Both the position numbers and the translations under genes were made by a program. DNA of 64,000 bases from Armatimonadota bacterium (lineage in GTDB: Bacteria; Armatimonadota; SYMT01). Under the pieces are notes generated by a model, which made no database searches, was not told the origin of the DNA, and saw nothing but the letters and a program-made list of their open reading frames with translations. This document shows, piece after piece, positions 1 through 64,000 of this stretch; position 1 is the first letter of the stretch; every line of letters begins with the position of its first letter. The stretch covers positions 1-64,000 of the forward strand of contig JBKBRF010000024.1 of NCBI GenBank assembly GCA_046292385.1, written 5' to 3'.

Positions 1-190
1 CGGGCGGGACGGGAGTAGGCTGTAAGCACATCCGACTGCTCCGACTGCACAGGGCCGGCACCGCTGAAATACACCGGCACGTGCTCATTCTTCCCCTGCA
101 CCGATTTCGCCAACAGTATCCGCAAGCGCGTCACTCCGCATCGATTCGAACGGTCACAGCCGCTTCTCGCGTCGCTTCGTCTGCGAGGTG

Positions 191-763
191 CTATCCCGCC
201 TGTCGCAGGGGCCAGCCGGTGTATCGGGACAGGAGCTCGCCCATCGCCCACACCTCGCGCTCCCCGGATGCGAGTGCAGCCTCGTAGAGGCGCCTGCGGC
301 GGCGCCCGTCGGAAATCCACACGCCCCAGACAGGATGAGCGACCACCAACCCCGACGTCTGCATCCGGGTCAACACCTCGAAGTGCCCGTCTTCATAGCG
401 GCGCGTCCAGCTCCGGCCGAGGATCGAACGATCCACCTGGAAGAACTGGGGGCCTGCCCGCCACTCCTCCTTGCCCGCCAGCAGCCAGAGGAACAACCCA
501 ACAAAGGCGATCTCCATGACGGTGAAGAGCAGCAGCGAGACCCATCCCGGCATGCTGCCGCCGCCCTGGAGCGGGATGGGAGTCCCCACGCGGTCGAGGC
601 TCCGGACTACGAGCCATCCGAAACCGAGCGCCGCGACTCCAAACCCCAGCGCTTCGAGCGTACGGGTGCGGGTTTTCCGCGTGATCAGAATCGTTCCGTC
701 GTCTTGAGGCAGCAGGTCCCACGTCCTCAGCGCCTCTTCCGGGCGTGTGGCAAGCCGATCCAT
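191..763 (-). CDS. hypothetical membrane protein (2 TM segments, PH-like C-terminus possible)
   Basis: ORF 191..973(-) has two hydrophobic segments (LGFGVAALGFGWLVV; WVSLLLFTVMEIAFVGLFLWLLAG). Start uncertain; ATG 763 chosen. Confidence 0.55.
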   Translation of the reverse strand: MDRLATRPEEALRTWDLLPQDDGTILITRKTRTRTLEALGFGVAALGFGWLVVRSLDRVGTPIPLQGGGSMPGWVSLLLFTVMEIAFVGLFLWLLAGKEEWRAGPQFFQVDRSILGRSWTRRYEDGHFEVLTRMQTSGLVVAHPVWGVWISDGRRRRRLYEAALASGEREVWAMGELLSRYTGWPLRQAG

Positions 764-1139
764 CCATGCCTCCGTTCGCAAGCGTCCAAACTGGTCAATG
801 TCCGAATGTACCCGGTCGGAGCCTGGCATAAGCCTCCTCTGCGCGCAACCCATGCAGGGAGGCCCATCTAATGCGGAGTGGGAGCGTGTTGGGGCACCTC
901 TCGCAGCCGGAGGGTGCAGGGTGCAGGTCGGTGATGGCGGGGGAGTGCCCTGCGAGCGGTCTCGCCCCAGCATCGCGTGCCGTCTCGTGACGACGAGGCG
1001 CGTTTTCGGCGCCTCTCACGTAATACGAGCCGTCCTCAACGGTGCTGCCGGAGTGACGCGCTCGCGCGGCCCTTCTTTGGGGGTGAAGTCGTGGACGGCA
1101 AGAGGCGCGGGCGGATCGGTGTTGGCGCGGGGAAGCCGC

Positions 1140-1337
1140 TCGTCCCCCAGCGGGCGGCTATGGCTCGGTGGGCGTTTTGAGAATGAGAACGAGAACGAGA
1201 AGGAGAAGGAGCCATTCTAAGGGCGGAGTGCAGAGGGCGGAGTGCAGAGGGCGGAGTGCAGAGGGCGGAGTGCAGAGGACCGAACCCCTCGTGCGCGGGG
1301 TCTGAATTCCGCACTCCGCCCTCATCCCTCTGCCCTT
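1140..1337. repeat. composite intergenic repeat (GAGAAC/GAGAAG hexamers plus 4x 14-bp GGGCGGAGTGCAGA); inverted copy at 2792-2947
   Basis: Four 14-mers at 1221-1276. The flanks align with the reverse complement of 2792-2947. Confidence 0.85.
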
Positions 1338-1376
1338 AGGCACGTCCCCTTATCCCCTTTTCTTGCACCTGCTCGG

Positions 1377-2726
<1,350 letters not shown>

Positions 2727-2751
2727 AGTGCTTACCGGACCGTGTAAGAAA

Positions 2752-3025
2752 AGGAGATAAGGGGATGAATTGGGGATGAGGGGGATGTTGGAAGGGCAGA
2801 GGGATGAGGGCGGAGTGCGGAATTCAAACTCTCCGCACCAGAGGTTCGGTTCTCCGCACTCCGTCTTTAGAACGGCTCCTTCTCCTTCTCTTTCTCGTTC
2901 TCATTCTCAAATGGCCCACCGAGCCATAGCCGCCCGCTTGGGGACGATCAACTCGCTCGTGAGGTTCGGAGCTCATCCCCACATCTCCAATTCCATCCCC
3001 TTATCCCCCACATCCCCCTATCTCC
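2752..3025. repeat. composite intergenic repeat: inverted copy of 1140-1337 nested within GGGGATG/CATCCCC arrays
   Basis: 2792-2947 is the reverse complement of 1140-1337 with fewer 14-mers. 2761-2780 is the exact reverse complement of 28202-28221. Confidence 0.8.
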
Positions 3026-3041
3026 CTTCTTACACCGGTTC

Positions 3042-5396
3042 CTATTCCAGGTACATCAGCTCGTTGCGGGCGAGGAGGACTTCCAGGTATTCCTGCCAGG
3101 CGGGGGCGGGGGGCTCCTCGGCGCCGGCGGGCAGCAGGTAGCGGCGCGCCGACTCCAGTTCTTCCGGCAGCGCGGCGCGGCCGTAGAGGAGCTGGTGGGC
3201 GCGCTCGATCCGCGCTTCCAGGCCGGCCGGCGCCTCTTTCTCCAGCCGGGCGGCGAGCGCGGTCGCCTGCTGGGCGATGAACTCGCTGTTCAGCACGTAG
3301 AGCTGCTGGAGTGGCGTGGTGGTGTGGAAGCGGGCGGCGCTGTGCGTCACCGGGTCCGGGAAGTCGTAGAGCCGGAGCAGGTGGTCGAGGTCGCGGCGCT
3401 TGACCACGCCGTAGAGCGTGCGGCGGACGTTCGCCGGGGCGCTCAGCTCCTGCGGGGCGCCGCCGACCGTCCGGTCGAGCTGGCCGCTGGCACTCAGGAT
3501 CGCGTCCCGCCACGCCTCCACCTCCAGCCGGCGGCGGATCATCCGTCCCAGCAGCCGGTTGTCCGGATCGGCGGCGGCCAGCTTCGGCGCGGCGCCGCCG
3601 CCCTGGCGGTAGGTGGAGGAGAGCACGATCTCCCGGTGCAGCCACTTGAGTGACCACCCCGCCGCGATGAAGCGGCCGGCGAGGTCGTCCAGCAGCTCCG
3701 GGTGCGACGGGCGGTCGCCCTGGGTGCCGAAGTCGCTGGGGGTCTCCACCAGTCCCCGGCCGAAGTAGTGGCGCCAGACGCGGTTGACGATCACCCGCGC
3801 CGCCAGCGGGGCGGAGTCGCGGAAGACCGCCTCCGCCAGCTCGCGCCGGCCGCTCCCCTGCGAGAACCGCGCCGGCTCGCCGCGGGAGAGGACCGCCAGG
3901 AAGCGCCGCGGCACCACCTCGCCTTCCCGGGAGACGTTGCCGCGGAGCTGCATCGGCACGTCCTGGCCCACCCCGTCCCGGTGCTCCACCCGCGTGCGGT
4001 CCGGCCCGTCCGGCAGCACCTGCACGCTGGCGGTCTCCACCGCGTAGGCGATGGGGGCATCGAAGTGCGGAGTGGTGGCCCGAAGCGCCGACGCCTTCCG
4101 CTTCAGCGACTCGGCTTTCTCCGGCTCCTTCTGTTGAAGCTGCTGCGCTTCGGCCTCCAGCGCCTTGACCTGCGCGCGGGCAGTGAGCACCGCCTTCGCC
4201 TCCACCTCCGGCACCAGAGGGCGCGGGGCCAGGCGGGTCGAGGCGAAGACGCCGGCCAGGGCGTAGTAGTCTTTGGCGGAGATCGGGTCGAACTTGTGGT
4301 CGTGACAGCGGGCGCAGGCGACGGTGAGCCCGAGCAGCGTGCTGGAGACGGTGTGGATCCGCTCCTCCCACTCCTCCGCCACGACCGTCTTGATCACGTC
4401 CGGCGCCAGCTTCAACTCCTTCCAGTAGGAGGGGCTGAGGCCGAGGAACCCGAGCGCGGCAAGGTCGGCGGGCGGCGTGCCGGGCATCTCGTCCGCGGAG
4501 AGCTGCAGCTTTACGAAGCGGTCGTACGGCACGTCGCGGTTCAGGGCGTCGACCACCCAGTCGCGGTAGAGCCACGGCTGCGCGTCGGTCTGCGCCCACG
4601 CCTCCAGAACGTCCGCATAGCGGGCCAGGTCGAGCCAGTGCCGCCCCCACCGCTCCCCATAGTGGGGCGAGGCGAGCAGCCGCTCCACGACGCGGCGGTA
4701 GGCGTCAGGCCGGCGGTCGGCAACGAACGCCTCGATCTCCTCCGGGGTGGGCGGGAGGCCGGTCAGGTCGAACGAGACGCGGCGGAGGAGCGTGCGGCGG
4801 TCGGTCGGGCTCGCCGGCCCGAAGCCTTCCTTCTCTAAGCGCGCCAGGAGGTAGTGGTCGATCCGCCGGGTCGGCCAGCCCGTCCGCTTCACCGCGGGCG
4901 GATCGCTCTTCCGCAGCGGCTGGAACGACCAGTGCCGTTTCGCCGCACCCGGCTTCGCGGCCGGCTTCGCGGGGGCCGGCCAGGCGGCGCCGCGCTCCAC
5001 CCACTCGGTCAGCGTGCGGATCTCCGCGTCGGAGAGCTTCCCCGCCGGGGGCATGCGCAGGTGGGTGTCGGCGTAGCTCACCGCCTTGAGCAGCAGGCTC
5101 TTCTCCGGCTCGCCGGGCACCACCGCCGGGCCGCCGTCGCCCCCTTTCCGCATCGCGGCGCCGTCGTCCAGCCGCAGCCCACCCTGGGTCACCTTGGCGG
5201 AGTGGCAGGCGGTGCAGTGCTTCGCCAGGAGGGGGCGGACCCTCGCCTCGAAGAAGCGGACCTCTTCCGGCGAGGCCGCGGCAGCGGGAGGCGCCGGCTC
5301 GGGCGCGCTCGCCGCCACGAACGGCGCCGCGGCGCAGACCGTCAGCAACGCTGTAAGTAACACCCGACCCAGGCGCGACTGCTCGCCGTTTCTCAT
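3042..5396 (-). CDS. planctomycete-type cytochrome c / DUF1549 / DUF1553 (PSD1) protein
   Basis: Signal peptide; CTACH and CARCH heme motifs; HWSFQP, DLTGLPPT, YGERWGRHWLDLARYAD, VNRVWRHYFGRGLV, PSHPELLD. Canonical partner of DUF1501. Confidence 0.92.
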   Translation of the reverse strand: MRNGEQSRLGRVLLTALLTVCAAAPFVAASAPEPAPPAAAASPEEVRFFEARVRPLLAKHCTACHSAKVTQGGLRLDDGAAMRKGGDGGPAVVPGEPEKSLLLKAVSYADTHLRMPPAGKLSDAEIRTLTEWVERGAAWPAPAKPAAKPGAAKRHWSFQPLRKSDPPAVKRTGWPTRRIDHYLLARLEKEGFGPASPTDRRTLLRRVSFDLTGLPPTPEEIEAFVADRRPDAYRRVVERLLASPHYGERWGRHWLDLARYADVLEAWAQTDAQPWLYRDWVVDALNRDVPYDRFVKLQLSADEMPGTPPADLAALGFLGLSPSYWKELKLAPDVIKTVVAEEWEERIHTVSSTLLGLTVACARCHDHKFDPISAKDYYALAGVFASTRLAPRPLVPEVEAKAVLTARAQVKALEAEAQQLQQKEPEKAESLKRKASALRATTPHFDAPIAYAVETASVQVLPDGPDRTRVEHRDGVGQDVPMQLRGNVSREGEVVPRRFLAVLSRGEPARFSQGSGRRELAEAVFRDSAPLAARVIVNRVWRHYFGRGLVETPSDFGTQGDRPSHPELLDDLAGRFIAAGWSLKWLHREIVLSSTYRQGGGAAPKLAAADPDNRLLGRMIRRRLEVEAWRDAILSASGQLDRTVGGAPQELSAPANVRRTLYGVVKRRDLDHLLRLYDFPDPVTHSAARFHTTTPLQQLYVLNSEFIAQQATALAARLEKEAPAGLEARIERAHQLLYGRAALPEELESARRYLLPAGAEEPPAPAWQEYLEVLLARNELMYLE

Positions 5397-5456
5397 GCCT
5401 TACCCCCGGAGAGTAAGAGCGCGCGCCGCCGCGGAGGTTGCAGGGAGCCGCGCCGC

Positions 5457-6323
5457 CTATTCCGCGAAATGCTGCAGGCGGGCCAGCTTCTCCGGGTTCC
5501 GCATCACGTAGATGCCGGTGATCCGCCCGTCCGCCATCTCCAGGGAGACGGCGGTGTTCACCCGCCCGTTCCGGAAGGTGAGGAACCCGGGACGGCCGTT
5601 GAGCTCCACCGGGTAGATCGGGTCCTCGCTGTGGAACTTCTGCCTCACGCCCAGGAGGTAGCGGGCGACGTTCCGCGCGCCGTGGATCGGGTTCAGCGCG
5701 GCGGTCGCCTTGCCGCCGTGGTCCGACCAGACGGTGATCTCGTCGCTCAGGAGCGAGACGAGCCCGGGGAGGTCGCCCCGCTCGCAGGCCGCGGCGAACC
5801 GGCGCGAAAGCTCTTCGCGTTGGGCCGGCGACGGCTCGAACCGCGGGCGGCGGGTGGAGAGGAATTCCCGCGCCCGCCGCGCGATCTGCCGGCAGTTTGC
5901 CTCGCTCTTGTCGACGATGCGGGCGACCTCCGCGTAGTCGTAGTCGAATACCTCGCGCAGTAGGAAGACCGCCCGCTCCACCGGGTTCAGGCTCTGGAGC
6001 AGCACCAAGAAGGCGGTCGAGAGCGTCTCCGCCCGCTCCGCCGCGTCCGGCTCCGTCTCGCGCGTCAGGAGCGGCTCCGGCAGCCACGGCCCAACGTAGC
6101 TCTCCCGCCGCGCTCGTGCCGACTGCAGGTGGTCCAGGCAGAGCCGCGTCACCACTGCCGCCAGGTAGGAGCGGACCGACTGCACCCGGCCGTCCCGCGC
6201 CCGCTGCCACCGGAGGAAGGCGTCCTGCAGGATATCCTCCGTCTCGGCCACCGTCCCGAGCATGCGGTACGCGATACCGAACAGGTAACCCCGGTGCTGC
6301 TCGAACGAATCAGCAGGAGGCAC
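5457..6323 (-). CDS. sigJ: ECF41/SigJ-family sigma-70 factor with C-terminal SnoaL-like extension
   Basis: IAYRMLG, YVGPWLPEP, ERAVFLLREVF, DHGGK, NPEKL motifs. Start is GTG 6323 or ATG 6392. Confidence 0.9.
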   Translation of the reverse strand: MPPADSFEQHRGYLFGIAYRMLGTVAETEDILQDAFLRWQRARDGRVQSVRSYLAAVVTRLCLDHLQSARARRESYVGPWLPEPLLTRETEPDAAERAETLSTAFLVLLQSLNPVERAVFLLREVFDYDYAEVARIVDKSEANCRQIARRAREFLSTRRPRFEPSPAQREELSRRFAAACERGDLPGLVSLLSDEITVWSDHGGKATAALNPIHGARNVARYLLGVRQKFHSEDPIYPVELNGRPGFLTFRNGRVNTAVSLEMADGRITGIYVMRNPEKLARLQHFAE

Positions 6324-6390
6324 AGGCAGCTTTGCACAGCTCGTGGAACCTGGATGACAGCTGCGGTCCTCGATCTCTGGCTGTATCGAC

Positions 6391-7293
6391 ATGGATAACT
6401 CCCAACTGAACCGGCTACTGGCCCAGACGAGCGACTGGCGATGGGCGGTGCGCCTCGACGCACTGCAGGCGCTCGCGCCGTGCGCGGACGCGCGGATCCT
6501 TCCCGTCCTGATCGGGCTCCTGGGAGATCCCGACGCCCGCGTGCGCGAGCGGGTGGTCGAGCTGCTCGGCGAGCGCGGCGACCGGGACGCAGTCCCTCAT
6601 CTCTGTAACGCATTGAGTGACTGGAGCTGGCATGTCTGTGAAAAGGCGGCGGTCGCGCTGGGAAGGCTCGGCGATCCGCGTGCCGTGCCGTTTCTGATCT
6701 CTGCCCTCGAAAAGCGCACCTGTCCGGCGGTCGCGGTCGCCCTGGGCCGGCTCGGTGACGCCAGAGCAATTCCGGCTCTCTGCGAGGCCGCCGGACCCGA
6801 ACGGCCCACCGCCACCCGTCGAGCTGCCTTCGCCGCGTTAGCAAAGCTCGACGACTCCGCCGCGGTGGAGCCGCTCTGCCAGGCGCTCCGAGATCCGGAC
6901 GAACAGGTCCGCATCGCCGCCGCCCGCGCGCTCGGCGATCTGGCGGAGCGCACCGGCGCCGGTGCGCTCCGCGCGGCTCTCCCGCCCCTCCGGCGGCGCC
7001 TCCGCTGGCTTACGGGGGAATCGGACGAATACGCTCCCTTCAGAGACTCTATCGACAGGATCGAGGCAGCCACCTCCGGCGTCAAGGCCCTGCCGGTTCC
7101 GAGTCGATCGCGCACCGGCGACGCTTCCGAGCTGCCTCTGCCGGCCGGTACCACGCCCGAACTGGAAGGGAGGCCGCTCCCCGGCGAACCGAATCGGTCT
7201 ACCGGGGAGCTTCCTCCCGACGAGAGCAAGTTATCCGGCTCGACCGGCGACGCCCTCCGCCTGTTACGAGGACGCTGGCCCCGAAAGCGCTAG
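6391..7293 (+). CDS. HEAT/PBS-lyase repeat protein
   Basis: Repeated units such as AAVALGRLGDPRAVPFLI and DPDEQVRIAAARALG. Confidence 0.85.
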   Translation: MDNSQLNRLLAQTSDWRWAVRLDALQALAPCADARILPVLIGLLGDPDARVRERVVELLGERGDRDAVPHLCNALSDWSWHVCEKAAVALGRLGDPRAVPFLISALEKRTCPAVAVALGRLGDARAIPALCEAAGPERPTATRRAAFAALAKLDDSAAVEPLCQALRDPDEQVRIAAARALGDLAERTGAGALRAALPPLRRRLRWLTGESDEYAPFRDSIDRIEAATSGVKALPVPSRSRTGDASELPLPAGTTPELEGRPLPGEPNRSTGELPPDESKLSGSTGDALRLLRGRWPRKR

Positions 7294-8604
7294 CGCCTCT
7301 GGGGCCGCGGCTTCCGGTGCGCCCTCGTGTTCGGCAAGTATCGCCCGGGCGGCGGCGCGGGCGCTGGCGAGGCTGGCGTCGGCGAGCATCCCTTTGGGAC
7401 CGACCCAGTCGCCCGCCAGGAAGAGACCGGGAGCGTCCTCGACCGTACACCCGGGCCGGCCCGGCTCTCCGCCGAGGTCGGCGCGGGGGAGGGCGCTGAC
7501 GGCCAGCATGTTCGGCAGGTACTCCCGCGCCTGCAGCTCGTCTCGCCAGCCGGGCTGGAACCGATCGAGGAGCCCCTCCAGCTCCCGCTCCACCGCGGCC
7601 GGATCGGCTGCCGGCTCCGAGCCGAGGTAGCGAGCGAGATGGATTAACGCTCCGCCCTCCGGCGTGAGCCGCGCCGACTCGGAGTGCACCGAGAAGTAGA
7701 GCGGCTGGTCGAGCCCCAGCGCGAAGAGGGCGTCCGGGTTCGGCAGCCGGCGCAGCCCCACCGCGAGGCACGCGACTCGCATCGGGATCGCCTGTTCCGC
7801 CCGGACCCTCAGCGACTCGACCGCCGGCGACAGCGCGGAGGCGACCGCCGGCCTGGCGGTGATCAGCACCTGCTCCGCCCGCCAGTGGGAGCCGTCCGCC
7901 AGCGCCACTCCCCGCCCGCCCTCGTCCAGCTCCACGCCGTCGACCCGGCTCTCCGGCACGATCCGCGCGCCCGCCGCCTCCGCCGCGCGCCGCAGGCCGT
8001 CCACCAGGCTCTGCCAGCCGCCGTCGAGGTAGAGCACGCCCGCGGAGCCGCGCTGGAGCTGCCGCACCGCCGCGCCGGCGCTCAGGCGGGCGGGATCGTG
8101 CGCGAAAGTGCTCAACCGGATCAGCGCCTCGAGCAACTGCCGGACCTCCGCCCGCTTCACCGCCCGGTCGAGCCAGTCTGAAAGCGGCTCGGCGTCCAGC
8201 TCCCGCGGGTCGAGCTGCGGAATCCGGCTCTGAAACTGCGCCAGCTCCAGCTTGGCCGCCGGTCCCAAGAGGTTGGAGAGGGCCAGGTCGGCCGCGGTCC
8301 GGGGGAGGCGGTAGACCTCGTCGCCGCGCAGCGCCCAGAGCCCGCGGCTGGGTGACGGCTGCCCGGAATAGGAGACTCCGAGCTCCGCCAGCACCTGCAC
8401 CCCAGCGCCGCCCCGGTAGAGGGCGTGGGGCCCCCGGTTCAGCGAGTAGCCGTCCACAGTCCGCGTGGCGGCCCGCCCGCCGGGAGCACCCGAGTCGAAC
8501 ACCACCACCTCTCGCCCCGCTCGCGCCAGGTATGCCGCCGCGGCGAGCCCTGCCAGCCCGGCGCCGACGATCGCCACGTCGGCGCGCTGCTCTCTCACGT
8601 GCAT
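7264..8604 (-). CDS. FAD-dependent oxidoreductase (phytoene dehydrogenase-like)
   Basis: VAIVGAGLAG Rossmann motif, GGRA, LFLAGDWVG; AGGGAG RBS before ATG 8604. Confidence 0.88.
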   Translation of the reverse strand: MHVREQRADVAIVGAGLAGLAAAAYLARAGREVVVFDSGAPGGRAATRTVDGYSLNRGPHALYRGGAGVQVLAELGVSYSGQPSPSRGLWALRGDEVYRLPRTAADLALSNLLGPAAKLELAQFQSRIPQLDPRELDAEPLSDWLDRAVKRAEVRQLLEALIRLSTFAHDPARLSAGAAVRQLQRGSAGVLYLDGGWQSLVDGLRRAAEAAGARIVPESRVDGVELDEGGRGVALADGSHWRAEQVLITARPAVASALSPAVESLRVRAEQAIPMRVACLAVGLRRLPNPDALFALGLDQPLYFSVHSESARLTPEGGALIHLARYLGSEPAADPAAVERELEGLLDRFQPGWRDELQAREYLPNMLAVSALPRADLGGEPGRPGCTVEDAPGLFLAGDWVGPKGMLADASLASARAAARAILAEHEGAPEAAAPEALALSGPASS

Positions 8605-8643
8605 CGCTTTCTCCCTTTGATTCCTTCGCCAAGCCGCAGGGAA

Positions 8644-8670
8644 GACGAAGCAGCGGCGCACGGTGTGACA
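8644..8670 (-). promoter_or_regulatory. ECF41-type promoter TGTCACA-N16-CGTC
   Basis: Minus strand reads TGTCACA ccgtgcgccgctgctt CGTC, the ECF41 target consensus, 40 bp upstream of the oxidoreductase start. Confidence 0.85.
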
Positions 8671-8857
8671 TGCCACCCCAGATTTTTTACGGCCTTGCCC
8701 GTCTCGGACAGAGCTTTTTTGTCTGTTGGTCCGTAGGGAGGGGTTTGTTCGCTCGCTAATCGGGGAACGACAAGCGCGGGGCCGGACCTCCGAGCGTTCG
8801 CCTGGTCGCGGCGCGGCCAGATTCTCGTTCGGGCTGCCGGCCGTCCGGCGGATTCTA

Positions 8858-8892
8858 GTTTTTCCGTTTAGCTGGTGGGGTAAGCGGGGTAA
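8858..8892 (+). promoter_or_regulatory. SigB/SigF-like general-stress promoter(s)
   Basis: GTTTTT-N14-GGGTAA (8858-8883) overlaps GTTTAG-N15-GGGTAA (8866-8892), upstream of a GsiB-like gene. Confidence 0.5.
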
Positions 8893-8972
8893 CTTGCGAC
8901 CAAGCGGCACCCCGCACGGTGATGCCCCAGCCGTGCTCCCCCCTGCAGCAGCACCCAGAGGAGGACCTCCGT

Positions 8973-9272
8973 ATGTCCGAGAGAGAGACGCAGGACGACG
9001 CGCGTGAGATGACCGTCGCCGAGGCCGGCCGCAAAGGCGGGCAGACGGTGAAGCAGCGATACGGCAGCGACTTTTACGGCGAGATCGGCCGTAAGGGCGG
9101 CAGCACCACCAAGAAGAAGTACGGCCCGCAGCACTACGCGGACATCGGCCGCCGCGGCGGCCAGACCACGGCGGAGCGCCACGGGCAGGAGTTCTACGAG
9201 AACATCGGCCGCAAGGGCGGTCAGCGCGTGCGCGAGCTGATCGAGCGCGGCAAAGAGATCAACGGCGAGTAG
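8973..9272 (+). CDS. KGG-repeat general stress protein (GsiB/Em-like hydrophilin)
   Basis: Repeats MTVAEAGRKGG, FYGEIGRKGG, FYENIGRKGG; GAGGAGG RBS. Confidence 0.9.
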   Translation: MSERETQDDAREMTVAEAGRKGGQTVKQRYGSDFYGEIGRKGGSTTKKKYGPQHYADIGRRGGQTTAERHGQEFYENIGRKGGQRVRELIERGKEINGE

Positions 9273-9855
9273 CCCCTCACTGGTCGTGATCCCGACCGGA
9301 TTCTCGTCCGGTTAGCCCGTTCCCGAGCTACGTTTTCCGCCCCCCGGAGCACCCCGGGGGGCGATGGGCCCAACCGCAAGATCCTTTCACTCCTTGACTG
9401 GGCCGTTCCTGGCCTACCCGCCGGCAGCGCTGCGTACCCGCGCTCTCGCGGGTGCTCCGCGCGCCCGCGAGCGATCCCCGGCCGTTGCGTCTTTGTGGAT
9501 TCGCCCCAGAGCAAGCGCCAGGCAGGCAAGCAGAGGAGGGATTCCCTCGGCAGGGACCGACATACTAATCGAAGATGGACATACCGGTTCACCGCCTGCT
9601 GGGCAAGCGCTGACAGGGTATGCTAAAGTGGGCAATGAGCAGTGGGCAATCTACCGTCCAAGCCTGGGGCGGCACGCTGCTCGTGTCCCCATCGCCTCTC
9701 CGCCGCTCCGGCGAGGAGGCATCTCGGTAAGACTCAGTTCTCCCGGCGAAGTGCAAGCGGAGTGGCTGGAGGCAACATGGATACTCCATTTCCTCCGCCG
9801 AACGCCGGACCGGGCGTGTTGAGCCTGACTATGGACCAGGCATCGGAGGAAACCC

Positions 9856-12060
9856 ATGAATAAGAAGTGGGCACTCTGGGCAGGCGCGGCCCTTGCGGCC
9901 GGTGCGCTTCTGCCGAGTGCAGCCCGGGCTCAGGGGGGCGCCTTCGCGGACGTCCCGATGAACCACTGGGCGTATGACGCCGTGAACCAGCTTGCCGAAA
10001 AGGGTATCTTTACCGGTTATCCGGATGGTACCTTCGCCGGCCGGCGCGCCCTCACTCGCTACGAGTTCGCCATCGCCCTCCAGCGCATGCTCGCTGAAGT
10101 GCAGCGGATGATCGACGCCGCCAAGCTGCAGGGTCCCAAGGGCGACCCGGGTCCGGCCGGCGCGCGGGGACCGGCCGGCGAGCGCGGTCCGATCGGACCT
10201 CCGGGACAGCCCGGGCCTCGGGGCGAGGGCGTCAACCCGGCCGAGCTGGAGCGGATCAACCGCGAGCTCGGACTGCTCCGCTCGGACGTGACCAACCTGC
10301 AGAACCTGGCGAAGGAGTTCAGCGCTGAGCTGGCGATGCTGGGTGCGGACCTGGAGCAGGCCAAGCGGAACATCGCCGCGCTCAACGAGCGCGTCGGCCG
10401 CGTGGAAGCGACGATCGCCCGGATGCCGAAGATCACCGGCACGGTGAACATCGGCGCCCGCGCCGCCTCCGTGACCACGGATGGCGCGGCGGCCGGCGGC
10501 GTGCTGGGCGGCGCCCTGCCCAAGGGTGCCGGCAACCAGGGCTTCAAGAACATCGCCGAGGGTCTGCTCGGCGGCGTGGCGGGTGCCGGCGGCGGCAACT
10601 TCGTACCGGGCCTCGTGGACCGGGACGGCCGTCTCCTCAACCCGAGCAGCAACCTGCTGGAGCCGGTCAATGTCTTCTACGACATCGACCTCGGCATCAC
10701 CGCGCCGATCAGCGACCTCGCCACGGCCCGCCTGCTCCTGAACGCCGGTAACTACCTGCGCGGCTACCTCGGTAACCGCATCAGCCAGGTGAACCCGTTC
10801 ATCGACGGCGGCGCGGAAGGCGCGAACGGTCTCCCCACCTTCACGGTGGAGGACGTGGTTCCCTACTACCTCTACATCGAGACCCCGGTCAGCCTCTTTG
10901 GGGCGGACACGCAGGTCACGGTGGGTAAGTTCGGGCACCAGTTCACCCCCTACACCCTGAAGATGGTCGATGTAGACAGCTACTTCTACAACGACAAGAC
11001 CGACCTGGGTGACTACCCGATCGCGGGTGCCCGGGCGAACTTCGACGCTCTCGGCCTGAACTGGAGCGCCTACGCCGGTGTCCACGACACCGACTACGCG
11101 CAGCTCACCAGCACCGCGGGCTTCGTGGTGCCGGGCCTCTACGTGTCCGGCAACGTCACCGGCTTCCCGGTGCCGATCAGCATCGGCGACATCGCCCGCT
11201 TCCAGCCGCAGGGCAGCTGGGGCCCGGCCGCCATCGCGGCGACCGGCGCTCTCCCCGGCTCCTCGCTGCTCGAGCAGAGCGCGGGTATCCGGGCGACCTA
11301 CGCCGGCAAGCGGTTCCAGCTCGGTGGCACCTACCTCGCAGCGGCGGCCAGCATCTCCAACGACCCGACTTTCGCGGTCGAGGATGCGTTCCGGCAGCTC
11401 CACGTGATGGGTGCCGACCTGAACTTCAAGCTCTTCGGCAACGTCGGCATCAGCGCCGCCGTGACGCAGAGCGAGTGGGACGGCCAGTTCACCGGCAACA
11501 CCCAGAAGTTCTTCGGTCTGGGTGAGAACGATCGCCGCGCGTGGGACATCCGCGCCGGGCTCCCGATCGGCCGCGGCCACGTCGCCGGTTACTACAAGAA
11601 GATCGGCGAGGGCTTCGACTCTCCCGGTTACTGGGGCCGGCTGGGCAACTGGATCAACCCGCGCGGTATCGAGGGTTGGGGTGGAACGGTCGAGTACCCG
11701 CTGAGCAGCCGCCTGGCTCTCTCCCTGGAAGGCGCGAAGTACAACTACAACGCGTTCAACCGGGCGGGCGTGCCGAGCAGCGACCTCACCTACGCTCGCG
11801 CCGGACTGCGCTTCCCGCTCACCAGTGCCAACAGCATCGACTTCGGTGTTGAGTACGTGGATTACGATCCCGACGCGGCGGGTGGCGTGAATCGCACCGA
11901 GCGGTACTACAACGTGGGCTGGACGCATCAGTTCAATCCGAACATGAGCTTCCGCCTCCTCTACCAGCTCATGAACGTGAGCAGCGCCGGCCAGTTCGAG
12001 CTCCCGGGCTTCGACTACGAGGCGCACATCATCGCCACCCAGTTCCAGGTCCGGTTCTAA
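9856..12060 (+). CDS. SLH-domain outer-membrane protein (OmpM-like: SLH, collagen G-X-Y, coiled coil, beta-barrel)
   Basis: Signal peptide; SLH motif FADVPMNHWAYDAV...GYPDGTF...TRYEFA; 11 G-X-Y triplets; LAKEFSAEL coiled coil; terminal QFQVRF; GGAGG RBS. Confidence 0.88.
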   Translation: MNKKWALWAGAALAAGALLPSAARAQGGAFADVPMNHWAYDAVNQLAEKGIFTGYPDGTFAGRRALTRYEFAIALQRMLAEVQRMIDAAKLQGPKGDPGPAGARGPAGERGPIGPPGQPGPRGEGVNPAELERINRELGLLRSDVTNLQNLAKEFSAELAMLGADLEQAKRNIAALNERVGRVEATIARMPKITGTVNIGARAASVTTDGAAAGGVLGGALPKGAGNQGFKNIAEGLLGGVAGAGGGNFVPGLVDRDGRLLNPSSNLLEPVNVFYDIDLGITAPISDLATARLLLNAGNYLRGYLGNRISQVNPFIDGGAEGANGLPTFTVEDVVPYYLYIETPVSLFGADTQVTVGKFGHQFTPYTLKMVDVDSYFYNDKTDLGDYPIAGARANFDALGLNWSAYAGVHDTDYAQLTSTAGFVVPGLYVSGNVTGFPVPISIGDIARFQPQGSWGPAAIAATGALPGSSLLEQSAGIRATYAGKRFQLGGTYLAAAASISNDPTFAVEDAFRQLHVMGADLNFKLFGNVGISAAVTQSEWDGQFTGNTQKFFGLGENDRRAWDIRAGLPIGRGHVAGYYKKIGEGFDSPGYWGRLGNWINPRGIEGWGGTVEYPLSSRLALSLEGAKYNYNAFNRAGVPSSDLTYARAGLRFPLTSANSIDFGVEYVDYDPDAAGGVNRTERYYNVGWTHQFNPNMSFRLLYQLMNVSSAGQFELPGFDYEAHIIATQFQVRF

Positions 12061-12087
12061 CCGGCACCGCCCAACTTGGGTAGACGA

Positions 12088-12120
12088 TTGGCCCCCGGGA
12101 AACCGGGGGCCAACTTTCTT
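12088..12120 (+). terminator. intrinsic terminator
   Basis: TTGGCCCCCGG-gaaa-CCGGGGGCCAA followed by CTTTCTT. Confidence 0.75.
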
Positions 12121-12182
12121 GGTCTGGGGGCCGGCGCGGTGTGGACCGACTTTTCCGAATGAGAACCCCTGCGCCGTGTGTA

Positions 12183-12223
12183 GCTACCGGGCGGTTGAAA
12201 CCGCGGCAACCACTGCACGAAGT
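12183..12223 (+). repeat. REP-like palindromic element; inverted copy at 29388-29428
   Basis: 40/41 identity to the reverse complement of 29388-29428; core hairpin GCGGTT-ga-AACCGC; GTAG at 12180-12183. Confidence 0.8.
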
Positions 12224-12381
12224 TTTATCCCCCGGACGGGGGACCGCCTCCGCGGACTGAGAAGGTCCGGTCGGGATTACGCCTCCATCATTCTTCCCAT
12301 CCACTTCTCCTAATCAGCCCATTCCATACCTGAGCTCCAAGCTGACCCATTGTTCCTGAATCAATCTCCCCGGAGTCTGCT

Positions 12382-14139
12382 GTGAAGACCGCGCACGTTG
12401 TCTCGCCCGTTCTGCTTGCTACGCTCCTGGCCGTGCCCGCCGCCGCGGAAGAGGCTGGTGCGCCGGAGCCGCCGTCCCCGCCCGCACCCGCGGCACAGAC
12501 GGAGCCGGCGGCGCCCGCAGCCGCTCAGCCCCCTGCGGAGCAGCCGCCCGCGGAGCAGCCGCCCGTGGAGCAGCCGCCCGTGGAGCAGCCGGAGACTCCG
12601 GCCGGGCCGCAGGAGCTGACGATCGGGTCGGTCACCATCTCCGGGCAGGAGTTCAATACCGACCCGCAGACCGGCCAGACGATCGTCACCGGCGATCCGA
12701 AGGCGGTGAGCGGGAGCGACGTGATCACGGCGACCCGCATCATCATCTCGCCGCCCTCCCAGTTCATCGCGGAAGGGAACGTGGTGATCCACCGGAACGG
12801 CCAGGTGATCAAGTCGCAGCGGCTGGTCTACAACTTCGCCACGCGGGAGGGGCAGGCGGAAGACTCCGATACCGTCTTCAACCAGTACTACCTCGACGCG
12901 AACCAGGTCTTTCTCCGGCCGGGCGGCTCCTACCTGGGCCGCGGCGCGGCGGTGACCACCTGCGACCTGGACAACCCGCACTACCAGTTCCACGCCCGCA
13001 CCGTCACGATCTACCCGAACGACCGGATGATCCTGGAAGATATCGGGGTCGACCTGCTGGGCGTGCGGCTGGCGACGATTCCACGCTACGTGAAGTCGCT
13101 CCGGGAAGAGGATGAAGAGCGGCGCTCCTGGCTTCCGACCTTCGGCTACAACAGCCGGGACGGCCTCTACGCGCAGAAGGAGTTCGTCCTGCAGCGCACC
13201 GGGCGGCTCTGGCTGGACGCCGACGTGCGCCTGAACACCTCTCGGGAGCCCTCGCTCGGGCTGCTCGCCGCCACGCCCGGCGAGGTGCAGCTCGTCGGCG
13301 CCCTTTATTACCGGGACATCGCGGACAACCAGCGGGTGCGGTTCCTCCAGGTGAGCCGCCTGCCGGAGGTGGGCCTCGTCTGGACGCCGCGGGAGCGCCC
13401 CCGGACCGGCCGCTTCCTGGCCAACCAGGTCCCGGGCGTGCGCCGCTCCGAGCACCTCGACCTGAGCCGCGAGTGGATCCTCGGCGCGCAGCTTTCCGCC
13501 GGCTACTTCCAGCAGCACCGGGGCAGCAGCATCGTCCAGGACGACAGCGAGAGCAAAGACGGCTTCCGGGCCACCCTGCAGGCGCAGGGGATTCTGCCGC
13601 GGGTCAAGCTGGGACCGCTGGAGCTGAACGACCTGCGGCTGTTGGCGCGGCAGCACCTGTACGACACGGGGCAGGCCTACACGGTCTTCGGCACCGGCAT
13701 CGGCAAGCAGTGGCGCTTCGGCAACTGGCGCTTCCGCATCGACCGGTTCGACCAGTTCACCATGGGCTCCACGCCGTTCTTGTTCGACGACGTGGAGCTG
13801 CGACAGGAGTGGCGCCCGCAGATCACGTTCGAGACCCGCGGGTTCTACTTCGACTACTCCGCGCGCATCCGCGGCAAGAATGGGGAGCTGTTCGACCAGA
13901 TCTTTACGATCGGCAAGCTCTTCCACTGCATCGAGCCCCGGCTGACGTATCGGGTCCGCCGGAGCGAGATCGGCTTTCAGATCCGGATTCCCGGCCTCTT
14001 CGGCGGGGAGTCGACGGTCGGTGAGCCGCGGACTTCCGGCGTCGGCGATCCGAAGAGCCGCACCGAAGGGGCCGAGACCTCCCCCACGGAGCCCGGCCCC
14101 CAGAGCCTCGGCACCCTGCCGTTCTTCACCCGACGCTAA
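12382..14139 (+). CDS. lptD: LptD/OstA-like LPS-assembly protein
   Basis: Signal peptide; PPAEQ/PPVEQ linker; beta-taco motifs (AEGNVVI, LVYNFATREG, TTCDLDNPHY, PTFGYNSRDG); beta-rich C-terminus with HC near the end. Confidence 0.65.
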   Translation: MKTAHVVSPVLLATLLAVPAAAEEAGAPEPPSPPAPAAQTEPAAPAAAQPPAEQPPAEQPPVEQPPVEQPETPAGPQELTIGSVTISGQEFNTDPQTGQTIVTGDPKAVSGSDVITATRIIISPPSQFIAEGNVVIHRNGQVIKSQRLVYNFATREGQAEDSDTVFNQYYLDANQVFLRPGGSYLGRGAAVTTCDLDNPHYQFHARTVTIYPNDRMILEDIGVDLLGVRLATIPRYVKSLREEDEERRSWLPTFGYNSRDGLYAQKEFVLQRTGRLWLDADVRLNTSREPSLGLLAATPGEVQLVGALYYRDIADNQRVRFLQVSRLPEVGLVWTPRERPRTGRFLANQVPGVRRSEHLDLSREWILGAQLSAGYFQQHRGSSIVQDDSESKDGFRATLQAQGILPRVKLGPLELNDLRLLARQHLYDTGQAYTVFGTGIGKQWRFGNWRFRIDRFDQFTMGSTPFLFDDVELRQEWRPQITFETRGFYFDYSARIRGKNGELFDQIFTIGKLFHCIEPRLTYRVRRSEIGFQIRIPGLFGGESTVGEPRTSGVGDPKSRTEGAETSPTEPGPQSLGTLPFFTRR

Positions 14140-14147
14140 CTGCTCGA

Positions 14148-14285
14148 GGGAGAGACAGAGAGACGGAGCGACAGAGGGACAGAGGGACAGAGGGACAGAG
14201 GGATACCGAGCCGTCGGACTCGCGGAGCGGATGCTGCCATTCGCAGACAGCGCTCTCCGTCCCTCTGTCTCTCCATCTCTCTGTC
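14148..14285. repeat. 8-bp tandem repeat (GACAGAGG) with inverted partner
   Basis: gacagagg x4 at about 14170-14201 and complementary ctctccgtccctctgtctct at about 14253-14285. Confidence 0.75.
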
Positions 14286-14366
14286 GTTCCCGATAAGCGG
14301 CCCAGGCTCCGCACGAAAAAGTGGGAGCCTGGCAACCGTGCACTGGGTCTACAGGCGGGAGGTTCT

Positions 14367-16559
14367 ATGCTGCCGCTGCTGCTGCTCGCGTCTGTCGTCG
14401 CCCTGGGCGGCGAGGCTGGAGCGAGGGAGGGGGTTACGGCCCGCCCCCTGCTCGCTGCGGAACCACGTCCCGGACCGGCGCCCGTGCGGCCGGTCGGGTC
14501 GATCGTGTTGGGACGGCGCGGCCAGCGGGACTGGTTCGCGGCGGCCCCCGGCCGCGCGTGCTATCAGCTCGCGTGGCGAGACCTCCACCTCGGCTCGGAA
14601 TCGGTGCTCCTGGATGGTCGCCGCCTGCGCGAGGGCCGCGACTACCAGTTCGACGCCGCGCGCGGCACGGTGACGCTGCTCGCGCCGCCGGACCGGGAGC
14701 GGGTGCTGGAGGTGCGCTATCTCCGCCGCCCGGTCTTTTCCGAGCCGGCAGACCCGGTCCTCCGGGCGCCGGCCCTCGCAGCGCCGCGCTGGACCGAGAC
14801 GGAGGGACTGCGCCGCCGCCTCGCGGAGACGCTGGCCGCTGCCGACGCCTCCATCGGCGCTCCGGCCCCGTCCTCCGGCGTCGAATCGGCGGAGGCGCTC
14901 CGAGATCAGCTCTTGAGCGGGCTGCGCCAGACGGTGCTGCAGGAGGAGCTGCAGGGCGAGCCCGCTGAGAACGGCAGCTTTACGTATACCCGCAGCGACG
15001 CCCTGGAGCCGGGCGCGCTGGCGGACGAGCGGGAGGAGTTCCGCACCCAGCTCAACCTGCGACCGAATCCCGGCGGGCGACTGGTCTATTCCGACTACTA
15101 CTCCCGCGGCAGTCTCTTCTCGGACAGCTACGAGGAAGCCGAGCGCCGCAAGCTGCAGTTCGAGCAGAGCTGGGGGAAGTCGGAGGTCGGACTCCGCTGG
15201 GAGCGGCAGCGCACCGACGGCTACGGAGTGGCGAACGCGCTCGACGCGCTCTCCCTGAGCTTTACGCGGCAGTTCGGCCGCAGCTCCGCGGAGGGGCTGC
15301 TGGCGTACGAGAACTCGCTCTCTCGGGGCTGGTCGACCGAAAGCCTCTTCAGCCTGCGCCCGGCCTTCACGCCCTGGCTCAAGGGACACGCCGGCCTGTT
15401 CCACCAGTTCTCCGAGTACTCCGGGAGCACCCTGGAGAGTGCCGCCAGCCTGACCGTCTCTCCGGGGCCGGACACAGAGGCGACCGTGGGGATCCGCCAG
15501 TCCGATTCGGAGCTGTACGGCCGGTACGGACTGCTCTCCGGGCAGGTGACCACCACCGCCTCCGACTGGCTGGAGTTGACCGGAGAGGCCTCGCGCCGGG
15601 ATTCCGACCAGTTCGGCGCCGTCAACACCATCGGGCTGGGACTTGCCGCGCGGCCGACCCAGCGCACCCTGCTGGAAGCGGCCTTCTCCGAGAGCACCGG
15701 CGCCCAGCTGGGGCGCGAGCGCACCGAAACCTTGCGGCTGAGCGCGGACCCGGCCGCCTGGATCCGGCTCCAGCTCGGCTACGACCGGCTGCGCAGCGAC
15801 GACGAGGGGCTCTCCGAAAGCACGCTCTGGATGCTGACGCTCGGCGGCGAGCGGTACGTCCGCCTGGAGGGCTACGCGGGTCGCCACAGCCTTACGGAGG
15901 AGGAGCTCCTCACCGACGCACTCTACCGCCTGGAGATCCGCCCGTGGGAGCCGCTCGCCTTCTCCGGGTCGCTCCGCCAGGTGGAGGGCGACGAGCACGA
16001 GCAGTCGCTCGCCGGCATCGGCGCCTCCCTGCGGCTGCTGAGCATCCTCGACGTGAGCGCCGCCTTCCGTCGGCCGACCGACCTGCCGGAGGACCAGCCC
16101 GAGCTGGTGGGCCGGGACTTGAGCCTGAGCCTGACGCCGGTCTCCGGATTCCGGCTCTTCGGCCAGCACTCGCTGCGGCCCGAGGACTCCCGCGGGATGC
16201 TGCTGGACGAGGCCCACCACAGCTTCGGCCTGGAGACCCGGCTCGGGAGCTTCGCGCTGCAGGGGATGACCACCCGGATGCAGGGGCCGGTGGGCCTGGC
16301 CCCCGGGACGCGGCACGACCTGCTCGCCAGCCTGGAGCTCGGCAGCACCCGCCTCTTCGGCGGCCTGCGCCTGGAAGACACCGTCCCCAGCGACCCGTTC
16401 CGCCGCCGCGTCTACCGCTTCGGAATCGAGCAGTCCGCCGGCGACTCGTTCTTCCTGCTGCTCGAGGGACAGCTCGGCTGGGTCACCCAGGCCGGCGGCA
16501 GCAGCCTGCGAGACCCGAGCGACACCCGCGCCCAGGCCCGCCTGGGACTGCGGTTCTGA
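14367..16559 (+). CDS. exported beta-strand-rich protein, probable outer-membrane beta-barrel
   Basis: Signal peptide; EGRDY..D...GTVTL motif; alternating amphipathic strands; terminal LGLRF; GGAGG RBS. Confidence 0.7.
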   Translation: MLPLLLLASVVALGGEAGAREGVTARPLLAAEPRPGPAPVRPVGSIVLGRRGQRDWFAAAPGRACYQLAWRDLHLGSESVLLDGRRLREGRDYQFDAARGTVTLLAPPDRERVLEVRYLRRPVFSEPADPVLRAPALAAPRWTETEGLRRRLAETLAAADASIGAPAPSSGVESAEALRDQLLSGLRQTVLQEELQGEPAENGSFTYTRSDALEPGALADEREEFRTQLNLRPNPGGRLVYSDYYSRGSLFSDSYEEAERRKLQFEQSWGKSEVGLRWERQRTDGYGVANALDALSLSFTRQFGRSSAEGLLAYENSLSRGWSTESLFSLRPAFTPWLKGHAGLFHQFSEYSGSTLESAASLTVSPGPDTEATVGIRQSDSELYGRYGLLSGQVTTTASDWLELTGEASRRDSDQFGAVNTIGLGLAARPTQRTLLEAAFSESTGAQLGRERTETLRLSADPAAWIRLQLGYDRLRSDDEGLSESTLWMLTLGGERYVRLEGYAGRHSLTEEELLTDALYRLEIRPWEPLAFSGSLRQVEGDEHEQSLAGIGASLRLLSILDVSAAFRRPTDLPEDQPELVGRDLSLSLTPVSGFRLFGQHSLRPEDSRGMLLDEAHHSFGLETRLGSFALQGMTTRMQGPVGLAPGTRHDLLASLELGSTRLFGGLRLEDTVPSDPFRRRVYRFGIEQSAGDSFFLLLEGQLGWVTQAGGSSLRDPSDTRAQARLGLRF

Positions 16560-16571
16560 TTCCGAACCGGG

Positions 16572-16845
16572 ATTCACCGCAGAGACGCGGAGCACGCGGA
16601 GAGAACCCGAACCTGATTCACCGCCAAGACGCCAAGAACGCAAAGAGGAACCAGAAGGGAAACCCCCGGGGCCGCTGTACGGCACTCGAGACGCGCAGCA
16701 GGCCCATTCCTCTTGGCGAGCTTGGCGCACTTGGCGGTTAGTTCAGTTCGGATCCGGGCCCCGGTTCTCTCCGCGACCTCTGCGTCTCTGCGGTGAATCA
16801 GGTTCCGGTTCCTCTCGGTGCTCTCTATGCGCTCTGTGGTGAGAA
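16572..16845. repeat. nested palindromic 9-bp-unit repeats between convergent genes
   Basis: TTCACCGCAGAGACGC pairs with GCGTCTCTGCGGTGAA; ACCGCCAAG pairs with CTTGGCGGT. Confidence 0.75.
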
Positions 16846-16854
16846 GGCCTGGAT

Positions 16855-17775
16855 CTACTCCGCGGTGGGCTCCTGCTGGCTGGCGACGAGGGGCGGGCCT
16901 TCCTGGAGCAGGAGGTCGACGAAGGCGCGCTGGGGGCGGGAGAGGCTCTTGCCTTTGCGGTGGATGATGGCGAGCGGCCGGCGCAGCGGCACGTTGCCGA
17001 GCCGCACGGCGCGCAGGGTGCCGTTGCGGGCTTCCTGCCGCACGGAGAGCTGCGGCACCAGGGAGACGCCGAGGCCGACCTCCACCATCTTCTTCAGGAT
17101 CTCGATGTTGTCGCACTGCAGCCGGATCTCCGGGCGGACCGATTTTTGCGCCAGGATTCCGTCGATCGCTCGCCGCGTCGGAATCTCGCTCTGGAAGGCG
17201 ACGAACGGCTGCCCGTTCAGCTCCGACATCTCCACCGACTCCCGCGCCGCGAACGGGTGCTCCGGGTTGCAGATCAGCACCAGGTCGTCTTCCAGAAACG
17301 GGACGATCACCAGCCCGCTCCGCGCCTCCGGGTAAGCCACGAGGCCCAGGTCCGCCGTGCCGTCCGCCACGGAGTGGTAGACCTGGTCCGACTGCTGGTA
17401 CTCGATGTGCAGGTGGACCTCCGGGTAGCGGCGGATGAACTCCTTCAGCGGCGCGGGCAGCTCGTAGAGACCCACGCTGTGAATCGTGGCGAGCCGGATG
17501 CTCCCCAGCACCCGCTCCTGCCGCTCCTGAATCGTCGTCTTCAGGTCCTGCGTCTTCTCCAGTACCTCCCGCGCGTACTCGTAGACGATCCAGCCTTCCT
17601 CCGTCACCAGCACCTTGCGCGTGGTCCGCTCCAGCAGCTTGGTGCCCAGCTCGTCTTCCAGCTTCTGGATGCTCAGGCTCACCGCCGGCTGGGTGATGAA
17701 GTTCCGCTCCGCCACCTTGGTAAAGTTCTGCTCCCTTACCAGGTCCACGAAGAGCCGGAGCTGATCGAATTCCAT
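16855..17775 (-). CDS. LysR-family transcriptional regulator
   Basis: NFTKVAERNFITQPAVSLSIQKLEDELGTKLLER HTH plus substrate-binding domain. Confidence 0.93.
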   Translation of the reverse strand: MEFDQLRLFVDLVREQNFTKVAERNFITQPAVSLSIQKLEDELGTKLLERTTRKVLVTEEGWIVYEYAREVLEKTQDLKTTIQERQERVLGSIRLATIHSVGLYELPAPLKEFIRRYPEVHLHIEYQQSDQVYHSVADGTADLGLVAYPEARSGLVIVPFLEDDLVLICNPEHPFAARESVEMSELNGQPFVAFQSEIPTRRAIDGILAQKSVRPEIRLQCDNIEILKKMVEVGLGVSLVPQLSVRQEARNGTLRAVRLGNVPLRRPLAIIHRKGKSLSRPQRAFVDLLLQEGPPLVASQQEPTAE

Positions 17776-18356
17776 CGCCTCTCCCTCTCCCCCCGGCCAC
17801 GCTGATGGGGGCTTTCTATTTGCCCGCCTAATCAATCGCGAGCAACTGGTTACCGGGGCTTATTATAAGGCCTGCCGCGCTGGGGTGACAACCGGGCGGG
17901 GCCGGTGTTGCCGCAGCCGCGCGAGCAGGCATCCGGCGCCCACGGCGGGCGCGCCCGGTGTGAACTGTGCCACATCCGGCAAAACTCACCTCAAAAACCC
18001 CTCAAGAACCTGTAAGGGCCCGCCATAACTCTGGTTGGGAACGGTCAGGGACAACCGGCCGGGATCGAGACGAAAAAAAACTTCGAAAAACGATCTCAAA
18101 CTCGGAAGAACCTAAGGAACGATCCCTCTAGAGATTGAGCTCCCCAGCGGAGCGGGAGCCGGTGGTTCACACAACAGAGCCTTCCGCTCCGGATCAATAA
18201 GCAGTAACGAAAACAGGGCGAGGAGAGGTGGAGCCAGAGGCTTTCCTCGCGGGGCGGGTAGTAGTTTAAACCCGCCGAGCTCTGGCGATCTTCGCTCCGA
18301 TTTACACACCGCTCTCCGGTCCTAAACGGACCCTCGAACGAGAAGGAAGCACGCAA

Positions 18357-18728
18357 ATGACGTCTCGCATGTTCTCCAAGGTCCGCAAGGGTTTCACCCT
18401 CGTGGAAATCATGATCGTGGTGCTCATCATCGGTATCCTGCTGGCGATCGCGGTACCGAACTTCATCCGGGCTCGCGAGAGCTCCCGCACCAAGAGCTGC
18501 CAGAGCAACCTGAAGCAGATCGACAGTGCCAAGGAGCAGTACGCGATGGACAACAAGCTGAACGATGGCGAGGCGATCCCGGACGGTGCCCTGTGGACCG
18601 CGGGTGCCGGCGGTGAGCCTGCCTACATCAAGTCCGAGCCGGACTGTCCGAGCGACGGCGCCTACACCGTGGGCAACGTCGGCACGCCTCCGACCTGCGA
18701 TGGCGCGGCGTCCCACGTCCTGCCGTAA
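18357..18728 (+). CDS. type IV pilin (probable major pilin)
   Basis: Class III signal KG|FTLVEIMIVVLIIGILLAIAVP; C-terminal Cys; AAGGAAG RBS; own terminator. Confidence 0.9.
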   Translation: MTSRMFSKVRKGFTLVEIMIVVLIIGILLAIAVPNFIRARESSRTKSCQSNLKQIDSAKEQYAMDNKLNDGEAIPDGALWTAGAGGEPAYIKSEPDCPSDGAYTVGNVGTPPTCDGAASHVLP

Positions 18729-18754
18729 CGATCCCTCACAGGATCCAAGCTGTG

Positions 18755-18790
18755 AAGAGGGGGTGGCCTTCGGGCCACCCCCTTCTTTTC
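18755..18790 (+). terminator. intrinsic terminator
   Basis: GGGGGTGGCC-ttcg-GGCCACCCCC then TTCTTTT. Confidence 0.85.
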
Positions 18791-19003
18791 GTGCCTGCTG
18801 CGGGGTCGTCTCCAGGCCGGGAGCCGCAGCCGACGCGTGAGCTGAGGCGGTGGAATACTTCGGTGAGCGGGTGCGATCATCGGCCTGAAAACCCGCGAAA
18901 GAGCTTCAAAAAATGACTTCACAAAGCCGCGCCTGCGAGGAATAATCCGGGTGAACAAATACCCTGCTCGCGTAGTGTGCGTCTTGTAGATAAGGAACCT
19001 GTG

Positions 19004-19375
19004 ATGGCTTCGGAGCGTGGTTTCTTCCGCCGCGGATTCACGCTGGTGGAGATTATGATCGTGGTGCTGATCATCGGCATTCTACTCGCGATCGCCGTCC
19101 CGCAATTCTTCCAGGCGAGGGACAACGCGCGGGCCAAAACCTGCCAGCACAACCTCAAGCAGATCCTGGGAGCGAAGGAGCGGTGGGCCATGGAGACGAA
19201 CCAGGCCGCCGACGCCACGCCGACGTGGGACGACCTGGTCATCCCGGGCCGATTCCTGAACCGCCAGCCGGAGTGCCCGAGCGATGGCGACTACGAGATC
19301 AATCCGCTGGATGAAGTGCCGACCTGCTCCATCGGCGGGGTCCGCGGAGAGCGGGCCGCCCACGCGGTACCTTAG
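19004..19375 (+). CDS. type IV pilin-like protein (paralog of 18357)
   Basis: RG|FTLVEIMIVVLIIGILLAIAVP; CPSDG-Y motif shared with the upstream pilin. Confidence 0.88.
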   Translation: MASERGFFRRGFTLVEIMIVVLIIGILLAIAVPQFFQARDNARAKTCQHNLKQILGAKERWAMETNQAADATPTWDDLVIPGRFLNRQPECPSDGDYEINPLDEVPTCSIGGVRGERAAHAVP

Positions 19376-19384
19376 CGCAGGCGC

Positions 19385-21640
19385 TCAGAAGAGCGAGAGC
19401 TGCCCCGCCCGCTCCGCCTGGAGCTTCTTCTTGGTGGGGCGGGGGAAGATGCGGTTGAACTCCGCGCCGAGCGCTCCCTCCAGCCGGCTGGCGAACTTGT
19501 AGAGCTTGTCCAGGTAATACCAGCGGTCCTCGTCTCCGGCGTAGTCGTCCGCCAGCCCCAGGGTGCCGTCGGCCCGCTCGTAAACCGACAGGCTCTCTCC
19601 CACGGAGGCGTCCTGCGCCACTTCCCGCGCCCGGCGCTTGGCCTGGCTGCGGAACGTCTTTTCCGTCACCCGCTCCCGCCGCACCAGCTGCTCCAGCGGC
19701 AGCTCGCCCCGGGAGATGAGGTCGTAAAGGCGCTGGTAGTCCGCCGCGAGCCCCTCCAGGTCTCCCGCGATCAGGTAGTCGACCGCCCGGCTCAGGAACT
19801 CGCGCCCGAACGGCTCGTCGGCGCGGGACCGCAGGGAGGCGCCCTTCGGCGTCTTCTTGCCGTCGTAGCCGACCAGCACGTAGTTCTTGATCTTGAGGCT
19901 GATCATGGCGGCGTAGCGCCCGTCATGCGCCAGCCGGATTCCGTGGGGCAGCGACTCCCCGATCCGCTCCACGTACTCGATCTCCTCCGCCTCGGTGCGG
20001 ACTTCCTCCGGCGGGACGAAGTAGACTCCGTCGGTGTCGATCTCGATCACCCGGCTGCCGGAGCGCTCCAGCGCCTCCGCCACCCGCTTCACCAGCTCCT
20101 GCCCGGTGGTGGTGACCTGCGTCGCCGCGGCGTAGTCGTTGAAGTGGAACGTGGGCGCGCCGAGATACCCGTAGAACGAGTTGATCAGGATCTTGAACGA
20201 GCCCTGGAGCCCGTCCCAGTAGGCCGCCTCCGGGCCGCCCCGCTTTGCCCGCGCTTTCGCCTCCAGACGGCGGTGGGTGAGCTCCTCCAGCATCGGCAGG
20301 AAGACGTCGAGCGTGTCCGATTCCGGGCGGATCCGGTAGCGCAGCATGATGGAGGGATAGAGGCTCTCCACGTCCGCCTTCACCACCCGCCGCAGCACGC
20401 CGGTCTCCCGGATCTCCGTATGGCCCCCGGGGCACGCCACGGGCGGCTGCGGCAGCGGAATCCCGTAGCCGCGGGAGAGATACTCCCGGATCAGCAGGGA
20501 GTTGATCTTCTCTCCGGAGCCGCCGGTCGCCACGTTCTGGTAGCTATCCGGCACCATCTGCGCCTGGTAGAACTCGGTGGGGAAGACCAGTTCCGCCAGG
20601 CGGCGGGTCTCCTCCACGTCCTGCCGGGCGTAGCGCCGCACCGCGTCCGGGTCGCGCTCCCACGTCTCCGCGAGCACCGCCCGGTCCAGGTAGACGCGCT
20701 CTTCCGAGGCGAGGCCGTAGTGGATCGCCGCTTCCTTGAGCCCGTGGGAGGTGAGCTCCGCGCGGCCGACGTCGAACCGCTGGACGCCGAAGAGGGTATC
20801 GAGGAAGTGCCGGCCCCACGCGTTGGCGGGACGGAACGGGCGGGTGATGCCGCCGATCGGCAGGTTCCGCTCCCGCCCGAAGCTGAGCGGGCTGCCGTCG
20901 CGTCCCAGCGGCAGCGGAATCCCCAGCGCCTCCGCCCGGGCGGCGAGGTAGGGGAGGTCGAATCCGAAGAGGTTGTGCCCCTCGATCACGTCCGGATCGC
21001 ACGCCTGCACCGCCTGGAGGAAGCCGCGGATGATCTCCGACTCGTCCCCCGCGAAGACCCACTCCCCGCCGCGGTTGTCGCTCGCTACCAGCAGCAGGAT
21101 CCGGCTCTCCGGCGCCTCCGGCCGCAGGGTGGTGGTCTCCAGGTCGAACTGGAGCCGCCGGATCGCGCCGAAATCGATCCCCTTGAACAGCGTGACGCCG
21201 CTGGCGACCAGGAACTGCTTCACCGGATGGCCGTAGGCGTGGTGCGCCAGCCCCTGCGCGCGGAGCTGCTCCCGGAGGTCGAGGAACGCGCCCCAGTGGG
21301 GAAACTCGACGAGCCACCGCAGGCCGCCGCCTTCCAGCGGCTTCCACTCCACCGGGCCGGGCGTGTGCCTACGAAGGGCGTCGTACGCCTCGTCGCCGGT
21401 CACCAGCCACGGCCGGAATGGGCGCCGCTCCCGGTCGCGCTCCTCCCGCCAGGCCGGCCCGTCCGGATCCGAGCCGCGCCGCGCGAGCAGCAGCATCGCC
21501 TCCCGCTCCACGATCTCCACCGCCACCACGCCCTCGGTATCGTCGTGTCCAAACAGCCGCGGCGCCACCGGGCGCGGCGCCGCCTCCGCCTCCGCCGCGG
21601 TCCCCGCCGCGCCTTCCGCCGGCTCGTCCCACTCGCTCAT
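19385..21640 (-). CDS. polB: family B DNA polymerase with 3'-5' exonuclease
   Basis: Exo motifs FDLET, GHNLFGFDLPY, YARQD; polymerase motifs DVESLYPS, KILINSFYG, DTDG. Confidence 0.92.
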   Translation of the reverse strand: MSEWDEPAEGAAGTAAEAEAAPRPVAPRLFGHDDTEGVVAVEIVEREAMLLLARRGSDPDGPAWREERDRERRPFRPWLVTGDEAYDALRRHTPGPVEWKPLEGGGLRWLVEFPHWGAFLDLREQLRAQGLAHHAYGHPVKQFLVASGVTLFKGIDFGAIRRLQFDLETTTLRPEAPESRILLLVASDNRGGEWVFAGDESEIIRGFLQAVQACDPDVIEGHNLFGFDLPYLAARAEALGIPLPLGRDGSPLSFGRERNLPIGGITRPFRPANAWGRHFLDTLFGVQRFDVGRAELTSHGLKEAAIHYGLASEERVYLDRAVLAETWERDPDAVRRYARQDVEETRRLAELVFPTEFYQAQMVPDSYQNVATGGSGEKINSLLIREYLSRGYGIPLPQPPVACPGGHTEIRETGVLRRVVKADVESLYPSIMLRYRIRPESDTLDVFLPMLEELTHRRLEAKARAKRGGPEAAYWDGLQGSFKILINSFYGYLGAPTFHFNDYAAATQVTTTGQELVKRVAEALERSGSRVIEIDTDGVYFVPPEEVRTEAEEIEYVERIGESLPHGIRLAHDGRYAAMISLKIKNYVLVGYDGKKTPKGASLRSRADEPFGREFLSRAVDYLIAGDLEGLAADYQRLYDLISRGELPLEQLVRRERVTEKTFRSQAKRRAREVAQDASVGESLSVYERADGTLGLADDYAGDEDRWYYLDKLYKFASRLEGALGAEFNRIFPRPTKKKLQAERAGQLSLF

Positions 21641-22070
21641 CCGCACCCTCCCGCGCCAGCCCGTCGTCCCACCCCGTCCGGAATCCGTCTTCCTCTCATC
21701 TTAAGGCCTGCGGCCCTCCCTGAGTTCCGCTGGATTCTCGCAGCACGGCCGACGAAGCAGGAAACCCCGCTTTTCCGGGCAACTGTCAAAACAGAGTCGA
21801 GCGGATGGTTGGCAGTGTGCCCAGCGTCTGTTCACTCGTTCTTTGAACCGCTCTCGTCAAGGGTCCGCTCCGACTACAACGGCTCGTTTGCGAAGCACCA
21901 CCGACCGGTGGTGTGGCATCCACTCTACTGGTGCGGGCCCGGCCGGAGCGCGAGTTTGCCCGTACCCGAATTGAAGGTCGTGGCAACCCACGTATGTGCT
22001 GATCAGGCACCTCGTGGCGAGGGCGGTGACGGGATAGGGAGCCAAGCGACGTGAGGTGTGAGACTGTAGG

Positions 22071-22730
22071 ATGCAACCCCCGCGATGTCAGAACTGCAGT
22101 GTGGCAAATCCGGCCGGAGCAAGTTTCTGCAATGGGTGTGGAGCGTCGCTGATTACTGCGCGGTACGCGGGGGTGTCTACATCACCGAGTCCGTCGCCAT
22201 CGTCAGTGCCTGCTCCTTCCCTGCCTACGGCCCCACGGGTAGGTGTCTTCCGGATTGCCGTCTCCGCCAAGGTGCTGAAGTGGCCCCCCTTCTGCGCCTG
22301 CTGCCAGGGCACGGCGGATGCAAATCTGCGGGCAGCCTACACCCGCACCACCGGAAAACGCGTGGTGCGTTCTCAGACCCGCTACTGGGACGTGCCGTAC
22401 TGCTCCAGGTGCTTGCGCCACGTGAGCCACGCAAAGTCCGGTGCGACGCTTAACGGCTGGGGCGCGTTCTTCTGCGTTACAGCGATTGGGCTGCTGTTCT
22501 GCGTCCCGGTGCCGGGAGCCATCGTTAGCGTGCTGCTTGCCGCCGGGGCGTTTTCCCTCGGTTTTCACCACCAGGGCCAGGCGCGCGCGGCAATGGTCTC
22601 CTCATGCGTGTGTCCTGGTACAGCCGTGGAGTACCTTGGGTGGGACGGCAGTGTGCAGGGTTTTGTCTTTACGAATGGCGACTACGCAGAGGCCTTCCGG
22701 CAAGCGAATGCTGCGAAAGTCGTCGGATAA
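22071..22730 (+). CDS. zinc-ribbon membrane protein
   Basis: N-terminal CQNC..CNGC; CACC..CSRC; two TM helices; atypical codon usage. Confidence 0.75.
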   Translation: MQPPRCQNCSVANPAGASFCNGCGASLITARYAGVSTSPSPSPSSVPAPSLPTAPRVGVFRIAVSAKVLKWPPFCACCQGTADANLRAAYTRTTGKRVVRSQTRYWDVPYCSRCLRHVSHAKSGATLNGWGAFFCVTAIGLLFCVPVPGAIVSVLLAAGAFSLGFHHQGQARAAMVSSCVCPGTAVEYLGWDGSVQGFVFTNGDYAEAFRQANAAKVVG

Positions 22731-22762
22731 GAGACGTAGAGTGAGTTCGCTGCACCGGTCCC

Positions 22763-25384
22763 GTGATTTCGATGATCTGCACCACCTGTAATACTCCGAA
22801 CCCCGTCACTGCATTTGCCTGCACAGCGTGTGCGAGTCCGCTCGCTACAGCAGTTCCAGATGTAGCGTCACAGGTGCTGGCATCGGGATGCCGACTGCAG
22901 AACGGGCTATTCACGGTTGGAAGAGTATTGGGCCAAGGTGGCTTTGGGATCACCTATCTTGGGAGTGACACGCACCTCCAACGCCCGGTAGCCGTCAAGG
23001 AGTTCTTCCCCCAAGGCTGTGTTCGCCAGAACCAGACGGTGCGGCCGTCTGGTGGCCTCTCCCCGGCTGATTTCCAAGAGTCACGAACCCGGTTCGTGGA
23101 AGAAGCACGTACCCTCGCCCGGTTTCAACATTCAGGTATCGTCCAAGTCTATAGCACCTTCGAGGAGAACAACACCGCGTACATGGTGATGGAGTGCCTC
23201 AAGGGCAAGACGCTGGCACGATTGATCGAAGAACACGGGACGCTACCTGAGCGAGAGGCAATTGGTTACGCTGAAAAGGTCGGTCAGGCGCTTGCCGTCG
23301 TCCACGAAGCGAAACTCCTGCACCGGGACATCAAGCCGGACAATCTCATCGTGACCGAGGATGGTCGTGTGGTCCTGCTGGACTTCGGCACGGCCCGGGA
23401 GTTCGCTGCAGGCAGGACTCGGCGGATGACTGCCATGCTGACGCCCGGCTACGCACCGTTGGAACAGTATGGGCAGCAGGCTCGGTTTGGGATGTTCACG
23501 GATGTCTACGCTTTGGGCGCGACCTTCTACCACGCACTCACCGGCCAGCTTCCGGTGCAGGCTACCGATCGCGCTGCAGGGGTTTCACTCCTACCGCCGC
23601 ATCGGTGGAATCCGTCGATAAGCCGACAGGTAAGCGAAGCAGTGATGTGGGCGCTTGAGATGAGAGTGGACCGTCGCCCGCAGTCGGTGGTGGAGTTCAT
23701 CGGAGCACTTTGCGGCGCTGCCCAACCGACTGGCGCCCCACGCGGGAAGAAGCGCGCCGGTGCTCAGTCGGGTCCGCCGCCCCCGCCGAACCCATACGAG
23801 GCCCGCATCCGGCAACTCGCGGACCAACTGGCACAGCCGGAGCCACCGGCACCACCGACCCCGCATGACGCGCAGATCCAGCAGATCGAAACGCGACTCC
23901 GCGGACTCGACAACTTCCGGCTCAATGTTCACCTGTGCCCTGCGTGCAGACGAGCAGGGTTGACCCATGTCACGGGCCAACCTACGGGACAGTGCCCGTT
24001 GTGCCAGAAAGCGCCGCTGCATGACCGCGCCGTCGAGTTGAACAAGTGTCCGGAGTGCCGCAGCCCTCGTTTCCAGGAGCATCGGCTCGCCGACGATCTT
24101 TCGTTCTGCCCCGTCTGCCAAATCGCGCCTCTGGTGAAGGAGCGCAGGAAGCAGTGGGGGCTGGCGCTCGATCTCTGGTGGAAGTGCCCCCATTGCACTA
24201 CAGAGCTGGACGTGAAGACGGGTGGCAAGGCCACTCTGGTTTCTGTCGGCCTCCAAGGTGATCCGCACGGACTTCAGCAGCATGTAGGCGAGACGCGGTC
24301 CATTGCCGAGTGGCGGCTTCTATCGACGCGTAGCGCGCACTTCTACCGGTGCGAAGACTGCGATCTCCAACTGGACGTGCGTGACACCGGCATGACTCTA
24401 GTCCACAGCGGGCGCAAGCCGCCCGTCGCCCCAGATCGTCGTGGGCAGACACTACCTCGTCGAGCGTGGGCGCGGGTGGCGAACGGTTTGCCCTCGGATG
24501 CCGGAGACCGCTTCTGCGTATGCTGCCGCGCGGAATTCGATGTGGAGCCAGAGAAGAAGGCGCTGACGCTTCGGTCGGTCAGCGCGGGCTCTCGTTGGGA
24601 CCAGAGCTGGCTCGGGCGCACCATGCCGATCTCGTGCTGGCATCTCGCCGCCGCCGGGAAGACGAGCTTACGTCCCGGTTTGCTCTGTCGCACGTGTCGT
24701 ATTGAGTTCGACGATGATGGGGGCAAGCTGCGGTTGGTGAGGGCTCCATCGCAGTTGCTCACGTCTCACGTAAACCACACCGCCTCACTGGAGGATTGGC
24801 ATCGCCTTAGCGTTGGAGTTCCCACTGTAGGGGAAGAGCAGCACCTGCGCACCCAATTGATCCGGCTGCAAGAGTTAGTAAGAGCGCTACTCGCTCCCCA
24901 CCGGGAGCGAGTAGCGCAAAGCCGCCGAAGCCTGGAAGAAGAACTGGTGCGCGTTTGCAAGCAGTCCTTTATAGAAGGACACATCCCGCTCACGTCAGCA
25001 CTCTGCCGAATCGCTCTGAAGAATGGCGAAGCCCTTCGCTGCGAACTCCCGGTTCTCAGGCTCAAACAGCGCACGTATCAGGGTTGCCCTTACTGGGACA
25101 CGGACGTCCAGGGAAACCTCGCGATCACGAGCGAGCGGCTCCTCTTCGAAGCCCCTGGGGCAGCCCCCTGGCAGCGGTCGCACGGCAAGCTTTACAGCGC
25201 CGACCTCGCCTATGTGCAGGGGCTATCCCTTCCGGTGCTCACACTTCTGTATGAAGGGCTGCAGAAGGCGGTGGGCTTCGCGGTTCCCGAGAGCAGCTTC
25301 CAGCTCACTGTAAACGGCGTGGCGACGCAGGTGTCGCTCACGGCGCACGACGTGCTGGGCATGCTTCGCCGCGCCCGACATTAG
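22763..25384 (+). CDS. Hanks-type Ser/Thr kinase with N-terminal zinc ribbon and Cys-rich repeat region
   Basis: GQGGFG, VAVKE, HRDIKPDN, DFG, PGYAPLE, DVYALG; ten CxxC pairs outside the kinase domain; no TM helix. Confidence 0.9.
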   Translation: MISMICTTCNTPNPVTAFACTACASPLATAVPDVASQVLASGCRLQNGLFTVGRVLGQGGFGITYLGSDTHLQRPVAVKEFFPQGCVRQNQTVRPSGGLSPADFQESRTRFVEEARTLARFQHSGIVQVYSTFEENNTAYMVMECLKGKTLARLIEEHGTLPEREAIGYAEKVGQALAVVHEAKLLHRDIKPDNLIVTEDGRVVLLDFGTAREFAAGRTRRMTAMLTPGYAPLEQYGQQARFGMFTDVYALGATFYHALTGQLPVQATDRAAGVSLLPPHRWNPSISRQVSEAVMWALEMRVDRRPQSVVEFIGALCGAAQPTGAPRGKKRAGAQSGPPPPPNPYEARIRQLADQLAQPEPPAPPTPHDAQIQQIETRLRGLDNFRLNVHLCPACRRAGLTHVTGQPTGQCPLCQKAPLHDRAVELNKCPECRSPRFQEHRLADDLSFCPVCQIAPLVKERRKQWGLALDLWWKCPHCTTELDVKTGGKATLVSVGLQGDPHGLQQHVGETRSIAEWRLLSTRSAHFYRCEDCDLQLDVRDTGMTLVHSGRKPPVAPDRRGQTLPRRAWARVANGLPSDAGDRFCVCCRAEFDVEPEKKALTLRSVSAGSRWDQSWLGRTMPISCWHLAAAGKTSLRPGLLCRTCRIEFDDDGGKLRLVRAPSQLLTSHVNHTASLEDWHRLSVGVPTVGEEQHLRTQLIRLQELVRALLAPHRERVAQSRRSLEEELVRVCKQSFIEGHIPLTSALCRIALKNGEALRCELPVLRLKQRTYQGCPYWDTDVQGNLAITSERLLFEAPGAAPWQRSHGKLYSADLAYVQGLSLPVLTLLYEGLQKAVGFAVPESSFQLTVNGVATQVSLTAHDVLGMLRRARH

Positions 25385-25650
25385 TCACTCTCTCATCGAG
25401 GCGCCTCCTGGACCGATGCGGTGTCCAACGCCGGATCTACTCCACTCTCCGGATTCCCAGTTCAGGAGCAAGCGACAGGGAGCCCCGGAGTCCGGCCGCG
25501 TCTGGGGCAGGAGCGCGCCCGTTCGGATAAACCAAGTAGGGCGGCGGGCACGCCGGTAGCCCGGCTCTTCCCAGCGGGGGAGGAGAGGCTACCGGGGCGG
25601 CGAACCATGGTTACCGGACCTACCCCATGCCGCAGCGAAAGGAGTCAGGA

Positions 25651-26775
25651 GTGTCGTCATCATCGGGGTTGAGAGGCGTGGTCGCCGGGGAGAGCCGCAT
25701 CAGCACGGTCGACGGCCTCGAAGGCCGGCTGATCTACCGGGGCATCAACATCCACGAGCTGGCGGAGCGGGCCAGCTTCGAAGAGGTGATGTACCTGCTG
25801 TGGCACGGCAAGCTGCCCAACCGTTCCGAGCTGGATAACCTGCAGGCGCAGCTCCGCGCCTCCGCCGCGCTGCCGGAGGGCGTGCTCCAGTTGATGCGCT
25901 GCTTCCCGCCGAACGCGCGCCCGATGGACGCCCTGCGCACCGCGGTCTCCGCCCTCGGCATGTGGGACCCGGACGCCGGCGACAACAGCACGGAGGCGAA
26001 CTTCCGGAAGTCGCTCCGCCTCACGGCGCAGATCGCCACCGTCGTCACCAGCTTCCACCACCTGCGCAACGACCGCCAGCCGGTGGCGCCGAACCCGAGC
26101 CTCGACTTCGCCGCGAACTTCCTCTACATGCTCACCGGCGAGCCGCCGACCGACGTGGCGGCCCGCACGTTCGACACCGCCCTGATCCTCCACGCGGACC
26201 ACGAGTTCAACGCCAGCACCTTCTCCGGCCGCGTCACCATCGCCACCCTTTCGGACGTCCACTCCGCCGTCACCAGCGCCATCGGCACCCTGGCCGGGCC
26301 GCTCCACGGCGGCGCCAACGAGGGCGTCTACAAGATGCTGCAGGAGATTGGGGAGCCGGAGAACGTGGAGTCCTGGCTGCGCGAGAAGCTCTCCCAGAAG
26401 GGCTACCGGGTGATGGGCTTCGGGCACGCGGTCTACAAGACGACCGACCCCCGCGCCACCCACCTGAAGCGCATGGCGAAGCAGCTCCTGGAGGAGCGGG
26501 GCGAGGGTAAGCTCTTCGTAATGTCGGAGCGGCTCGAGGAGCTGATGCTGAAGGAGAAGGGCCTCCACGCCAACGTCGACTTCTACAGCGCCAGCGTTTA
26601 CCACATGCTCGGCATCCCGGTCGACCTGTTCACCCCCGTCTTCGCCGTCAGCCGCGTGACCGGCTGGACCGCCCACGTGTTGGAGCAGCTCGCGGACAAC
26701 CGGATCATCCGGCCGCGCGCGGAGTACGTGGGCCCCACCGACCTTCACTACGTGCCTGTGGACGAGCGAGAGTAG
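25651..26775 (+). CDS. gltA: citrate synthase
   Basis: GLRGV, LHADHEFNAST, GPLHGGANE, MGFGH, NVDFYS; AAGGAG RBS before GTG 25651. Confidence 0.93.
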   Translation: MSSSSGLRGVVAGESRISTVDGLEGRLIYRGINIHELAERASFEEVMYLLWHGKLPNRSELDNLQAQLRASAALPEGVLQLMRCFPPNARPMDALRTAVSALGMWDPDAGDNSTEANFRKSLRLTAQIATVVTSFHHLRNDRQPVAPNPSLDFAANFLYMLTGEPPTDVAARTFDTALILHADHEFNASTFSGRVTIATLSDVHSAVTSAIGTLAGPLHGGANEGVYKMLQEIGEPENVESWLREKLSQKGYRVMGFGHAVYKTTDPRATHLKRMAKQLLEERGEGKLFVMSERLEELMLKEKGLHANVDFYSASVYHMLGIPVDLFTPVFAVSRVTGWTAHVLEQLADNRIIRPRAEYVGPTDLHYVPVDERE

Positions 26776-26781
26776 CGAAGC

Positions 26782-28047
26782 ATGAGTCATCCAGAGTTTA
26801 AAGACCTCACCGCGCCCACCCAGGGCCAGCCGATCACCCAGAGCGCCAGCGGCGAGCTGCAGGTTCCGGACCACCCGATCATTCCGTTCATCGAGGGAGA
26901 CGGCACCGGGCCGGATATCTGGGCCGCCTCCGTGCGGGTGCTCGACGCGGCGGTGGAGAAGGCCTACGGCGGCCGCAAGAAGATCGCGTGGTTCGAGGTC
27001 TACGCGGGCGAGAAGGCATTCAACAAGTTCAACAACTGGCTACCGGACGACACCATCACCGCGTTCCGGCAGTACCTGGTCGGGATCAAGGGCCCTCTCA
27101 CCACCCCGGTCGGCGGCGGCATCCGCAGCCTCAACGTGGCGCTGCGCCAGATCCTGGACCTCTACGTCTGCCTGCGCCCGGTCCGCTGGTTCAAGGGGGT
27201 CCCGTCCCCGGTGAAGCATCCGGAGCTGGTTGACATGGTGATCTTCCGGGAGAACACGGAAGACATCTACGCCGGCATCGAGTGGCCCGCCGGCTCGCCG
27301 GAAGCGCAGAAGGTGATCTCGTTCCTGCAGAACGAGATGGGCGTCCAGAAGATCCGCTTCCCGGAGACGAGCGGCATCGGCATCAAGCCCGTCAGCTCGG
27401 AGGGCAGCAAGCGGCTCATCCGCGCCGCGATCCGCTACGCCATCGCGAGCGGGCGCAAGAGCGTCACCCTGGTGCACAAGGGGAACATCATGAAGTTCAC
27501 CGAAGGCGCCTTCCGGGACTGGGGCTACGAGCTCACGCGGGAAGAGTTCTCCGAGCAGGCGGTCGGCTGGGATGACTGCGGCGGCAAGCCGGGCGACAAG
27601 GTGCTGGTGAAGGACGCCATCGCGGACATCACCCTGCAGCAGGTCCTCACCCGCCCCGCGGAGTTCGACGTCATCGCCACCACCAACCTGAACGGCGACT
27701 ACCTGAGCGACGCCCTCGCGGCGCAGGTCGGCGGCATCGGCATCGCGCCGGGCGGCAACATCAACTACGTCACCGGCCACGCCATCTTCGAGGCGACCCA
27801 CGGCACCGCGCCGAAGTACGCTGGCCAGGACCGGGTCAACCCGGGCAGCGTGATCCTCTCCGGAGAGATGATGCTGCGCCACCTGGGCTGGAACGAGGCG
27901 GCGGACCTGATCATCAAGGGCATGGACGGCGCGATCGGCGCCCGCACCGTAACCTACGACTTCCACCGCCTGATCGAGGCCGAAGGCGGCTCAGCCACCC
28001 TGGTGAAGACCAGCGAGTTCGGCGACGCCATCATCAGCCACATGTAA
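26782..28047 (+). CDS. icd: NADP-dependent isocitrate dehydrogenase
   Basis: [50 protein letters not shown]. Confidence 0.97.
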
Positions 28048-28072
28048 GCGGGCGAAGTCGCACCCGTACGCC

Positions 28073-28105
28073 AGAGGCCGGCCCCCACTGCGGGAGCCGG
28101 CCTCT
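28073..28105 (+). terminator. hairpin after icd, probable terminator
   Basis: AGAGGCCGGC...GCCGGCCTCT; weak U-tract. Confidence 0.5.
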
Positions 28106-28144
28106 CGTGCGTTTGCGGCCCTGGTCGCTGGGGGCTCCGAACTG

Positions 28145-28232
28145 GAGAAAGAGAACGAGAAGGAGAACGAGTAGGAGCTAAGTTCGGGTGGCTCCCATCT
28201 CCTCATCCCCAATTCATCCCCCTATCCCCTTT
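28145..28232. repeat. partial copy of the composite repeat family (GAGAAC/GAGAAG hexamers plus CATCCCC array)
   Basis: 28202-28221 is the exact reverse complement of 2761-2780. Confidence 0.7.
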
Positions 28233-28316
28233 AAGACCGGGTGTTGATCCGCAACCTCGGGGAACGAATCCGCGTCTAAGGGGCGTCTTACCGTTGTCGG
28301 AGGGAAGACCGCCCGC

Positions 28317-29123
28317 ATGAAACACCTGACCTCGTTGGGAGCCGCCGCGATGCTCCTCGTTGCTGCTACCGCCGCCGCGCAGGCACCTGCCGGGGAGACG
28401 ATGCCCCGGAACTGGTTCGCGTTCGTCGCACGCACGGGCGGGCCGCAGCCGGCCGGGGTGCGCGTGCACCAGGCCTCGCCGGAGGTGATCCTGTTCAAGG
28501 ACGGGCGGATCATCTGGCGGACCACGCCGGAGCGCCGGAGGGAAACGGCGGACCAGCCGGTGCAGTGGCGCGAGGGGAAAGTGCCGCAGGAGGCGATGGT
28601 CGGCTTCTCACGGCTCTTCCGCAGCAGCCCCTTCTTCACCACGGAGCCGCCGGCGCTCGATTCGCGCCTGCCGGGCGGCCGGCCCGCGCCGGGCCAGGCG
28701 CCCCGGATCCAGCTCCCTACCACGCACTTCGGCGTGGCGCTGGCGGACCGCTCGCGCGTGGCCCAGTTCCCGGAGCGCGGCTTCGTGGAAGAGGAGAGCC
28801 CCGAGGGTGAGTACGTGCGGGAAGTGCGCAAGCTGGAGAACGCCCTGCTCGGAATGCGGCCGCTCCCCGGCAAGCCGGTGGAGGCGGAGGTGATCCGCGT
28901 CGGCTTCTTCCGCGCCGATGCGGATCCGAACGCCCCCGCCTGGCCCCTCTCGGACCAGCCGGAGGTGACCCAGGCCGGCTTCACCTACTACGCGGGCGAG
29001 GAAGCCCGGAAGGTGAGGCAGACGTTCGACGGGAAGAACCGGACGCGTGTGGGGACCGTCACCCTCCAGGTGGAGTGGGCGCCGGCGATCGAGGTTCCGC
29101 GCGCGGTGGTGCAGGGCGGCTGA
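28317..29123 (+). CDS. hypothetical exported protein
   Basis: Signal peptide ending AAAQA; host-like codon bias. Confidence 0.7.
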   Translation: MKHLTSLGAAAMLLVAATAAAQAPAGETMPRNWFAFVARTGGPQPAGVRVHQASPEVILFKDGRIIWRTTPERRRETADQPVQWREGKVPQEAMVGFSRLFRSSPFFTTEPPALDSRLPGGRPAPGQAPRIQLPTTHFGVALADRSRVAQFPERGFVEEESPEGEYVREVRKLENALLGMRPLPGKPVEAEVIRVGFFRADADPNAPAWPLSDQPEVTQAGFTYYAGEEARKVRQTFDGKNRTRVGTVTLQVEWAPAIEVPRAVVQGG

Positions 29124-29387
29124 GCCACGGCGGTGGGGGCTCTGCTTGCGCCTTCGCGGCGGGCCCTGAAGGACCCGCCTGAAGCTCCGTAGGAAAGCAC
29201 GCTGAAGCGCGCTGCGCTCACGCCTGGCCTTCTCGTAAGTACAGCCGGCTTATGAGGGTTTACTTAAGCCGGGTAGCCAGGCGAAGCATCCGGGAGGCCG
29301 CGAGGCATTGAAATACCTCGCTGGACGGTCTGCGGCCAAGCGTCATCCGGACGCCGGGAACAGGTCCATCTGAGTGCCCGGAGGGGC

Positions 29388-29428
29388 ACTTCGTGCCGTG
29401 GTTGCCGCGGTTTCAACCGCCCGGTAGC
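29388..29428 (-). repeat. REP-like element, copy of 12183-12223
   Basis: 40/41 identity. Confidence 0.8.
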
Positions 29429-29511
29429 CACTATGAGTGCCGAAGCGGAGCAGGACTCCGGCCCCGGTGCGGTCTACCGGCTGGTAGCATCTTCGTTTCC
29501 TACCACCCGCC

Positions 29512-30363
29512 ATGCGCCTTGCCATTACTGCCGACCTCCACTGGGGCGTCAGCCGCCGCGGCGACCGTGCCACTCGCGCCCTTCGCCGGCGGGTGGAGGA
29601 GCTGGCGCCGGACCTCTTCGCGATCGCGGGGGACGTGGGCGAGGGCGGCGACTTCGCCCGGTGCCTGGCGCTCTTCTCCGGTCTCTCGTGCCCCCGCGTG
29701 CTGGTGCCGGGGAACCACGATCTCTGGATCCGCGCACCGGGAGCCTCGTCGCTGGCGCTCTACCGGGAGCGGCTGCCCCGGCTCGCGGTGGAGCACGGCT
29801 TCCACTATCTCGACACCGCGCCGCTCGTCTCGGACGACGGGGCGGAGGCGGTGGTCGGCAGCATCAACTGGTACGACTACAGCTTCGCCGACCCGGAGCT
29901 GGAGCGGGAGATCCCGGCGGCGCCCCGGATGTACCGGGAAAAGCGCTTTCCGCGCGGAGTGCACAACGACGGCCGCTTCGTCTCGCTGGAGATGGATGAT
30001 CCCACGTTCACGGGAGAGGTGGTGGAGCAGTTCCGGCGCCACCTCGCGGCGCTGCCGCCGACCGTGACGCGGGTGACCGTGATACAGCACCACCCGCCGG
30101 TGCGGGAGCTCTTCTGGCCCGGGCCGATCACCCACGTAGAGGGGCGGTTCTGGCTGGCATTCACCGGAAACCGGCGGATGCAGGACGCGGTGCTGGATGA
30201 CGCCCGGATCGCAGCCGTAGTCTGCGGTCACACGCACGCGGCCTGCACCGCGGAGGTAGCCGGCCGCCGCTGCTTCAACGTGGGCGGAGACTACGACTGG
30301 AAACGCCTGCTCCTGCTCGACACGGGGTCGGGCGAAGAGCAGGCTTGGGAATTCCGCGACTGA
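29512..30363 (+). CDS. calcineurin-like metallophosphoesterase
   Basis: ADLH, AGD, PGNHD, HHPP, GHTH motifs. Confidence 0.9.
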   Translation: MRLAITADLHWGVSRRGDRATRALRRRVEELAPDLFAIAGDVGEGGDFARCLALFSGLSCPRVLVPGNHDLWIRAPGASSLALYRERLPRLAVEHGFHYLDTAPLVSDDGAEAVVGSINWYDYSFADPELEREIPAAPRMYREKRFPRGVHNDGRFVSLEMDDPTFTGEVVEQFRRHLAALPPTVTRVTVIQHHPPVRELFWPGPITHVEGRFWLAFTGNRRMQDAVLDDARIAAVVCGHTHAACTAEVAGRRCFNVGGDYDWKRLLLLDTGSGEEQAWEFRD

Positions 30364-30823
30364 GACTCCGGCTAGAGGGGTCTTTGACACGTTACCGGTT
30401 CTGGCGCTCCAGGCCCGCCTGGCTGCTCATCGCTCCGAGCTGCAGCGTGCGAGTAGCTCGCGACCTCTCGGGGATCGTCCAAAGGAGCCCGGAGGCTCTG
30501 CCGACAGGCGGAGACGGAGGGGTTCGCTTGTGAGGCCCCCGGGCGAGGGGGCCTCGCTTGAGCCGGACGGAGCGGCCCGTGAATCGACATACCGAGGCGG
30601 TCGTCGCCCACGAGCGCGGAGCACAGGCTTCCGCCGCGCACGCCCGGAGCAGTCCGCTAGCGCAGCCCGCAGGGCGTGAAAGGACTGCGGGAGGGCCCAA
30701 CACGCGGGAGGGCCGCTTCGGGAGGTGAGGGCGGGGGGCGGAACTTCGGAATGATGACTGTCGCGCCTGGAGGTGTTCCCCCGTCGCCACGTGCAGCTTC
30801 GACTTCAGTCCGAGGCCCGGATC

Positions 30824-31390
30824 CTAGTCGACGCCAAAGAGATCCGGGTGCATCCGCTCGATGTAGCCCATCACCTTCTTCTCCTCTTCCGGGGAGATCT
30901 TGGCGCGCTCCATGGCGGCCATCCGGTGCACGATGGCCGGCCACTCCTTCAGCGGGTGCTTCTTTTCTTTGTACATCAGCGCCACGCCATGGCAGTCCTC
31001 GCACTTCGCCAGGAAGGTGAGGTACTGCTCCTTCTCTTCCGGCGTGCCCTTGGTGCCGTGCAGGTAGGTCAGGTAAAGGAAGATCGGCTGCCGGTCTTCC
31101 AGCGGGATGTCGGCACCCTTCTTGAACGCCATCTTGCCGACCGTGCCCTGCCAGTCGAAGAGCGACTTCTTCGCCTCTTCCACGCGCTTGCTATCGTGAC
31201 AGGTGGTGCACCGTTTCGCGAACTTGCGGTAGCCGTCCCGGATCTCGAACGGAAGCTTGGCGATCTCCGGCGGGATGTCGGCGTCCTTCTTCTGCTCGCT
31301 CTGGTAGGCGAGGGCGGCCGACCCGAAGAGGACGGCGCAGCTCAGTGCGGTGATGATCTGCCGGAATCTGATAGCGGATGCTGCTCGCAT
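30824..31390 (-). CDS. exported diheme c-type cytochrome
   Basis: Signal peptide; CTTCH and CEDCH, each followed by W...V.[KR]M in an internal duplication. Confidence 0.85.
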   Translation of the reverse strand: MRAASAIRFRQIITALSCAVLFGSAALAYQSEQKKDADIPPEIAKLPFEIRDGYRKFAKRCTTCHDSKRVEEAKKSLFDWQGTVGKMAFKKGADIPLEDRQPIFLYLTYLHGTKGTPEEKEQYLTFLAKCEDCHGVALMYKEKKHPLKEWPAIVHRMAAMERAKISPEEEKKVMGYIERMHPDLFGVD

Positions 31391-31631
31391 GGTTCGTCCG
31401 TAGGGATGCTACCCTTACCCGGAATGGAGACACGCGCCGGGGCCGCGTTGTTTCGCCCGCGGTATTGAGTTCTGTTAGGCGCGCGGTCCCGTAGCCTCGC
31501 CGGACCGGATCGGCTCGGCGGTAGAGGAGCGGGGGAGCGGGCGAGCTCGAGAAGCTTCCTACGCAATCGGGTCTCTCGCTCTCCCACTCTCCCTTGCTCC
31601 CATTCCAGTCCGTGAGCAGTATCCGGACAGA

Positions 31632-32171
31632 CTACTGGTGCGGCAGCCGCTCGGCGGCGGCGAGGATCCGCTCGGCGATCTCATCCGGCGTTAGCTTGCT
31701 CGTGTCGAGCACCAGGTGGTAGTAGGCCGGGTCGTGGTAATCGATACCGTAGAGTTGCCGCAGGTTGGCGGTGTCCGCTTCGTCTCGCTCGGAGACCCGC
31801 GCGACCGCCTCTTCCAGGGAGTAGCCCGGCTCACGGGTGCGGAACCGCTCCGCGCGCACGTCCAGCGGGCAGTCGCAGAAGACGCGGAGGGCGTCCGGCA
31901 TCTCCCGGGCAAGGTAGCCTACGAGGCGCGCCTCGGCGATCAGGTTTCGCTCCTCGGAGAGGAGACGGAGCATGTCGGCGTCGAAATCGCGATGGATCTG
32001 GTCTCCCAGGTGGGAGATCTGCTGGGGGTCCAGGCCGCGCTCGGCACAGTACTCCCGGAAGCGGCCTCCGGTGCTGACGATGCGCCAGCCGGAGAGGCGC
32101 TCCAGCACCCGGCGGGCGGCGGTTGTTTTACCGGAAGCGGCGTCGCCACTGATACAGATGATGCGTGTCAC
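31632..32171 (-). CDS. cmk: cytidylate kinase, short (archaeal-type) family
   Basis: ISGDAASGKTT P-loop; STGGRFR; LYGIDY; YHLVLDTS. Confidence 0.8.
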   Translation of the reverse strand: MTRIICISGDAASGKTTAARRVLERLSGWRIVSTGGRFREYCAERGLDPQQISHLGDQIHRDFDADMLRLLSEERNLIAEARLVGYLAREMPDALRVFCDCPLDVRAERFRTREPGYSLEEAVARVSERDEADTANLRQLYGIDYHDPAYYHLVLDTSKLTPDEIAERILAAAERLPHQ

Positions 32172-32276
32172 GCTCCAATCATTCCCCGTGCCGGTGAGGT
32201 TTCCTGCAAGCAAGCCGCATCCCGGCCCGGATCACGCGGAGCGCGCGCCGCGGGTACGCGCGAGAGGACGAGTGGT

Positions 32277-33425
32277 ATGACGATTCCGACGCCGCGCCTG
32301 GCGGCGCGCCTGAGTGAGCTGGTCCGGATTCCCAGCGTCTCCCCCGCGCACGGCGGCCCGCGTGCCGGAGAGCCGGGCGAAGCCCGCCTGGCGGCGGCGG
32401 TGGAAGCCGCGTTCCGGGAGCTGGGAGGGGAGACGCATCGCCAGGAGGTGGCTCCGGGCCGGCCGAACGTATTCGGCATCTGGCGGGGGGAGTCGCACGC
32501 CTGGATCGGGGTCGACGTCCACATGGACACCGTCAGCGTGGAGCAGATGCCGGGCGATCCGTTCAGCGGCGAGGTGAAGGACGGCCGGGTCTGGGGCCGG
32601 GGAGCGGTCGACACGAAGGCGACCCTGGCGGTGGTGCTCGCGCTGCTGGAGCAGGTGAAGGAGCGGGGCGCCCGCCTTCCCGCAAACCTGCTGGTCTGCG
32701 CTACCGTCGACGAGGAGCACGGCGCGACCGGGGCCGCCGCCGCCGCCCAGTGGATCCGCGACCGGGGCCTGCGCCTCTCCGAGCTGGCGGTGGCGGAGCC
32801 GACCCGCTGCCGTCCCGTCTACGCCCACAAGGGAGTGCTGCGGCTGGAATTCTGCGTCCGGGGCACCGCGGCGCACTCCTCGCAGCCGCACCTGGGGCAG
32901 AACGCCATCACTGCGGCGGCGGAGCTGATCCTGGCGATGCGCACCGAGAGCCGGCGGCTCGCGGCGCTGGAGGCGGACGGTCCGGTGGGGCTGCCGACCG
33001 TCACCGTCACCCGCGTGGAAGGGGGCCGGGGGCAGAACGTGGTGCCGGATGAGTGCCGCGTCTCGCTCGACTGTCGCCTGGTCCCGGGAGAGCACCCGGC
33101 GGAGGTGGCGAGCCGCCTGCGCGAGATCGCGGAGCGCAAGTGCCCGCTCCCGGTGGAGACGGAAGTGCTGAAGAAGATCGCCCCGTTCTACCAGGACCCG
33201 GAGGCGCCGTGGGTCCACCGCCTCGCCGGCTGGAGCGGCAGCGCGCCCGGCGTAGCACCTTACTGCACTAACGCCTGGGCCTACCGGGACGTCGCGGATC
33301 AGTGCGTCGTGATCGGCCCCGGCTCGATCGACCAGGCCCACGGCGACGAGGAGTGGGTGGAGCTGAGTGAGCTGGAGAAGCTCGCGCAGATCTACGCCCG
33401 CTGGTGGGGCATTTCGTCTGGTTAG
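32277..33425 (+). CDS. M20 metallopeptidase / ArgE-like deacylase
   Basis: HMDTV, WGRGAVDTK, DEE, AEPT, AHKG, GPGSIDQAH..EE. Confidence 0.9.
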   Translation: MTIPTPRLAARLSELVRIPSVSPAHGGPRAGEPGEARLAAAVEAAFRELGGETHRQEVAPGRPNVFGIWRGESHAWIGVDVHMDTVSVEQMPGDPFSGEVKDGRVWGRGAVDTKATLAVVLALLEQVKERGARLPANLLVCATVDEEHGATGAAAAAQWIRDRGLRLSELAVAEPTRCRPVYAHKGVLRLEFCVRGTAAHSSQPHLGQNAITAAAELILAMRTESRRLAALEADGPVGLPTVTVTRVEGGRGQNVVPDECRVSLDCRLVPGEHPAEVASRLREIAERKCPLPVETEVLKKIAPFYQDPEAPWVHRLAGWSGSAPGVAPYCTNAWAYRDVADQCVVIGPGSIDQAHGDEEWVELSELEKLAQIYARWWGISSG

Positions 33426-33485
33426 CAGGTTGGCAGGTTAGCGCTGGTTCCAACCTGCAACCTGCTAACCTGCAACCTGCCAACC
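33421..33485. repeat. short tandem repeat with inverted partner (GCAGGTT / AACCTGC) between convergent genes
   Basis: gcaggtt x2 followed by aacctgc x4. Confidence 0.7.
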
Positions 33486-33492
33486 GGCGGCC

Positions 33493-36066
33493 CTACGCGC
33501 TCGACGCCGCTTTCTCCCGAGAGCGGGTGGTGCGGCGCTTGGCCGGCTTCTGGCGGCCGTCCGCGCCTTCCGGCGGTTTGCCATCGCCTTCCGGCTCCAG
33601 CGCGATCTCGATCGCTTCGGAGATCTCCCCCAGGAAGTGGAAGGTGAGCGTCTCCTTCAGCGCGGCGTCGATCTCCTCGTCCACGTCTTTCCGGTTGCGC
33701 TCCGGCAGCATGATCTCTTTGATCCCGGCCCGCCGCGCCGCCAGCACCTTCTCCTTGATGCCGCCGACCGGCAGCACGCGCCCGGTCAGGGTGATCTCAC
33801 CCGTCATCGCGACCCGCGGCCGGAGCTTGCGGCCCGTGAGCAGGCTGGAGATCGCCACCGCCATCGTCACGCCCGCGGAGGGACCGTCCTTCGGGATGGC
33901 GCCGGCCGGGACGTGGATGTGGATGTCGTGATTCTGGAAGAAGCTGGGGTCGATCCCCAGCGCTTCGGACTGCGAGCGGACGTAGCTGAGCGCCGCCTGT
34001 GCCGACTCCTTCATCACGTTCCCGAGCTGCCCGGTCAGCGTTAGATTGCCCTTGCCGTCCGGCATCGCGATCGCCTCGATGAAGAGGACGTCGCCGCCGA
34101 ACGGCGTCCACGCCAGCCCGGTCGCCACGCCGGCGTGGGAGACGCGGTCCTTCACCTCTTCGAACTCGAAGCGCGGCGCGCCCAGGTACTTGCGCACCTG
34201 CTCCTGGGTCACCTCGATCGACTCCTCGCGCCCCTCGGCGAACTCGCGGGTCGCCTTCCGGGTGATTGCGGCGACCTCTCGCTCCAGGTTGCGGACCCCC
34301 GCCTCGCGCGTGTAGCCGCCGATCAGGTAGCGGATCGCGTCGTCGTTCCAGGTGAGACGCTCCAGCGACAGGCCGTGCTCCTCCAGCTGCTTCGGGATCA
34401 GGTGCCGCTTGGAGATCTCGATCTTCTCCTCTTCCGTGTAGCCGGCGAGCTCGATGATCTCCATGCGGTCCCGCAGCGGCGGCAGGATCGTGTCGAGTAC
34501 GTTGGCCGTGGTGATGAAGAGCACCTGGGAGAGGTCGAACGGCACGTCGAGGTAGTGGTCCCGGAAGTCGACGTTCTGCTCCGGGTCGAGCACCTCGAGC
34601 AGCGCGGACGACGGGTCGCCCCGGAAGTCTTGGCCCACCTTGTCGATCTCGTCCAGCATCATCACCGGGTTCTTGCTGCCGGCGCGGCGCATGCCCTGGA
34701 TGATCTGGCCCGGCAGGGCGCCGATGTAGGTGCGCCGGTGGCCGCGGATCTCCGCCTCGTCCCGCATCCCGCCGAGGGAGAAGCGGACGAACTTGCGCCC
34801 CAGCGCCCGGGCGATGCTCTTGCCGAGGGAGGTCTTTCCCACCCCCGGAGGGCCGGCAAAGCAGAGGATCGGCTGGCGCACGTCCCCTTCCTTCTTGAAC
34901 TTGCGGACGGAGAGGTACTCCAGCAGCCGGTCCTTGATCTTCTCCAGGCCGTAGTGGTCCTCGTCCAGCACCTCGCGGACCGCCGGAATCTCCAGGTTGT
35001 CTTCCGTCACCTCGTTCCAGGGCAGGCAGGTCAGCCAGTCCAGGTAGGTGCGGGAGACGGTGTACTCCGCGGCGGCCGGCGGCATCCGCTGCAGGCGGTC
35101 GAGCTCGCGCTCCGCTTCCTTCCGGGCGTCTTCCGGCATGCCGGACGCCTCGATCCGCTCGCGCAGCTCCTGGATCTCCGCTTCCCGGTCGTCGCCTTCG
35201 CCCAACTCGCGCTGGATCGCCTTGAGCTGCTCCCGCAGGAAGTACTCCCGCTGCATCCGGTTCATCTCGGAGCTGACCTCCGACTGGATGCGCGTGCCGA
35301 CTTCCAGCACGTTCAGCTCCCGCTGCACCAGCGCGGAGAGCTTGCGGAGCCGCTCCATGACGTTCAGCTCTTCCAGGATCTCCTGCTTCTCCGGGGTGCC
35401 GACCGGGAGGTGCGCCGCCACCAGGTCTGCCAGGGCGCTGGGGTCCCGCACGTTCATCGGAATGGCCTGCAGCTCGTCCGGCAGCGTGGGCGACATCTGC
35501 ACCACGCGCTGGAAGCCGCTCGCCACGTTCCGGACGAACGCCTGGATCTCCACTTCCTCTTCCGGACCCAGGCCCTCTTCAGCTTCCTTGAGCGGCTCGA
35601 TGCGGCACCGGATGTACGGGTCTTCCTGGAGCGGCTCCACCAGGCGGATGCGCTGGAGGCCGTGCACGATCAGGCGCACGCCGTCCGGCATCTTCACCAT
35701 CATGCGGATCGCCGCGGCGACGCCCACGGGGTGGAGGTCGTCGAACTTCGGCACTTCGACCGTGGCATCTTTCAGGGTCACGATCCCGATGATGCGGCTC
35801 TCCGCCACGGCGGCGTCATCGATCAGCTTGACCGAGGCCTCCCGGGTGACGGTGAGCGGCGCCACCACCGCAGGGAACAGCACGTTGTCGCGCAGCGGGA
35901 GGATCGACAGCTCGGAGGGGATGAGACTCAGCAGATCGCCCTCGCCTTCCTCCGTGATCTCCACCGCCTCGCCTTCCGGTCCCGGCAGGTCCTGCTGCGC
36001 CTCTTCGGCCGGGTCGGTTTCACCCGCAATTCGCTCCAGCAAGGCTCTTTGTTCGTCGCTATCCAT
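33493..36066 (-). CDS. lon: ATP-dependent Lon protease
   Basis: LPLRD.VLFP N-domain; GPPGVGKT; GHRRTYIGALPG; PKDGPSAG; VGGIKEK. Confidence 0.97.
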   Translation of the reverse strand: MDSDEQRALLERIAGETDPAEEAQQDLPGPEGEAVEITEEGEGDLLSLIPSELSILPLRDNVLFPAVVAPLTVTREASVKLIDDAAVAESRIIGIVTLKDATVEVPKFDDLHPVGVAAAIRMMVKMPDGVRLIVHGLQRIRLVEPLQEDPYIRCRIEPLKEAEEGLGPEEEVEIQAFVRNVASGFQRVVQMSPTLPDELQAIPMNVRDPSALADLVAAHLPVGTPEKQEILEELNVMERLRKLSALVQRELNVLEVGTRIQSEVSSEMNRMQREYFLREQLKAIQRELGEGDDREAEIQELRERIEASGMPEDARKEAERELDRLQRMPPAAAEYTVSRTYLDWLTCLPWNEVTEDNLEIPAVREVLDEDHYGLEKIKDRLLEYLSVRKFKKEGDVRQPILCFAGPPGVGKTSLGKSIARALGRKFVRFSLGGMRDEAEIRGHRRTYIGALPGQIIQGMRRAGSKNPVMMLDEIDKVGQDFRGDPSSALLEVLDPEQNVDFRDHYLDVPFDLSQVLFITTANVLDTILPPLRDRMEIIELAGYTEEEKIEISKRHLIPKQLEEHGLSLERLTWNDDAIRYLIGGYTREAGVRNLEREVAAITRKATREFAEGREESIEVTQEQVRKYLGAPRFEFEEVKDRVSHAGVATGLAWTPFGGDVLFIEAIAMPDGKGNLTLTGQLGNVMKESAQAALSYVRSQSEALGIDPSFFQNHDIHIHVPAGAIPKDGPSAGVTMAVAISSLLTGRKLRPRVAMTGEITLTGRVLPVGGIKEKVLAARRAGIKEIMLPERNRKDVDEEIDAALKETLTFHFLGEISEAIEIALEPEGDGKPPEGADGRQKPAKRRTTRSREKAASSA

Positions 36067-36143
36067 AATTCGTTTCCGCGTTACCGCGTTCGTCGGCGGT
36101 CGTCCGGCCCGCCGTAAGTCTCTGCCCGCGCTCCCGGCCGGCC

Positions 36144-36599
36144 TTAACCCCGCACCGGGATGTTCGTCGTGGTGGGGCCGGGATCGACGCGCTTCGGCAG
36201 TGTAATCAGCAGGAAGCCGTCCCGGTACGCGGCGTTCACCTGGTCCCGCTCCACGTTGGCGCCCGGCGGCAGCGGGAGCACGCGCTCGAACGGCCCGAGA
36301 TAGATCTCCATCTGGTGGAAGAGGATCCGGTCGACCGCTTCGGTGCGCTCGTCCTCCCGGACTCCCCGGATGGCGAGGGTGCGGCCATCGCCGGAGAGCT
36401 CCACGTGGATGCTGTCCGCCCGCACGCCCGCCAGCTCCACCTTCACCTTCACCGCCTCTCGGGTCTCGTAGACGTCCGCCCGCGGCTCCCAGAATCGCTC
36501 CGGAGAGGTGACGGAGTGCAGGAAGCGCCGGAGCATCTCATCCGAGCGCTCGAACTCCTGCTCCATCTGCCGGATCAGGTCTTCATAGAAACGGTTCAT
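36144..36599 (-). CDS. Hsp20/alpha-crystallin small heat-shock protein
   Basis: WEPRADVYET, ELAGV, GPFERVLPLP, AAYRDGFLLITLPK; directly upstream of lon. Confidence 0.92.
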   Translation of the reverse strand: MNRFYEDLIRQMEQEFERSDEMLRRFLHSVTSPERFWEPRADVYETREAVKVKVELAGVRADSIHVELSGDGRTLAIRGVREDERTEAVDRILFHQMEIYLGPFERVLPLPPGANVERDQVNAAYRDGFLLITLPKRVDPGPTTTNIPVRG

Positions 36600-36895
36600 C
36601 TCCCGCGCACCCCTGTTCCCGTGTCAACCCTGCCCGCCGCGTCGATACAGGCGGGGGACAGACAAAGCGGCGGACCGCCGCCGGGGAACGGCGGGGTCCC
36701 GGAGCCGCGGTGAGCGGCCCGCACATAGCACTATACCCCAGTGCGGCGCGGGCTGACGCGGAGAGCTTGGGAGGGATCGGAGCCGATCCGCCGGGGGCCT
36801 GCAGCGGGCCCGGACGTGCGCGAGCTCGCCCCCCGCTGCGGACGAGCGCCCGGGCCATTTCACCCGGATTCCGTGCGCCGCTCCGGGGGAGGGAG

Positions 36896-37474
36896 TCAGC
36901 GGTCGAGCTGAATCCGGACGGTCTGCACTCCGTCGCGGACCGTTACCTCGAGGATCCGCGGCTCCGGGTCCTCTGGAATGACGCTGATGCTGCCGTCCCG
37001 CTCCAGATACGCAAGCCGGATCCCCTCCGCATCGGTCCGCTTTGCCTGGAGCCGCATCGCTTCCTGGAGGTCCTTCTCCGAAAGGCTCGCCTCGCGCAGC
37101 CCTTCCCGGCGGATCGTCCCGTTCTCGATCAGCAGGACCGGGTGCCCCTTCACCAGCGGGCCGAACCAGTCCATGTAATAGGACAGCGCGGCCAGCCCCC
37201 AGTGCATGCCGATCAGCGCCGTGCCCGCCACCAGCGTCGGCACGAAGGGCGCGGAGCCGTTGATGGCGCGGCTCATGATCGAGCCGATCATGATACCCAG
37301 GATGATGTCGAACGCCGTGCCCTTCCCCAGAAAGCGCTTGCTCCCCAGGCGCACGATCGCGAGGGTGAAGGCATAGACCACCACGGCCCGGAGCGTCATC
37401 TGTGCGGCGTTGACCTGCTCCACGTCGCGGCTCAGCCCGAGCAGCGCCTCAAGCCACTCCCCTACCTGATCCAT
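36896..37474 (-). CDS. DUF421/YetF membrane protein
   Basis: RLGSKR, FDIILGIMIGS, VKGHPVLLIENG, AYLERDGSISVI. Confidence 0.85.
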   Translation of the reverse strand: MDQVGEWLEALLGLSRDVEQVNAAQMTLRAVVVYAFTLAIVRLGSKRFLGKGTAFDIILGIMIGSIMSRAINGSAPFVPTLVAGTALIGMHWGLAALSYYMDWFGPLVKGHPVLLIENGTIRREGLREASLSEKDLQEAMRLQAKRTDAEGIRLAYLERDGSISVIPEDPEPRILEVTVRDGVQTVRIQLDR

Positions 37475-39233
37475 CCCCTCTCTCCTCTCCGCCCGCCGCG
37501 GCTCGATCACCCGCTGGAGACCCTTCCCCGCCCAGACGGGCCAGCCAGGCCCGCGCGTCTGAGACCGCCTCTCGCGTGGAATGCCCCACGATCGTGGTGG
37601 CGCCGTAGGCATGCACCGGACCGGCCAGCCGCAGCTTGCCGGAGCGAGTCACCTGCGCGTAGGCCTCGGAGCCCAGCCCGCTCAGGTAGAGCCGTCCCTC
37701 CACGTCCGCCAGCCGCTCGGCGTAGTCATTCAGCACGTCGATCAGCGTCGCTCCGAACCGGCTCCGGCCCCGCAGCCGCAGGATGACCACCGGGTGACTT
37801 GTCCCTTCCGGACTCGGCAGCAGCCGCTCCAGCGTCCAGGCGCCCGCATAGAAGAGGTGGCCGTACACCCGGAGCACCGTCACTTCCCGCGAGCGTAGCC
37901 GTTCCGGCGCCGGACACTCCTCGATCCGGCCGTCCTCGCGCTCCACCAGCGCTACCACCGACACGTCGGTGGAAGAGGCGTAGAGGTGGAGTAAAGCCGA
38001 GAGCGCCGCGCCGATGCCGACCGCGATCTGGATCGGCAGGAAGAGGGTCGCCGCGAACGTGGTCCCCGCCGCCACGCGAGAAGGCCAGCCGGTCTGCCAG
38101 ATGGAGCGGGCTTCGTCGACGTCGATGGCGCTCACGCCGGCCACGATCATCAGGGCGGCGAGCACCGCCATCGGCACCCGGCTCACCAGCCCGGGGATCA
38201 GCATCACGAACACCAGCATCCAGACCCCGCCCAGCACTCCGGCCCAGCGACTCCGCGCCCCCACGTTCACGTTCAGCGCCGTCTGGCCCACCGAGCCTCC
38301 CGCCGGGATCCCGGACAACAGGCCGCTGCCGACGTTCGCCGCTCCCTGCGCCACCAGGTCGCGCGAGGGGGAGATCCGGGTGCCGTCCGGGTTCTCCACG
38401 CTTTCACTCACGCCGGCTCCCTGGACGGCGATCACCGCCGCAACCGCCAGGGCCGACCCCACCAGCTCGAACGAGAGAAAGCTTAGATCCGGCAGCGCGA
38501 GCGTGGGGATGCCGCGTGGGATCGGACTCACGTCCGCCACGACTCGCACCTCCTCCCAGCCGGCCGCGGCGACCAGCAGCGAGGGCACGACGAGCGCGAC
38601 GAGCGAGGCGAGCGGCTCCAGCGGCGTGCGGGCTACCCCCACCGCCAGCCCCAGCGCCAGCACTCCGGTGAGGATCGTCGTCCAGTGGAACGCCCCCGCG
38701 TTCGCCAGCAGGTCCAGGAACTGCGTCAGCTCGCTGCTCCCCTCCGGAGAGAATCCGACGAGCGGCGCGAGCTGGTCGAGGATCAGCACCACGGCCACGC
38801 CGATCAGGAAGCCGGTCATCACGGAGAAGGAGACGAAGCGGACCAGCCGGCCCAGCCGCAAGAACCCGAAGAGGGCCAGGAACACCCCGATCAACACCGT
38901 GAGCAGGAAGAGCGCCGGCTCCCGCTGGGCCGGCGGGTAGCTCTGCAGCACCTGCCCCGCCGCCAGGGCCGAAGCGCTGGTGGTGGAGACCTGCATGAGT
39001 TGGGCGCTCACCAGCAGACTGCCCCCGATCGGCGCCGCGATGCTGGTGTAGAGACCGTAGACCGGGTTCACACCGGCCAGCGCCGCCGAGGCGAGCCCGT
39101 CCGGAACGCTGACTACGGCGTTGATCAGTCCCGCCAGCACGTCGCGCCGCAGGCCCGATCGCGGCCGTCCCGCGCGAGACTGCCGGCCGGGCTCCGAGGT
39201 CCGGGGGCCGGACGCAGCACCGCGCGCCGTCAT
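37449..39233 (-). CDS. SulP/SLC26 anion permease with STAS domain
   Basis: DVLAGL..AVVSVPDGLA, PVYGLY, RFVSFSVMTGF, AQGAAN, GHLFYAGA. Confidence 0.9.
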   Translation of the reverse strand: MTARGAASGPRTSEPGRQSRAGRPRSGLRRDVLAGLINAVVSVPDGLASAALAGVNPVYGLYTSIAAPIGGSLLVSAQLMQVSTTSASALAAGQVLQSYPPAQREPALFLLTVLIGVFLALFGFLRLGRLVRFVSFSVMTGFLIGVAVVLILDQLAPLVGFSPEGSSELTQFLDLLANAGAFHWTTILTGVLALGLAVGVARTPLEPLASLVALVVPSLLVAAAGWEEVRVVADVSPIPRGIPTLALPDLSFLSFELVGSALAVAAVIAVQGAGVSESVENPDGTRISPSRDLVAQGAANVGSGLLSGIPAGGSVGQTALNVNVGARSRWAGVLGGVWMLVFVMLIPGLVSRVPMAVLAALMIVAGVSAIDVDEARSIWQTGWPSRVAAGTTFAATLFLPIQIAVGIGAALSALLHLYASSTDVSVVALVEREDGRIEECPAPERLRSREVTVLRVYGHLFYAGAWTLERLLPSPEGTSHPVVILRLRGRSRFGATLIDVLNDYAERLADVEGRLYLSGLGSEAYAQVTRSGKLRLAGPVHAYGATTIVGHSTREAVSDARAWLARLGGEGSPAGDRAAAGGEERGDGSGRGVA

Positions 39234-41023
39234 CGGGGCGGCCTTTCGCCCGAAGCGCTCTCCGGAGCCTCCTCCCGCTCGACCACGCTCGTCAGCCAGT
39301 CCTCTGCCTCGGCAATCGCCGCGCGCGTCGCGTCGCCGCGCACGGGAGTCGCCCCGTAGGCGCGCACGGTTCCCGCCTCCTGCAGCTTTCCGGCGTGGAT
39401 CACCTGCTCATACATCGGATAGCTGAGACCGGTGAGATAGAGCCGGCCCTCCGCCGCTTCCACCCGCTCCGCGTAGGTGGTGAGCACGTCGATCAGGGTA
39501 GCGCCGAAGCTGCCGCGGCCCCGTAGGCGCAGGATCACCGCGGGATGGTGGGACCCTTCCGGTCGCGGCAGCAGCCGCTCCAACGTGTACGCGCCCGCGT
39601 AGAACAGATGACCGTAGACGTCGAGCACCGTCACCCGGGCGGAAGGCAGCTCCCGCGGCGCGCGCCGCTCCTCGACTCGCCCGTCCGGATGCGTCACCAG
39701 TTCCACCACCGAAACGTCCGTCGACGATTCATAGAGGTAGAGCAGGGCGGACAGCGCCACCCCGATGCCGACCGCCGCCTGGATCGGGAGGAAGAGCATC
39801 GCCAGGAAGGTGGTCATGCCGGCCACCCGGGAGGGCCAGCCGGCACGCCAGCTCGACTGCAGCGCCGACAGGCGGATGCTGCTCGCCCCGGCGAGGATCA
39901 GCAGCGCTCCCAGCGCGGGCATCGCCGTGTAGGCCACCAGACCTGGGATCGCGAGCACCACCACTGCCATCCACACGCCGGCCAGGACCACGGACCAGCG
40001 GCTGCGGCCCCCATAGAGCCGGTTCAGCGCCGTAGCGCTGACGGAGCCTCCCACCGGCAGTCCCTGGCACAGGCCGGAGGCGACATTCGCGGCCCCCTCC
40101 GCCACGAAGTCCCGGGAAAGATCGCTGCGGGAGCCATCCGGGTTGGAGACGATCTGGCTGACCCCCGCTCCCTGCACCAGGATGATGGTGGCCACCGCCA
40201 GGGCGCCGGTAAGCAGGTCGGGCGACAGCAGGGCGAGCGAGGGGAAGGCGGGCAGCGGCAGCCCGCGCGGGACCTCTCCCACGTCCGCCACGGTCTGCAC
40301 GCCGCCCATCCCGATGACGGCTATCAGGACGGAGGGAACGATCACCGCCACCAGCCGTCCGAGGTTGCCGATCCGAGTCTTCGGCAGGTAGAGCGCGAGC
40401 CCCAGCGTCAGGATGCCGGCCGCCAGCGACGGCAGGCTCACCTGCGGGAGGTTCGACAGCAGATCGAGCGCCTCCAGGAGCCGGTTGCTGCCGGAAGCGG
40501 CATACCCGGTGACGGTGCTGAGCTGGCTCAGGATCAGCAGCACGGAGACGCCGGTCAGGAAGCCGGTCATCACGGAGAACGAGACGAAGCGGATGAGCCG
40601 GCCCATCCCCAGCCACCCGAACAGCACCTGGAACGCCCCGGCCAGCAGCACGACCAGGAACAAGGCCTCCGCACGGGCTTCTCCTGTCCGCTCGGCCAGC
40701 GCCTGCCCGGTGGCCAGGGACGCCGCCGCGGTGGTGGTGATCATCATCAGCTGGGTGCTGGAGAAGAGCCCGCCTACGCCCGGTCCCAGCATCGCCGCGT
40801 ACAGCCCGTACGCGGGGCTGACGCCCACCACCACCGCGTTCGCCATGCCGTCCGGCACGTTGCTGATGGCGCTGTTCAGCCCGGCGACGCCGTCGCGAGA
40901 CAGCGTCCCGGAGCTCGGCAGCCGCGCTCGGAGCCGGTCGAGCACGCTTCGCTCCTCACCCTGGTCCGACGGTTCCGACGGGGCAGCCTCGGCTGCCCCG
41001 TCGGAGGGCTGAGACGGATCCAT
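39230..41023 (-). CDS. SulP/SLC26 anion permease with STAS domain (paralog)
   Basis: Same motif set; ATGA overlap with the downstream paralog. Confidence 0.9.
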   Translation of the reverse strand: MDPSQPSDGAAEAAPSEPSDQGEERSVLDRLRARLPSSGTLSRDGVAGLNSAISNVPDGMANAVVVGVSPAYGLYAAMLGPGVGGLFSSTQLMMITTTAAASLATGQALAERTGEARAEALFLVVLLAGAFQVLFGWLGMGRLIRFVSFSVMTGFLTGVSVLLILSQLSTVTGYAASGSNRLLEALDLLSNLPQVSLPSLAAGILTLGLALYLPKTRIGNLGRLVAVIVPSVLIAVIGMGGVQTVADVGEVPRGLPLPAFPSLALLSPDLLTGALAVATIILVQGAGVSQIVSNPDGSRSDLSRDFVAEGAANVASGLCQGLPVGGSVSATALNRLYGGRSRWSVVLAGVWMAVVVLAIPGLVAYTAMPALGALLILAGASSIRLSALQSSWRAGWPSRVAGMTTFLAMLFLPIQAAVGIGVALSALLYLYESSTDVSVVELVTHPDGRVEERRAPRELPSARVTVLDVYGHLFYAGAYTLERLLPRPEGSHHPAVILRLRGRGSFGATLIDVLTTYAERVEAAEGRLYLTGLSYPMYEQVIHAGKLQEAGTVRAYGATPVRGDATRAAIAEAEDWLTSVVEREEAPESASGERPPR

Positions 41024-41050
41024 GCCACCCTCCGTTCCGGAGCCCGCGGC

Positions 41051-42751
41051 TCAGGCGGCGAAGCGCTGCTCGCCCCGGCGGTACTTCACCTCGCGGGTGC
41101 CGAACAGCTCCAGGTCGAACGGCGCCGTGTCCTCGCCGATCTCCTCCCGCACCAGGGCGTGGAGCTTGGCGAGCATCCGCTCCACCAGCGCCGGATCGTG
41201 GGCGGGATGCTCCGGGTGCGCCAGGTTCTCCAGCTCGCCCGGGTCCCGCTGGAGGTCGTGCAGGGAGACGTCGCCCCCGGCGTAGAGCTCCTCCAGGGTA
41301 GCGGGGTTCCCGTACTCTTCCGGGCTGAACCAGCGGACGAGCTTGTACTGCCCGTCTACGACGGCACGGAAGAAGGTGCGCTTGCTGAAGTCCGGAGCGC
41401 CGTACTGCTCGCCGACCGCGTAGAGGCGGGAGCGGCGGTGCGCCTCCCGGTGGACCTCGGGCTCCGCTTCCTGAAGACTCAGGTCCGTCAGCTCCGGGAG
41501 CGCCCCGGTCACCGCCCACTCGGCATCCAGGGCGTGCAGCCCGTCCCAGCAGATCAGCGCGCCGTCACCCGGCGCGGCGGCGCTGCCCCGGGGGCCGTCG
41601 CTCTCCGGGTCCAGAATGACGCTCCGGAGGCTGCGCCCCTTCAGGTGAGGATACCGGGCGGAGATCTCCGCCGGGCTCAGGCCGGCGAGCTCCAGCAGCG
41701 TCGGGGCGAGATCGAGGTGGGACCCCACGGCCGCGGTGCGCCGCCCCTGCGGCCCGCCGGGCGCGCAGACCGTCAGGTTCACGACCGCCGCCTCGTCGAA
41801 GTAAATCGCTCCCTTCTGGGTCAGCCGGTGCGCCCCGTTCATCTCCCCGTGGTCGCCCGTGAAGATCACGACCGTGTTCCGCCACAGGTCGAGGCGATCG
41901 AGAGCGGCGAGGATCTGCTGGAACTGCGCGTCGACGAGCCGCATGCAGTTGATCAGGTAGTTCCGGTGCTTGAGCCAGAGGTCGGTCCGCTCGTCCGGGA
42001 TCGGTCCGAAGTGCAGGTCGACGTAGTCCTTGAACTGCCGGACCCCGGGCGCCTGGAGCCGGTAGTCGTCGGCGAAGTTCTCCGGCAGCGTCACCTCCCA
42101 CTCCTGCTGGAACCAGCCGAGCTGCTGGACGGTCGAGTGGAGGCCGGCGATCATGCCGTTCGGATGCGGCTCCTGGACCGGATCGGTCTGGAGGAACATC
42201 ACGTCGTGCGGGTTGATCAGGCTGCAGACCAGCAGCCACGGCTGGTCGAGGTCTCCCGCCCGGTGCTCCAGCCAGTCGACCGTCTCGAACGCGGCGACGC
42301 CGTCGAGCTGCTCCCCCTGGAGCGGCGCCCCGAACATCTCGCCCCACTGCTGGAAATCGGCGAAGCCGTACTCCTCCAGGGCGTCCTCCCGGCGCGCCAC
42401 GCTGGAGAGATGCCACTTACCTTTAAAGGCGGTGTAGTAACCCTGCTCCCGCAGCATCTGGCCGATGGTGGGGAACTCGTGCGAAAGCTCGTCGATCCAG
42501 GTGTAGTTGGTGTTGTCCCAGAGGCCGGTATGCCGGGCGTGGACTCCGGTCCACATGGCGGCCCGGGAGGGGGTGCAGATCGGCACGGTGCAGTACTGCC
42601 GGTCGAAGGTGACCCCCTGCGCCTCCAGGCGCTCCATCGCCGGGAAGCGCACCGCCTCCGGCACCTGCATGTGGGTGTCCCACTGGTCCATGCACAGGAT
42701 CAGGATATTCGGCCGCTCCGCGGGCGGTACCGCGCTCTCTTGGCTCGCCAT
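41051..42751 (-). CDS. Cys-type (formylglycine) sulfatase, cytoplasmic
   Basis: PNILIL..DQ, CTPSR signature, GKWHL, GDHG; no signal peptide. Confidence 0.92.
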   Translation of the reverse strand: MASQESAVPPAERPNILILCMDQWDTHMQVPEAVRFPAMERLEAQGVTFDRQYCTVPICTPSRAAMWTGVHARHTGLWDNTNYTWIDELSHEFPTIGQMLREQGYYTAFKGKWHLSSVARREDALEEYGFADFQQWGEMFGAPLQGEQLDGVAAFETVDWLEHRAGDLDQPWLLVCSLINPHDVMFLQTDPVQEPHPNGMIAGLHSTVQQLGWFQQEWEVTLPENFADDYRLQAPGVRQFKDYVDLHFGPIPDERTDLWLKHRNYLINCMRLVDAQFQQILAALDRLDLWRNTVVIFTGDHGEMNGAHRLTQKGAIYFDEAAVVNLTVCAPGGPQGRRTAAVGSHLDLAPTLLELAGLSPAEISARYPHLKGRSLRSVILDPESDGPRGSAAAPGDGALICWDGLHALDAEWAVTGALPELTDLSLQEAEPEVHREAHRRSRLYAVGEQYGAPDFSKRTFFRAVVDGQYKLVRWFSPEEYGNPATLEELYAGGDVSLHDLQRDPGELENLAHPEHPAHDPALVERMLAKLHALVREEIGEDTAPFDLELFGTREVKYRRGEQRFAA

Positions 42752-42820
42752 CTGGTCCTCCCGAGCTCTCGAATTGCCTTCCGGATCAATCCGTCCCCGT
42801 CACCCCGCCGCGGGCTCCGC

Positions 42821-43750
42821 TCAAGAAGCGGCCCGCCTTCGGCCCGGCGGCGCGTTCCGCCCGCTCTCCTCCCCGGGGGCGTCGGAGGCGGCGCCGGCGC
42901 TCTCCGCGCTGCTCCGTTCGACGTGGCGGCCCATCGCGCGCGCGATCGGGAACAGCAGGAGCATCGACACGACCGACACCACCACTACCATCACCAGCAC
43001 TTCTTCGTCCGCGAAGCTCTGCGCCACCACCAGCGCCGCGGCGAAGTTCCGCTGGGAGGTGACCAGGGCCATCTCGTCCCGGGTGTCCGGCCGGAAGCCG
43101 CCGAGCAGGTACCCGCTGGCGAGGGCGCCGCCGAGCACCAGCAGCGCCGCGAGGATGGCGCCGGTGCCGAATACGCCCACGATCGCTCGCACGTTCACCA
43201 CCACCGTCAGGATGACGAGCAGCACGAGTGAGACGTTGGCCGTCTTCGCCGCCAGCGGCTGGAGACGGGCCCCCCAGGACGGGGCGAGCCCTCTGAGCGC
43301 GACTCCCAGCCCCAGCGGCAGAAGCATCGTCAGCAGCAGCGGCCGGGCGATGGCACCCGCCCCGATCGTGACGTCCGGCACCGCCAGGGGCACTACCACC
43401 GGCATGTAGACGATCGTCGCCAGGAGCATCAACACCAGCAGCCCGGCCGTGAACGGCACGTCGCCCCGGGCGATCTCCACCAGCTTGACTGCGAACGGAG
43501 CGCCCGCCGCCAGCGCGATCAGGACCAGGCCCAGCTCCAGCGAGCGGTCGAGCGTGAGCAGGCGCGAGATGGCGTAGGCGAGCAGCGGGACGACGACAAA
43601 GTTCGCCGCCAGGGCGAGCGCCACTCCCCGCACGTGGCGAAGCGGCTCGAGGATCTGCTTCGGCGTGTAGCTGAGCCCGACCGACAGCATGCTCGCCACG
43701 GCGAAGACCGGCACCGCCAGGCCCAACAGGCGTGAGAGTAACTCGACCAT
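42821..43750 (-). CDS. bile acid:Na+ symporter (BASS) family transporter
   Basis: MLSVGL, ANFVVVPLLA, GAPFAVKL, QRNFAAA; TGATG overlap with the FGE gene. Confidence 0.85.
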   Translation of the reverse strand: MVELLSRLLGLAVPVFAVASMLSVGLSYTPKQILEPLRHVRGVALALAANFVVVPLLAYAISRLLTLDRSLELGLVLIALAAGAPFAVKLVEIARGDVPFTAGLLVLMLLATIVYMPVVVPLAVPDVTIGAGAIARPLLLTMLLPLGLGVALRGLAPSWGARLQPLAAKTANVSLVLLVILTVVVNVRAIVGVFGTGAILAALLVLGGALASGYLLGGFRPDTRDEMALVTSQRNFAAALVVAQSFADEEVLVMVVVVSVVSMLLLFPIARAMGRHVERSSAESAGAASDAPGEESGRNAPPGRRRAAS

Positions 43751-44703
43751 CAGCGTCCTTCCACGGCACGCGGGTGCCCGGTATCGACCTTTTCCCGCCG
43801 CAGCACGCAGCGGAAACCCAGGTGACAGGCCGAAGTATCGACCGCCTCCCCCTGCCGCGCCGCCGGCCGGTAGCGCAGGCAGTAGTTGGGGGCACAGAGA
43901 TGGGAGCCGCCCTTCAGTACCCGGCGCGGGATGGAGCTGGCGGCTGCCTCCGCGGAGGAGACGCGCGGGTTCCGCGGGATACAGCACGGCTTGTCGGCCG
44001 CGGGAGGGTGGCGGGGTCGGAAGAAGTCGCTCGTCCACTCCCAGACGTTGCCCGCCATGTCGTAGAGCCCGTAGCCGTTCGGGGGGAAGGCGCCGACGGG
44101 TGAGGTGCCCTCATAACCGTCGGCCCGCAGGTTCTGCCAGGGGAACTCGCCCTGCCAGGTGTTGGCGAGCACCCTCCCCTCCGGCGCGTGCTCGTTGCCC
44201 CAGGCGAAGTCGGCGCCCTCCAGCCCGCCGCGGGCGGCGAGCTCCCACTCCGCCTCCGTCGGCAGCTCCTTACCTGCCCAGGCGGCGTACGCCTCCGCAT
44301 CCTCATAGGCGACGTGGGTCACCGGGTGGAGCTCCCGGCCGGCGAGGGTGCTGCCCGGGCCTTCGGGGTGCCGCCAGCACGCCCCGGGCACGTACGCCCA
44401 CCACGCGCGGAAGTCGCGCAGGCTCACGCGGCGCGGAGGCTTCCGGAAGACGAGCGAGCCGGCCACCACCAGGCGGGGGTCCGCTCCGGGATAGTCGGCC
44501 GGGTCCGGCGGGCGCTCGGCCACCGTCACGTATCCGGTCGCCTCCACGAACCGGGAAAACTCCGCGTTCGTGACCGGATACGGGTCGATCCAGAACCCCT
44601 CGACGAAGACGGAGTGGACCGGCCGCTCTTCCGGATAGAAGTCGTTCGACCCCATCGCGAAGGTGGCGTCCGGGATCCGGACCATCGCGTCGCCGGGTGT
44701 CAT
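43750..44703 (-). CDS. formylglycine-generating enzyme (sulfatase maturase)
   Basis: FAMGS..YPEERP, LPTEAEWE.AARGG, DMAGNVWEW, KGGSHLCAPNYC.RYR, HLGFRC. Confidence 0.93.
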   Translation of the reverse strand: MTPGDAMVRIPDATFAMGSNDFYPEERPVHSVFVEGFWIDPYPVTNAEFSRFVEATGYVTVAERPPDPADYPGADPRLVVAGSLVFRKPPRRVSLRDFRAWWAYVPGACWRHPEGPGSTLAGRELHPVTHVAYEDAEAYAAWAGKELPTEAEWELAARGGLEGADFAWGNEHAPEGRVLANTWQGEFPWQNLRADGYEGTSPVGAFPPNGYGLYDMAGNVWEWTSDFFRPRHPPAADKPCCIPRNPRVSSAEAAASSIPRRVLKGGSHLCAPNYCLRYRPAARQGEAVDTSACHLGFRCVLRREKVDTGHPRAVEGR

Positions 44704-45257
44704 GCGAGGTCCCGAGGTCCCAACCCCGCTTCCGACACACTCTTCCCGGCAGCCGTCCCCTCCGTCTCTGCCAGCAACCGGCCCAGGTCGAGCGGCCTCG
44801 TGTACATCTCGATCGTGCCGTCGGCGGCGCGCGGCCACTCCTCGCGGGGCCGGTCCCAGTAGAGCTCGATGCCGTTCCCGTCCGGATCCTGCAGGTAGAG
44901 CGCTTCGCTCACGCCGTGGTCGCTCGCTCCCTGCAGCGGGATGCCGGCCTCCACCAGCCGGCGCAGCGCGTCTGCCAGCTCCGCCCGCGTGGGGTAGAGG
45001 ATTGCCAGGTGATAGAGCCCGGTCGTGCCCGCCGGCGGCGGGCCGCCGCCCCGGCTTTCCCAGGTGTTGAGGCCGAGGTGGTGGTGGTACCCGCCGGCGG
45101 AGAGAAACGCGGCCTGCGAGCCGTACCGCTGCGTCAGCTCGAAGCCGAGGACGCCGCGGTAGAAGGCGAGGGCCCGCTCCAGGTCGGCCACCTTGAGATG
45201 GACGTGTCCGATCCGGACCCCGGGCCCGATCGGCCGCGCAGACGCAGACTCACTCAT
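44700..45257 (-). CDS. VOC/glyoxalase family protein (CatE-like)
   Basis: IGHVHLKV, GGYHHHLGLNTW, DHGVSEALYLQDPDGNGIELY. Confidence 0.9.
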   Translation of the reverse strand: MSESASARPIGPGVRIGHVHLKVADLERALAFYRGVLGFELTQRYGSQAAFLSAGGYHHHLGLNTWESRGGGPPPAGTTGLYHLAILYPTRAELADALRRLVEAGIPLQGASDHGVSEALYLQDPDGNGIELYWDRPREEWPRAADGTIEMYTRPLDLGRLLAETEGTAAGKSVSEAGLGPRDLA

Positions 45258-45288
45258 GGCGTTCCCCCGAGCTCCCGCGAGCTCTTCG

Positions 45289-45852
45289 TCAGGCGGCGGC
45301 GCGCCGCCGCGGCTCCTCCGGGCGGAGCGCCCGCAGCCGGAAGGCGAGGACGAGCATCCCGATTCCGAAGATCAGCGCGTACGCCGCCAGCAGCCACACC
45401 CAGGCGAGCAGGCCGGCCCGCGGCATCAGCGCGATCAGGATGCCGAGACCGATCGACAGCACCCCGCCGAGCGCCAGAACCCACTCGCCCTCGATCTCCT
45501 CGCGCAGCCGCACGGCGGCGGCGATGCCCAGGATGCCGGTGACGATCGCCCAGGCCGCGATCAGGTAGATCAGCGCGAGCGCGGTAATCCCCGGCCAGAC
45601 GAAGGCGATGATGCCCGCGAGGATGCCGACGATGCCCGCCAGCAGCAGCATGCCCCAGGGCCGCTGCCGCTCCGCGGAGCGGATGGCGGCGAGGATGGTG
45701 AAGATCCCGTCGGCCAGCGCATAGGCGCCCCACAGCCAGACGAGCGTCAGCAGCGTGATTCCCGGCCAGGCGAAAGCGAGGAGGGCGAAGAGGATCGCGA
45801 GCACACCCCGCAGCGCGACTACCCACCAGTTGCGAGCCAACTGCTCTCGCAT
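45289..45852 (-). CDS. HdeD/DUF308 membrane protein
   Basis: NWW..ALRG..AILF, WPGIT twice, RLREEIEGEW; GGGAGG RBS. Confidence 0.88.
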   Translation of the reverse strand: MREQLARNWWVVALRGVLAILFALLAFAWPGITLLTLVWLWGAYALADGIFTILAAIRSAERQRPWGMLLLAGIVGILAGIIAFVWPGITALALIYLIAAWAIVTGILGIAAAVRLREEIEGEWVLALGGVLSIGLGILIALMPRAGLLAWVWLLAAYALIFGIGMLVLAFRLRALRPEEPRRRAAA

Positions 45853-46038
45853 ACGTGCCTCCCTCTGCCCGCCCACAGCACTCCGGAGTTCACCGCTGTG
45901 GGCGGGTCTTTAGCGAGATACCCACCGGCCAGTTCTCCTGAAGCACAGCCCCTCGGCATTCCCAAACAGGGTGTCAAGAGGCCCACCCCCGGTGCGGTCC
46001 GTGGTGCCGAGCCTCGCCGCGCCGGGGGTTTCCTCGCC

Positions 46039-46233
46039 TTACGACGCCGAGTCCGGCGCGCCGGTCTGGCTCATCCGGATGATCGGCTTCACCGTGACGC
46101 CTTTCTCGCTGTCCGCCGCGGCCTCGTTGATCTGGTCGAGGGGGTACGACTTCACGAGCCGGTCGTAGGGGAAGCGTCCCTGCAGGTGCAGCTCGATGAG
46201 CTGGGGAATGAAGACATCCGGGACGCTCTCGCC
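46039..46233 (-). pseudogene. C-terminal remnant of a Zn-dependent (aryl-)alcohol dehydrogenase
   Basis: Manual translation [54 protein letters not shown]...stop; no start and no homologous upstream part; absent from the ORF track. Confidence 0.8.
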
Positions 46234-46627
46234 CTGCCTTAGGTCGTGAGATTGACCGGCACTTTCAGGGGCGCCGGATCACGCGAGAGCAGACGGCGCG
46301 CGGCGGGGGTGGGGCGGCTGACCTTGAATGGTGGGAAGATGCGACACCCCGGCTTACCAAAGGTCAACTTATCGGAGCGTCGGTTCTGGCTCAGGTCGGA
46401 TATACTGCTACTAAGACCGCAAGTTTTTTTGCGAAGCCCCCTATTTTAGCTATGCCGCAGCACCGAACGATCGTCGTCGCAGCGCCGCTCATCCGAAATC
46501 GGGTGACGCCGCACCTGCTCTTCCGGGCCAATCAGGCCGGGCAGGTCGCCGACGTACGCCAGCTCCTGCGGAAGGTGGTAGAAAGAGGATTTCCGGGCTA
46601 AAGCAAGACTACAGCTTGCAGCATTTT

Positions 46628-46661
46628 GACCCGGAGATCCTTCACGATCTCCGGGTCTTTT
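46628..46661 (+). terminator. intrinsic terminator / attenuator hairpin
   Basis: GACCCGGAGATC-cttcac-GATCTCCGGGTC then TTTT. Confidence 0.7.
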
Positions 46662-46955
46662 GTTACGTGCCGGGAGGCAGCGGGGGGCCCCGGCTGCCGT
46701 GGGACGAGGATGGTATGCGTTCGCAGGGACTGATGAGAACAGGTTTTCCTATCTCCGGGCCGCCGATGAATGACGGGGCGGTCGGTACCCGCCGCCGCAG
46801 CTTCGCTGCGACGGAAGCGTGCGCGCTCGTCCGCATTTCATCCGAGGTAACAGGCACCTATTCCGGACGCAGCGGTGACTCGCTGCACCTCTGGACGCAC
46901 GCCCCTCACTTACCGGGATCTTGCAAATAACCTGAATCACAGCAGGTAAACGCAA

Positions 46956-46987
46956 AGATCCCGAGGCGCAGGCCGCGGGATCTTTTT
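46956..46987 (+). terminator. intrinsic terminator / attenuator hairpin
   Basis: AGATCCCG...CGGGATCT then TTTT, just upstream of ORF 47014. Confidence 0.65.
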
Positions 46988-47469
46988 ACGTACCTGCCGC
47001 AGGGGCGAGCTGCATGAAAACGGAGTGCTGGATGAGGAAAGTGGAGCGCCGTGCCTGGCTGCTGGTGACGGTGACTTGCGTCGCGGCGGCGCTGCTCTCT
47101 TTTGCCGGCACGGGCAGTTGGAATCACGAAGACCGGGTCTTATTCTCGCTGTTTCGATTGCCGGAGTCGCTCCGTTTCTTGTTGATACTGCTGGCGGGGA
47201 GCACCTGTGCCCTCTGCGTGGCAGTGATGTTGACCGCCGTTATTGTGGAAGTCCGCCGGGCGCAGGTTCTGTGTCACAGCCCCGGCGGAGGAGTGGCCCC
47301 GTTCTCTCCTGGTCCGCCAGAGAAGAGCGGGTGGGATTCGGGGAGCTGGCGCGCCGCGTCAGGCTCCGAGCTTTCCGTGGAGGAAGCGCCAGTAACGACG
47401 CGTGCCGGGGAGGCCCTAACGGGCTCATCCCTGCGCCGCCTGACCGAAGAAATCGAAGGAGACAGATCG

Positions 47470-47778
47470 ATGATCAGCCCATCACAGTCCAGCCGCAATC
47501 CCACCGGATACGTACCCCAGGCCGTGATCTCCGGGAGCCAGGTACGGCTTCAGGTCCTCGGCGAGTCCGAGGAGTGGGTGGTAACCGTGGTTAGTAGCCA
47601 CCTGGCCGACCCGGACGCGGATCGCATCTCCGAAGAGTGCCCGATCGGGGAGGCGCTCCTGGGACGCCGCGCGGGAGACGTCATCGCGGTGGAAGTTCCC
47701 GTCGGACGCGTGCAGTATCGCGTGCTCTCGGTGTCCCCCCCGGATCCCCAAGACGAGCTCGGAAGCGCCGAGGCTTAG
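47470..47778 (+). CDS. GreA/GreB C-terminal-domain protein (possible in-frame 2-TM extension from 47014/47032)
   Basis: ADPDADRISEECPIGEALLGRRAGDVIAVEVPVG; AAGGAG RBS before ATG 47470; no acidic coiled coil. Confidence 0.75.
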   Translation: MISPSQSSRNPTGYVPQAVISGSQVRLQVLGESEEWVVTVVSSHLADPDADRISEECPIGEALLGRRAGDVIAVEVPVGRVQYRVLSVSPPDPQDELGSAEA

Positions 47779-47821
47779 TCGCGGGCGGGTGCGGGGCGGG
47801 CGGGTGGAAGGAGGAGACGAA

Positions 47822-48511
47822 TTGAAGGAGGCGGAGTCAATCCGGGTCCGGTACGACCACCGGGAAACGGGCTGGGCGGTGGCCCTGGGCGAGGGCCTCG
47901 CGATGATCGACAACGTGCCCCTGAGCCCCCGCTGCAATCTGGGGGACGTGGTCCGGCTGGCGCCGTCCGGTCCGGACGGCCTGCCCGGGGTAGCCGACGT
48001 GGTGCACCAGCGGTTCACCGCCAAGACCGTGCTCTACTACTACGGCGCCGAGGAGCGGCAGCTCCTCTTCAGCCTGCTCACGGTGCTCGGCTGCGCGATC
48101 GAAGACGCCCGGAAGCCGCTCGATTTCACGCCCGGGCTGCTCCTGGTGGCGCACGACCGGCGGATCTGTCCGGACCTGCTGGCACGAGCCGCCGGGGTCC
48201 CGCAGCCGGCCGGTACTCCGAGCCGCGTCGCCCTGGAGGGCGGCACGCTGGTGGCGGATGCGGGCCACCTGCGTGTCGAGCGCCCGGACGGCTCGGAGGT
48301 GGCGAGCTGGGAGCAATCCGAGTGGACCGCCCGCCCGGAGGTGGCGGTAGAGGTACTCGACACCCTCCACCGCTGCCTCTGCCGTGGGGCAGGCGCGGCG
48401 CGGCAGGGCCTTTCCGAAGGCGAGAACGGCCCGAGGTCCGAAGGCCGGGGGCCGGCGCTGAGAGAGCGGCCACTCCACGCGCGGTTCCGGCGCTGGCGCA
48501 GTCTTGGCTAG
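47822..48511 (+). CDS. hypothetical protein
   Basis: GGAGGAG RBS plus TTG; host-like codon bias; ETGWA..IDNVP...LGDVV motif. Confidence 0.65.
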   Translation: MKEAESIRVRYDHRETGWAVALGEGLAMIDNVPLSPRCNLGDVVRLAPSGPDGLPGVADVVHQRFTAKTVLYYYGAEERQLLFSLLTVLGCAIEDARKPLDFTPGLLLVAHDRRICPDLLARAAGVPQPAGTPSRVALEGGTLVADAGHLRVERPDGSEVASWEQSEWTARPEVAVEVLDTLHRCLCRGAGAARQGLSEGENGPRSEGRGPALRERPLHARFRRWRSLG

Positions 48512-48583
48512 AAAACGCCCGCGCTCCCTCGGAGGGGAGCCGGCGCGTGGCTTCAGGGTCTTGAAAGCAGGGGGAGTGAATCG

Positions 48584-50023
48584 ATGACTATCCTGGGGGA
48601 GTGTGATTCGGAGCGACGCGAGTTGGTCGAGTGCTTCCGGCTGCGCTTCGACGCCGCCATCGAGGGCAGTGACGGGCCGGTCGGAAGCCTGGATCAGATC
48701 CTGGTCGATCCGGGAACCGGACGGGTGCGGGGTCTCATCGCCCGCACCGGCTTCCTTTCGTGGCGAAAGGTGCAGCTTCCCTGGCGGGCGGTGGTCGACG
48801 CCTCCGAAGAGACGCTCGAGCTCTCCCTCTCCACCCGGGACGTCTGGGAGCTGCGCGAGCGGCAGCCGAAGCGCGGCGGACCCGAGTTGGCAGCTGCCGC
48901 TTCTCCGGTCGCCCTGCGCAGCGCCCTGCCGGTCGCGGCGCTGGACGGTCCGGCGGGACACCTCCGCCAGCTCCGCGTCGACGCGGTGACCGGAGAGCTG
49001 GTGGAGCTGGTGATCGAGTCGGGGCTCTTCTGCCGCCAGAGCCGGCGGATTCCCGCCGCCTGGATCGGGCGGATCACGAGCTCCGGGATCGAGCTGGACG
49101 CGCTCCTCTCCGCGGTGGCGGGCCAGCCGCACTACCGCAGCGACCGCGAGCTGCGGGCGGAGATTCTGGAGGCCTGGTTCTACGACGACCTGCTCCGGCC
49201 GATCCTCCTGCGCACCTCCCTTGACGCGAAGGTCCGGGAGGGCGTGGCGACGCTGGAAGGCTACGTCTGGTCCTCGGATCGCCGGTGGCGCCTCATCGAC
49301 CGCGCCCGCTCGGTGTCCGGGGTGGTGGAAGTCCGCTGCGAGGTGGTCACCGACGAAGAGCTGATCCACCAGGTCGCGACCGCCCTGAGCGCCGACTCGC
49401 GCACCTGGTCGCTCTACCCGCAGATCCACAGCTCCCTCGGCGTCGTCTCGCTCGACGGCCGGGCTCCGGACGAGGCGACGCGGGAGGCCGCTTCGGAGGT
49501 GGCGGCGACGGTGCCGCGGGCCAAGGCGATCCACAACCGGCTGCGCGTGGGGGGAGGGGATGGCTCCCCGGAGACCCTCCGGGCGCACTCCCCGCGTCTC
49601 GGACAGCGAGTCTTCAGCCAGGACGGGCCGTACGGGCGGGTGAGCCAGGTGGTGCTCCACGCGTCGACCCGCTTGCTCTCGGGCCTCGTGGTCCGAGAGG
49701 AGCGTCCGGCGCCGACGACGGTCGCCGACGCGCGCCCGGAGCGGGCCGCGGCGTTGCGGAGGGTCGTCGTCCCGGCGGACTGGATCAGCACCCTCGCCGG
49801 CGAGATTCTGCTGCGGGTCGGCCGTCGGGAGCTGGCGCAGCTGCCGGAGCTCCGACCCGGGGACTATCGCACGCCGCCTCCCGGCTGGGTGCCCCCTTTC
49901 CCGTACGAGTGCTCCCACGTCTTACTTAGCGGGAAGGAACGCGGGCGGACGAGCGACCGCGAGCGCTCCGCGGAGGGCGAGCCTGCCAGGGGCCGCGGCG
50001 AGGAATGGCCCCTGGCGGCCTGA
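48584..50023 (+). CDS. PRC-barrel plus BON domain protein
   Basis: Three DG..G....VD PRC-like units; two BON-like units (GVATLEG, GVVSLDG...IHNRL). Confidence 0.8.
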   Translation: MTILGECDSERRELVECFRLRFDAAIEGSDGPVGSLDQILVDPGTGRVRGLIARTGFLSWRKVQLPWRAVVDASEETLELSLSTRDVWELRERQPKRGGPELAAAASPVALRSALPVAALDGPAGHLRQLRVDAVTGELVELVIESGLFCRQSRRIPAAWIGRITSSGIELDALLSAVAGQPHYRSDRELRAEILEAWFYDDLLRPILLRTSLDAKVREGVATLEGYVWSSDRRWRLIDRARSVSGVVEVRCEVVTDEELIHQVATALSADSRTWSLYPQIHSSLGVVSLDGRAPDEATREAASEVAATVPRAKAIHNRLRVGGGDGSPETLRAHSPRLGQRVFSQDGPYGRVSQVVLHASTRLLSGLVVREERPAPTTVADARPERAAALRRVVVPADWISTLAGEILLRVGRRELAQLPELRPGDYRTPPPGWVPPFPYECSHVLLSGKERGRTSDRERSAEGEPARGRGEEWPLAA

Positions 50024-50327
50024 GGCAGGGTGCAGCTCGCGCCGGGAAATCGAGGCCCAACCCCACGGGACGATTGATTCTGGAAAACCGGGGTATCAGG
50101 CTAATGGATGGCTGGAAACCCGGTGACCTGGACCGGTGACCTGGAGAGGTAGACCCTGGTGAAGTCGAGCAGCGCACATCCGCAGAACGGCGGAGCCCCG
50201 CAGGGAGCGGAGGCGCGACTCTTCTCGACGTTCTTCGGGCGGAACGGCGATCTGACGCCGCGCCGCGCGGTCGCGTCTCGATCCAGGTCTCCAGGGTAAA
50301 GCCCTCCCCGTTCGTAAAGCTCACGAC

Positions 50328-50361
50328 AGCCCGGAGACCGAGATCGGTCTCCGGGCTTTTT
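50328..50361 (+). terminator. intrinsic terminator / attenuator hairpin
   Basis: AGCCCGGAGACCG-agat-CGGTCTCCGGGCT then TTTT. Confidence 0.75.
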
Positions 50362-50517
50362 CATCGGCAGCTCCCTAAAAGGCGGGAGATGGAGAGGCGA
50401 GAGAGGGGGAGGGAGCGCGGCCTGCGAGCCGGTGAAAGCTCCCTTCCCGGAGAGCACGTGCGATCCTGAGTAATCCGGCAGCGCGACCGGAGAAACGGAC
50501 CTGAAAGGAGACCCACG

Positions 50518-50790
50518 ATGACCGAGATGCAGCTTGCGGAGCGAGAAGGTACGGAGCAGCTCAGCCTGGCCCCGGAGATCGAGACGCCGGTCCTGCCGCT
50601 GCGGGAGGTTCCGGATTGGGACGAGCAGCTCGGGCGAGCGCTGGAGGCCTGCCGGCTGATCGACCAGCACCTCGACTATGAAGCGCGGGGGCGGCTGCTG
50701 ACGCAGCTCCTCGACTTCCGCCCGCAGCACCTCTGCCCCGAGCAGCGCGTGCAGATGGTGAGCGACCTCTACGGGGTCGCCGCCCGGTAG
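50518..50790 (+). CDS. small hypothetical protein
   Basis: AAAGGAG RBS; 90 aa. Confidence 0.65.
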   Translation: MTEMQLAEREGTEQLSLAPEIETPVLPLREVPDWDEQLGRALEACRLIDQHLDYEARGRLLTQLLDFRPQHLCPEQRVQMVSDLYGVAAR

Positions 50791-50951
50791 CGCCATCCGC
50801 CCGCGCGAGGAGCGCTCCGAGCTCCGGAGCGCTCCTCGCGCGGGGATCCACTTTCATCCCTCCTCGTTCCCGGAGCGTTCTTTCCATGCGCGCCCGAGTG
50901 CCTCTTGGCGGTATAGAGTTGATATCTTCCCCGACGCTGGCGACGCACTCC

Positions 50952-52475
50952 ATGCCCCATAGATCCAACGAGACCGCGGCGAATGAGCTGCGCCTGCTCA
51001 TCTCGGTCGTCTCCCGCCGCTGGCAGGAGCGGCTGAACGCAGAGCTCCCCACCGAGACCTCGGTCCAGCCGCGGCTCACGGCAGCGCTGCCCGGGCTGCT
51101 GGAGCGACTGGCGGGAATGATTGCCGGCGGCTCCGTCGACGAGGAACAGCTCTACGAGCCGGTCGAGGCGGAGGTCCGCTCGCCCGAGCAGGCCGCCCCG
51201 TGCGTGGAAGGGCTGCTCCGGGAGTACCAGGCACTGCATGAAGTGGTGCTCGAGGTGCTGGAAGAGAGCGAGCCGCTCCCATCCGGCGTGCGCCGCCTGA
51301 TCGCGGAGGCGTTCCACACGGCAGAGCGCCGCGTGGCGCGCGAGGCGCTCGCCCGGCAGGCAGAGCAGGTCCGGAACCGGGAGCGACAGCTCCGCGCGCT
51401 GGTGGAGTCGAACATCCTCGGGGTGGTGGAAGCGAACCTGGACGGCCGGGTCTTCGCCGCCAACCAGGCGTTTCTGAAGATGATCGGGCATTCCCAGGAC
51501 GACCTCTCCGCCGCCGGCGTCGACTGGCGGAAGCTCACCCCGCCCGAGTACCGCGAGGTCGACGAACGCGCTCTGGCTCAGGTCCGGGAGTCCGGCCGGT
51601 GCGACCTGTACGAGAAGGAGATCCTCCGGGAAGACGGCTCGCGGGTGACGGTGCTGGTCGGCCGGGCGCTCACGAACCCGGAGCGCGGCGACTGCATCAC
51701 CTACGTGGTCGACCGGACCCGCTTCAAAGAGCTGGAAGTGGCGCTGGAGCGGCACGCCGCGGAGCTGGAGCAGGCGAATGACCGGCTGAGCCAGTGGCTG
51801 GCGATGATCGCCCACGAGCTCCGGACCCCGCTCTCCACGATCAGCAACGCCCACTACATCCTGGAAAGTCTGCCGCTCTCGGACCGGGCCGCCCGGCAGG
51901 TGTCGGTCGCCGCGCGACAGGCCCGGCACGCGGCGCGCCTGGTGAACGACCTGATGGATCTCTCCCGGATCGCCCGCGGCAAGATCGAGCTGCGCCGGGA
52001 GCCGGTCTCCCTGCGTCGCCTGGCCTCGGACGCCGTGGAGAGCGTTCGTCCGCTGATGGATTCGCACGGTCATCAGCTGACCACCGCCTGGACCTCCGAG
52101 TCGCTGGTGGTGAACGCGGACCCGCTCCGGATCGAGCAGATCGTCAATAACCTGCTCACCAACGCGGCGAAGTACACGGAGCCGGGCGGCCGGATCTCGG
52201 TCTCGCTGGCGCGAGAGGGAGACGACGCCGTGCTGCGCGTGCGGGATACCGGCATCGGCATCGAGCCGGAGAAGCTGCCGCTCATCTTCAACCTGTACGA
52301 GCAGTTCGGCCTCTCGGAGACCCGCTCGCACGGCGGGCTCGGGATCGGCCTGTCCCTCGTGCGCCGGCTCGTGGAGCTGCACGGCGGTACCGTCGTGGCG
52401 CGGAGTGAAGGCCGGGGACACGGCAGCGAGTTCGAGGTCCGGCTCTCCCTGGTCGGCGAGAGCGCCGCGCCGTAG
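50952..52475 (+). CDS. soluble PAS sensor histidine kinase
   Basis: PAS (ANQAFLKMIG, YEKE..REDGSRV); HELRTPL; NLLTNAAKY; DTGIG; GGLGIGL. Start uncertain. Confidence 0.9.
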   Translation: MPHRSNETAANELRLLISVVSRRWQERLNAELPTETSVQPRLTAALPGLLERLAGMIAGGSVDEEQLYEPVEAEVRSPEQAAPCVEGLLREYQALHEVVLEVLEESEPLPSGVRRLIAEAFHTAERRVAREALARQAEQVRNRERQLRALVESNILGVVEANLDGRVFAANQAFLKMIGHSQDDLSAAGVDWRKLTPPEYREVDERALAQVRESGRCDLYEKEILREDGSRVTVLVGRALTNPERGDCITYVVDRTRFKELEVALERHAAELEQANDRLSQWLAMIAHELRTPLSTISNAHYILESLPLSDRAARQVSVAARQARHAARLVNDLMDLSRIARGKIELRREPVSLRRLASDAVESVRPLMDSHGHQLTTAWTSESLVVNADPLRIEQIVNNLLTNAAKYTEPGGRISVSLAREGDDAVLRVRDTGIGIEPEKLPLIFNLYEQFGLSETRSHGGLGIGLSLVRRLVELHGGTVVARSEGRGHGSEFEVRLSLVGESAAP

Positions 52476-52504
52476 TGAACGCGAAAGGGGATCGAGAGCG
52501 CAGG

Positions 52505-53356
52505 ATGCACCTACTGCTAGGCACGGACGGCTCACCCGGCGCGGTGGACGCCGCCCGGTTCATCGCCGCGCTGCCGCTCCCGCCGGAGACGCGGGTCACG
52601 GTAGTGGCCGTGGTGCCGCGCGGCGCGAACCGCGCGGGAGAGGCGGAGCTGGCTCCCGTGGAAGAAGTGCTCGCCGGCTCCCCGGTGCGGCTGGTGCGGG
52701 AGGTCCGGGAAGGGATCCCGGCGGAAGAGCTTCTCAAGGCCGAGGAGCTGCTGGAGCCGGACCTGCTGGTGCTTGGCTCCGCCGGCCGCTCCGCCGTCGC
52801 GCGCTTCTGGATCGGGAGCGTGGCGGAGCGGGTGGCCGAGTACTCGCGCGGCCCGGTGCTCATCACCTGGCCCGGCCGCGTGGAGATCCGGCGGGTTCTG
52901 GTCGCCGTGGACCGGACCCCGCTGGCGGAGGCGATGATGCGGTGGCTGCGGCGGTTCCCGCTGCCGGCCCGTGCCGAGCTCCACCTCGGCACGGTCGTGA
53001 CGCTCCTCGACCTGTTTGCGCGGTGGAAGCGCACCCTGCTGCCTCCCACCCGGCCGTTCCTGCGGATCCTGGAGCGCCAGGCGTGCCACGACGCTCGCCG
53101 GCACCTGCAGGCGCTGACGTCGGACTTCCGCACGGCTGCGCCGATCCAGACGCACGTGCGGCTGGGCGACCCGTCCGAAGAATTGCTCCAGCTCGCGGAG
53201 GAGCTCTCCGCCGACCTCCTGGTGATCGGCTCGCGCGGCTTCGGTCTGCTGGGAGCCCTGCTCCTGGGGAGTGTCTCCGACCACCTGCTCGCGCGGCAGC
53301 CCTGTTCCCTGTTGATCCTCAAGCCGCGACCGCCCGGGGAGGGGCGGCCGGAATGA
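52505..53356 (+). CDS. tandem universal stress protein
   Basis: GTDGS, LVLGSAG...IGSVAE, GDP, VIGSRG...LGSVS. Confidence 0.9.
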   Translation: MHLLLGTDGSPGAVDAARFIAALPLPPETRVTVVAVVPRGANRAGEAELAPVEEVLAGSPVRLVREVREGIPAEELLKAEELLEPDLLVLGSAGRSAVARFWIGSVAERVAEYSRGPVLITWPGRVEIRRVLVAVDRTPLAEAMMRWLRRFPLPARAELHLGTVVTLLDLFARWKRTLLPPTRPFLRILERQACHDARRHLQALTSDFRTAAPIQTHVRLGDPSEELLQLAEELSADLLVIGSRGFGLLGALLLGSVSDHLLARQPCSLLILKPRPPGEGRPE

Positions 53357-54243
53357 CGCACCCGAAGCCCTTTGCGGCCTTGCTGGCGACCGACGGCTCC
53401 GCCGCCGCCGGCGCGGCCGTGGAGCTGCTGCGAGCCTTGCCGCTGCCGCGCGGATCGGTGGTGCACGCCCTCTGCGCCGCCGAGGCCCCGGCCGTTCTCG
53501 GCGGCTCGCCCGCTCCCGGGGCAAGGGAGCTGGTCCGGTTCGAGCGAGCCGCGTGCGAGGAGGCCGTCGAGTCCGCGGCTTCCGCACTCGCCTCCGCCGG
53601 GCTCGAGATCAAGCGGCACGTGGTGGAGGCGTCCGCCCTCTCCGCGATCCTGGACACTGCCCTGGGCCAGTCGGCAGACCTGATCGTGCTCGGCGCCAAA
53701 CGCCGCGACGGCCTCACCGAGCTGTTACTGGGCAGCACCAGCCTGGCGGTGGCGCGCCGCTCCCCTCTCCCGGTCCTCAGCGCTCGGCCGATCAGCCAGG
53801 GGCTTCGCTCGGTGGTCCTCGCCACCGACGGATCTCCGCCTGCCCGGCGAGCGGGCGAGCTGCTCTCGCGGTTCCTGCTGCCGGAGACGACGGAGATCAC
53901 CGTCGTCCAGGTGCTGTCGCCGGTAGAAGCGGAGGCGAGCCAGCTCGGGTATGGTACCGACGTGCTGGACCAGGCGGTCGCCGGGCTGCGCCGCGCCGGA
54001 GGAGGAGCCGGACCCCGGCCGGGAGAGGCCCCGGATGAATCCGGGAGATCGCCGCGCCTGATCCGTCCGGCGCTGCGGACCGGCGAGCCCGCGAGTGAGA
54101 TCCTCCAGGTCGTGCAGGAGGTGAGCGCCGACCTGGTCGTGGCCGGAACGCGTAAGGTCTCTCTCGCGGAGAGCCTGCTCATCGGGAGCGTCGCGGACCG
54201 GCTGCTCAAGGAAGCGAGCTGTTCGGTGCTCCTCGTCCCATGA
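53353..54243 (+). CDS. tandem universal stress protein
   Basis: ATDGS twice, LLGSTS, IGSVADRLL; ATGA overlap. Confidence 0.9.
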   Translation: MTHPKPFAALLATDGSAAAGAAVELLRALPLPRGSVVHALCAAEAPAVLGGSPAPGARELVRFERAACEEAVESAASALASAGLEIKRHVVEASALSAILDTALGQSADLIVLGAKRRDGLTELLLGSTSLAVARRSPLPVLSARPISQGLRSVVLATDGSPPARRAGELLSRFLLPETTEITVVQVLSPVEAEASQLGYGTDVLDQAVAGLRRAGGGAGPRPGEAPDESGRSPRLIRPALRTGEPASEILQVVQEVSADLVVAGTRKVSLAESLLIGSVADRLLKEASCSVLLVP

Positions 54244-54333
54244 GCGCGGAGCCGGAATGGGTAGACTAACTTATAGCCCGGCGGTCCGAACGAAAGGCCG
54301 GTGTCCCTTCCTGCGGCGTGGAGAGAAATAGAC

Positions 54334-54687
54334 ATGAAGACTGGAGACGGACGGGGACCAGCGCCGGCACTCTCCCCACCGCCTTCGGAAGGCGAGGCGG
54401 AAGCGACGGTTCCGGCAGAGCGCCCCGGCGGCCCAGCGCAGAGCCGGCCGGAGACGGAGGAGAGCGAGTCGATCGAGCCGACCCTCGTGGACGTGGCCTC
54501 CGACCTCTCCTTCCCGGCGAGCGATCCCCCTTGCTGGACGCTGGGAAGAGAGGCGGCCTCGGACACCCCGGAAGTCGCGCCTCCGCAGCCCGCCCTTCAC
54601 ACCGAGCGGGAGGTACACGGCGATCCGGATCCCCAGGAGCTCTACGAGGACGAGGACGAAGAGCTTCCGGCGGCGGCGCGGAGTTGA
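54334..54687 (+). CDS. acidic disordered protein with SFPASDPP motif
   Basis: VDVASDLSFPASDPPCWT; GGAGAG RBS. Confidence 0.7.
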   Translation: MKTGDGRGPAPALSPPPSEGEAEATVPAERPGGPAQSRPETEESESIEPTLVDVASDLSFPASDPPCWTLGREAASDTPEVAPPQPALHTEREVHGDPDPQELYEDEDEELPAAARS

Positions 54688-54738
54688 CTGCTCCGGCCCC
54701 ACCGGACGAGCGCGCGCCCCCTGGGCAGCGCCAGAGGA

Positions 54739-55311
54739 TCAGGCTTCGCGCGGCAGTACGGTGAGCACGTGGGAGATGAAGGTATGGAACTCCTGCATGT
54801 AGTTGCGCAGGAACTCCTCCGTACTGGCGTTCGTGACCTCGCCTTCCTCGGTGATCAGGCCCGGCTTAAAGGTGATGTAGGCCTCCGGAGCGTTCATCTG
54901 CGGCGAGTTGAGGTAGCCCAGCACGCTGCGGAGACTCTGCTGGGCCACCGCCGTGCCGATGGCGCCGGGTGATGCTCCGATTACGGCCGAGGGCTTTCGG
55001 GCGAAGGAATTGGTTCCCCAGGGGCGGCTCGCCCAGTCGATGGCGTTCTTGAGCCCACCCGGGATGGAGCGGTTGTACTCCGGCGTCACGAACAGGACCG
55101 CGTCGACGCGGGCGATCGCCTCCTTGAGAGCTCGTCCTTCCGGCGGGTAGTCGTCGTCGTAGTCGTAGCTGTAGAGCGGAAGATCCTTGATCGGGATCTC
55201 CGTGAGCTCCAGCCCGGCGGGCGCCAGCCGGATCAGCGCCTTCGAGAGCGTGCGGTTGATCGATTCCTTGGCAATGCTCCCGATGAAGTAGCCGACCTGA
55301 TACGTGGTCAT
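54739..55311 (-). CDS. NADPH-dependent FMN reductase (ChrR/SsuE family)
   Basis: GS.AKESIN, VTPEYNRSIPGGLKNAIDWASRP, GASPGAIG; AAGGAG RBS. Confidence 0.93.
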   Translation of the reverse strand: MTTYQVGYFIGSIAKESINRTLSKALIRLAPAGLELTEIPIKDLPLYSYDYDDDYPPEGRALKEAIARVDAVLFVTPEYNRSIPGGLKNAIDWASRPWGTNSFARKPSAVIGASPGAIGTAVAQQSLRSVLGYLNSPQMNAPEAYITFKPGLITEEGEVTNASTEEFLRNYMQEFHTFISHVLTVLPREA

Positions 55312-55727
55312 CGGATCTCTCCTTCGCCGGGACCGGGCTGTGCCGACCACCGGTGGGCGCCTCTCCCTTGCGACTGATTCGCCAGGATCCGCTCGCAGGG
55401 CTTCGCTCCCGGCGGCTCCATGCCGGGACGGGAGCGGACCCGTCTTGACACACTACCCCGCCCCATGCCGCCCCGAAACGCGCCCCCAGCTCCCCCGGAG
55501 GAGCTGCCGCGCTCGAGATCGGGGGCAGGCCCGGCCTGGCTTACAGCCCCGTAGATAACGACGTTACGGTGCGGGAAAGCCCCGGGAATACAGACCTGTG
55601 ACCTCCAGCCGCCGCGGCTCCGGATCAGGTCGGCTGCTCGCTTGCACCGAGGGCCCACCGATCCGCGCCGAAGCACGGCAGCGCGGCGGATGAGCGGGGT
55701 GAGGCCGCCGCGCGGAGGGCGGCAGCG

Positions 55728-56528
55728 ATGGAGAAGCTACTCGTCACCATTTTCGAGAGCGAGCAACAGGCCCGCGACGGAACGCGCGTCCTCCAGCAGC
55801 TTCACGACGAAGGGATCCTCACGGTCTATGCCGCGGCTCGCGTGGTCAAGGCCGCGGATGGGAGCGTCTCGTACGAGTCGCTGACCGGCGAGGGCCCCCG
55901 GCCGCTGCTCCTGGGAGGGTTGATCGGCGCCCTCGTCGGCCTTCTCGGCGGGCCGTTGGGACTCCCGGTCGGGATTGCCGGCGGGGCGTTCGTCGCGACC
56001 ATGTATGACTTCGTCCGGGCCGGCGGCCGGGAGGAATTCCTGAACCGGGTCGCGGAGCACCTCTTGCGGGAAAAGGCCGCCGTGGTAGCGCTGGTGGAGG
56101 AGACGCAGGTCCTCCCGGTCGACACCGCGCTCCAAGCCGTGGGCGGCCTCGTCTTCCGGCAGCCGGCGGCGGAAAACGCCTACCTGCTCCTGGAACAGGA
56201 GCTGGAGTCGCTCGGCGCGGAGATCGACGCGCTGGAGGCGGAGCACGCCGGTACTACGGGAGAGGCCCGCGCGCAGCTTCAGGTGAAGCTCGCCGCCCTC
56301 GAGGCCCGGCGGCTGGCGTTGATGGAGGAGGCGAGAGCCCTCCTCGAGGACGCCCAGCAGGTGGCGGAGTTCAAAGCCGCTTCGCTGGAAGCGCAGGCGG
56401 CCAGGGCGGCCGAGCCTCGTAGAGCGCTGCTCCTGGGCCGGGCCGCGCGGGTGCGCGCCGACTACGAGCGCAGCCGCGCCAGGCTGCAGCAGGCGTGTGA
56501 CGAAGCCCGACAGCCGCTCGCGGCCTGA
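55728..56528 (+). CDS. DUF1269-like glycine-zipper membrane protein with coiled-coil tail
   Basis: GGLIGALVGLLGGPLG; AAVVALVEE..VDTAL...GG.VFR. Confidence 0.75.
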   Translation: MEKLLVTIFESEQQARDGTRVLQQLHDEGILTVYAAARVVKAADGSVSYESLTGEGPRPLLLGGLIGALVGLLGGPLGLPVGIAGGAFVATMYDFVRAGGREEFLNRVAEHLLREKAAVVALVEETQVLPVDTALQAVGGLVFRQPAAENAYLLLEQELESLGAEIDALEAEHAGTTGEARAQLQVKLAALEARRLALMEEARALLEDAQQVAEFKAASLEAQAARAAEPRRALLLGRAARVRADYERSRARLQQACDEARQPLAA

Positions 56529-56630
56529 CCTCACCAGCCACCGCGCAGGGTACAGCGCTTCGGGAGCGAAGGGCGGTCCGTGCCCGGTCGACTTCCATGC
56601 GGAAGCGCGCGGGCACGGACCCCGTGCCGC

Positions 56631-59390
56631 TTACGGGCGCCGTCTCCGCACCGGTCGCACGGTCAGCGACGCCCCCCCGGCGCTCTCTGCCGGCCGGGAG
56701 GGCTCCAGCTCCGGATCCGGGGCGACCGGCTTCTCCGTCGGCTTCTCCGCCGGCGACGCCTCCGGCGGCAGCGGCTTCTCCGGCCGGAGGGCGGCCGCTC
56801 CCGCACCGCTCCGGTCGAGCAGCACCACCAGGGGGGTGGCGACGAACACGGAAGAGTACGTTCCCACCACCGTGCCGAAGAGCAGCGCCACGTTGAACAG
56901 CCGCAGCGTCTCACCCCCGAACGCGACCATCGCTCCGAGCGCCAGCATGATGGCAAACGAGGTGTTGACGGAGCGATCGAAGCTCTCCGTCATACTGCGG
57001 TCGCTGATCTCGGCAAACGTCTCTCCCTTGCGCCGGCGCGCCAGGTTCTCCCGGATCCGGTCGTAGATCACGATGGTGTCGTTGACCGAGAAGCCGAGGA
57101 GCCCCAGGCAGGCCGTGAGGAAGAGGCTGTCCACCGTCCAGCCGGCCAGGTAGCCCATCAGCGCGAAGAGACCGACCGTGAGCAGGACGTCGTGGAACAA
57201 CGCGATCACGGCTCCGGCTCCGAACTTGAGCCCGTTGACGAAGCCGCCGATGGCGAAGCGGACCGCGAGGAAGAGCAGCATCGCGAAGGAAGCGATGATC
57301 GCGGCGAAGATCCCGTTCCGCGTGACCTCGGCGGCCACCGAGGGGCCGATCGAGCTGATGCGGGACATCGGCTCCACCGTGCCCCCGCCGAGCTTGCCCA
57401 GCGCCTCTCGTACCTTCTGGAGCTGCGTGGGCGGCAGCTCCCGGGTGGCGATCTCCGCAACGGAGATCCCGCCGCTCGCGGCGTGGCTCTCCGGCTCGAC
57501 CTTCACTGTCAACCCGGGAAGCGGCAGTCCCTGCAGCGCTCCCCGGACCTGCGCCTCGCTCACTTCGGCGGTATAGACCGCCTTCGCGTTGAACGGCTTA
57601 TGGCCCTCTACCGCCTGGTAGGCGGCCGGGTCGAAGCTCTCCAGCCCGACCGTCTCGCTCAGGCGCTCGCGGATCCGAGCGACCGTGGGGACGTCGACCT
57701 CGGGGACCGTCAACTGCACGCGCGTCCAGGGCTGGGTGGAGCGCCCGACCCGCACGGTCGCGTCTTCCAGCCCCTGCTCGGCCAGCACGTCCGCGATCTG
57801 CTCCCGGGTGACGGTGCTGTTTCGGAACGCCACTTCCACCACGCTCCCGCCGGTGAAGTCGATCCCCGGCTTGAGCCCGGCACCGAACGGGGTGAGCGCG
57901 ATGAGGAGCACCGACAACACCGCCCCGGCGGCGCTGATGCCGAGGTAGATCCGACGCCGCGCGAAGATCTGCATCACCCCGCCGCGGCGCCAGGCGGGGA
58001 AGAACAGGTTCAGCCAGCTGTTGTGGATCGCGTAGAGCGCCGGGTTCCTCGCCCACTCAAACTGGGTGACCGCCTGCAGCACGGTCCGCGTCACGCTCAC
58101 GGCGGTGAACATCGCCACCGCGTTGCCGAGGGCCAGCGTGATCGCGAAGCCTTTCACCATCGGGGTGCCGAGCCAGATCAGGACGGCGCTGATGATCCAG
58201 ACGGTGACGTTCGAGTCGACGATCGCGGTAAAGGCGCGGTTGAAGCCGACGTCGATGGCGTGCTGGAACGACTTGCCGGCTCGGAGCTCCTCCTTGATCC
58301 GCTCGAAGATCAGGACGTTTCCGTCCACCGCCATGCCGATGGAGAGGATGAACCCGGTGATGCCGGGGAGATCCAGCACGATCGGCGGAAAGACGCCGAG
58401 GCCTTTGAAGAGGGAGAAGGTGAGGGCGGCGTAGCCGACCAGCGCGAAACAGGCCACGAGCCCCGGAAGCCAGTAGTAGCCGAGCATGAAGAGCAGCACG
58501 ATGCCGAGGCCGGCCACGCCCGCGCGGATACTCTGATCGATCGACTCTTGCCCCAGCGTCGCTCCCACCGTCTGCGTCTCGACCGGGACCAGCGGGATCG
58601 GCAGGGCGCCGGAGTTCAGGAGGTTGGAGAGCACCCGGGCCTCCGACATGGTGCGGAAGCCGCCGGAGATCTGGCCCCGCCCGCCGGTGATCGCCTCGTT
58701 GATCACCGGCGCGGAAATGATCTGGCCGTCCAGGATGATCGCCAGGATCTCTCCCACGTTCTCCGTGGTGAAGTCGGCGAAGGCCCGGGCGCCGTCCGGC
58801 TCCATCTCGAACGAGACGTACGGCTCTCCGGTGTTCGGGTCGATCTGGGGGTCCGAGTTGGGCTTGAGCGCGTCCCCTTTGAGGATCAGCTGCGAGCTCT
58901 CGAGCACCTCGGAGGCGGGTACCGGCTGGTTCGTCGCCGTATCCACGAAGCTATACCGCTCCGGCTCCCGCCCGTCCGGCGAGCCGGAGGTATGGGTCAT
59001 CCGGTACCGGGCACCGGGGTTCCGGTTCGACTGCACCCCGACCAGGTGCCGGAACTCGAGCTGGGCGACGGTGACCAGTGCTTCCAGCGCATCCTGGGGC
59101 TTTCGCGCTCCCGGCAGGAGCACGAGGACCTGGTCTCCTCCCTTGAGGCGGACCTCGGTCCCGGAGAGACCGAACGAGTTCACCCGGTTCTCCAGCACGC
59201 TCCGGACGCGCTGCATCGTCTCGGCGTTGAGGGTGTTCCCGGCCAGCTTGTCGCGGTCCGGCGCCAGGGTCACCCGCATTCCGCCGCGGAGGTCCAGGCC
59301 CAGGGCCACGGGGAACTGGGGCGACAGGCTATACCAGATGGCGGCGGCGATCAGCGCCAGCACCGCCACGAATAGGACACGTGGTTTCAA
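56631..59390 (-). CDS. secDF: SecDF fusion protein translocase subunit
   Basis: LGLDLRGG, AIILDG, GMAVDGNVLIFERIKEE, GIDFTGG, GFSVNDTIVIYDRIRE. Likely start is TTG 59390 after a GGGAG RBS; in-frame ATG at 59447. Confidence 0.95.
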   Translation of the reverse strand: MKPRVLFVAVLALIAAAIWYSLSPQFPVALGLDLRGGMRVTLAPDRDKLAGNTLNAETMQRVRSVLENRVNSFGLSGTEVRLKGGDQVLVLLPGARKPQDALEALVTVAQLEFRHLVGVQSNRNPGARYRMTHTSGSPDGREPERYSFVDTATNQPVPASEVLESSQLILKGDALKPNSDPQIDPNTGEPYVSFEMEPDGARAFADFTTENVGEILAIILDGQIISAPVINEAITGGRGQISGGFRTMSEARVLSNLLNSGALPIPLVPVETQTVGATLGQESIDQSIRAGVAGLGIVLLFMLGYYWLPGLVACFALVGYAALTFSLFKGLGVFPPIVLDLPGITGFILSIGMAVDGNVLIFERIKEELRAGKSFQHAIDVGFNRAFTAIVDSNVTVWIISAVLIWLGTPMVKGFAITLALGNAVAMFTAVSVTRTVLQAVTQFEWARNPALYAIHNSWLNLFFPAWRRGGVMQIFARRRIYLGISAAGAVLSVLLIALTPFGAGLKPGIDFTGGSVVEVAFRNSTVTREQIADVLAEQGLEDATVRVGRSTQPWTRVQLTVPEVDVPTVARIRERLSETVGLESFDPAAYQAVEGHKPFNAKAVYTAEVSEAQVRGALQGLPLPGLTVKVEPESHAASGGISVAEIATRELPPTQLQKVREALGKLGGGTVEPMSRISSIGPSVAAEVTRNGIFAAIIASFAMLLFLAVRFAIGGFVNGLKFGAGAVIALFHDVLLTVGLFALMGYLAGWTVDSLFLTACLGLLGFSVNDTIVIYDRIRENLARRRKGETFAEISDRSMTESFDRSVNTSFAIMLALGAMVAFGGETLRLFNVALLFGTVVGTYSSVFVATPLVVLLDRSGAGAAALRPEKPLPPEASPAEKPTEKPVAPDPELEPSRPAESAGGASLTVRPVRRRRP

Positions 59391-59594
59391 GTTGCTCTCC
59401 CGATCTACGAAGGAGGGGACCGCGCGCCGCGGGACCGGGGTCGACATCGCGGCGGGGTCGGACGCAGCCGCAGGCGCTGGCGTGGCGTGCCGGGAGTCGA
59501 CCGGCCGCCTGCCACTGCCCGGCGGGCAGGGTAGCTCCAGGCTCCGCCGCGCCGCAGCGCGAATTCGGCTTCAGCAGGGCGGGAGCGAAGTGGA

Positions 59595-59951
59595 TCAGGA
59601 GAGGCAGGGAGGCGCCCGAGGGGCCCTGCCGGTCCGGCGCAGCCGGAGCAGCGCCGCGGAGGCTTCGGCTCCGCGGTCTTCGCCGGTGAGCTGGACCGCG
59701 AGCGCGACGCGATCGCTGGAGAGGATCGGCCAGAAGCCGTCCGTCGTTCCCGCCGGCGCCCGCTGCGAGAGGCGCGTGAGCACCTCCGGCGGAATTCCCT
59801 GCGCCTGGCTGGTAAGGCCGCCCTGCTGCTGTTGAGCGAAGGAAGGGAGCTCGGCGGCGGCTGGCAGCGTTAGGCCGGTCGCAGGCGCTGCCCCCGCGGA
59901 TCCGAGGACCAGCGTGAGGTAGAGCAGCCAGAACCAGGAACGTGGCAGCAT
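59595..59951 (-). CDS. putative secDF-monitoring arrest peptide (signal peptide plus C-terminal RAPP)
   Basis: MLPRSWFWLLYLTLVLGSAGA...GRAPRAPPCLS-stop; co-oriented directly upstream of secDF; extended -10 TGcTATACT ends 7 nt before the ATG. Confidence 0.7.
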   Translation of the reverse strand: MLPRSWFWLLYLTLVLGSAGAAPATGLTLPAAAELPSFAQQQQGGLTSQAQGIPPEVLTRLSQRAPAGTTDGFWPILSSDRVALAVQLTGEDRGAEASAALLRLRRTGRAPRAPPCLS

Positions 59952-60026
59952 TGGGGCCAGTATAGCAGTTCTCGCGGCCGCCATGCGGGAGGGGCGCGGA
60001 AGTGAGCCCCCTCCCGCATGGCGGCG

Positions 60027-60410
60027 CTAAGGCTCTCCCGGTCGAGATCGCTCGGCAGCCGCGGCCGCGGGAGGAGCGGGAGCGCCCTCTTCGGGTGCGG
60101 ACGTGATCTTCAGCCCCACGATCCCGGCCGCGATCAGCCCGATACAGAGGAGCCGCGACGCATGGTGAGGCTCATCGAGCACGACGATCCCGAAGATCAC
60201 CGTGCCGACGGCGCCGATTCCCGTCCATACGGCGTAAGCGGTGCCGACCGGCAGCTCTCGGATGGCGAGCGCGAGCAGGTAGACGCTCGCGCCCATGCAG
60301 GCGAGGGTGCCGACCGTCGGCCAGAAGCGGGTGAAGCCGGCGGTGTACTTCAGACCCACCGCCCAGCCGATCTCGAGCAGCCCCGCCAAAACAAGAATGA
60401 CCCACGCCAT
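60027..60410 (-). CDS. gdx: SMR-family guanidinium exporter Gdx/SugE
   Basis: MAWVILVLAGLLEIGWAVGLKYT.GF, LPVGTAYAVWTGIG; riboswitch upstream. Confidence 0.93.
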   Translation of the reverse strand: MAWVILVLAGLLEIGWAVGLKYTAGFTRFWPTVGTLACMGASVYLLALAIRELPVGTAYAVWTGIGAVGTVIFGIVVLDEPHHASRLLCIGLIAAGIVGLKITSAPEEGAPAPPAAAAAERSRPGEP

Positions 60411-60428
60411 GCGCTGATCCTCCGGAGT

Positions 60429-60478
60429 GAAGGGGTCGTCCCCTTCGAAAGAGCAGCACACGCTGGGTCGTCCCAACG
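60429..60478 (-). ncRNA. guanidine-II (mini-ykkC) riboswitch
   Basis: Two hairpins with ACGA tetraloops (CGTTGGG-ACGA-CCCAGCG; GAAGGGG-ACGA-CCCCTTC) just before the GGAGGA RBS of gdx. Confidence 0.92.
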
Positions 60479-60541
60479 GAGCCAAAAGGCTAACGGATGG
60501 TAGTTGCCGAGGTGGACGGTCTGCCTGCCTCTGCTCCGCGG

Positions 60542-60571
60542 AGGATAACCGCGCAGGAGCAGGACTGTCAA
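60542..60571 (-). promoter_or_regulatory. sigma70-type promoter for gdx
   Basis: TTGACA-N18-TATCCT on the minus strand. Confidence 0.6.
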
Positions 60572-60596
60572 GCTCGCGCGCCCGGTACCGGTTCGA

Positions 60597-60625
60597 TTGA
60601 CAGGCCGGAGCGGCTTCGATATAGT
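60597..60625 (+). promoter_or_regulatory. strong sigma70 promoter of the tRNA locus
   Basis: TTGACA-N17-TATAGT. Confidence 0.8.
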
Positions 60626-60715
60626 AATCTACGGTTCTACCCCGCTTGGTTGAGGGGGGCGAGACCAGATTCTACCGTTGATGTCCAGGCACAAAAGCCC
60701 GGTAGAAGCTACCAC

Positions 60716-60750
60716 GCGGGAGTAGTTCAGTGGTAGAACGTCAGCTTCCC
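60716..60750 (+). tRNA. 5' half of tRNA-Gly (CCC), interrupted in the anticodon loop
   Basis: GCGGGAG TA GTTC AGTGGTA GAAC G TCAGC TTCCC gives acceptor 5' strand, D arm, anticodon 5' strand and loop; the expected AAGCTGA...GTTCGA...CTCCCGC is absent. Confidence 0.85.
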
Positions 60751-60901
60751 CGCAATATCGCCCGAGGGAAGGGCGGTAGTGTTGGCGAAAGCACGGCGAA
60801 TGGGCGGTAGAGTCGCCCCTCCGGAACGGTCGAGATAACCCATAGATTCGGAAGAGAGGCCCTCTTCTCCATGGCGCAGAGCCCGGAGATGGAGGGCTAT
60901 T

Positions 60902-61954
60902 GTGTTTCTCAGTGACGCCGTTCACGACTACCTGCTCTACCTGCAGCACGAGCAGAACGCTTCCCCGCAGACCGTTCGCTGCTACCGCAACGCGCTCGGC
61001 CGGTTCGCCGATTGGCTCCGGGAGAACGGTCATCCCGCTGCCACGCTCGCGGACATCACCCCGCCCCTGGCCCGGCGGTATCTCTACCACCTGAACGAGA
61101 CGGGCCTCCGCCCCCGGAGCCGCCTGCGCCTCTGGACGCCGATCCGCTCGCTCTTCCGGATGCTGGTCGACCTCCAGGTCGTGGAGGACAGCCCCGTGGA
61201 AAAGATCGCACTGCCGAAGAAGGACCCGCCCCAGCGGCTGCTCGTCTCGGACGAGGAGCTCTTGCAGGTCCTGGAAGCCGCGGGCCGGCAGCGCACGGCC
61301 TGGAGAGCCGCCCGGGACCAGGCGGTACTCGCGGTCCTGATCTACACCGGCATCCGCCGCACCGAGAGCCTCGATCTGCGGGTCCAGGACGTGGATCTGT
61401 CCCGTCGGACGCTCTACGTGGCGCACGGCAAGGGGGACAAGGCCCGGACCGTACCACTATGTCGCGAAGTGAAAGAGTACCTGGCCCGCTGGCTCGAGTT
61501 GCGTCCGCCCGCGGAGTGCGACTGGCTCTTCGTCTATGGACGCACCCGTCGCCTCAGCTCGAACGGGCTGGCCCAGCTCCTGGAACAGGCGAAGCTCGTG
61601 GCGGGGCTCGGCAACGCCCCGAACATTAAGCCGCACTCGATCCGGCACCGCGCGGCAACCCGCCTGCTTCAGAACGGAGCCGATCTCCGCTCGGTCCAGG
61701 CGTGGCTCGGACACAGTCATCTCTCCACGACGGCGGTCTACCTGCACTGTGACGAGAAGCGGCTCCAGTCGATCGCTCACTACGCTTCCTTCCAGCCGTC
61801 TCCGCCGGAGCCGGAGCCAGAGCCGGCTCCGCGGCCGGGGCCGTCCGTAAGTCAGAGCCAGCCCGAGCGGGGGCGCCTGCCCCACGGCGGAACCCAGGGC
61901 CGGCGCTTCGTCTCCCGCTATGAGCGGTCGCAGGACCGGGGAGGAACCCGCTGA
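60902..61954 (+). CDS. tyrosine recombinase/integrase (XerC/D-like, intact)
   Basis: N-terminal SAM-like SPQTVRCY; catalytic R (TGIR), K (GKGDK), HSIR, LGH, Y (TTAVY); GGAGG RBS. Confidence 0.93.
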   Translation: MFLSDAVHDYLLYLQHEQNASPQTVRCYRNALGRFADWLRENGHPAATLADITPPLARRYLYHLNETGLRPRSRLRLWTPIRSLFRMLVDLQVVEDSPVEKIALPKKDPPQRLLVSDEELLQVLEAAGRQRTAWRAARDQAVLAVLIYTGIRRTESLDLRVQDVDLSRRTLYVAHGKGDKARTVPLCREVKEYLARWLELRPPAECDWLFVYGRTRRLSSNGLAQLLEQAKLVAGLGNAPNIKPHSIRHRAATRLLQNGADLRSVQAWLGHSHLSTTAVYLHCDEKRLQSIAHYASFQPSPPEPEPEPAPRPGPSVSQSQPERGRLPHGGTQGRRFVSRYERSQDRGGTR

Positions 61955-62337
61955 TGGTGATTGGCCGACACCTGCTACACGTCGCGCTGGCAATCGAGGT
62001 GACGGTCGGAGCGGTGACTGGACCGGACCGGGACGCAGAGGCTGCGGCGGAAGAGCTCCTGCACGCCGTCCTGGCAGATCCGGCGGCCCGCTCCTTCTTC
62101 CTGAGGCAGGCGGCCGCGATCCCGTTCGTCGACTGGCCCGGCGGCACAACCCCGCAGGGACTGGAGTGGCTGAGCGAAGAACCACAGCACCTCGCCCGGG
62201 TTTTCGCGCGGCTATCCCCGGAGACGCGGGCGGCGCTCCCGTCAGAGGATGAGCACCAGAGCGAGGACGAACTCGATGCCTTCTACGCCGCCTTTCGCGC
62301 CCGCTTCATGAGCATCGAGGTGACGATCATGGAGTAA
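61954..62337 (+). CDS. hypothetical protein translationally coupled to the integrase
   Basis: TGATG overlap; GGAGGA RBS. Confidence 0.65.
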   Translation: MVIGRHLLHVALAIEVTVGAVTGPDRDAEAAAEELLHAVLADPAARSFFLRQAAAIPFVDWPGGTTPQGLEWLSEEPQHLARVFARLSPETRAALPSEDEHQSEDELDAFYAAFRARFMSIEVTIME

Positions 62338-62563
62338 GCCGGCTGGGGGTGGAGCCGGTCCGGATCAGTGTTCTCTCCCGATCGGCCCACCCCGACAGCA
62401 CTGTGAGGTTACCGGTGCTACGTCGGTGCGTGACTGGTAGAGCTCGGGGACGGGCGCGGGCGCTCTAAGGAAGCCGAAAAACCCGTTTCGTATCACGAGG
62501 ACCCCATGGGGATGGAAGAGGGGGACGGCTTCTAATTGAGCCCACCCCCCTCTGTTTCCAGGG

Positions 62564-63384
62564 TCAGCTCTGCGCGGCAGGATCCGCTACGCACTCCGAC
62601 ACGACCTGATGGAGCGGGATCCGTTCCTGCACGTCGAGTTGCCGCTGAAGCGCGAGGTCCAGCGTCCTCACCTGTGCGAAGATCAGTTGAACGCGTTGGT
62701 GGCGGCCTCTGCGCACCTGGAGAAGCCCATCACCGTCCCATGGCGTGGGCCCTGCTGCTGACCCAAGTCGCCATCGGCATCCGCGTGAGTGAGCTTCTGA
62801 AGCTGACGGTAGCTGATCTCAACTTCGAGCAGCGCGTGGTCAAGATCCGGCTCGGCAAGGGCGGCAAGAGCCGAGAGGTGCCCCTGGGCGAGCGCACGGT
62901 GACTGCGCTGCGAGAGTGGTTGCACGTGCGTGAGCTGTGGCTGGCAACCCGCAATGGAGATCGGCGCGTACGCAGCAGCGTGCCGCAAGGGCTGTGGCTC
63001 GCCGATCGGAGCCGAGGTCTTTCCGTAGCGGCTGTGTCGGGCCTGCTGGACGAGGTGTGTTTCCACGCACATGTCGAGGTGCGGATCCGCATCCACGACT
63101 TGCGGGCGCTCACCGCGCAACGCTGGAAGCGGGATGGCGTTCCGATGGAGGTGATCCAGACCTGGCTCGGCCACTCGGACCCGGGCACCACGAAGGTGTA
63201 TGTGCGAAGCGCCTGTGCCGATACCCGGGAATGGGCACGGCGTTGTGACCTCCCGCTGACGCCCGAACAGGGTCGAGCTGCACCGAGCCGTCCTCCAGTC
63301 GGCCAGACCGAGGCCCCACCGGCTGCGCCAGAGCCCAATCGTCCGGAGCGTCGCTGGAACCACTCGACCTGCTGGAGATGCTGA
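62564..63384 (+). pseudogene. truncated, frameshifted tyrosine recombinase
   Basis: Frame from 62564 (SALRGRIRYALRHDLMERDPFLHVELP...EKP) shifts -1 at about 62728 into GIRVSE, GKGGK, HDLR, LGH, TKVY; upstream TGA at 62537. Confidence 0.8.
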
Positions 63385-63846
63385 CGGAGCTTCAACGGCT
63401 GGAGGAGCGTTATCCCCTGCTGCGACTGCTCCGGACGGGAAGTGTTCAGATCTCGACCCGAACGACCGCGACTTGACCAGCGCCGGTGCTTCCCAGTTGG
63501 ACAACTCCCTCGTCGTCACCATCGGCTGGTAGCGGTGTTCTCAGATCCAGGCGCTGGGAACCCCTTCATTCGGCAAGCTGCCTAAATCCGGTTCGTCGAC
63601 GGGCCCGGCGGAGCTCGGCTCCACGGGCTGGAGTGGCTCTGAGACGAGCAGCAGCGCCTCGCCGGCGTTCTTGCTCGGCCGTTCCCAAGGCTCGAGCCGC
63701 ACTCCGTCCCGTCGAAGAGTACGACAGCCACGGCGGACTCGATACCTTCTATTAGGCCTCTCGCGCTTCCTATGTCAACGTGGGGGGTATCCTTCGCCGA
63801 AGGCACTCCGCTGTCTGGTGTTGGAGCCACGGGGAGCCACACCAGC

Positions 63847-63999
63847 CTAACCCGCCAGACCGCGATCCCGCGACCGTTGAAGGGCGGAAGCGGTATCCGT
63901 CGCACGCATGGCAGAGCGGATCAGTACGCCGCCGAGCAGGATCAGCAGCACGCTGACTCCCAGGTAGACGTAATCGTAGATCGACACTCCGAGCCGCTC
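63847..63999 (-). CDS. C-terminal end of a membrane protein that runs off the window
   Basis: Manual translation ERLGVSIYDYVYLGVSVLLILLGGVLIRSAMR...GLAG-stop. Confidence 0.55.
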   Translation of the reverse strand, partial: ERLGVSIYDYVYLGVSVLLILLGGVLIRSAMRATDTASALQRSRDRGLAG

Positions 64000-64000
64000 C

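Follow-up and report, generated by a model that had tools for sequence, protein, structure and literature searches.

The window, by which we mean the whole stretch of 64,000 nucleotides that was analyzed, is the first part of a 102,818-bp contig (C24) in a draft genome (G000) of 91 contigs and 7.04 Mb. Towards its right end, a tRNA promoter-like site (P1), a leader and the 5′ part of a tRNA-Gly(CCC) gene follow one another; from position 60751 onward the DNA is non-tRNA sequence, and 151 nt after the tRNA half an apparently intact tyrosine integrase gene, int1, begins. It is followed by a short gene (orfX), a truncated second integrase (int2′), a decayed copy of orfX (orfX′) and the first cargo gene (Table 1). 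A preliminary description of the window had recognized the promoter, the clean 35-nt half ending at the CCC anticodon, the non-tRNA DNA behind it and the intact recombinase, and all of these were recovered in our analysis. Its statement that no convincing 3′ half lies in the remaining 3.2 kb also holds. ARAGORN found zero tRNAs both in the window and in the full contig C24.

Table 1 Features of the left island junction and course of the island (positions in the window, contig C24, unless another contig is named)
Feature	Position	Strand	Evidence or remark
P1, host tRNA promoter-like site TTGACA-17-TATAGT, displaced with the 5′ fragment	60597..60625	+	11/12 matches
Leader (~90 nt) of the host tRNA-Gly(CCC) gene	60626..60715	+	a homolog precedes the intact C7 copy
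attL identity block: left 39-bp direct repeat, CCAC plus tRNA nt 1-35	60712..60750	+	ends 3′ at the anticodon
Displaced 5′ fragment of tRNA-Gly(CCC), nt 1-35, GCGGGAGTAGTTCAGTGGTAGAACGTCAGCTTCCC	60716..60750	+	identical to nt 1-35 of the intact gene on contig C7
Island left arm and int1 5′ UTR	60751..60901	+	GGGCGGTAG present twice
int1, tyrosine integrase, 350 aa, apparently intact	60902..61954	+	PF00589 (1.1e-38) and PF02899
orfX, 127 aa, start overlapping the int1 stop	61954..62337	+	without known family
int2′, integrase remnant without N-terminal part	62536..63384	+	PF00589 on residues 72-226 only
orfX′ remnant, decayed second orfX copy	63532..63782	+	69% nt identity, 63564-63766 vs 62097-62300
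DUF2243 membrane protein gene, first island cargo	63847-64500, off the window edge (63847..64000 in window)	-	DUF2243 match
Island course (order inferred)	60751 to C24:102698, IS copy, then C7:121-12104		IS ends and common 8-bp duplication

The mean number of P1-like sites expected from shuffles is 0.1. The 5′ fragment is intergenic and overlaps no conserved coding domain. An Rfam search with the 35-nt half returned no tRNA match at E<=10. Folding of 60751-60925 gave an MFE of -71.2 kcal/mol (z -2.38), and a hairpin at ~60858-60897 covers the ribosome-binding site GGAGG (60891-60895). A scan of the + strand between P1 and int1 detected no terminator-like sites, and it is plausible, as far as the sequence goes, that transcription from P1 reads into int1.

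The GTG start of int1 aligns with the ATG start of its homolog in the related genome G001, and the protein scores 208.6 bits against the XerC NCBIfam model, under the cutoff of 335. The int2′ remnant matches a third integrase, int_C7 (C7:10362-11795), at 49.5% over 214 aa and at 49% over 55 aa. All three integrases carry PF00589, and their scores with the XerC/XerD and integron-integrase NCBIfam models are under the curated cutoffs. When int_C7 was searched for in 401 genomes of the phylum (400 others and its own) at E<=1e-40, only the two copies in its own genome were found. No match to orfX was obtained in Pfam or NCBIfam, and in the loci compared and the rest of the genome its homologs are confined to the remnant at 63532-63687; the orfX′ and orfX proteins share 58% of aa over 52 residues.

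The preliminary description considered the tRNA gene as not restored. This is refuted by the genome-wide tRNA check that it had proposed: ARAGORN and sequence searches of all 91 contigs located a sole intact tRNA-Gly(CCC) at C7:12070-12141, that is, on the next contig and at the far end of the island; a tRNA-Gly(UCC) is also present in the genome (ARAGORN). In the search for the missing 3′ half, also proposed there, the 3′ part of the intact gene itself was found on C7, and no lone 3′ half was detected in the 91 contigs with exact 15-mers and blastn-short. In the assembly, tRNA-Gly(CCC) is thus represented by one intact gene and one 5′ fragment, with zero lone 3′ halves. A 16-mer match in contig C54 lies within a coding region and was dismissed as due to chance.

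The half and the intact gene share an exact identity of 39 bp (C24:60712-60750 and C7:12066-12104), which stops right after the anticodon. Upstream of this block, promoter and leader of the two copies are homologous yet diverged (82% identity of the leaders over 95 nt, repeat included), while the sequences downstream are unrelated. The promoter-like site of the C7 copy, P2 (TTGACA-17-TAGACT, C7:11952-11980), and the leader, which resembles that of the host, lie within the island, and ARAGORN folds the resulting hybrid tRNA-Gly(CCC) gene. The terminator region downstream of the gene is homologous to those of the relatives G001 and G004 and is therefore of the host type. P1 is assigned to host DNA on topological grounds because it lies outside the direct repeat. 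A long leader likewise precedes tRNA-Gly(CCC) in the relatives G004 and G002, as seen in alignments.

How contigs C24 and C7 are connected can be read from their ends. The last 120 nt of C24 are the left end of an insertion sequence (IS), and the first 120 nt of C7 are its right end; an 8-bp target-site duplication, CTCGCGGG, is common to both flanks, in register, whereas the next best partner end has only 5-6 nt in common. Altogether, 8 left and 7 right IS termini are found at contig ends, and 7 of the 8 left ones pair with a right one by 8-10 nt of common flank at the IS ends. The chromosomal order would accordingly be C24-IS-C7, as read off the target-site duplication rather than from a read or contig spanning the join. 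Given this order, the half and the intact gene are direct repeats flanking an island of ~54-55 kb, with the 5′ fragment preceding the full gene on the same strand at a distance of ~54 kb plus the IS. The island would comprise 41,948 bp on C24, ~11.9 kb on C7 and the IS, the interior of which is absent from the assembly. The join rests on these target duplications, which replaced a dropped idea of a single Qat or Dpd operon split between the contigs; a QatC-like gene is found on C24 and a ParB-like gene on C7, and no common system was shown.

We consider it very probable that the island sits in the tRNA-Gly(CCC) gene in reversed, 5′-replacing polarity. Strand exchange would have taken place somewhere in the 39-bp identity block, with the anticodon loop as the most likely position. 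Host P1, the leader and tRNA nt 1-35 would have been left behind at the left junction, directly upstream of int1, and the right end of the island would have brought its own tRNA-type P2, leader and tRNA nt 1-35. This 5′ part, fused to host nt 36-72 and the terminator, would form the only intact tRNA-Gly(CCC) gene of the cell. Excision across the repeat would give P1, leader and intact tRNA on the chromosome, and the excised circle would place P2, leader and the 5′ part just upstream of int1; with both products, the tRNA would be whole in either state, and only its promoter would change. The integrase acting here may be int1, transcribed from P1 or P2, and the island may still be mobile at present. 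Three options had been considered in the preliminary description: that the tRNA is split and regenerated only on excision, that the far end of the element brings a new 5′ half, and that the gene was simply destroyed. A complete tRNA-Gly(CCC) at the far end, which the description itself had named as the mark of the second option, is what we found, and this option is supported. The other two do not agree with a gene that is whole while the island is integrated, nor with an assembly that has no lone 3′ half.

Another important question is whether the junction could be an artifact of assembly or binning, namely a contig chimera joined at a conserved tRNA 5′ half, as the preliminary description had also envisaged with a possible misassembly at 60750. 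The genome is a 91-contig draft with an estimated contamination of 2.9%, and the 39-nt repeat is a common node with a depth of 170 in the k=31 graph. However, a join within the tRNA would run on into a tRNA 3′ half and not into unique DNA. Moreover, a k=31 Logan unitig in run X1, which probably represents the source sample, spans 60721-61174 at a depth of 62.9 without differences, reaching 30 nt to the left of the junction (one letter short of the 31-letter bridging rule) and 424 nt to the right; the 31-mers across 60750/60751 have this same depth, comparable to the flanking unitigs (54.8 and 73.9). Judging from the 119-121 nt by which its contig ends overlap the IS, the original assembly worked well above a 39-nt repeat, and the same structure recurs in two other genomes, G274 and G065. 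An artifact is thus highly improbable, and the suspected misassembly is not borne out. A 192-nt unitig of the soil run X3 matches 60560-60750 exactly and departs from it at 60751, and runs X2, X3 and X5 contain error-free pieces of the left flank and almost no int1, a pattern compatible with island-free relatives. Among the contigs of the runs, no empty-site or circle joints were seen, which has no bearing on excision either way, and two exact-pattern scans of metagenome contigs for the empty site gave 0 matches.

To what extent the layout recurs among relatives of int1 was also considered. In G274, a promoter and nt 1-43 of tRNA-Val(CAC) are followed after 124 nt by a member of the int1 integrase family (39% identity), and the intact tRNA-Val(CAC) is on another contig. 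A single dpdE gene is divided between the ends of the two contigs (model positions 16-740 and 746-1090 of 1091), which makes this a contiguous Dpd (7-deazaguanine DNA modification) island of ~36.6 kb bounded by a 46-nt 5′-part repeat; it carries dpdA-H, J and K together with queC and folE2. In G065, a truncated tRNA-Ala (nt 1-46) precedes a family integrase, and an intact copy is located elsewhere. As to whether integrase homologs also follow 5′ tRNA halves, they do so in these two genomes; in 13 of 29 family homologs the integrase follows an intact tRNA. The same 3′-replacing arrangement is found in a paralogous element on contig C29 of the window's genome and, at this very tRNA-Gly(CCC), in G001, which has the closest homolog. 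The reversed layout is an exception in the int1 family. On a quick version of the integrase tree, the three reversed cases need 2 changes, and a single origin is compatible with the data. A search of genome contigs with int1 gave only 2 distant loci, neither of them informative. It is possible, though on the doubtful side, that the polarity of tRNA gene repair flips back and forth within one integrase lineage, in which the integrase would always lie just downstream of the crossover and always be fed by a tRNA promoter (that of the host when integrated, the captured one of the island in the circle), damped by a hairpin hiding the ribosome-binding site; in addition, the only tRNA-Gly(CCC) gene of the cell would have its promoter within the island. 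Synteny with the family-level relatives (G001-G006, G008 and G023) is scrambled, with only an SMR gene and the tRNA conserved, and is too poor to reveal the ancestral site.

The same geometry could have been produced by a different enzyme, with the junction made by int_C7 or int2′ and the int1-orfX pair being a later arrival or a passenger. int_C7 adjoins P2, with 275 nt between its end and the rebuilt tRNA downstream, and int2′, the one relative detected, is close to the opposite junction; no homolog at E<=1e-40 came up in the 400 other genomes of the phylum searched, so both known copies are at tRNA-Gly(CCC) junctions. Nevertheless, integrases of the int1 family occupy the same position, 124-190 nt past a truncated tRNA, in G274 and G065, tblastn revealed no integrase in 38 kb searched of the two G274 island contigs (the island's own integrase gene excluded bar the last ~100 nt), and int1 is intact and directly abuts the junction. 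We regard this alternative as unlikely.

Lower still is the probability that there were two separate tRNA-Gly(CCC) genes, one in the window killed by a deletion at the integrase-proximal junction of a canonical 3′-replacing island and one on C7 unrelated to it. The predominance of canonical members in the family, the local decay visible in the truncated int2′ and the orfX′ remnant, and the tRNA-Gly(UCC) also available to the cell would agree with such a history. Against it, the break falls exactly at the anticodon, the intact copy follows downstream on the same strand and is preceded on its 5′ side by island DNA and an integrase, and the same region is broken in two more genomes (nt 43 and nt 46), one of them with a proven contiguous island. 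Furthermore, each of the relatives G001, G002, G004, G005 and G006 has a single match to the tRNA-Gly(CCC) 5′ part, at which ARAGORN finds an intact tRNA in four of the five, the fifth, G006, being cut by a contig end. An excision-controlled switch, with a tRNA that is inactive in the integrated state and regenerated only on excision, was suggested by the broken promoter-proximal copy, but the intact tRNA-Gly(CCC) with its promoter-like site in the integrated state, and the lack of a lone 3′ half left to rejoin, deprive it of nearly all probability; a switch of the skin or nifD type was rejected on the same grounds. A split tRNA gene with trans-joined halves was also rejected, as exact 15-mers and blastn-short detected no lone 3′ half in the 7.04 Mb, and so was a canonical 3′-replacing island, as the integrase-side junction is a 5′ fragment and no 3′ fragment occurs in the assembly.

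Islands in reversed, 5′-replacing polarity are known: Zhao and Williams reportedly described in 2002 islands of 'reversed target orientation', with an element in Mesorhizobium loti. The layout is already catalogued as a minority class of tDNA islands with a displaced 5′ fragment, which in Table 1 of the Islander database accounts for 159 of 3919 islands, against 3760 with a 3′ fragment. As this class is outlined in the available excerpt of that source, our island resembles it in having a full tRNA gene, a 5′ end fragment upstream of it on the same strand and, between the two, an island that carries an integrase gene, as well as a site centered on the anticodon and a promoter-side part that would derive from the island and not from the host. 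With regard to the Islander criteria given in the same excerpt, a full tDNA and its cognate end fragment (nt 1-35 and 4 identical upstream nt) are present on the same replicon, the 5′ fragment precedes the full tDNA in the same direction across the inferred C24-IS-C7 join, tyrosine integrases that are neither Xer nor of the integron type lie inside (PF00589 in int1, int2′ and int_C7), the length is within 2-200 kb, and the fragment is off conserved coding domains. The island differs in its new host lineage, new target, tRNA-Gly(CCC), and new integrase, as well as in being large, with three integrase genes, and split by an IS.

A direct comparison is offered by the C29 element, a canonical 3′-replacing element of 22.3 kb at tRNA-Pro(CGG) (C29:5833-28224). 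As in our island, a member of the same integrase family (46-47% identity) is encoded 110-190 nt downstream of tRNA sequence and reads in the same direction, and the identity blocks (nt 19-76 in the C29 element vs nt 1-35) overlap in the D-arm/anticodon region. In the C29 element, however, the intact tRNA is beside the integrase and a 59-nt 3′ fragment is at the far end, whereas in our island the 5′ fragment is beside the integrase. In the accessible part of a study on ICEKp1, the integrase gene of the integrated element lies behind the host tRNA promoter and a stem-loop in its 5′ UTR attenuates full-length transcripts, while after excision a promoter at the 3′ end of the element takes over (Liu et al., Nucleic Acids Res 2026, PMC13023037). 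Compared with that account, P1 similarly points at int1, the UTR before int1 contains a strong hairpin, and circularization would bring P2 to this place, judging from the sequence alone. ICEKp1 as described there differs by an intact tRNA-Asn upstream and canonical polarity; our island has a truncated tRNA there, and its 3′-end promoter would itself be a tRNA promoter. The likeness to Dpd islands concerns the cargo of the G274 island only, as the defense genes of the G000 island are others (type IIG/DrmMI-like, QatC-like and MkoA-like helicase).

These findings settle an apparent oddity: tRNA-Gly(CCC) is not lost and no excision switch is involved. They also add the island of the window and the contiguous Dpd defense island of G274 to the bacterial cases of a rare reversed polarity; both come from a poorly studied phylum, and their integrase relatives are mostly canonical, which makes them useful for understanding the evolution of attP polarity. 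Island finders and annotators that are limited to 3′ fragments, or to one contig at a time, will overlook such islands and may list the displaced 5′ half as a broken tRNA gene. In addition, the layout constitutes a natural test of promoter switching in integrase control.

The cargo of the island includes, besides the three integrase genes (one truncated), defense genes and second copies of housekeeping genes. Mobile or defense DNA makes up both inner flanks. The left inner flank has the order int1-orfX-int2′-orfX′, and the right inner flank contains a type IIG restriction-modification/DrmMI-like gene, a QatC-like gene, a MkoA-like nuclease-helicase, a ParB-like gene and int_C7. With int1, the truncated int2′, int_C7 and the later IS insertion, the interval is probably composite or aged. 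The three integrases and the many paralogues of housekeeping genes could also mean that several elements are stacked here and have lost their inner 5′ fragments; blastn-short across the 91 contigs found no inner 5′ tRNA fragment within the island. On the C24 part of the island, 8 of the 18 large ORFs have a second copy elsewhere (54-84% aa identity), and to the left of the junction 4 of 33 have one at >=50% aa identity.

Inspection of the sequence bore out the observation of the preliminary description that a promoter, a 5′ tRNA half, non-tRNA DNA and an integrase follow one another in the window. The features are presented in the table. From position 60751 onward the sequence is not tRNA-like; ARAGORN called no tRNA gene either within the window (C24:1-64000) or on the rest of contig C24, and Rfam gave no tRNA match in the window even at E ≤ 10. 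Upstream of the junction, SecDF and SMR transporter genes lie on the opposite strand, and this region is taken to be the chromosomal context. The SMR gene with its riboswitch is the sole part of the left flank that is conserved (78-85% at the nucleotide level) in three relatives (G005, G008 and G023), in each of which the unit sits in a different neighbourhood.

Features of the tRNA-Gly(CCC) locus in the source genome (contigs C24 and C7) and of the parallel island in genome G274
Feature	Location	Strand	Remarks
SMR-family (Gdx-like) transporter gene	window 60027-60410	-	directly downstream of the riboswitch
Guanidine-II (mini-ykkC) riboswitch	window 60431-60479	-	35.7 bits; gathering score 32
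P1, promoter-like site TTGACA-17-TATAGT	window 60597-60625	+	11/12 matches; 0.1 such sites on average after shuffling
Leader	between P1 and the tRNA half		~90 nt
tRNA-Gly(CCC) half, GCGGGAGTAGTTCAGTGGTAGAACGTCAGCTTCCC	window 60716-60750		acceptor strand, D arm, 5′ anticodon stem, TT-CCC
int1, 350-aa tyrosine recombinase	window 60902-61954		GTG start; PF00589 (1.1e-38) and N-terminal SAM-like domain
Island, left end			int1; translationally coupled orfX (127 aa, no known family); 5′-truncated second integrase int2′; decayed orfX copy
Island, middle			transporters, sugar-modification genes, second copies of housekeeping genes
Second copies	C24:67703-89635, past the window		PFK, RNase J, MBL-fold, glycosyltransferase, CTP synthase, SulP, MFS, phosphodiesterase
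Island, right end			type IIG restriction-modification/DrmMI-like, QatC-like, IS, MkoA-like nuclease-helicase, ParB-like, third integrase int_C7
IS-paired contig termini	C15/C14, C44/C10, C54/C68, C69/C74, C79/C89, C79/C69, C24/C7
G274 island in tRNA-Val(CAC)	C66:90564-106282 and C119:1-21023 (L066, L072, L067, L054)		~36.6 kb; reversed polarity

The tRNA had been described as cut and not restored. This is contradicted by the genome-wide ARAGORN search: among the 58 tRNA genes of the source genome (7.04 Mb, 91 contigs), one is an intact tRNA-Gly(CCC), located at C7:12070-12141. The two copies share an exact identity of 39 bp (C24:60712-60750 and C7:12066-12104), comprising tRNA nt 1-35 and the 4 nt before them, and are unrelated beyond the anticodon. 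Both are preceded by a TTGACA promoter and a leader of ~90 nt, and these upstream regions are homologous, although diverged (82% over 95 nt, repeat included). No further 3′ half of tRNA-Gly(CCC) occurs anywhere in the assembly; together with the intact gene on C7, this refutes the idea of a switch in which the tRNA is regenerated only on excision. Downstream of its tRNA, C7 is homologous to the corresponding regions in the relatives G001 and G004, consistent with that part of C7 being of host origin.

An important question is whether the junction at 60750 could be a misassembly, the outcome that had been named as refuting the observation. In sequencing run X1, probably the source sample, the local graph built from Logan k=31 unitigs contained a left-flank unitig reaching 60741 (depth 54.8), a 39-nt node corresponding to the repeat (depth 170), a unitig covering 60721-61174 with zero differences (depth 62.9) and a continuation into the integrase (depth 73.9). 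The unitig across the junction extends 30 letters to its left, one under the bridging rule, and thus gives support rather than proof, speaking against the misassembly to that degree. Loose ends past 60750 complete the tRNA with an ordinary 3′ half, which the C7 copy and other organisms would be expected to contribute. A chimeric join within the tRNA was also considered and rejected: it would read on as tRNA, and non-tRNA DNA is seen from 60751. Pieces of the left flank also occur without errors, at a depth of 2-6, in runs X2, X3 and X5, which come from other studies and contain almost nothing of int1, a pattern that fits island-free relatives. In X3, a soil metagenome, a 192-nt unitig is exact over 60560-60750 (191 nt: the host promoter, its leader and the 5′ part of the tRNA) but differs at 60751, the first base of the island; it possibly represents an unoccupied site in a close relative, with only one letter of evidence.

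Another question is how C24 and C7 are arranged. C24 terminates 120 nt inside the left end of an IS, and the first 120 nt of C7 are from the right end of that IS. Copies of one IS family break the assembly in at least 8 places, and the contig termini bear eight left and seven right ends of this IS. Seven pairs of ends are linked by a common flank of 8-10 nt, in register for five pairs, including C24/C7, and 1-2 nt out of register for C54/C68 and C79/C69; the left end at C67 has no partner. Such flank repeats would scaffold seven contig joins in this genome. The flank common to C24 and C7 is CTCGCGGG, the next best partners sharing only 5-6 nt, and the chromosome order is therefore C24(+)-IS-C7(+). 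On the basis of this target duplication, the 5′ fragment would lie upstream of the intact tRNA-Gly(CCC) on the same replicon and in the same orientation, at a distance of 41,948 bp of C24, the IS (interior unassembled) and about 11.9 kb of C7.

The interval is thus bounded by direct repeats of the 5′ part of a tRNA gene. P1 and its leader lie to the left of the left repeat, hence outside the island in host DNA, while P2 (the promoter of the C7 copy, C7:11952-11980) and its leader lie to the left of the right repeat, hence inside, in island DNA. On entry, exchange would have occurred inside the 39-bp block of the tRNA-Gly(CCC) gene, leaving the host promoter and front half stranded beside int1, and the gene at the far end would have been rebuilt from the island promoter, leader and nt 1-35 joined to host nt 36-72. 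The repeat topology and the intact gene on C7 thus support the earlier alternative in which the element brings a new 5′ half at its far end. Excision would give P1, leader and tRNA back to the chromosome, and the circle would carry P2, leader and nt 1-35 directly before the 151-nt UTR and int1. The identity blocks (nt 1-35, 1-43 and 1-46 in reversed islands; nt 19-76 in a canonical paralogue on C29) suggest that the core site is the anticodon stem-loop, where the crossover most likely falls; this matches the anticodon-centred site class in Islander. That database gives a 5′ fragment for 159 of 3919 islands versus a 3′ fragment for 3760, a configuration defined by its filters. A displaced 5′ fragment is thus catalogued for a minority of islands, and our locus, which agrees with the testable Islander criteria (same-replicon configuration via the IS target duplication), adds a case of a known, rare kind.

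Among the large ORFs in the C24 part of the island, 8/18 have a second copy elsewhere in the genome (54-84% amino acid identity), compared with only 4/33 ORFs with a copy at ≥50% over the 60 kb that precede the junction. At the right end, int_C7 (477 aa) stops 275 nt before the intact tRNA and is 49% identical to int2′; a search of 400 other phylum genomes gave no homolog of int_C7 at E ≤ 1e-40.

With int1 as the query, 187 of the 401 phylum genomes gave matches at E ≤ 1e-30, and 29 loci from other genomes were retrieved. Thirteen of these have an intact tRNA (His, Pro, Asp, Arg, Ala, Phe or Val) 110-190 nt before the integrase and in the same orientation; in four (L027, L031, L042, L026), whose integrases are close relatives of int1, the tRNA is on the opposite strand, facing the integrase; and in ten a tRNA was not found. 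By our reading, three of the four facing tRNAs are only a 3′ fragment from the D loop, so the integrase would adjoin a displaced 3′ fragment. A quick, unfinished integrase tree contains sister pairs that mix this layout with the canonical one. An in-genome paralogue (46-47% identity) follows an intact tRNA-Pro(CGG), and a 59-nt repeat of tRNA nt 19-76 was found 22.3 kb away; its element is therefore a canonical island. The nearest int1 homolog (G001:C86, L020 10039-10523) shows 61-63% identity across its first ~100 residues, at which point the contig stops, and follows an intact tRNA-Gly(CCC) after a 93-nt spacer that shares homology with the host-type terminator region of C7. A near relative thus uses the same target with opposite polarity. 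Elsewhere in the source genome, ARAGORN reported a pair of neighbouring tRNA-like genes whose anticodons have four bases (ctct and cgaa) at C5:199142-199303, about 6.4 kb from another integrase homolog (C5:191883-192758).

The remaining 2/29 loci answer the earlier proposal to look for integrase homologs behind 5′ tRNA halves: a promoter and nt 1-43 of tRNA-Val(CAC) (L038, genome G274) or nt 1-46 of tRNA-Ala(CGC) (L040, genome G065) are followed by non-tRNA DNA and an integrase, with an intact tRNA copy on a different contig of each genome. ARAGORN calls an 81-nt tRNA-Ala at the G065 site; an intact gene was rejected, since the site matches the intact copy in that genome only up to nt 46 and lacks a T arm, and we read it as truncated.

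In G274, the last ORF of the contig that carries the intact tRNA-Val matches positions 16-740 of the 1091 in the DpdE model, and the first ORF of the contig with the truncated copy matches positions 746-1090. Strand and frame are compatible, which makes these contigs neighbours, joined through a split dpdE gene. The island, bounded by a 46-nt repeat, starts with the host promoter and tRNA nt 1-43, followed by 124 nt, the integrase and dpdB-A-C-D-K-J-H-G-F-E, and then by folE2, queC and genes for a methylase, Gam-like, Rad52-like and RecJ proteins; a promoter and the intact tRNA close the series. With dpdA-H, J and K as well as queC and folE2, the element is a defence island of the Dpd (7-deazaguanine DNA modification) type. 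A tblastn search of 38 kb of the two contigs, covering the island minus its own integrase gene, found no other integrase; therefore, the int1 family makes, or at least accompanies, 5′-replacing islands.

As to expression of int1, a plus-strand scan found no terminator-like sites between P1 and int1, and in the 151-nt UTR a strong predicted hairpin at about 60858-60897 covers the GGAGG before the GTG start (fold z -2.38). In integrated ICEKp1, int uses the host tRNA-Asn promoter, a 5′-UTR stem-loop attenuates full-length transcripts, and after excision a promoter at the 3′ end takes over (Liu et al., PMC13023037). The putative arrangement at int1 (tRNA promoter, UTR hairpin, P2 after excision) would resemble the one described there. 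The motif GGGCGGTAG occurs twice between the junction and int1 (60772-60780 and 60803-60811, 31 nt apart), and the leader contains CGGTAGAA/TTCTACCG motifs; both are possible protein-binding repeats.
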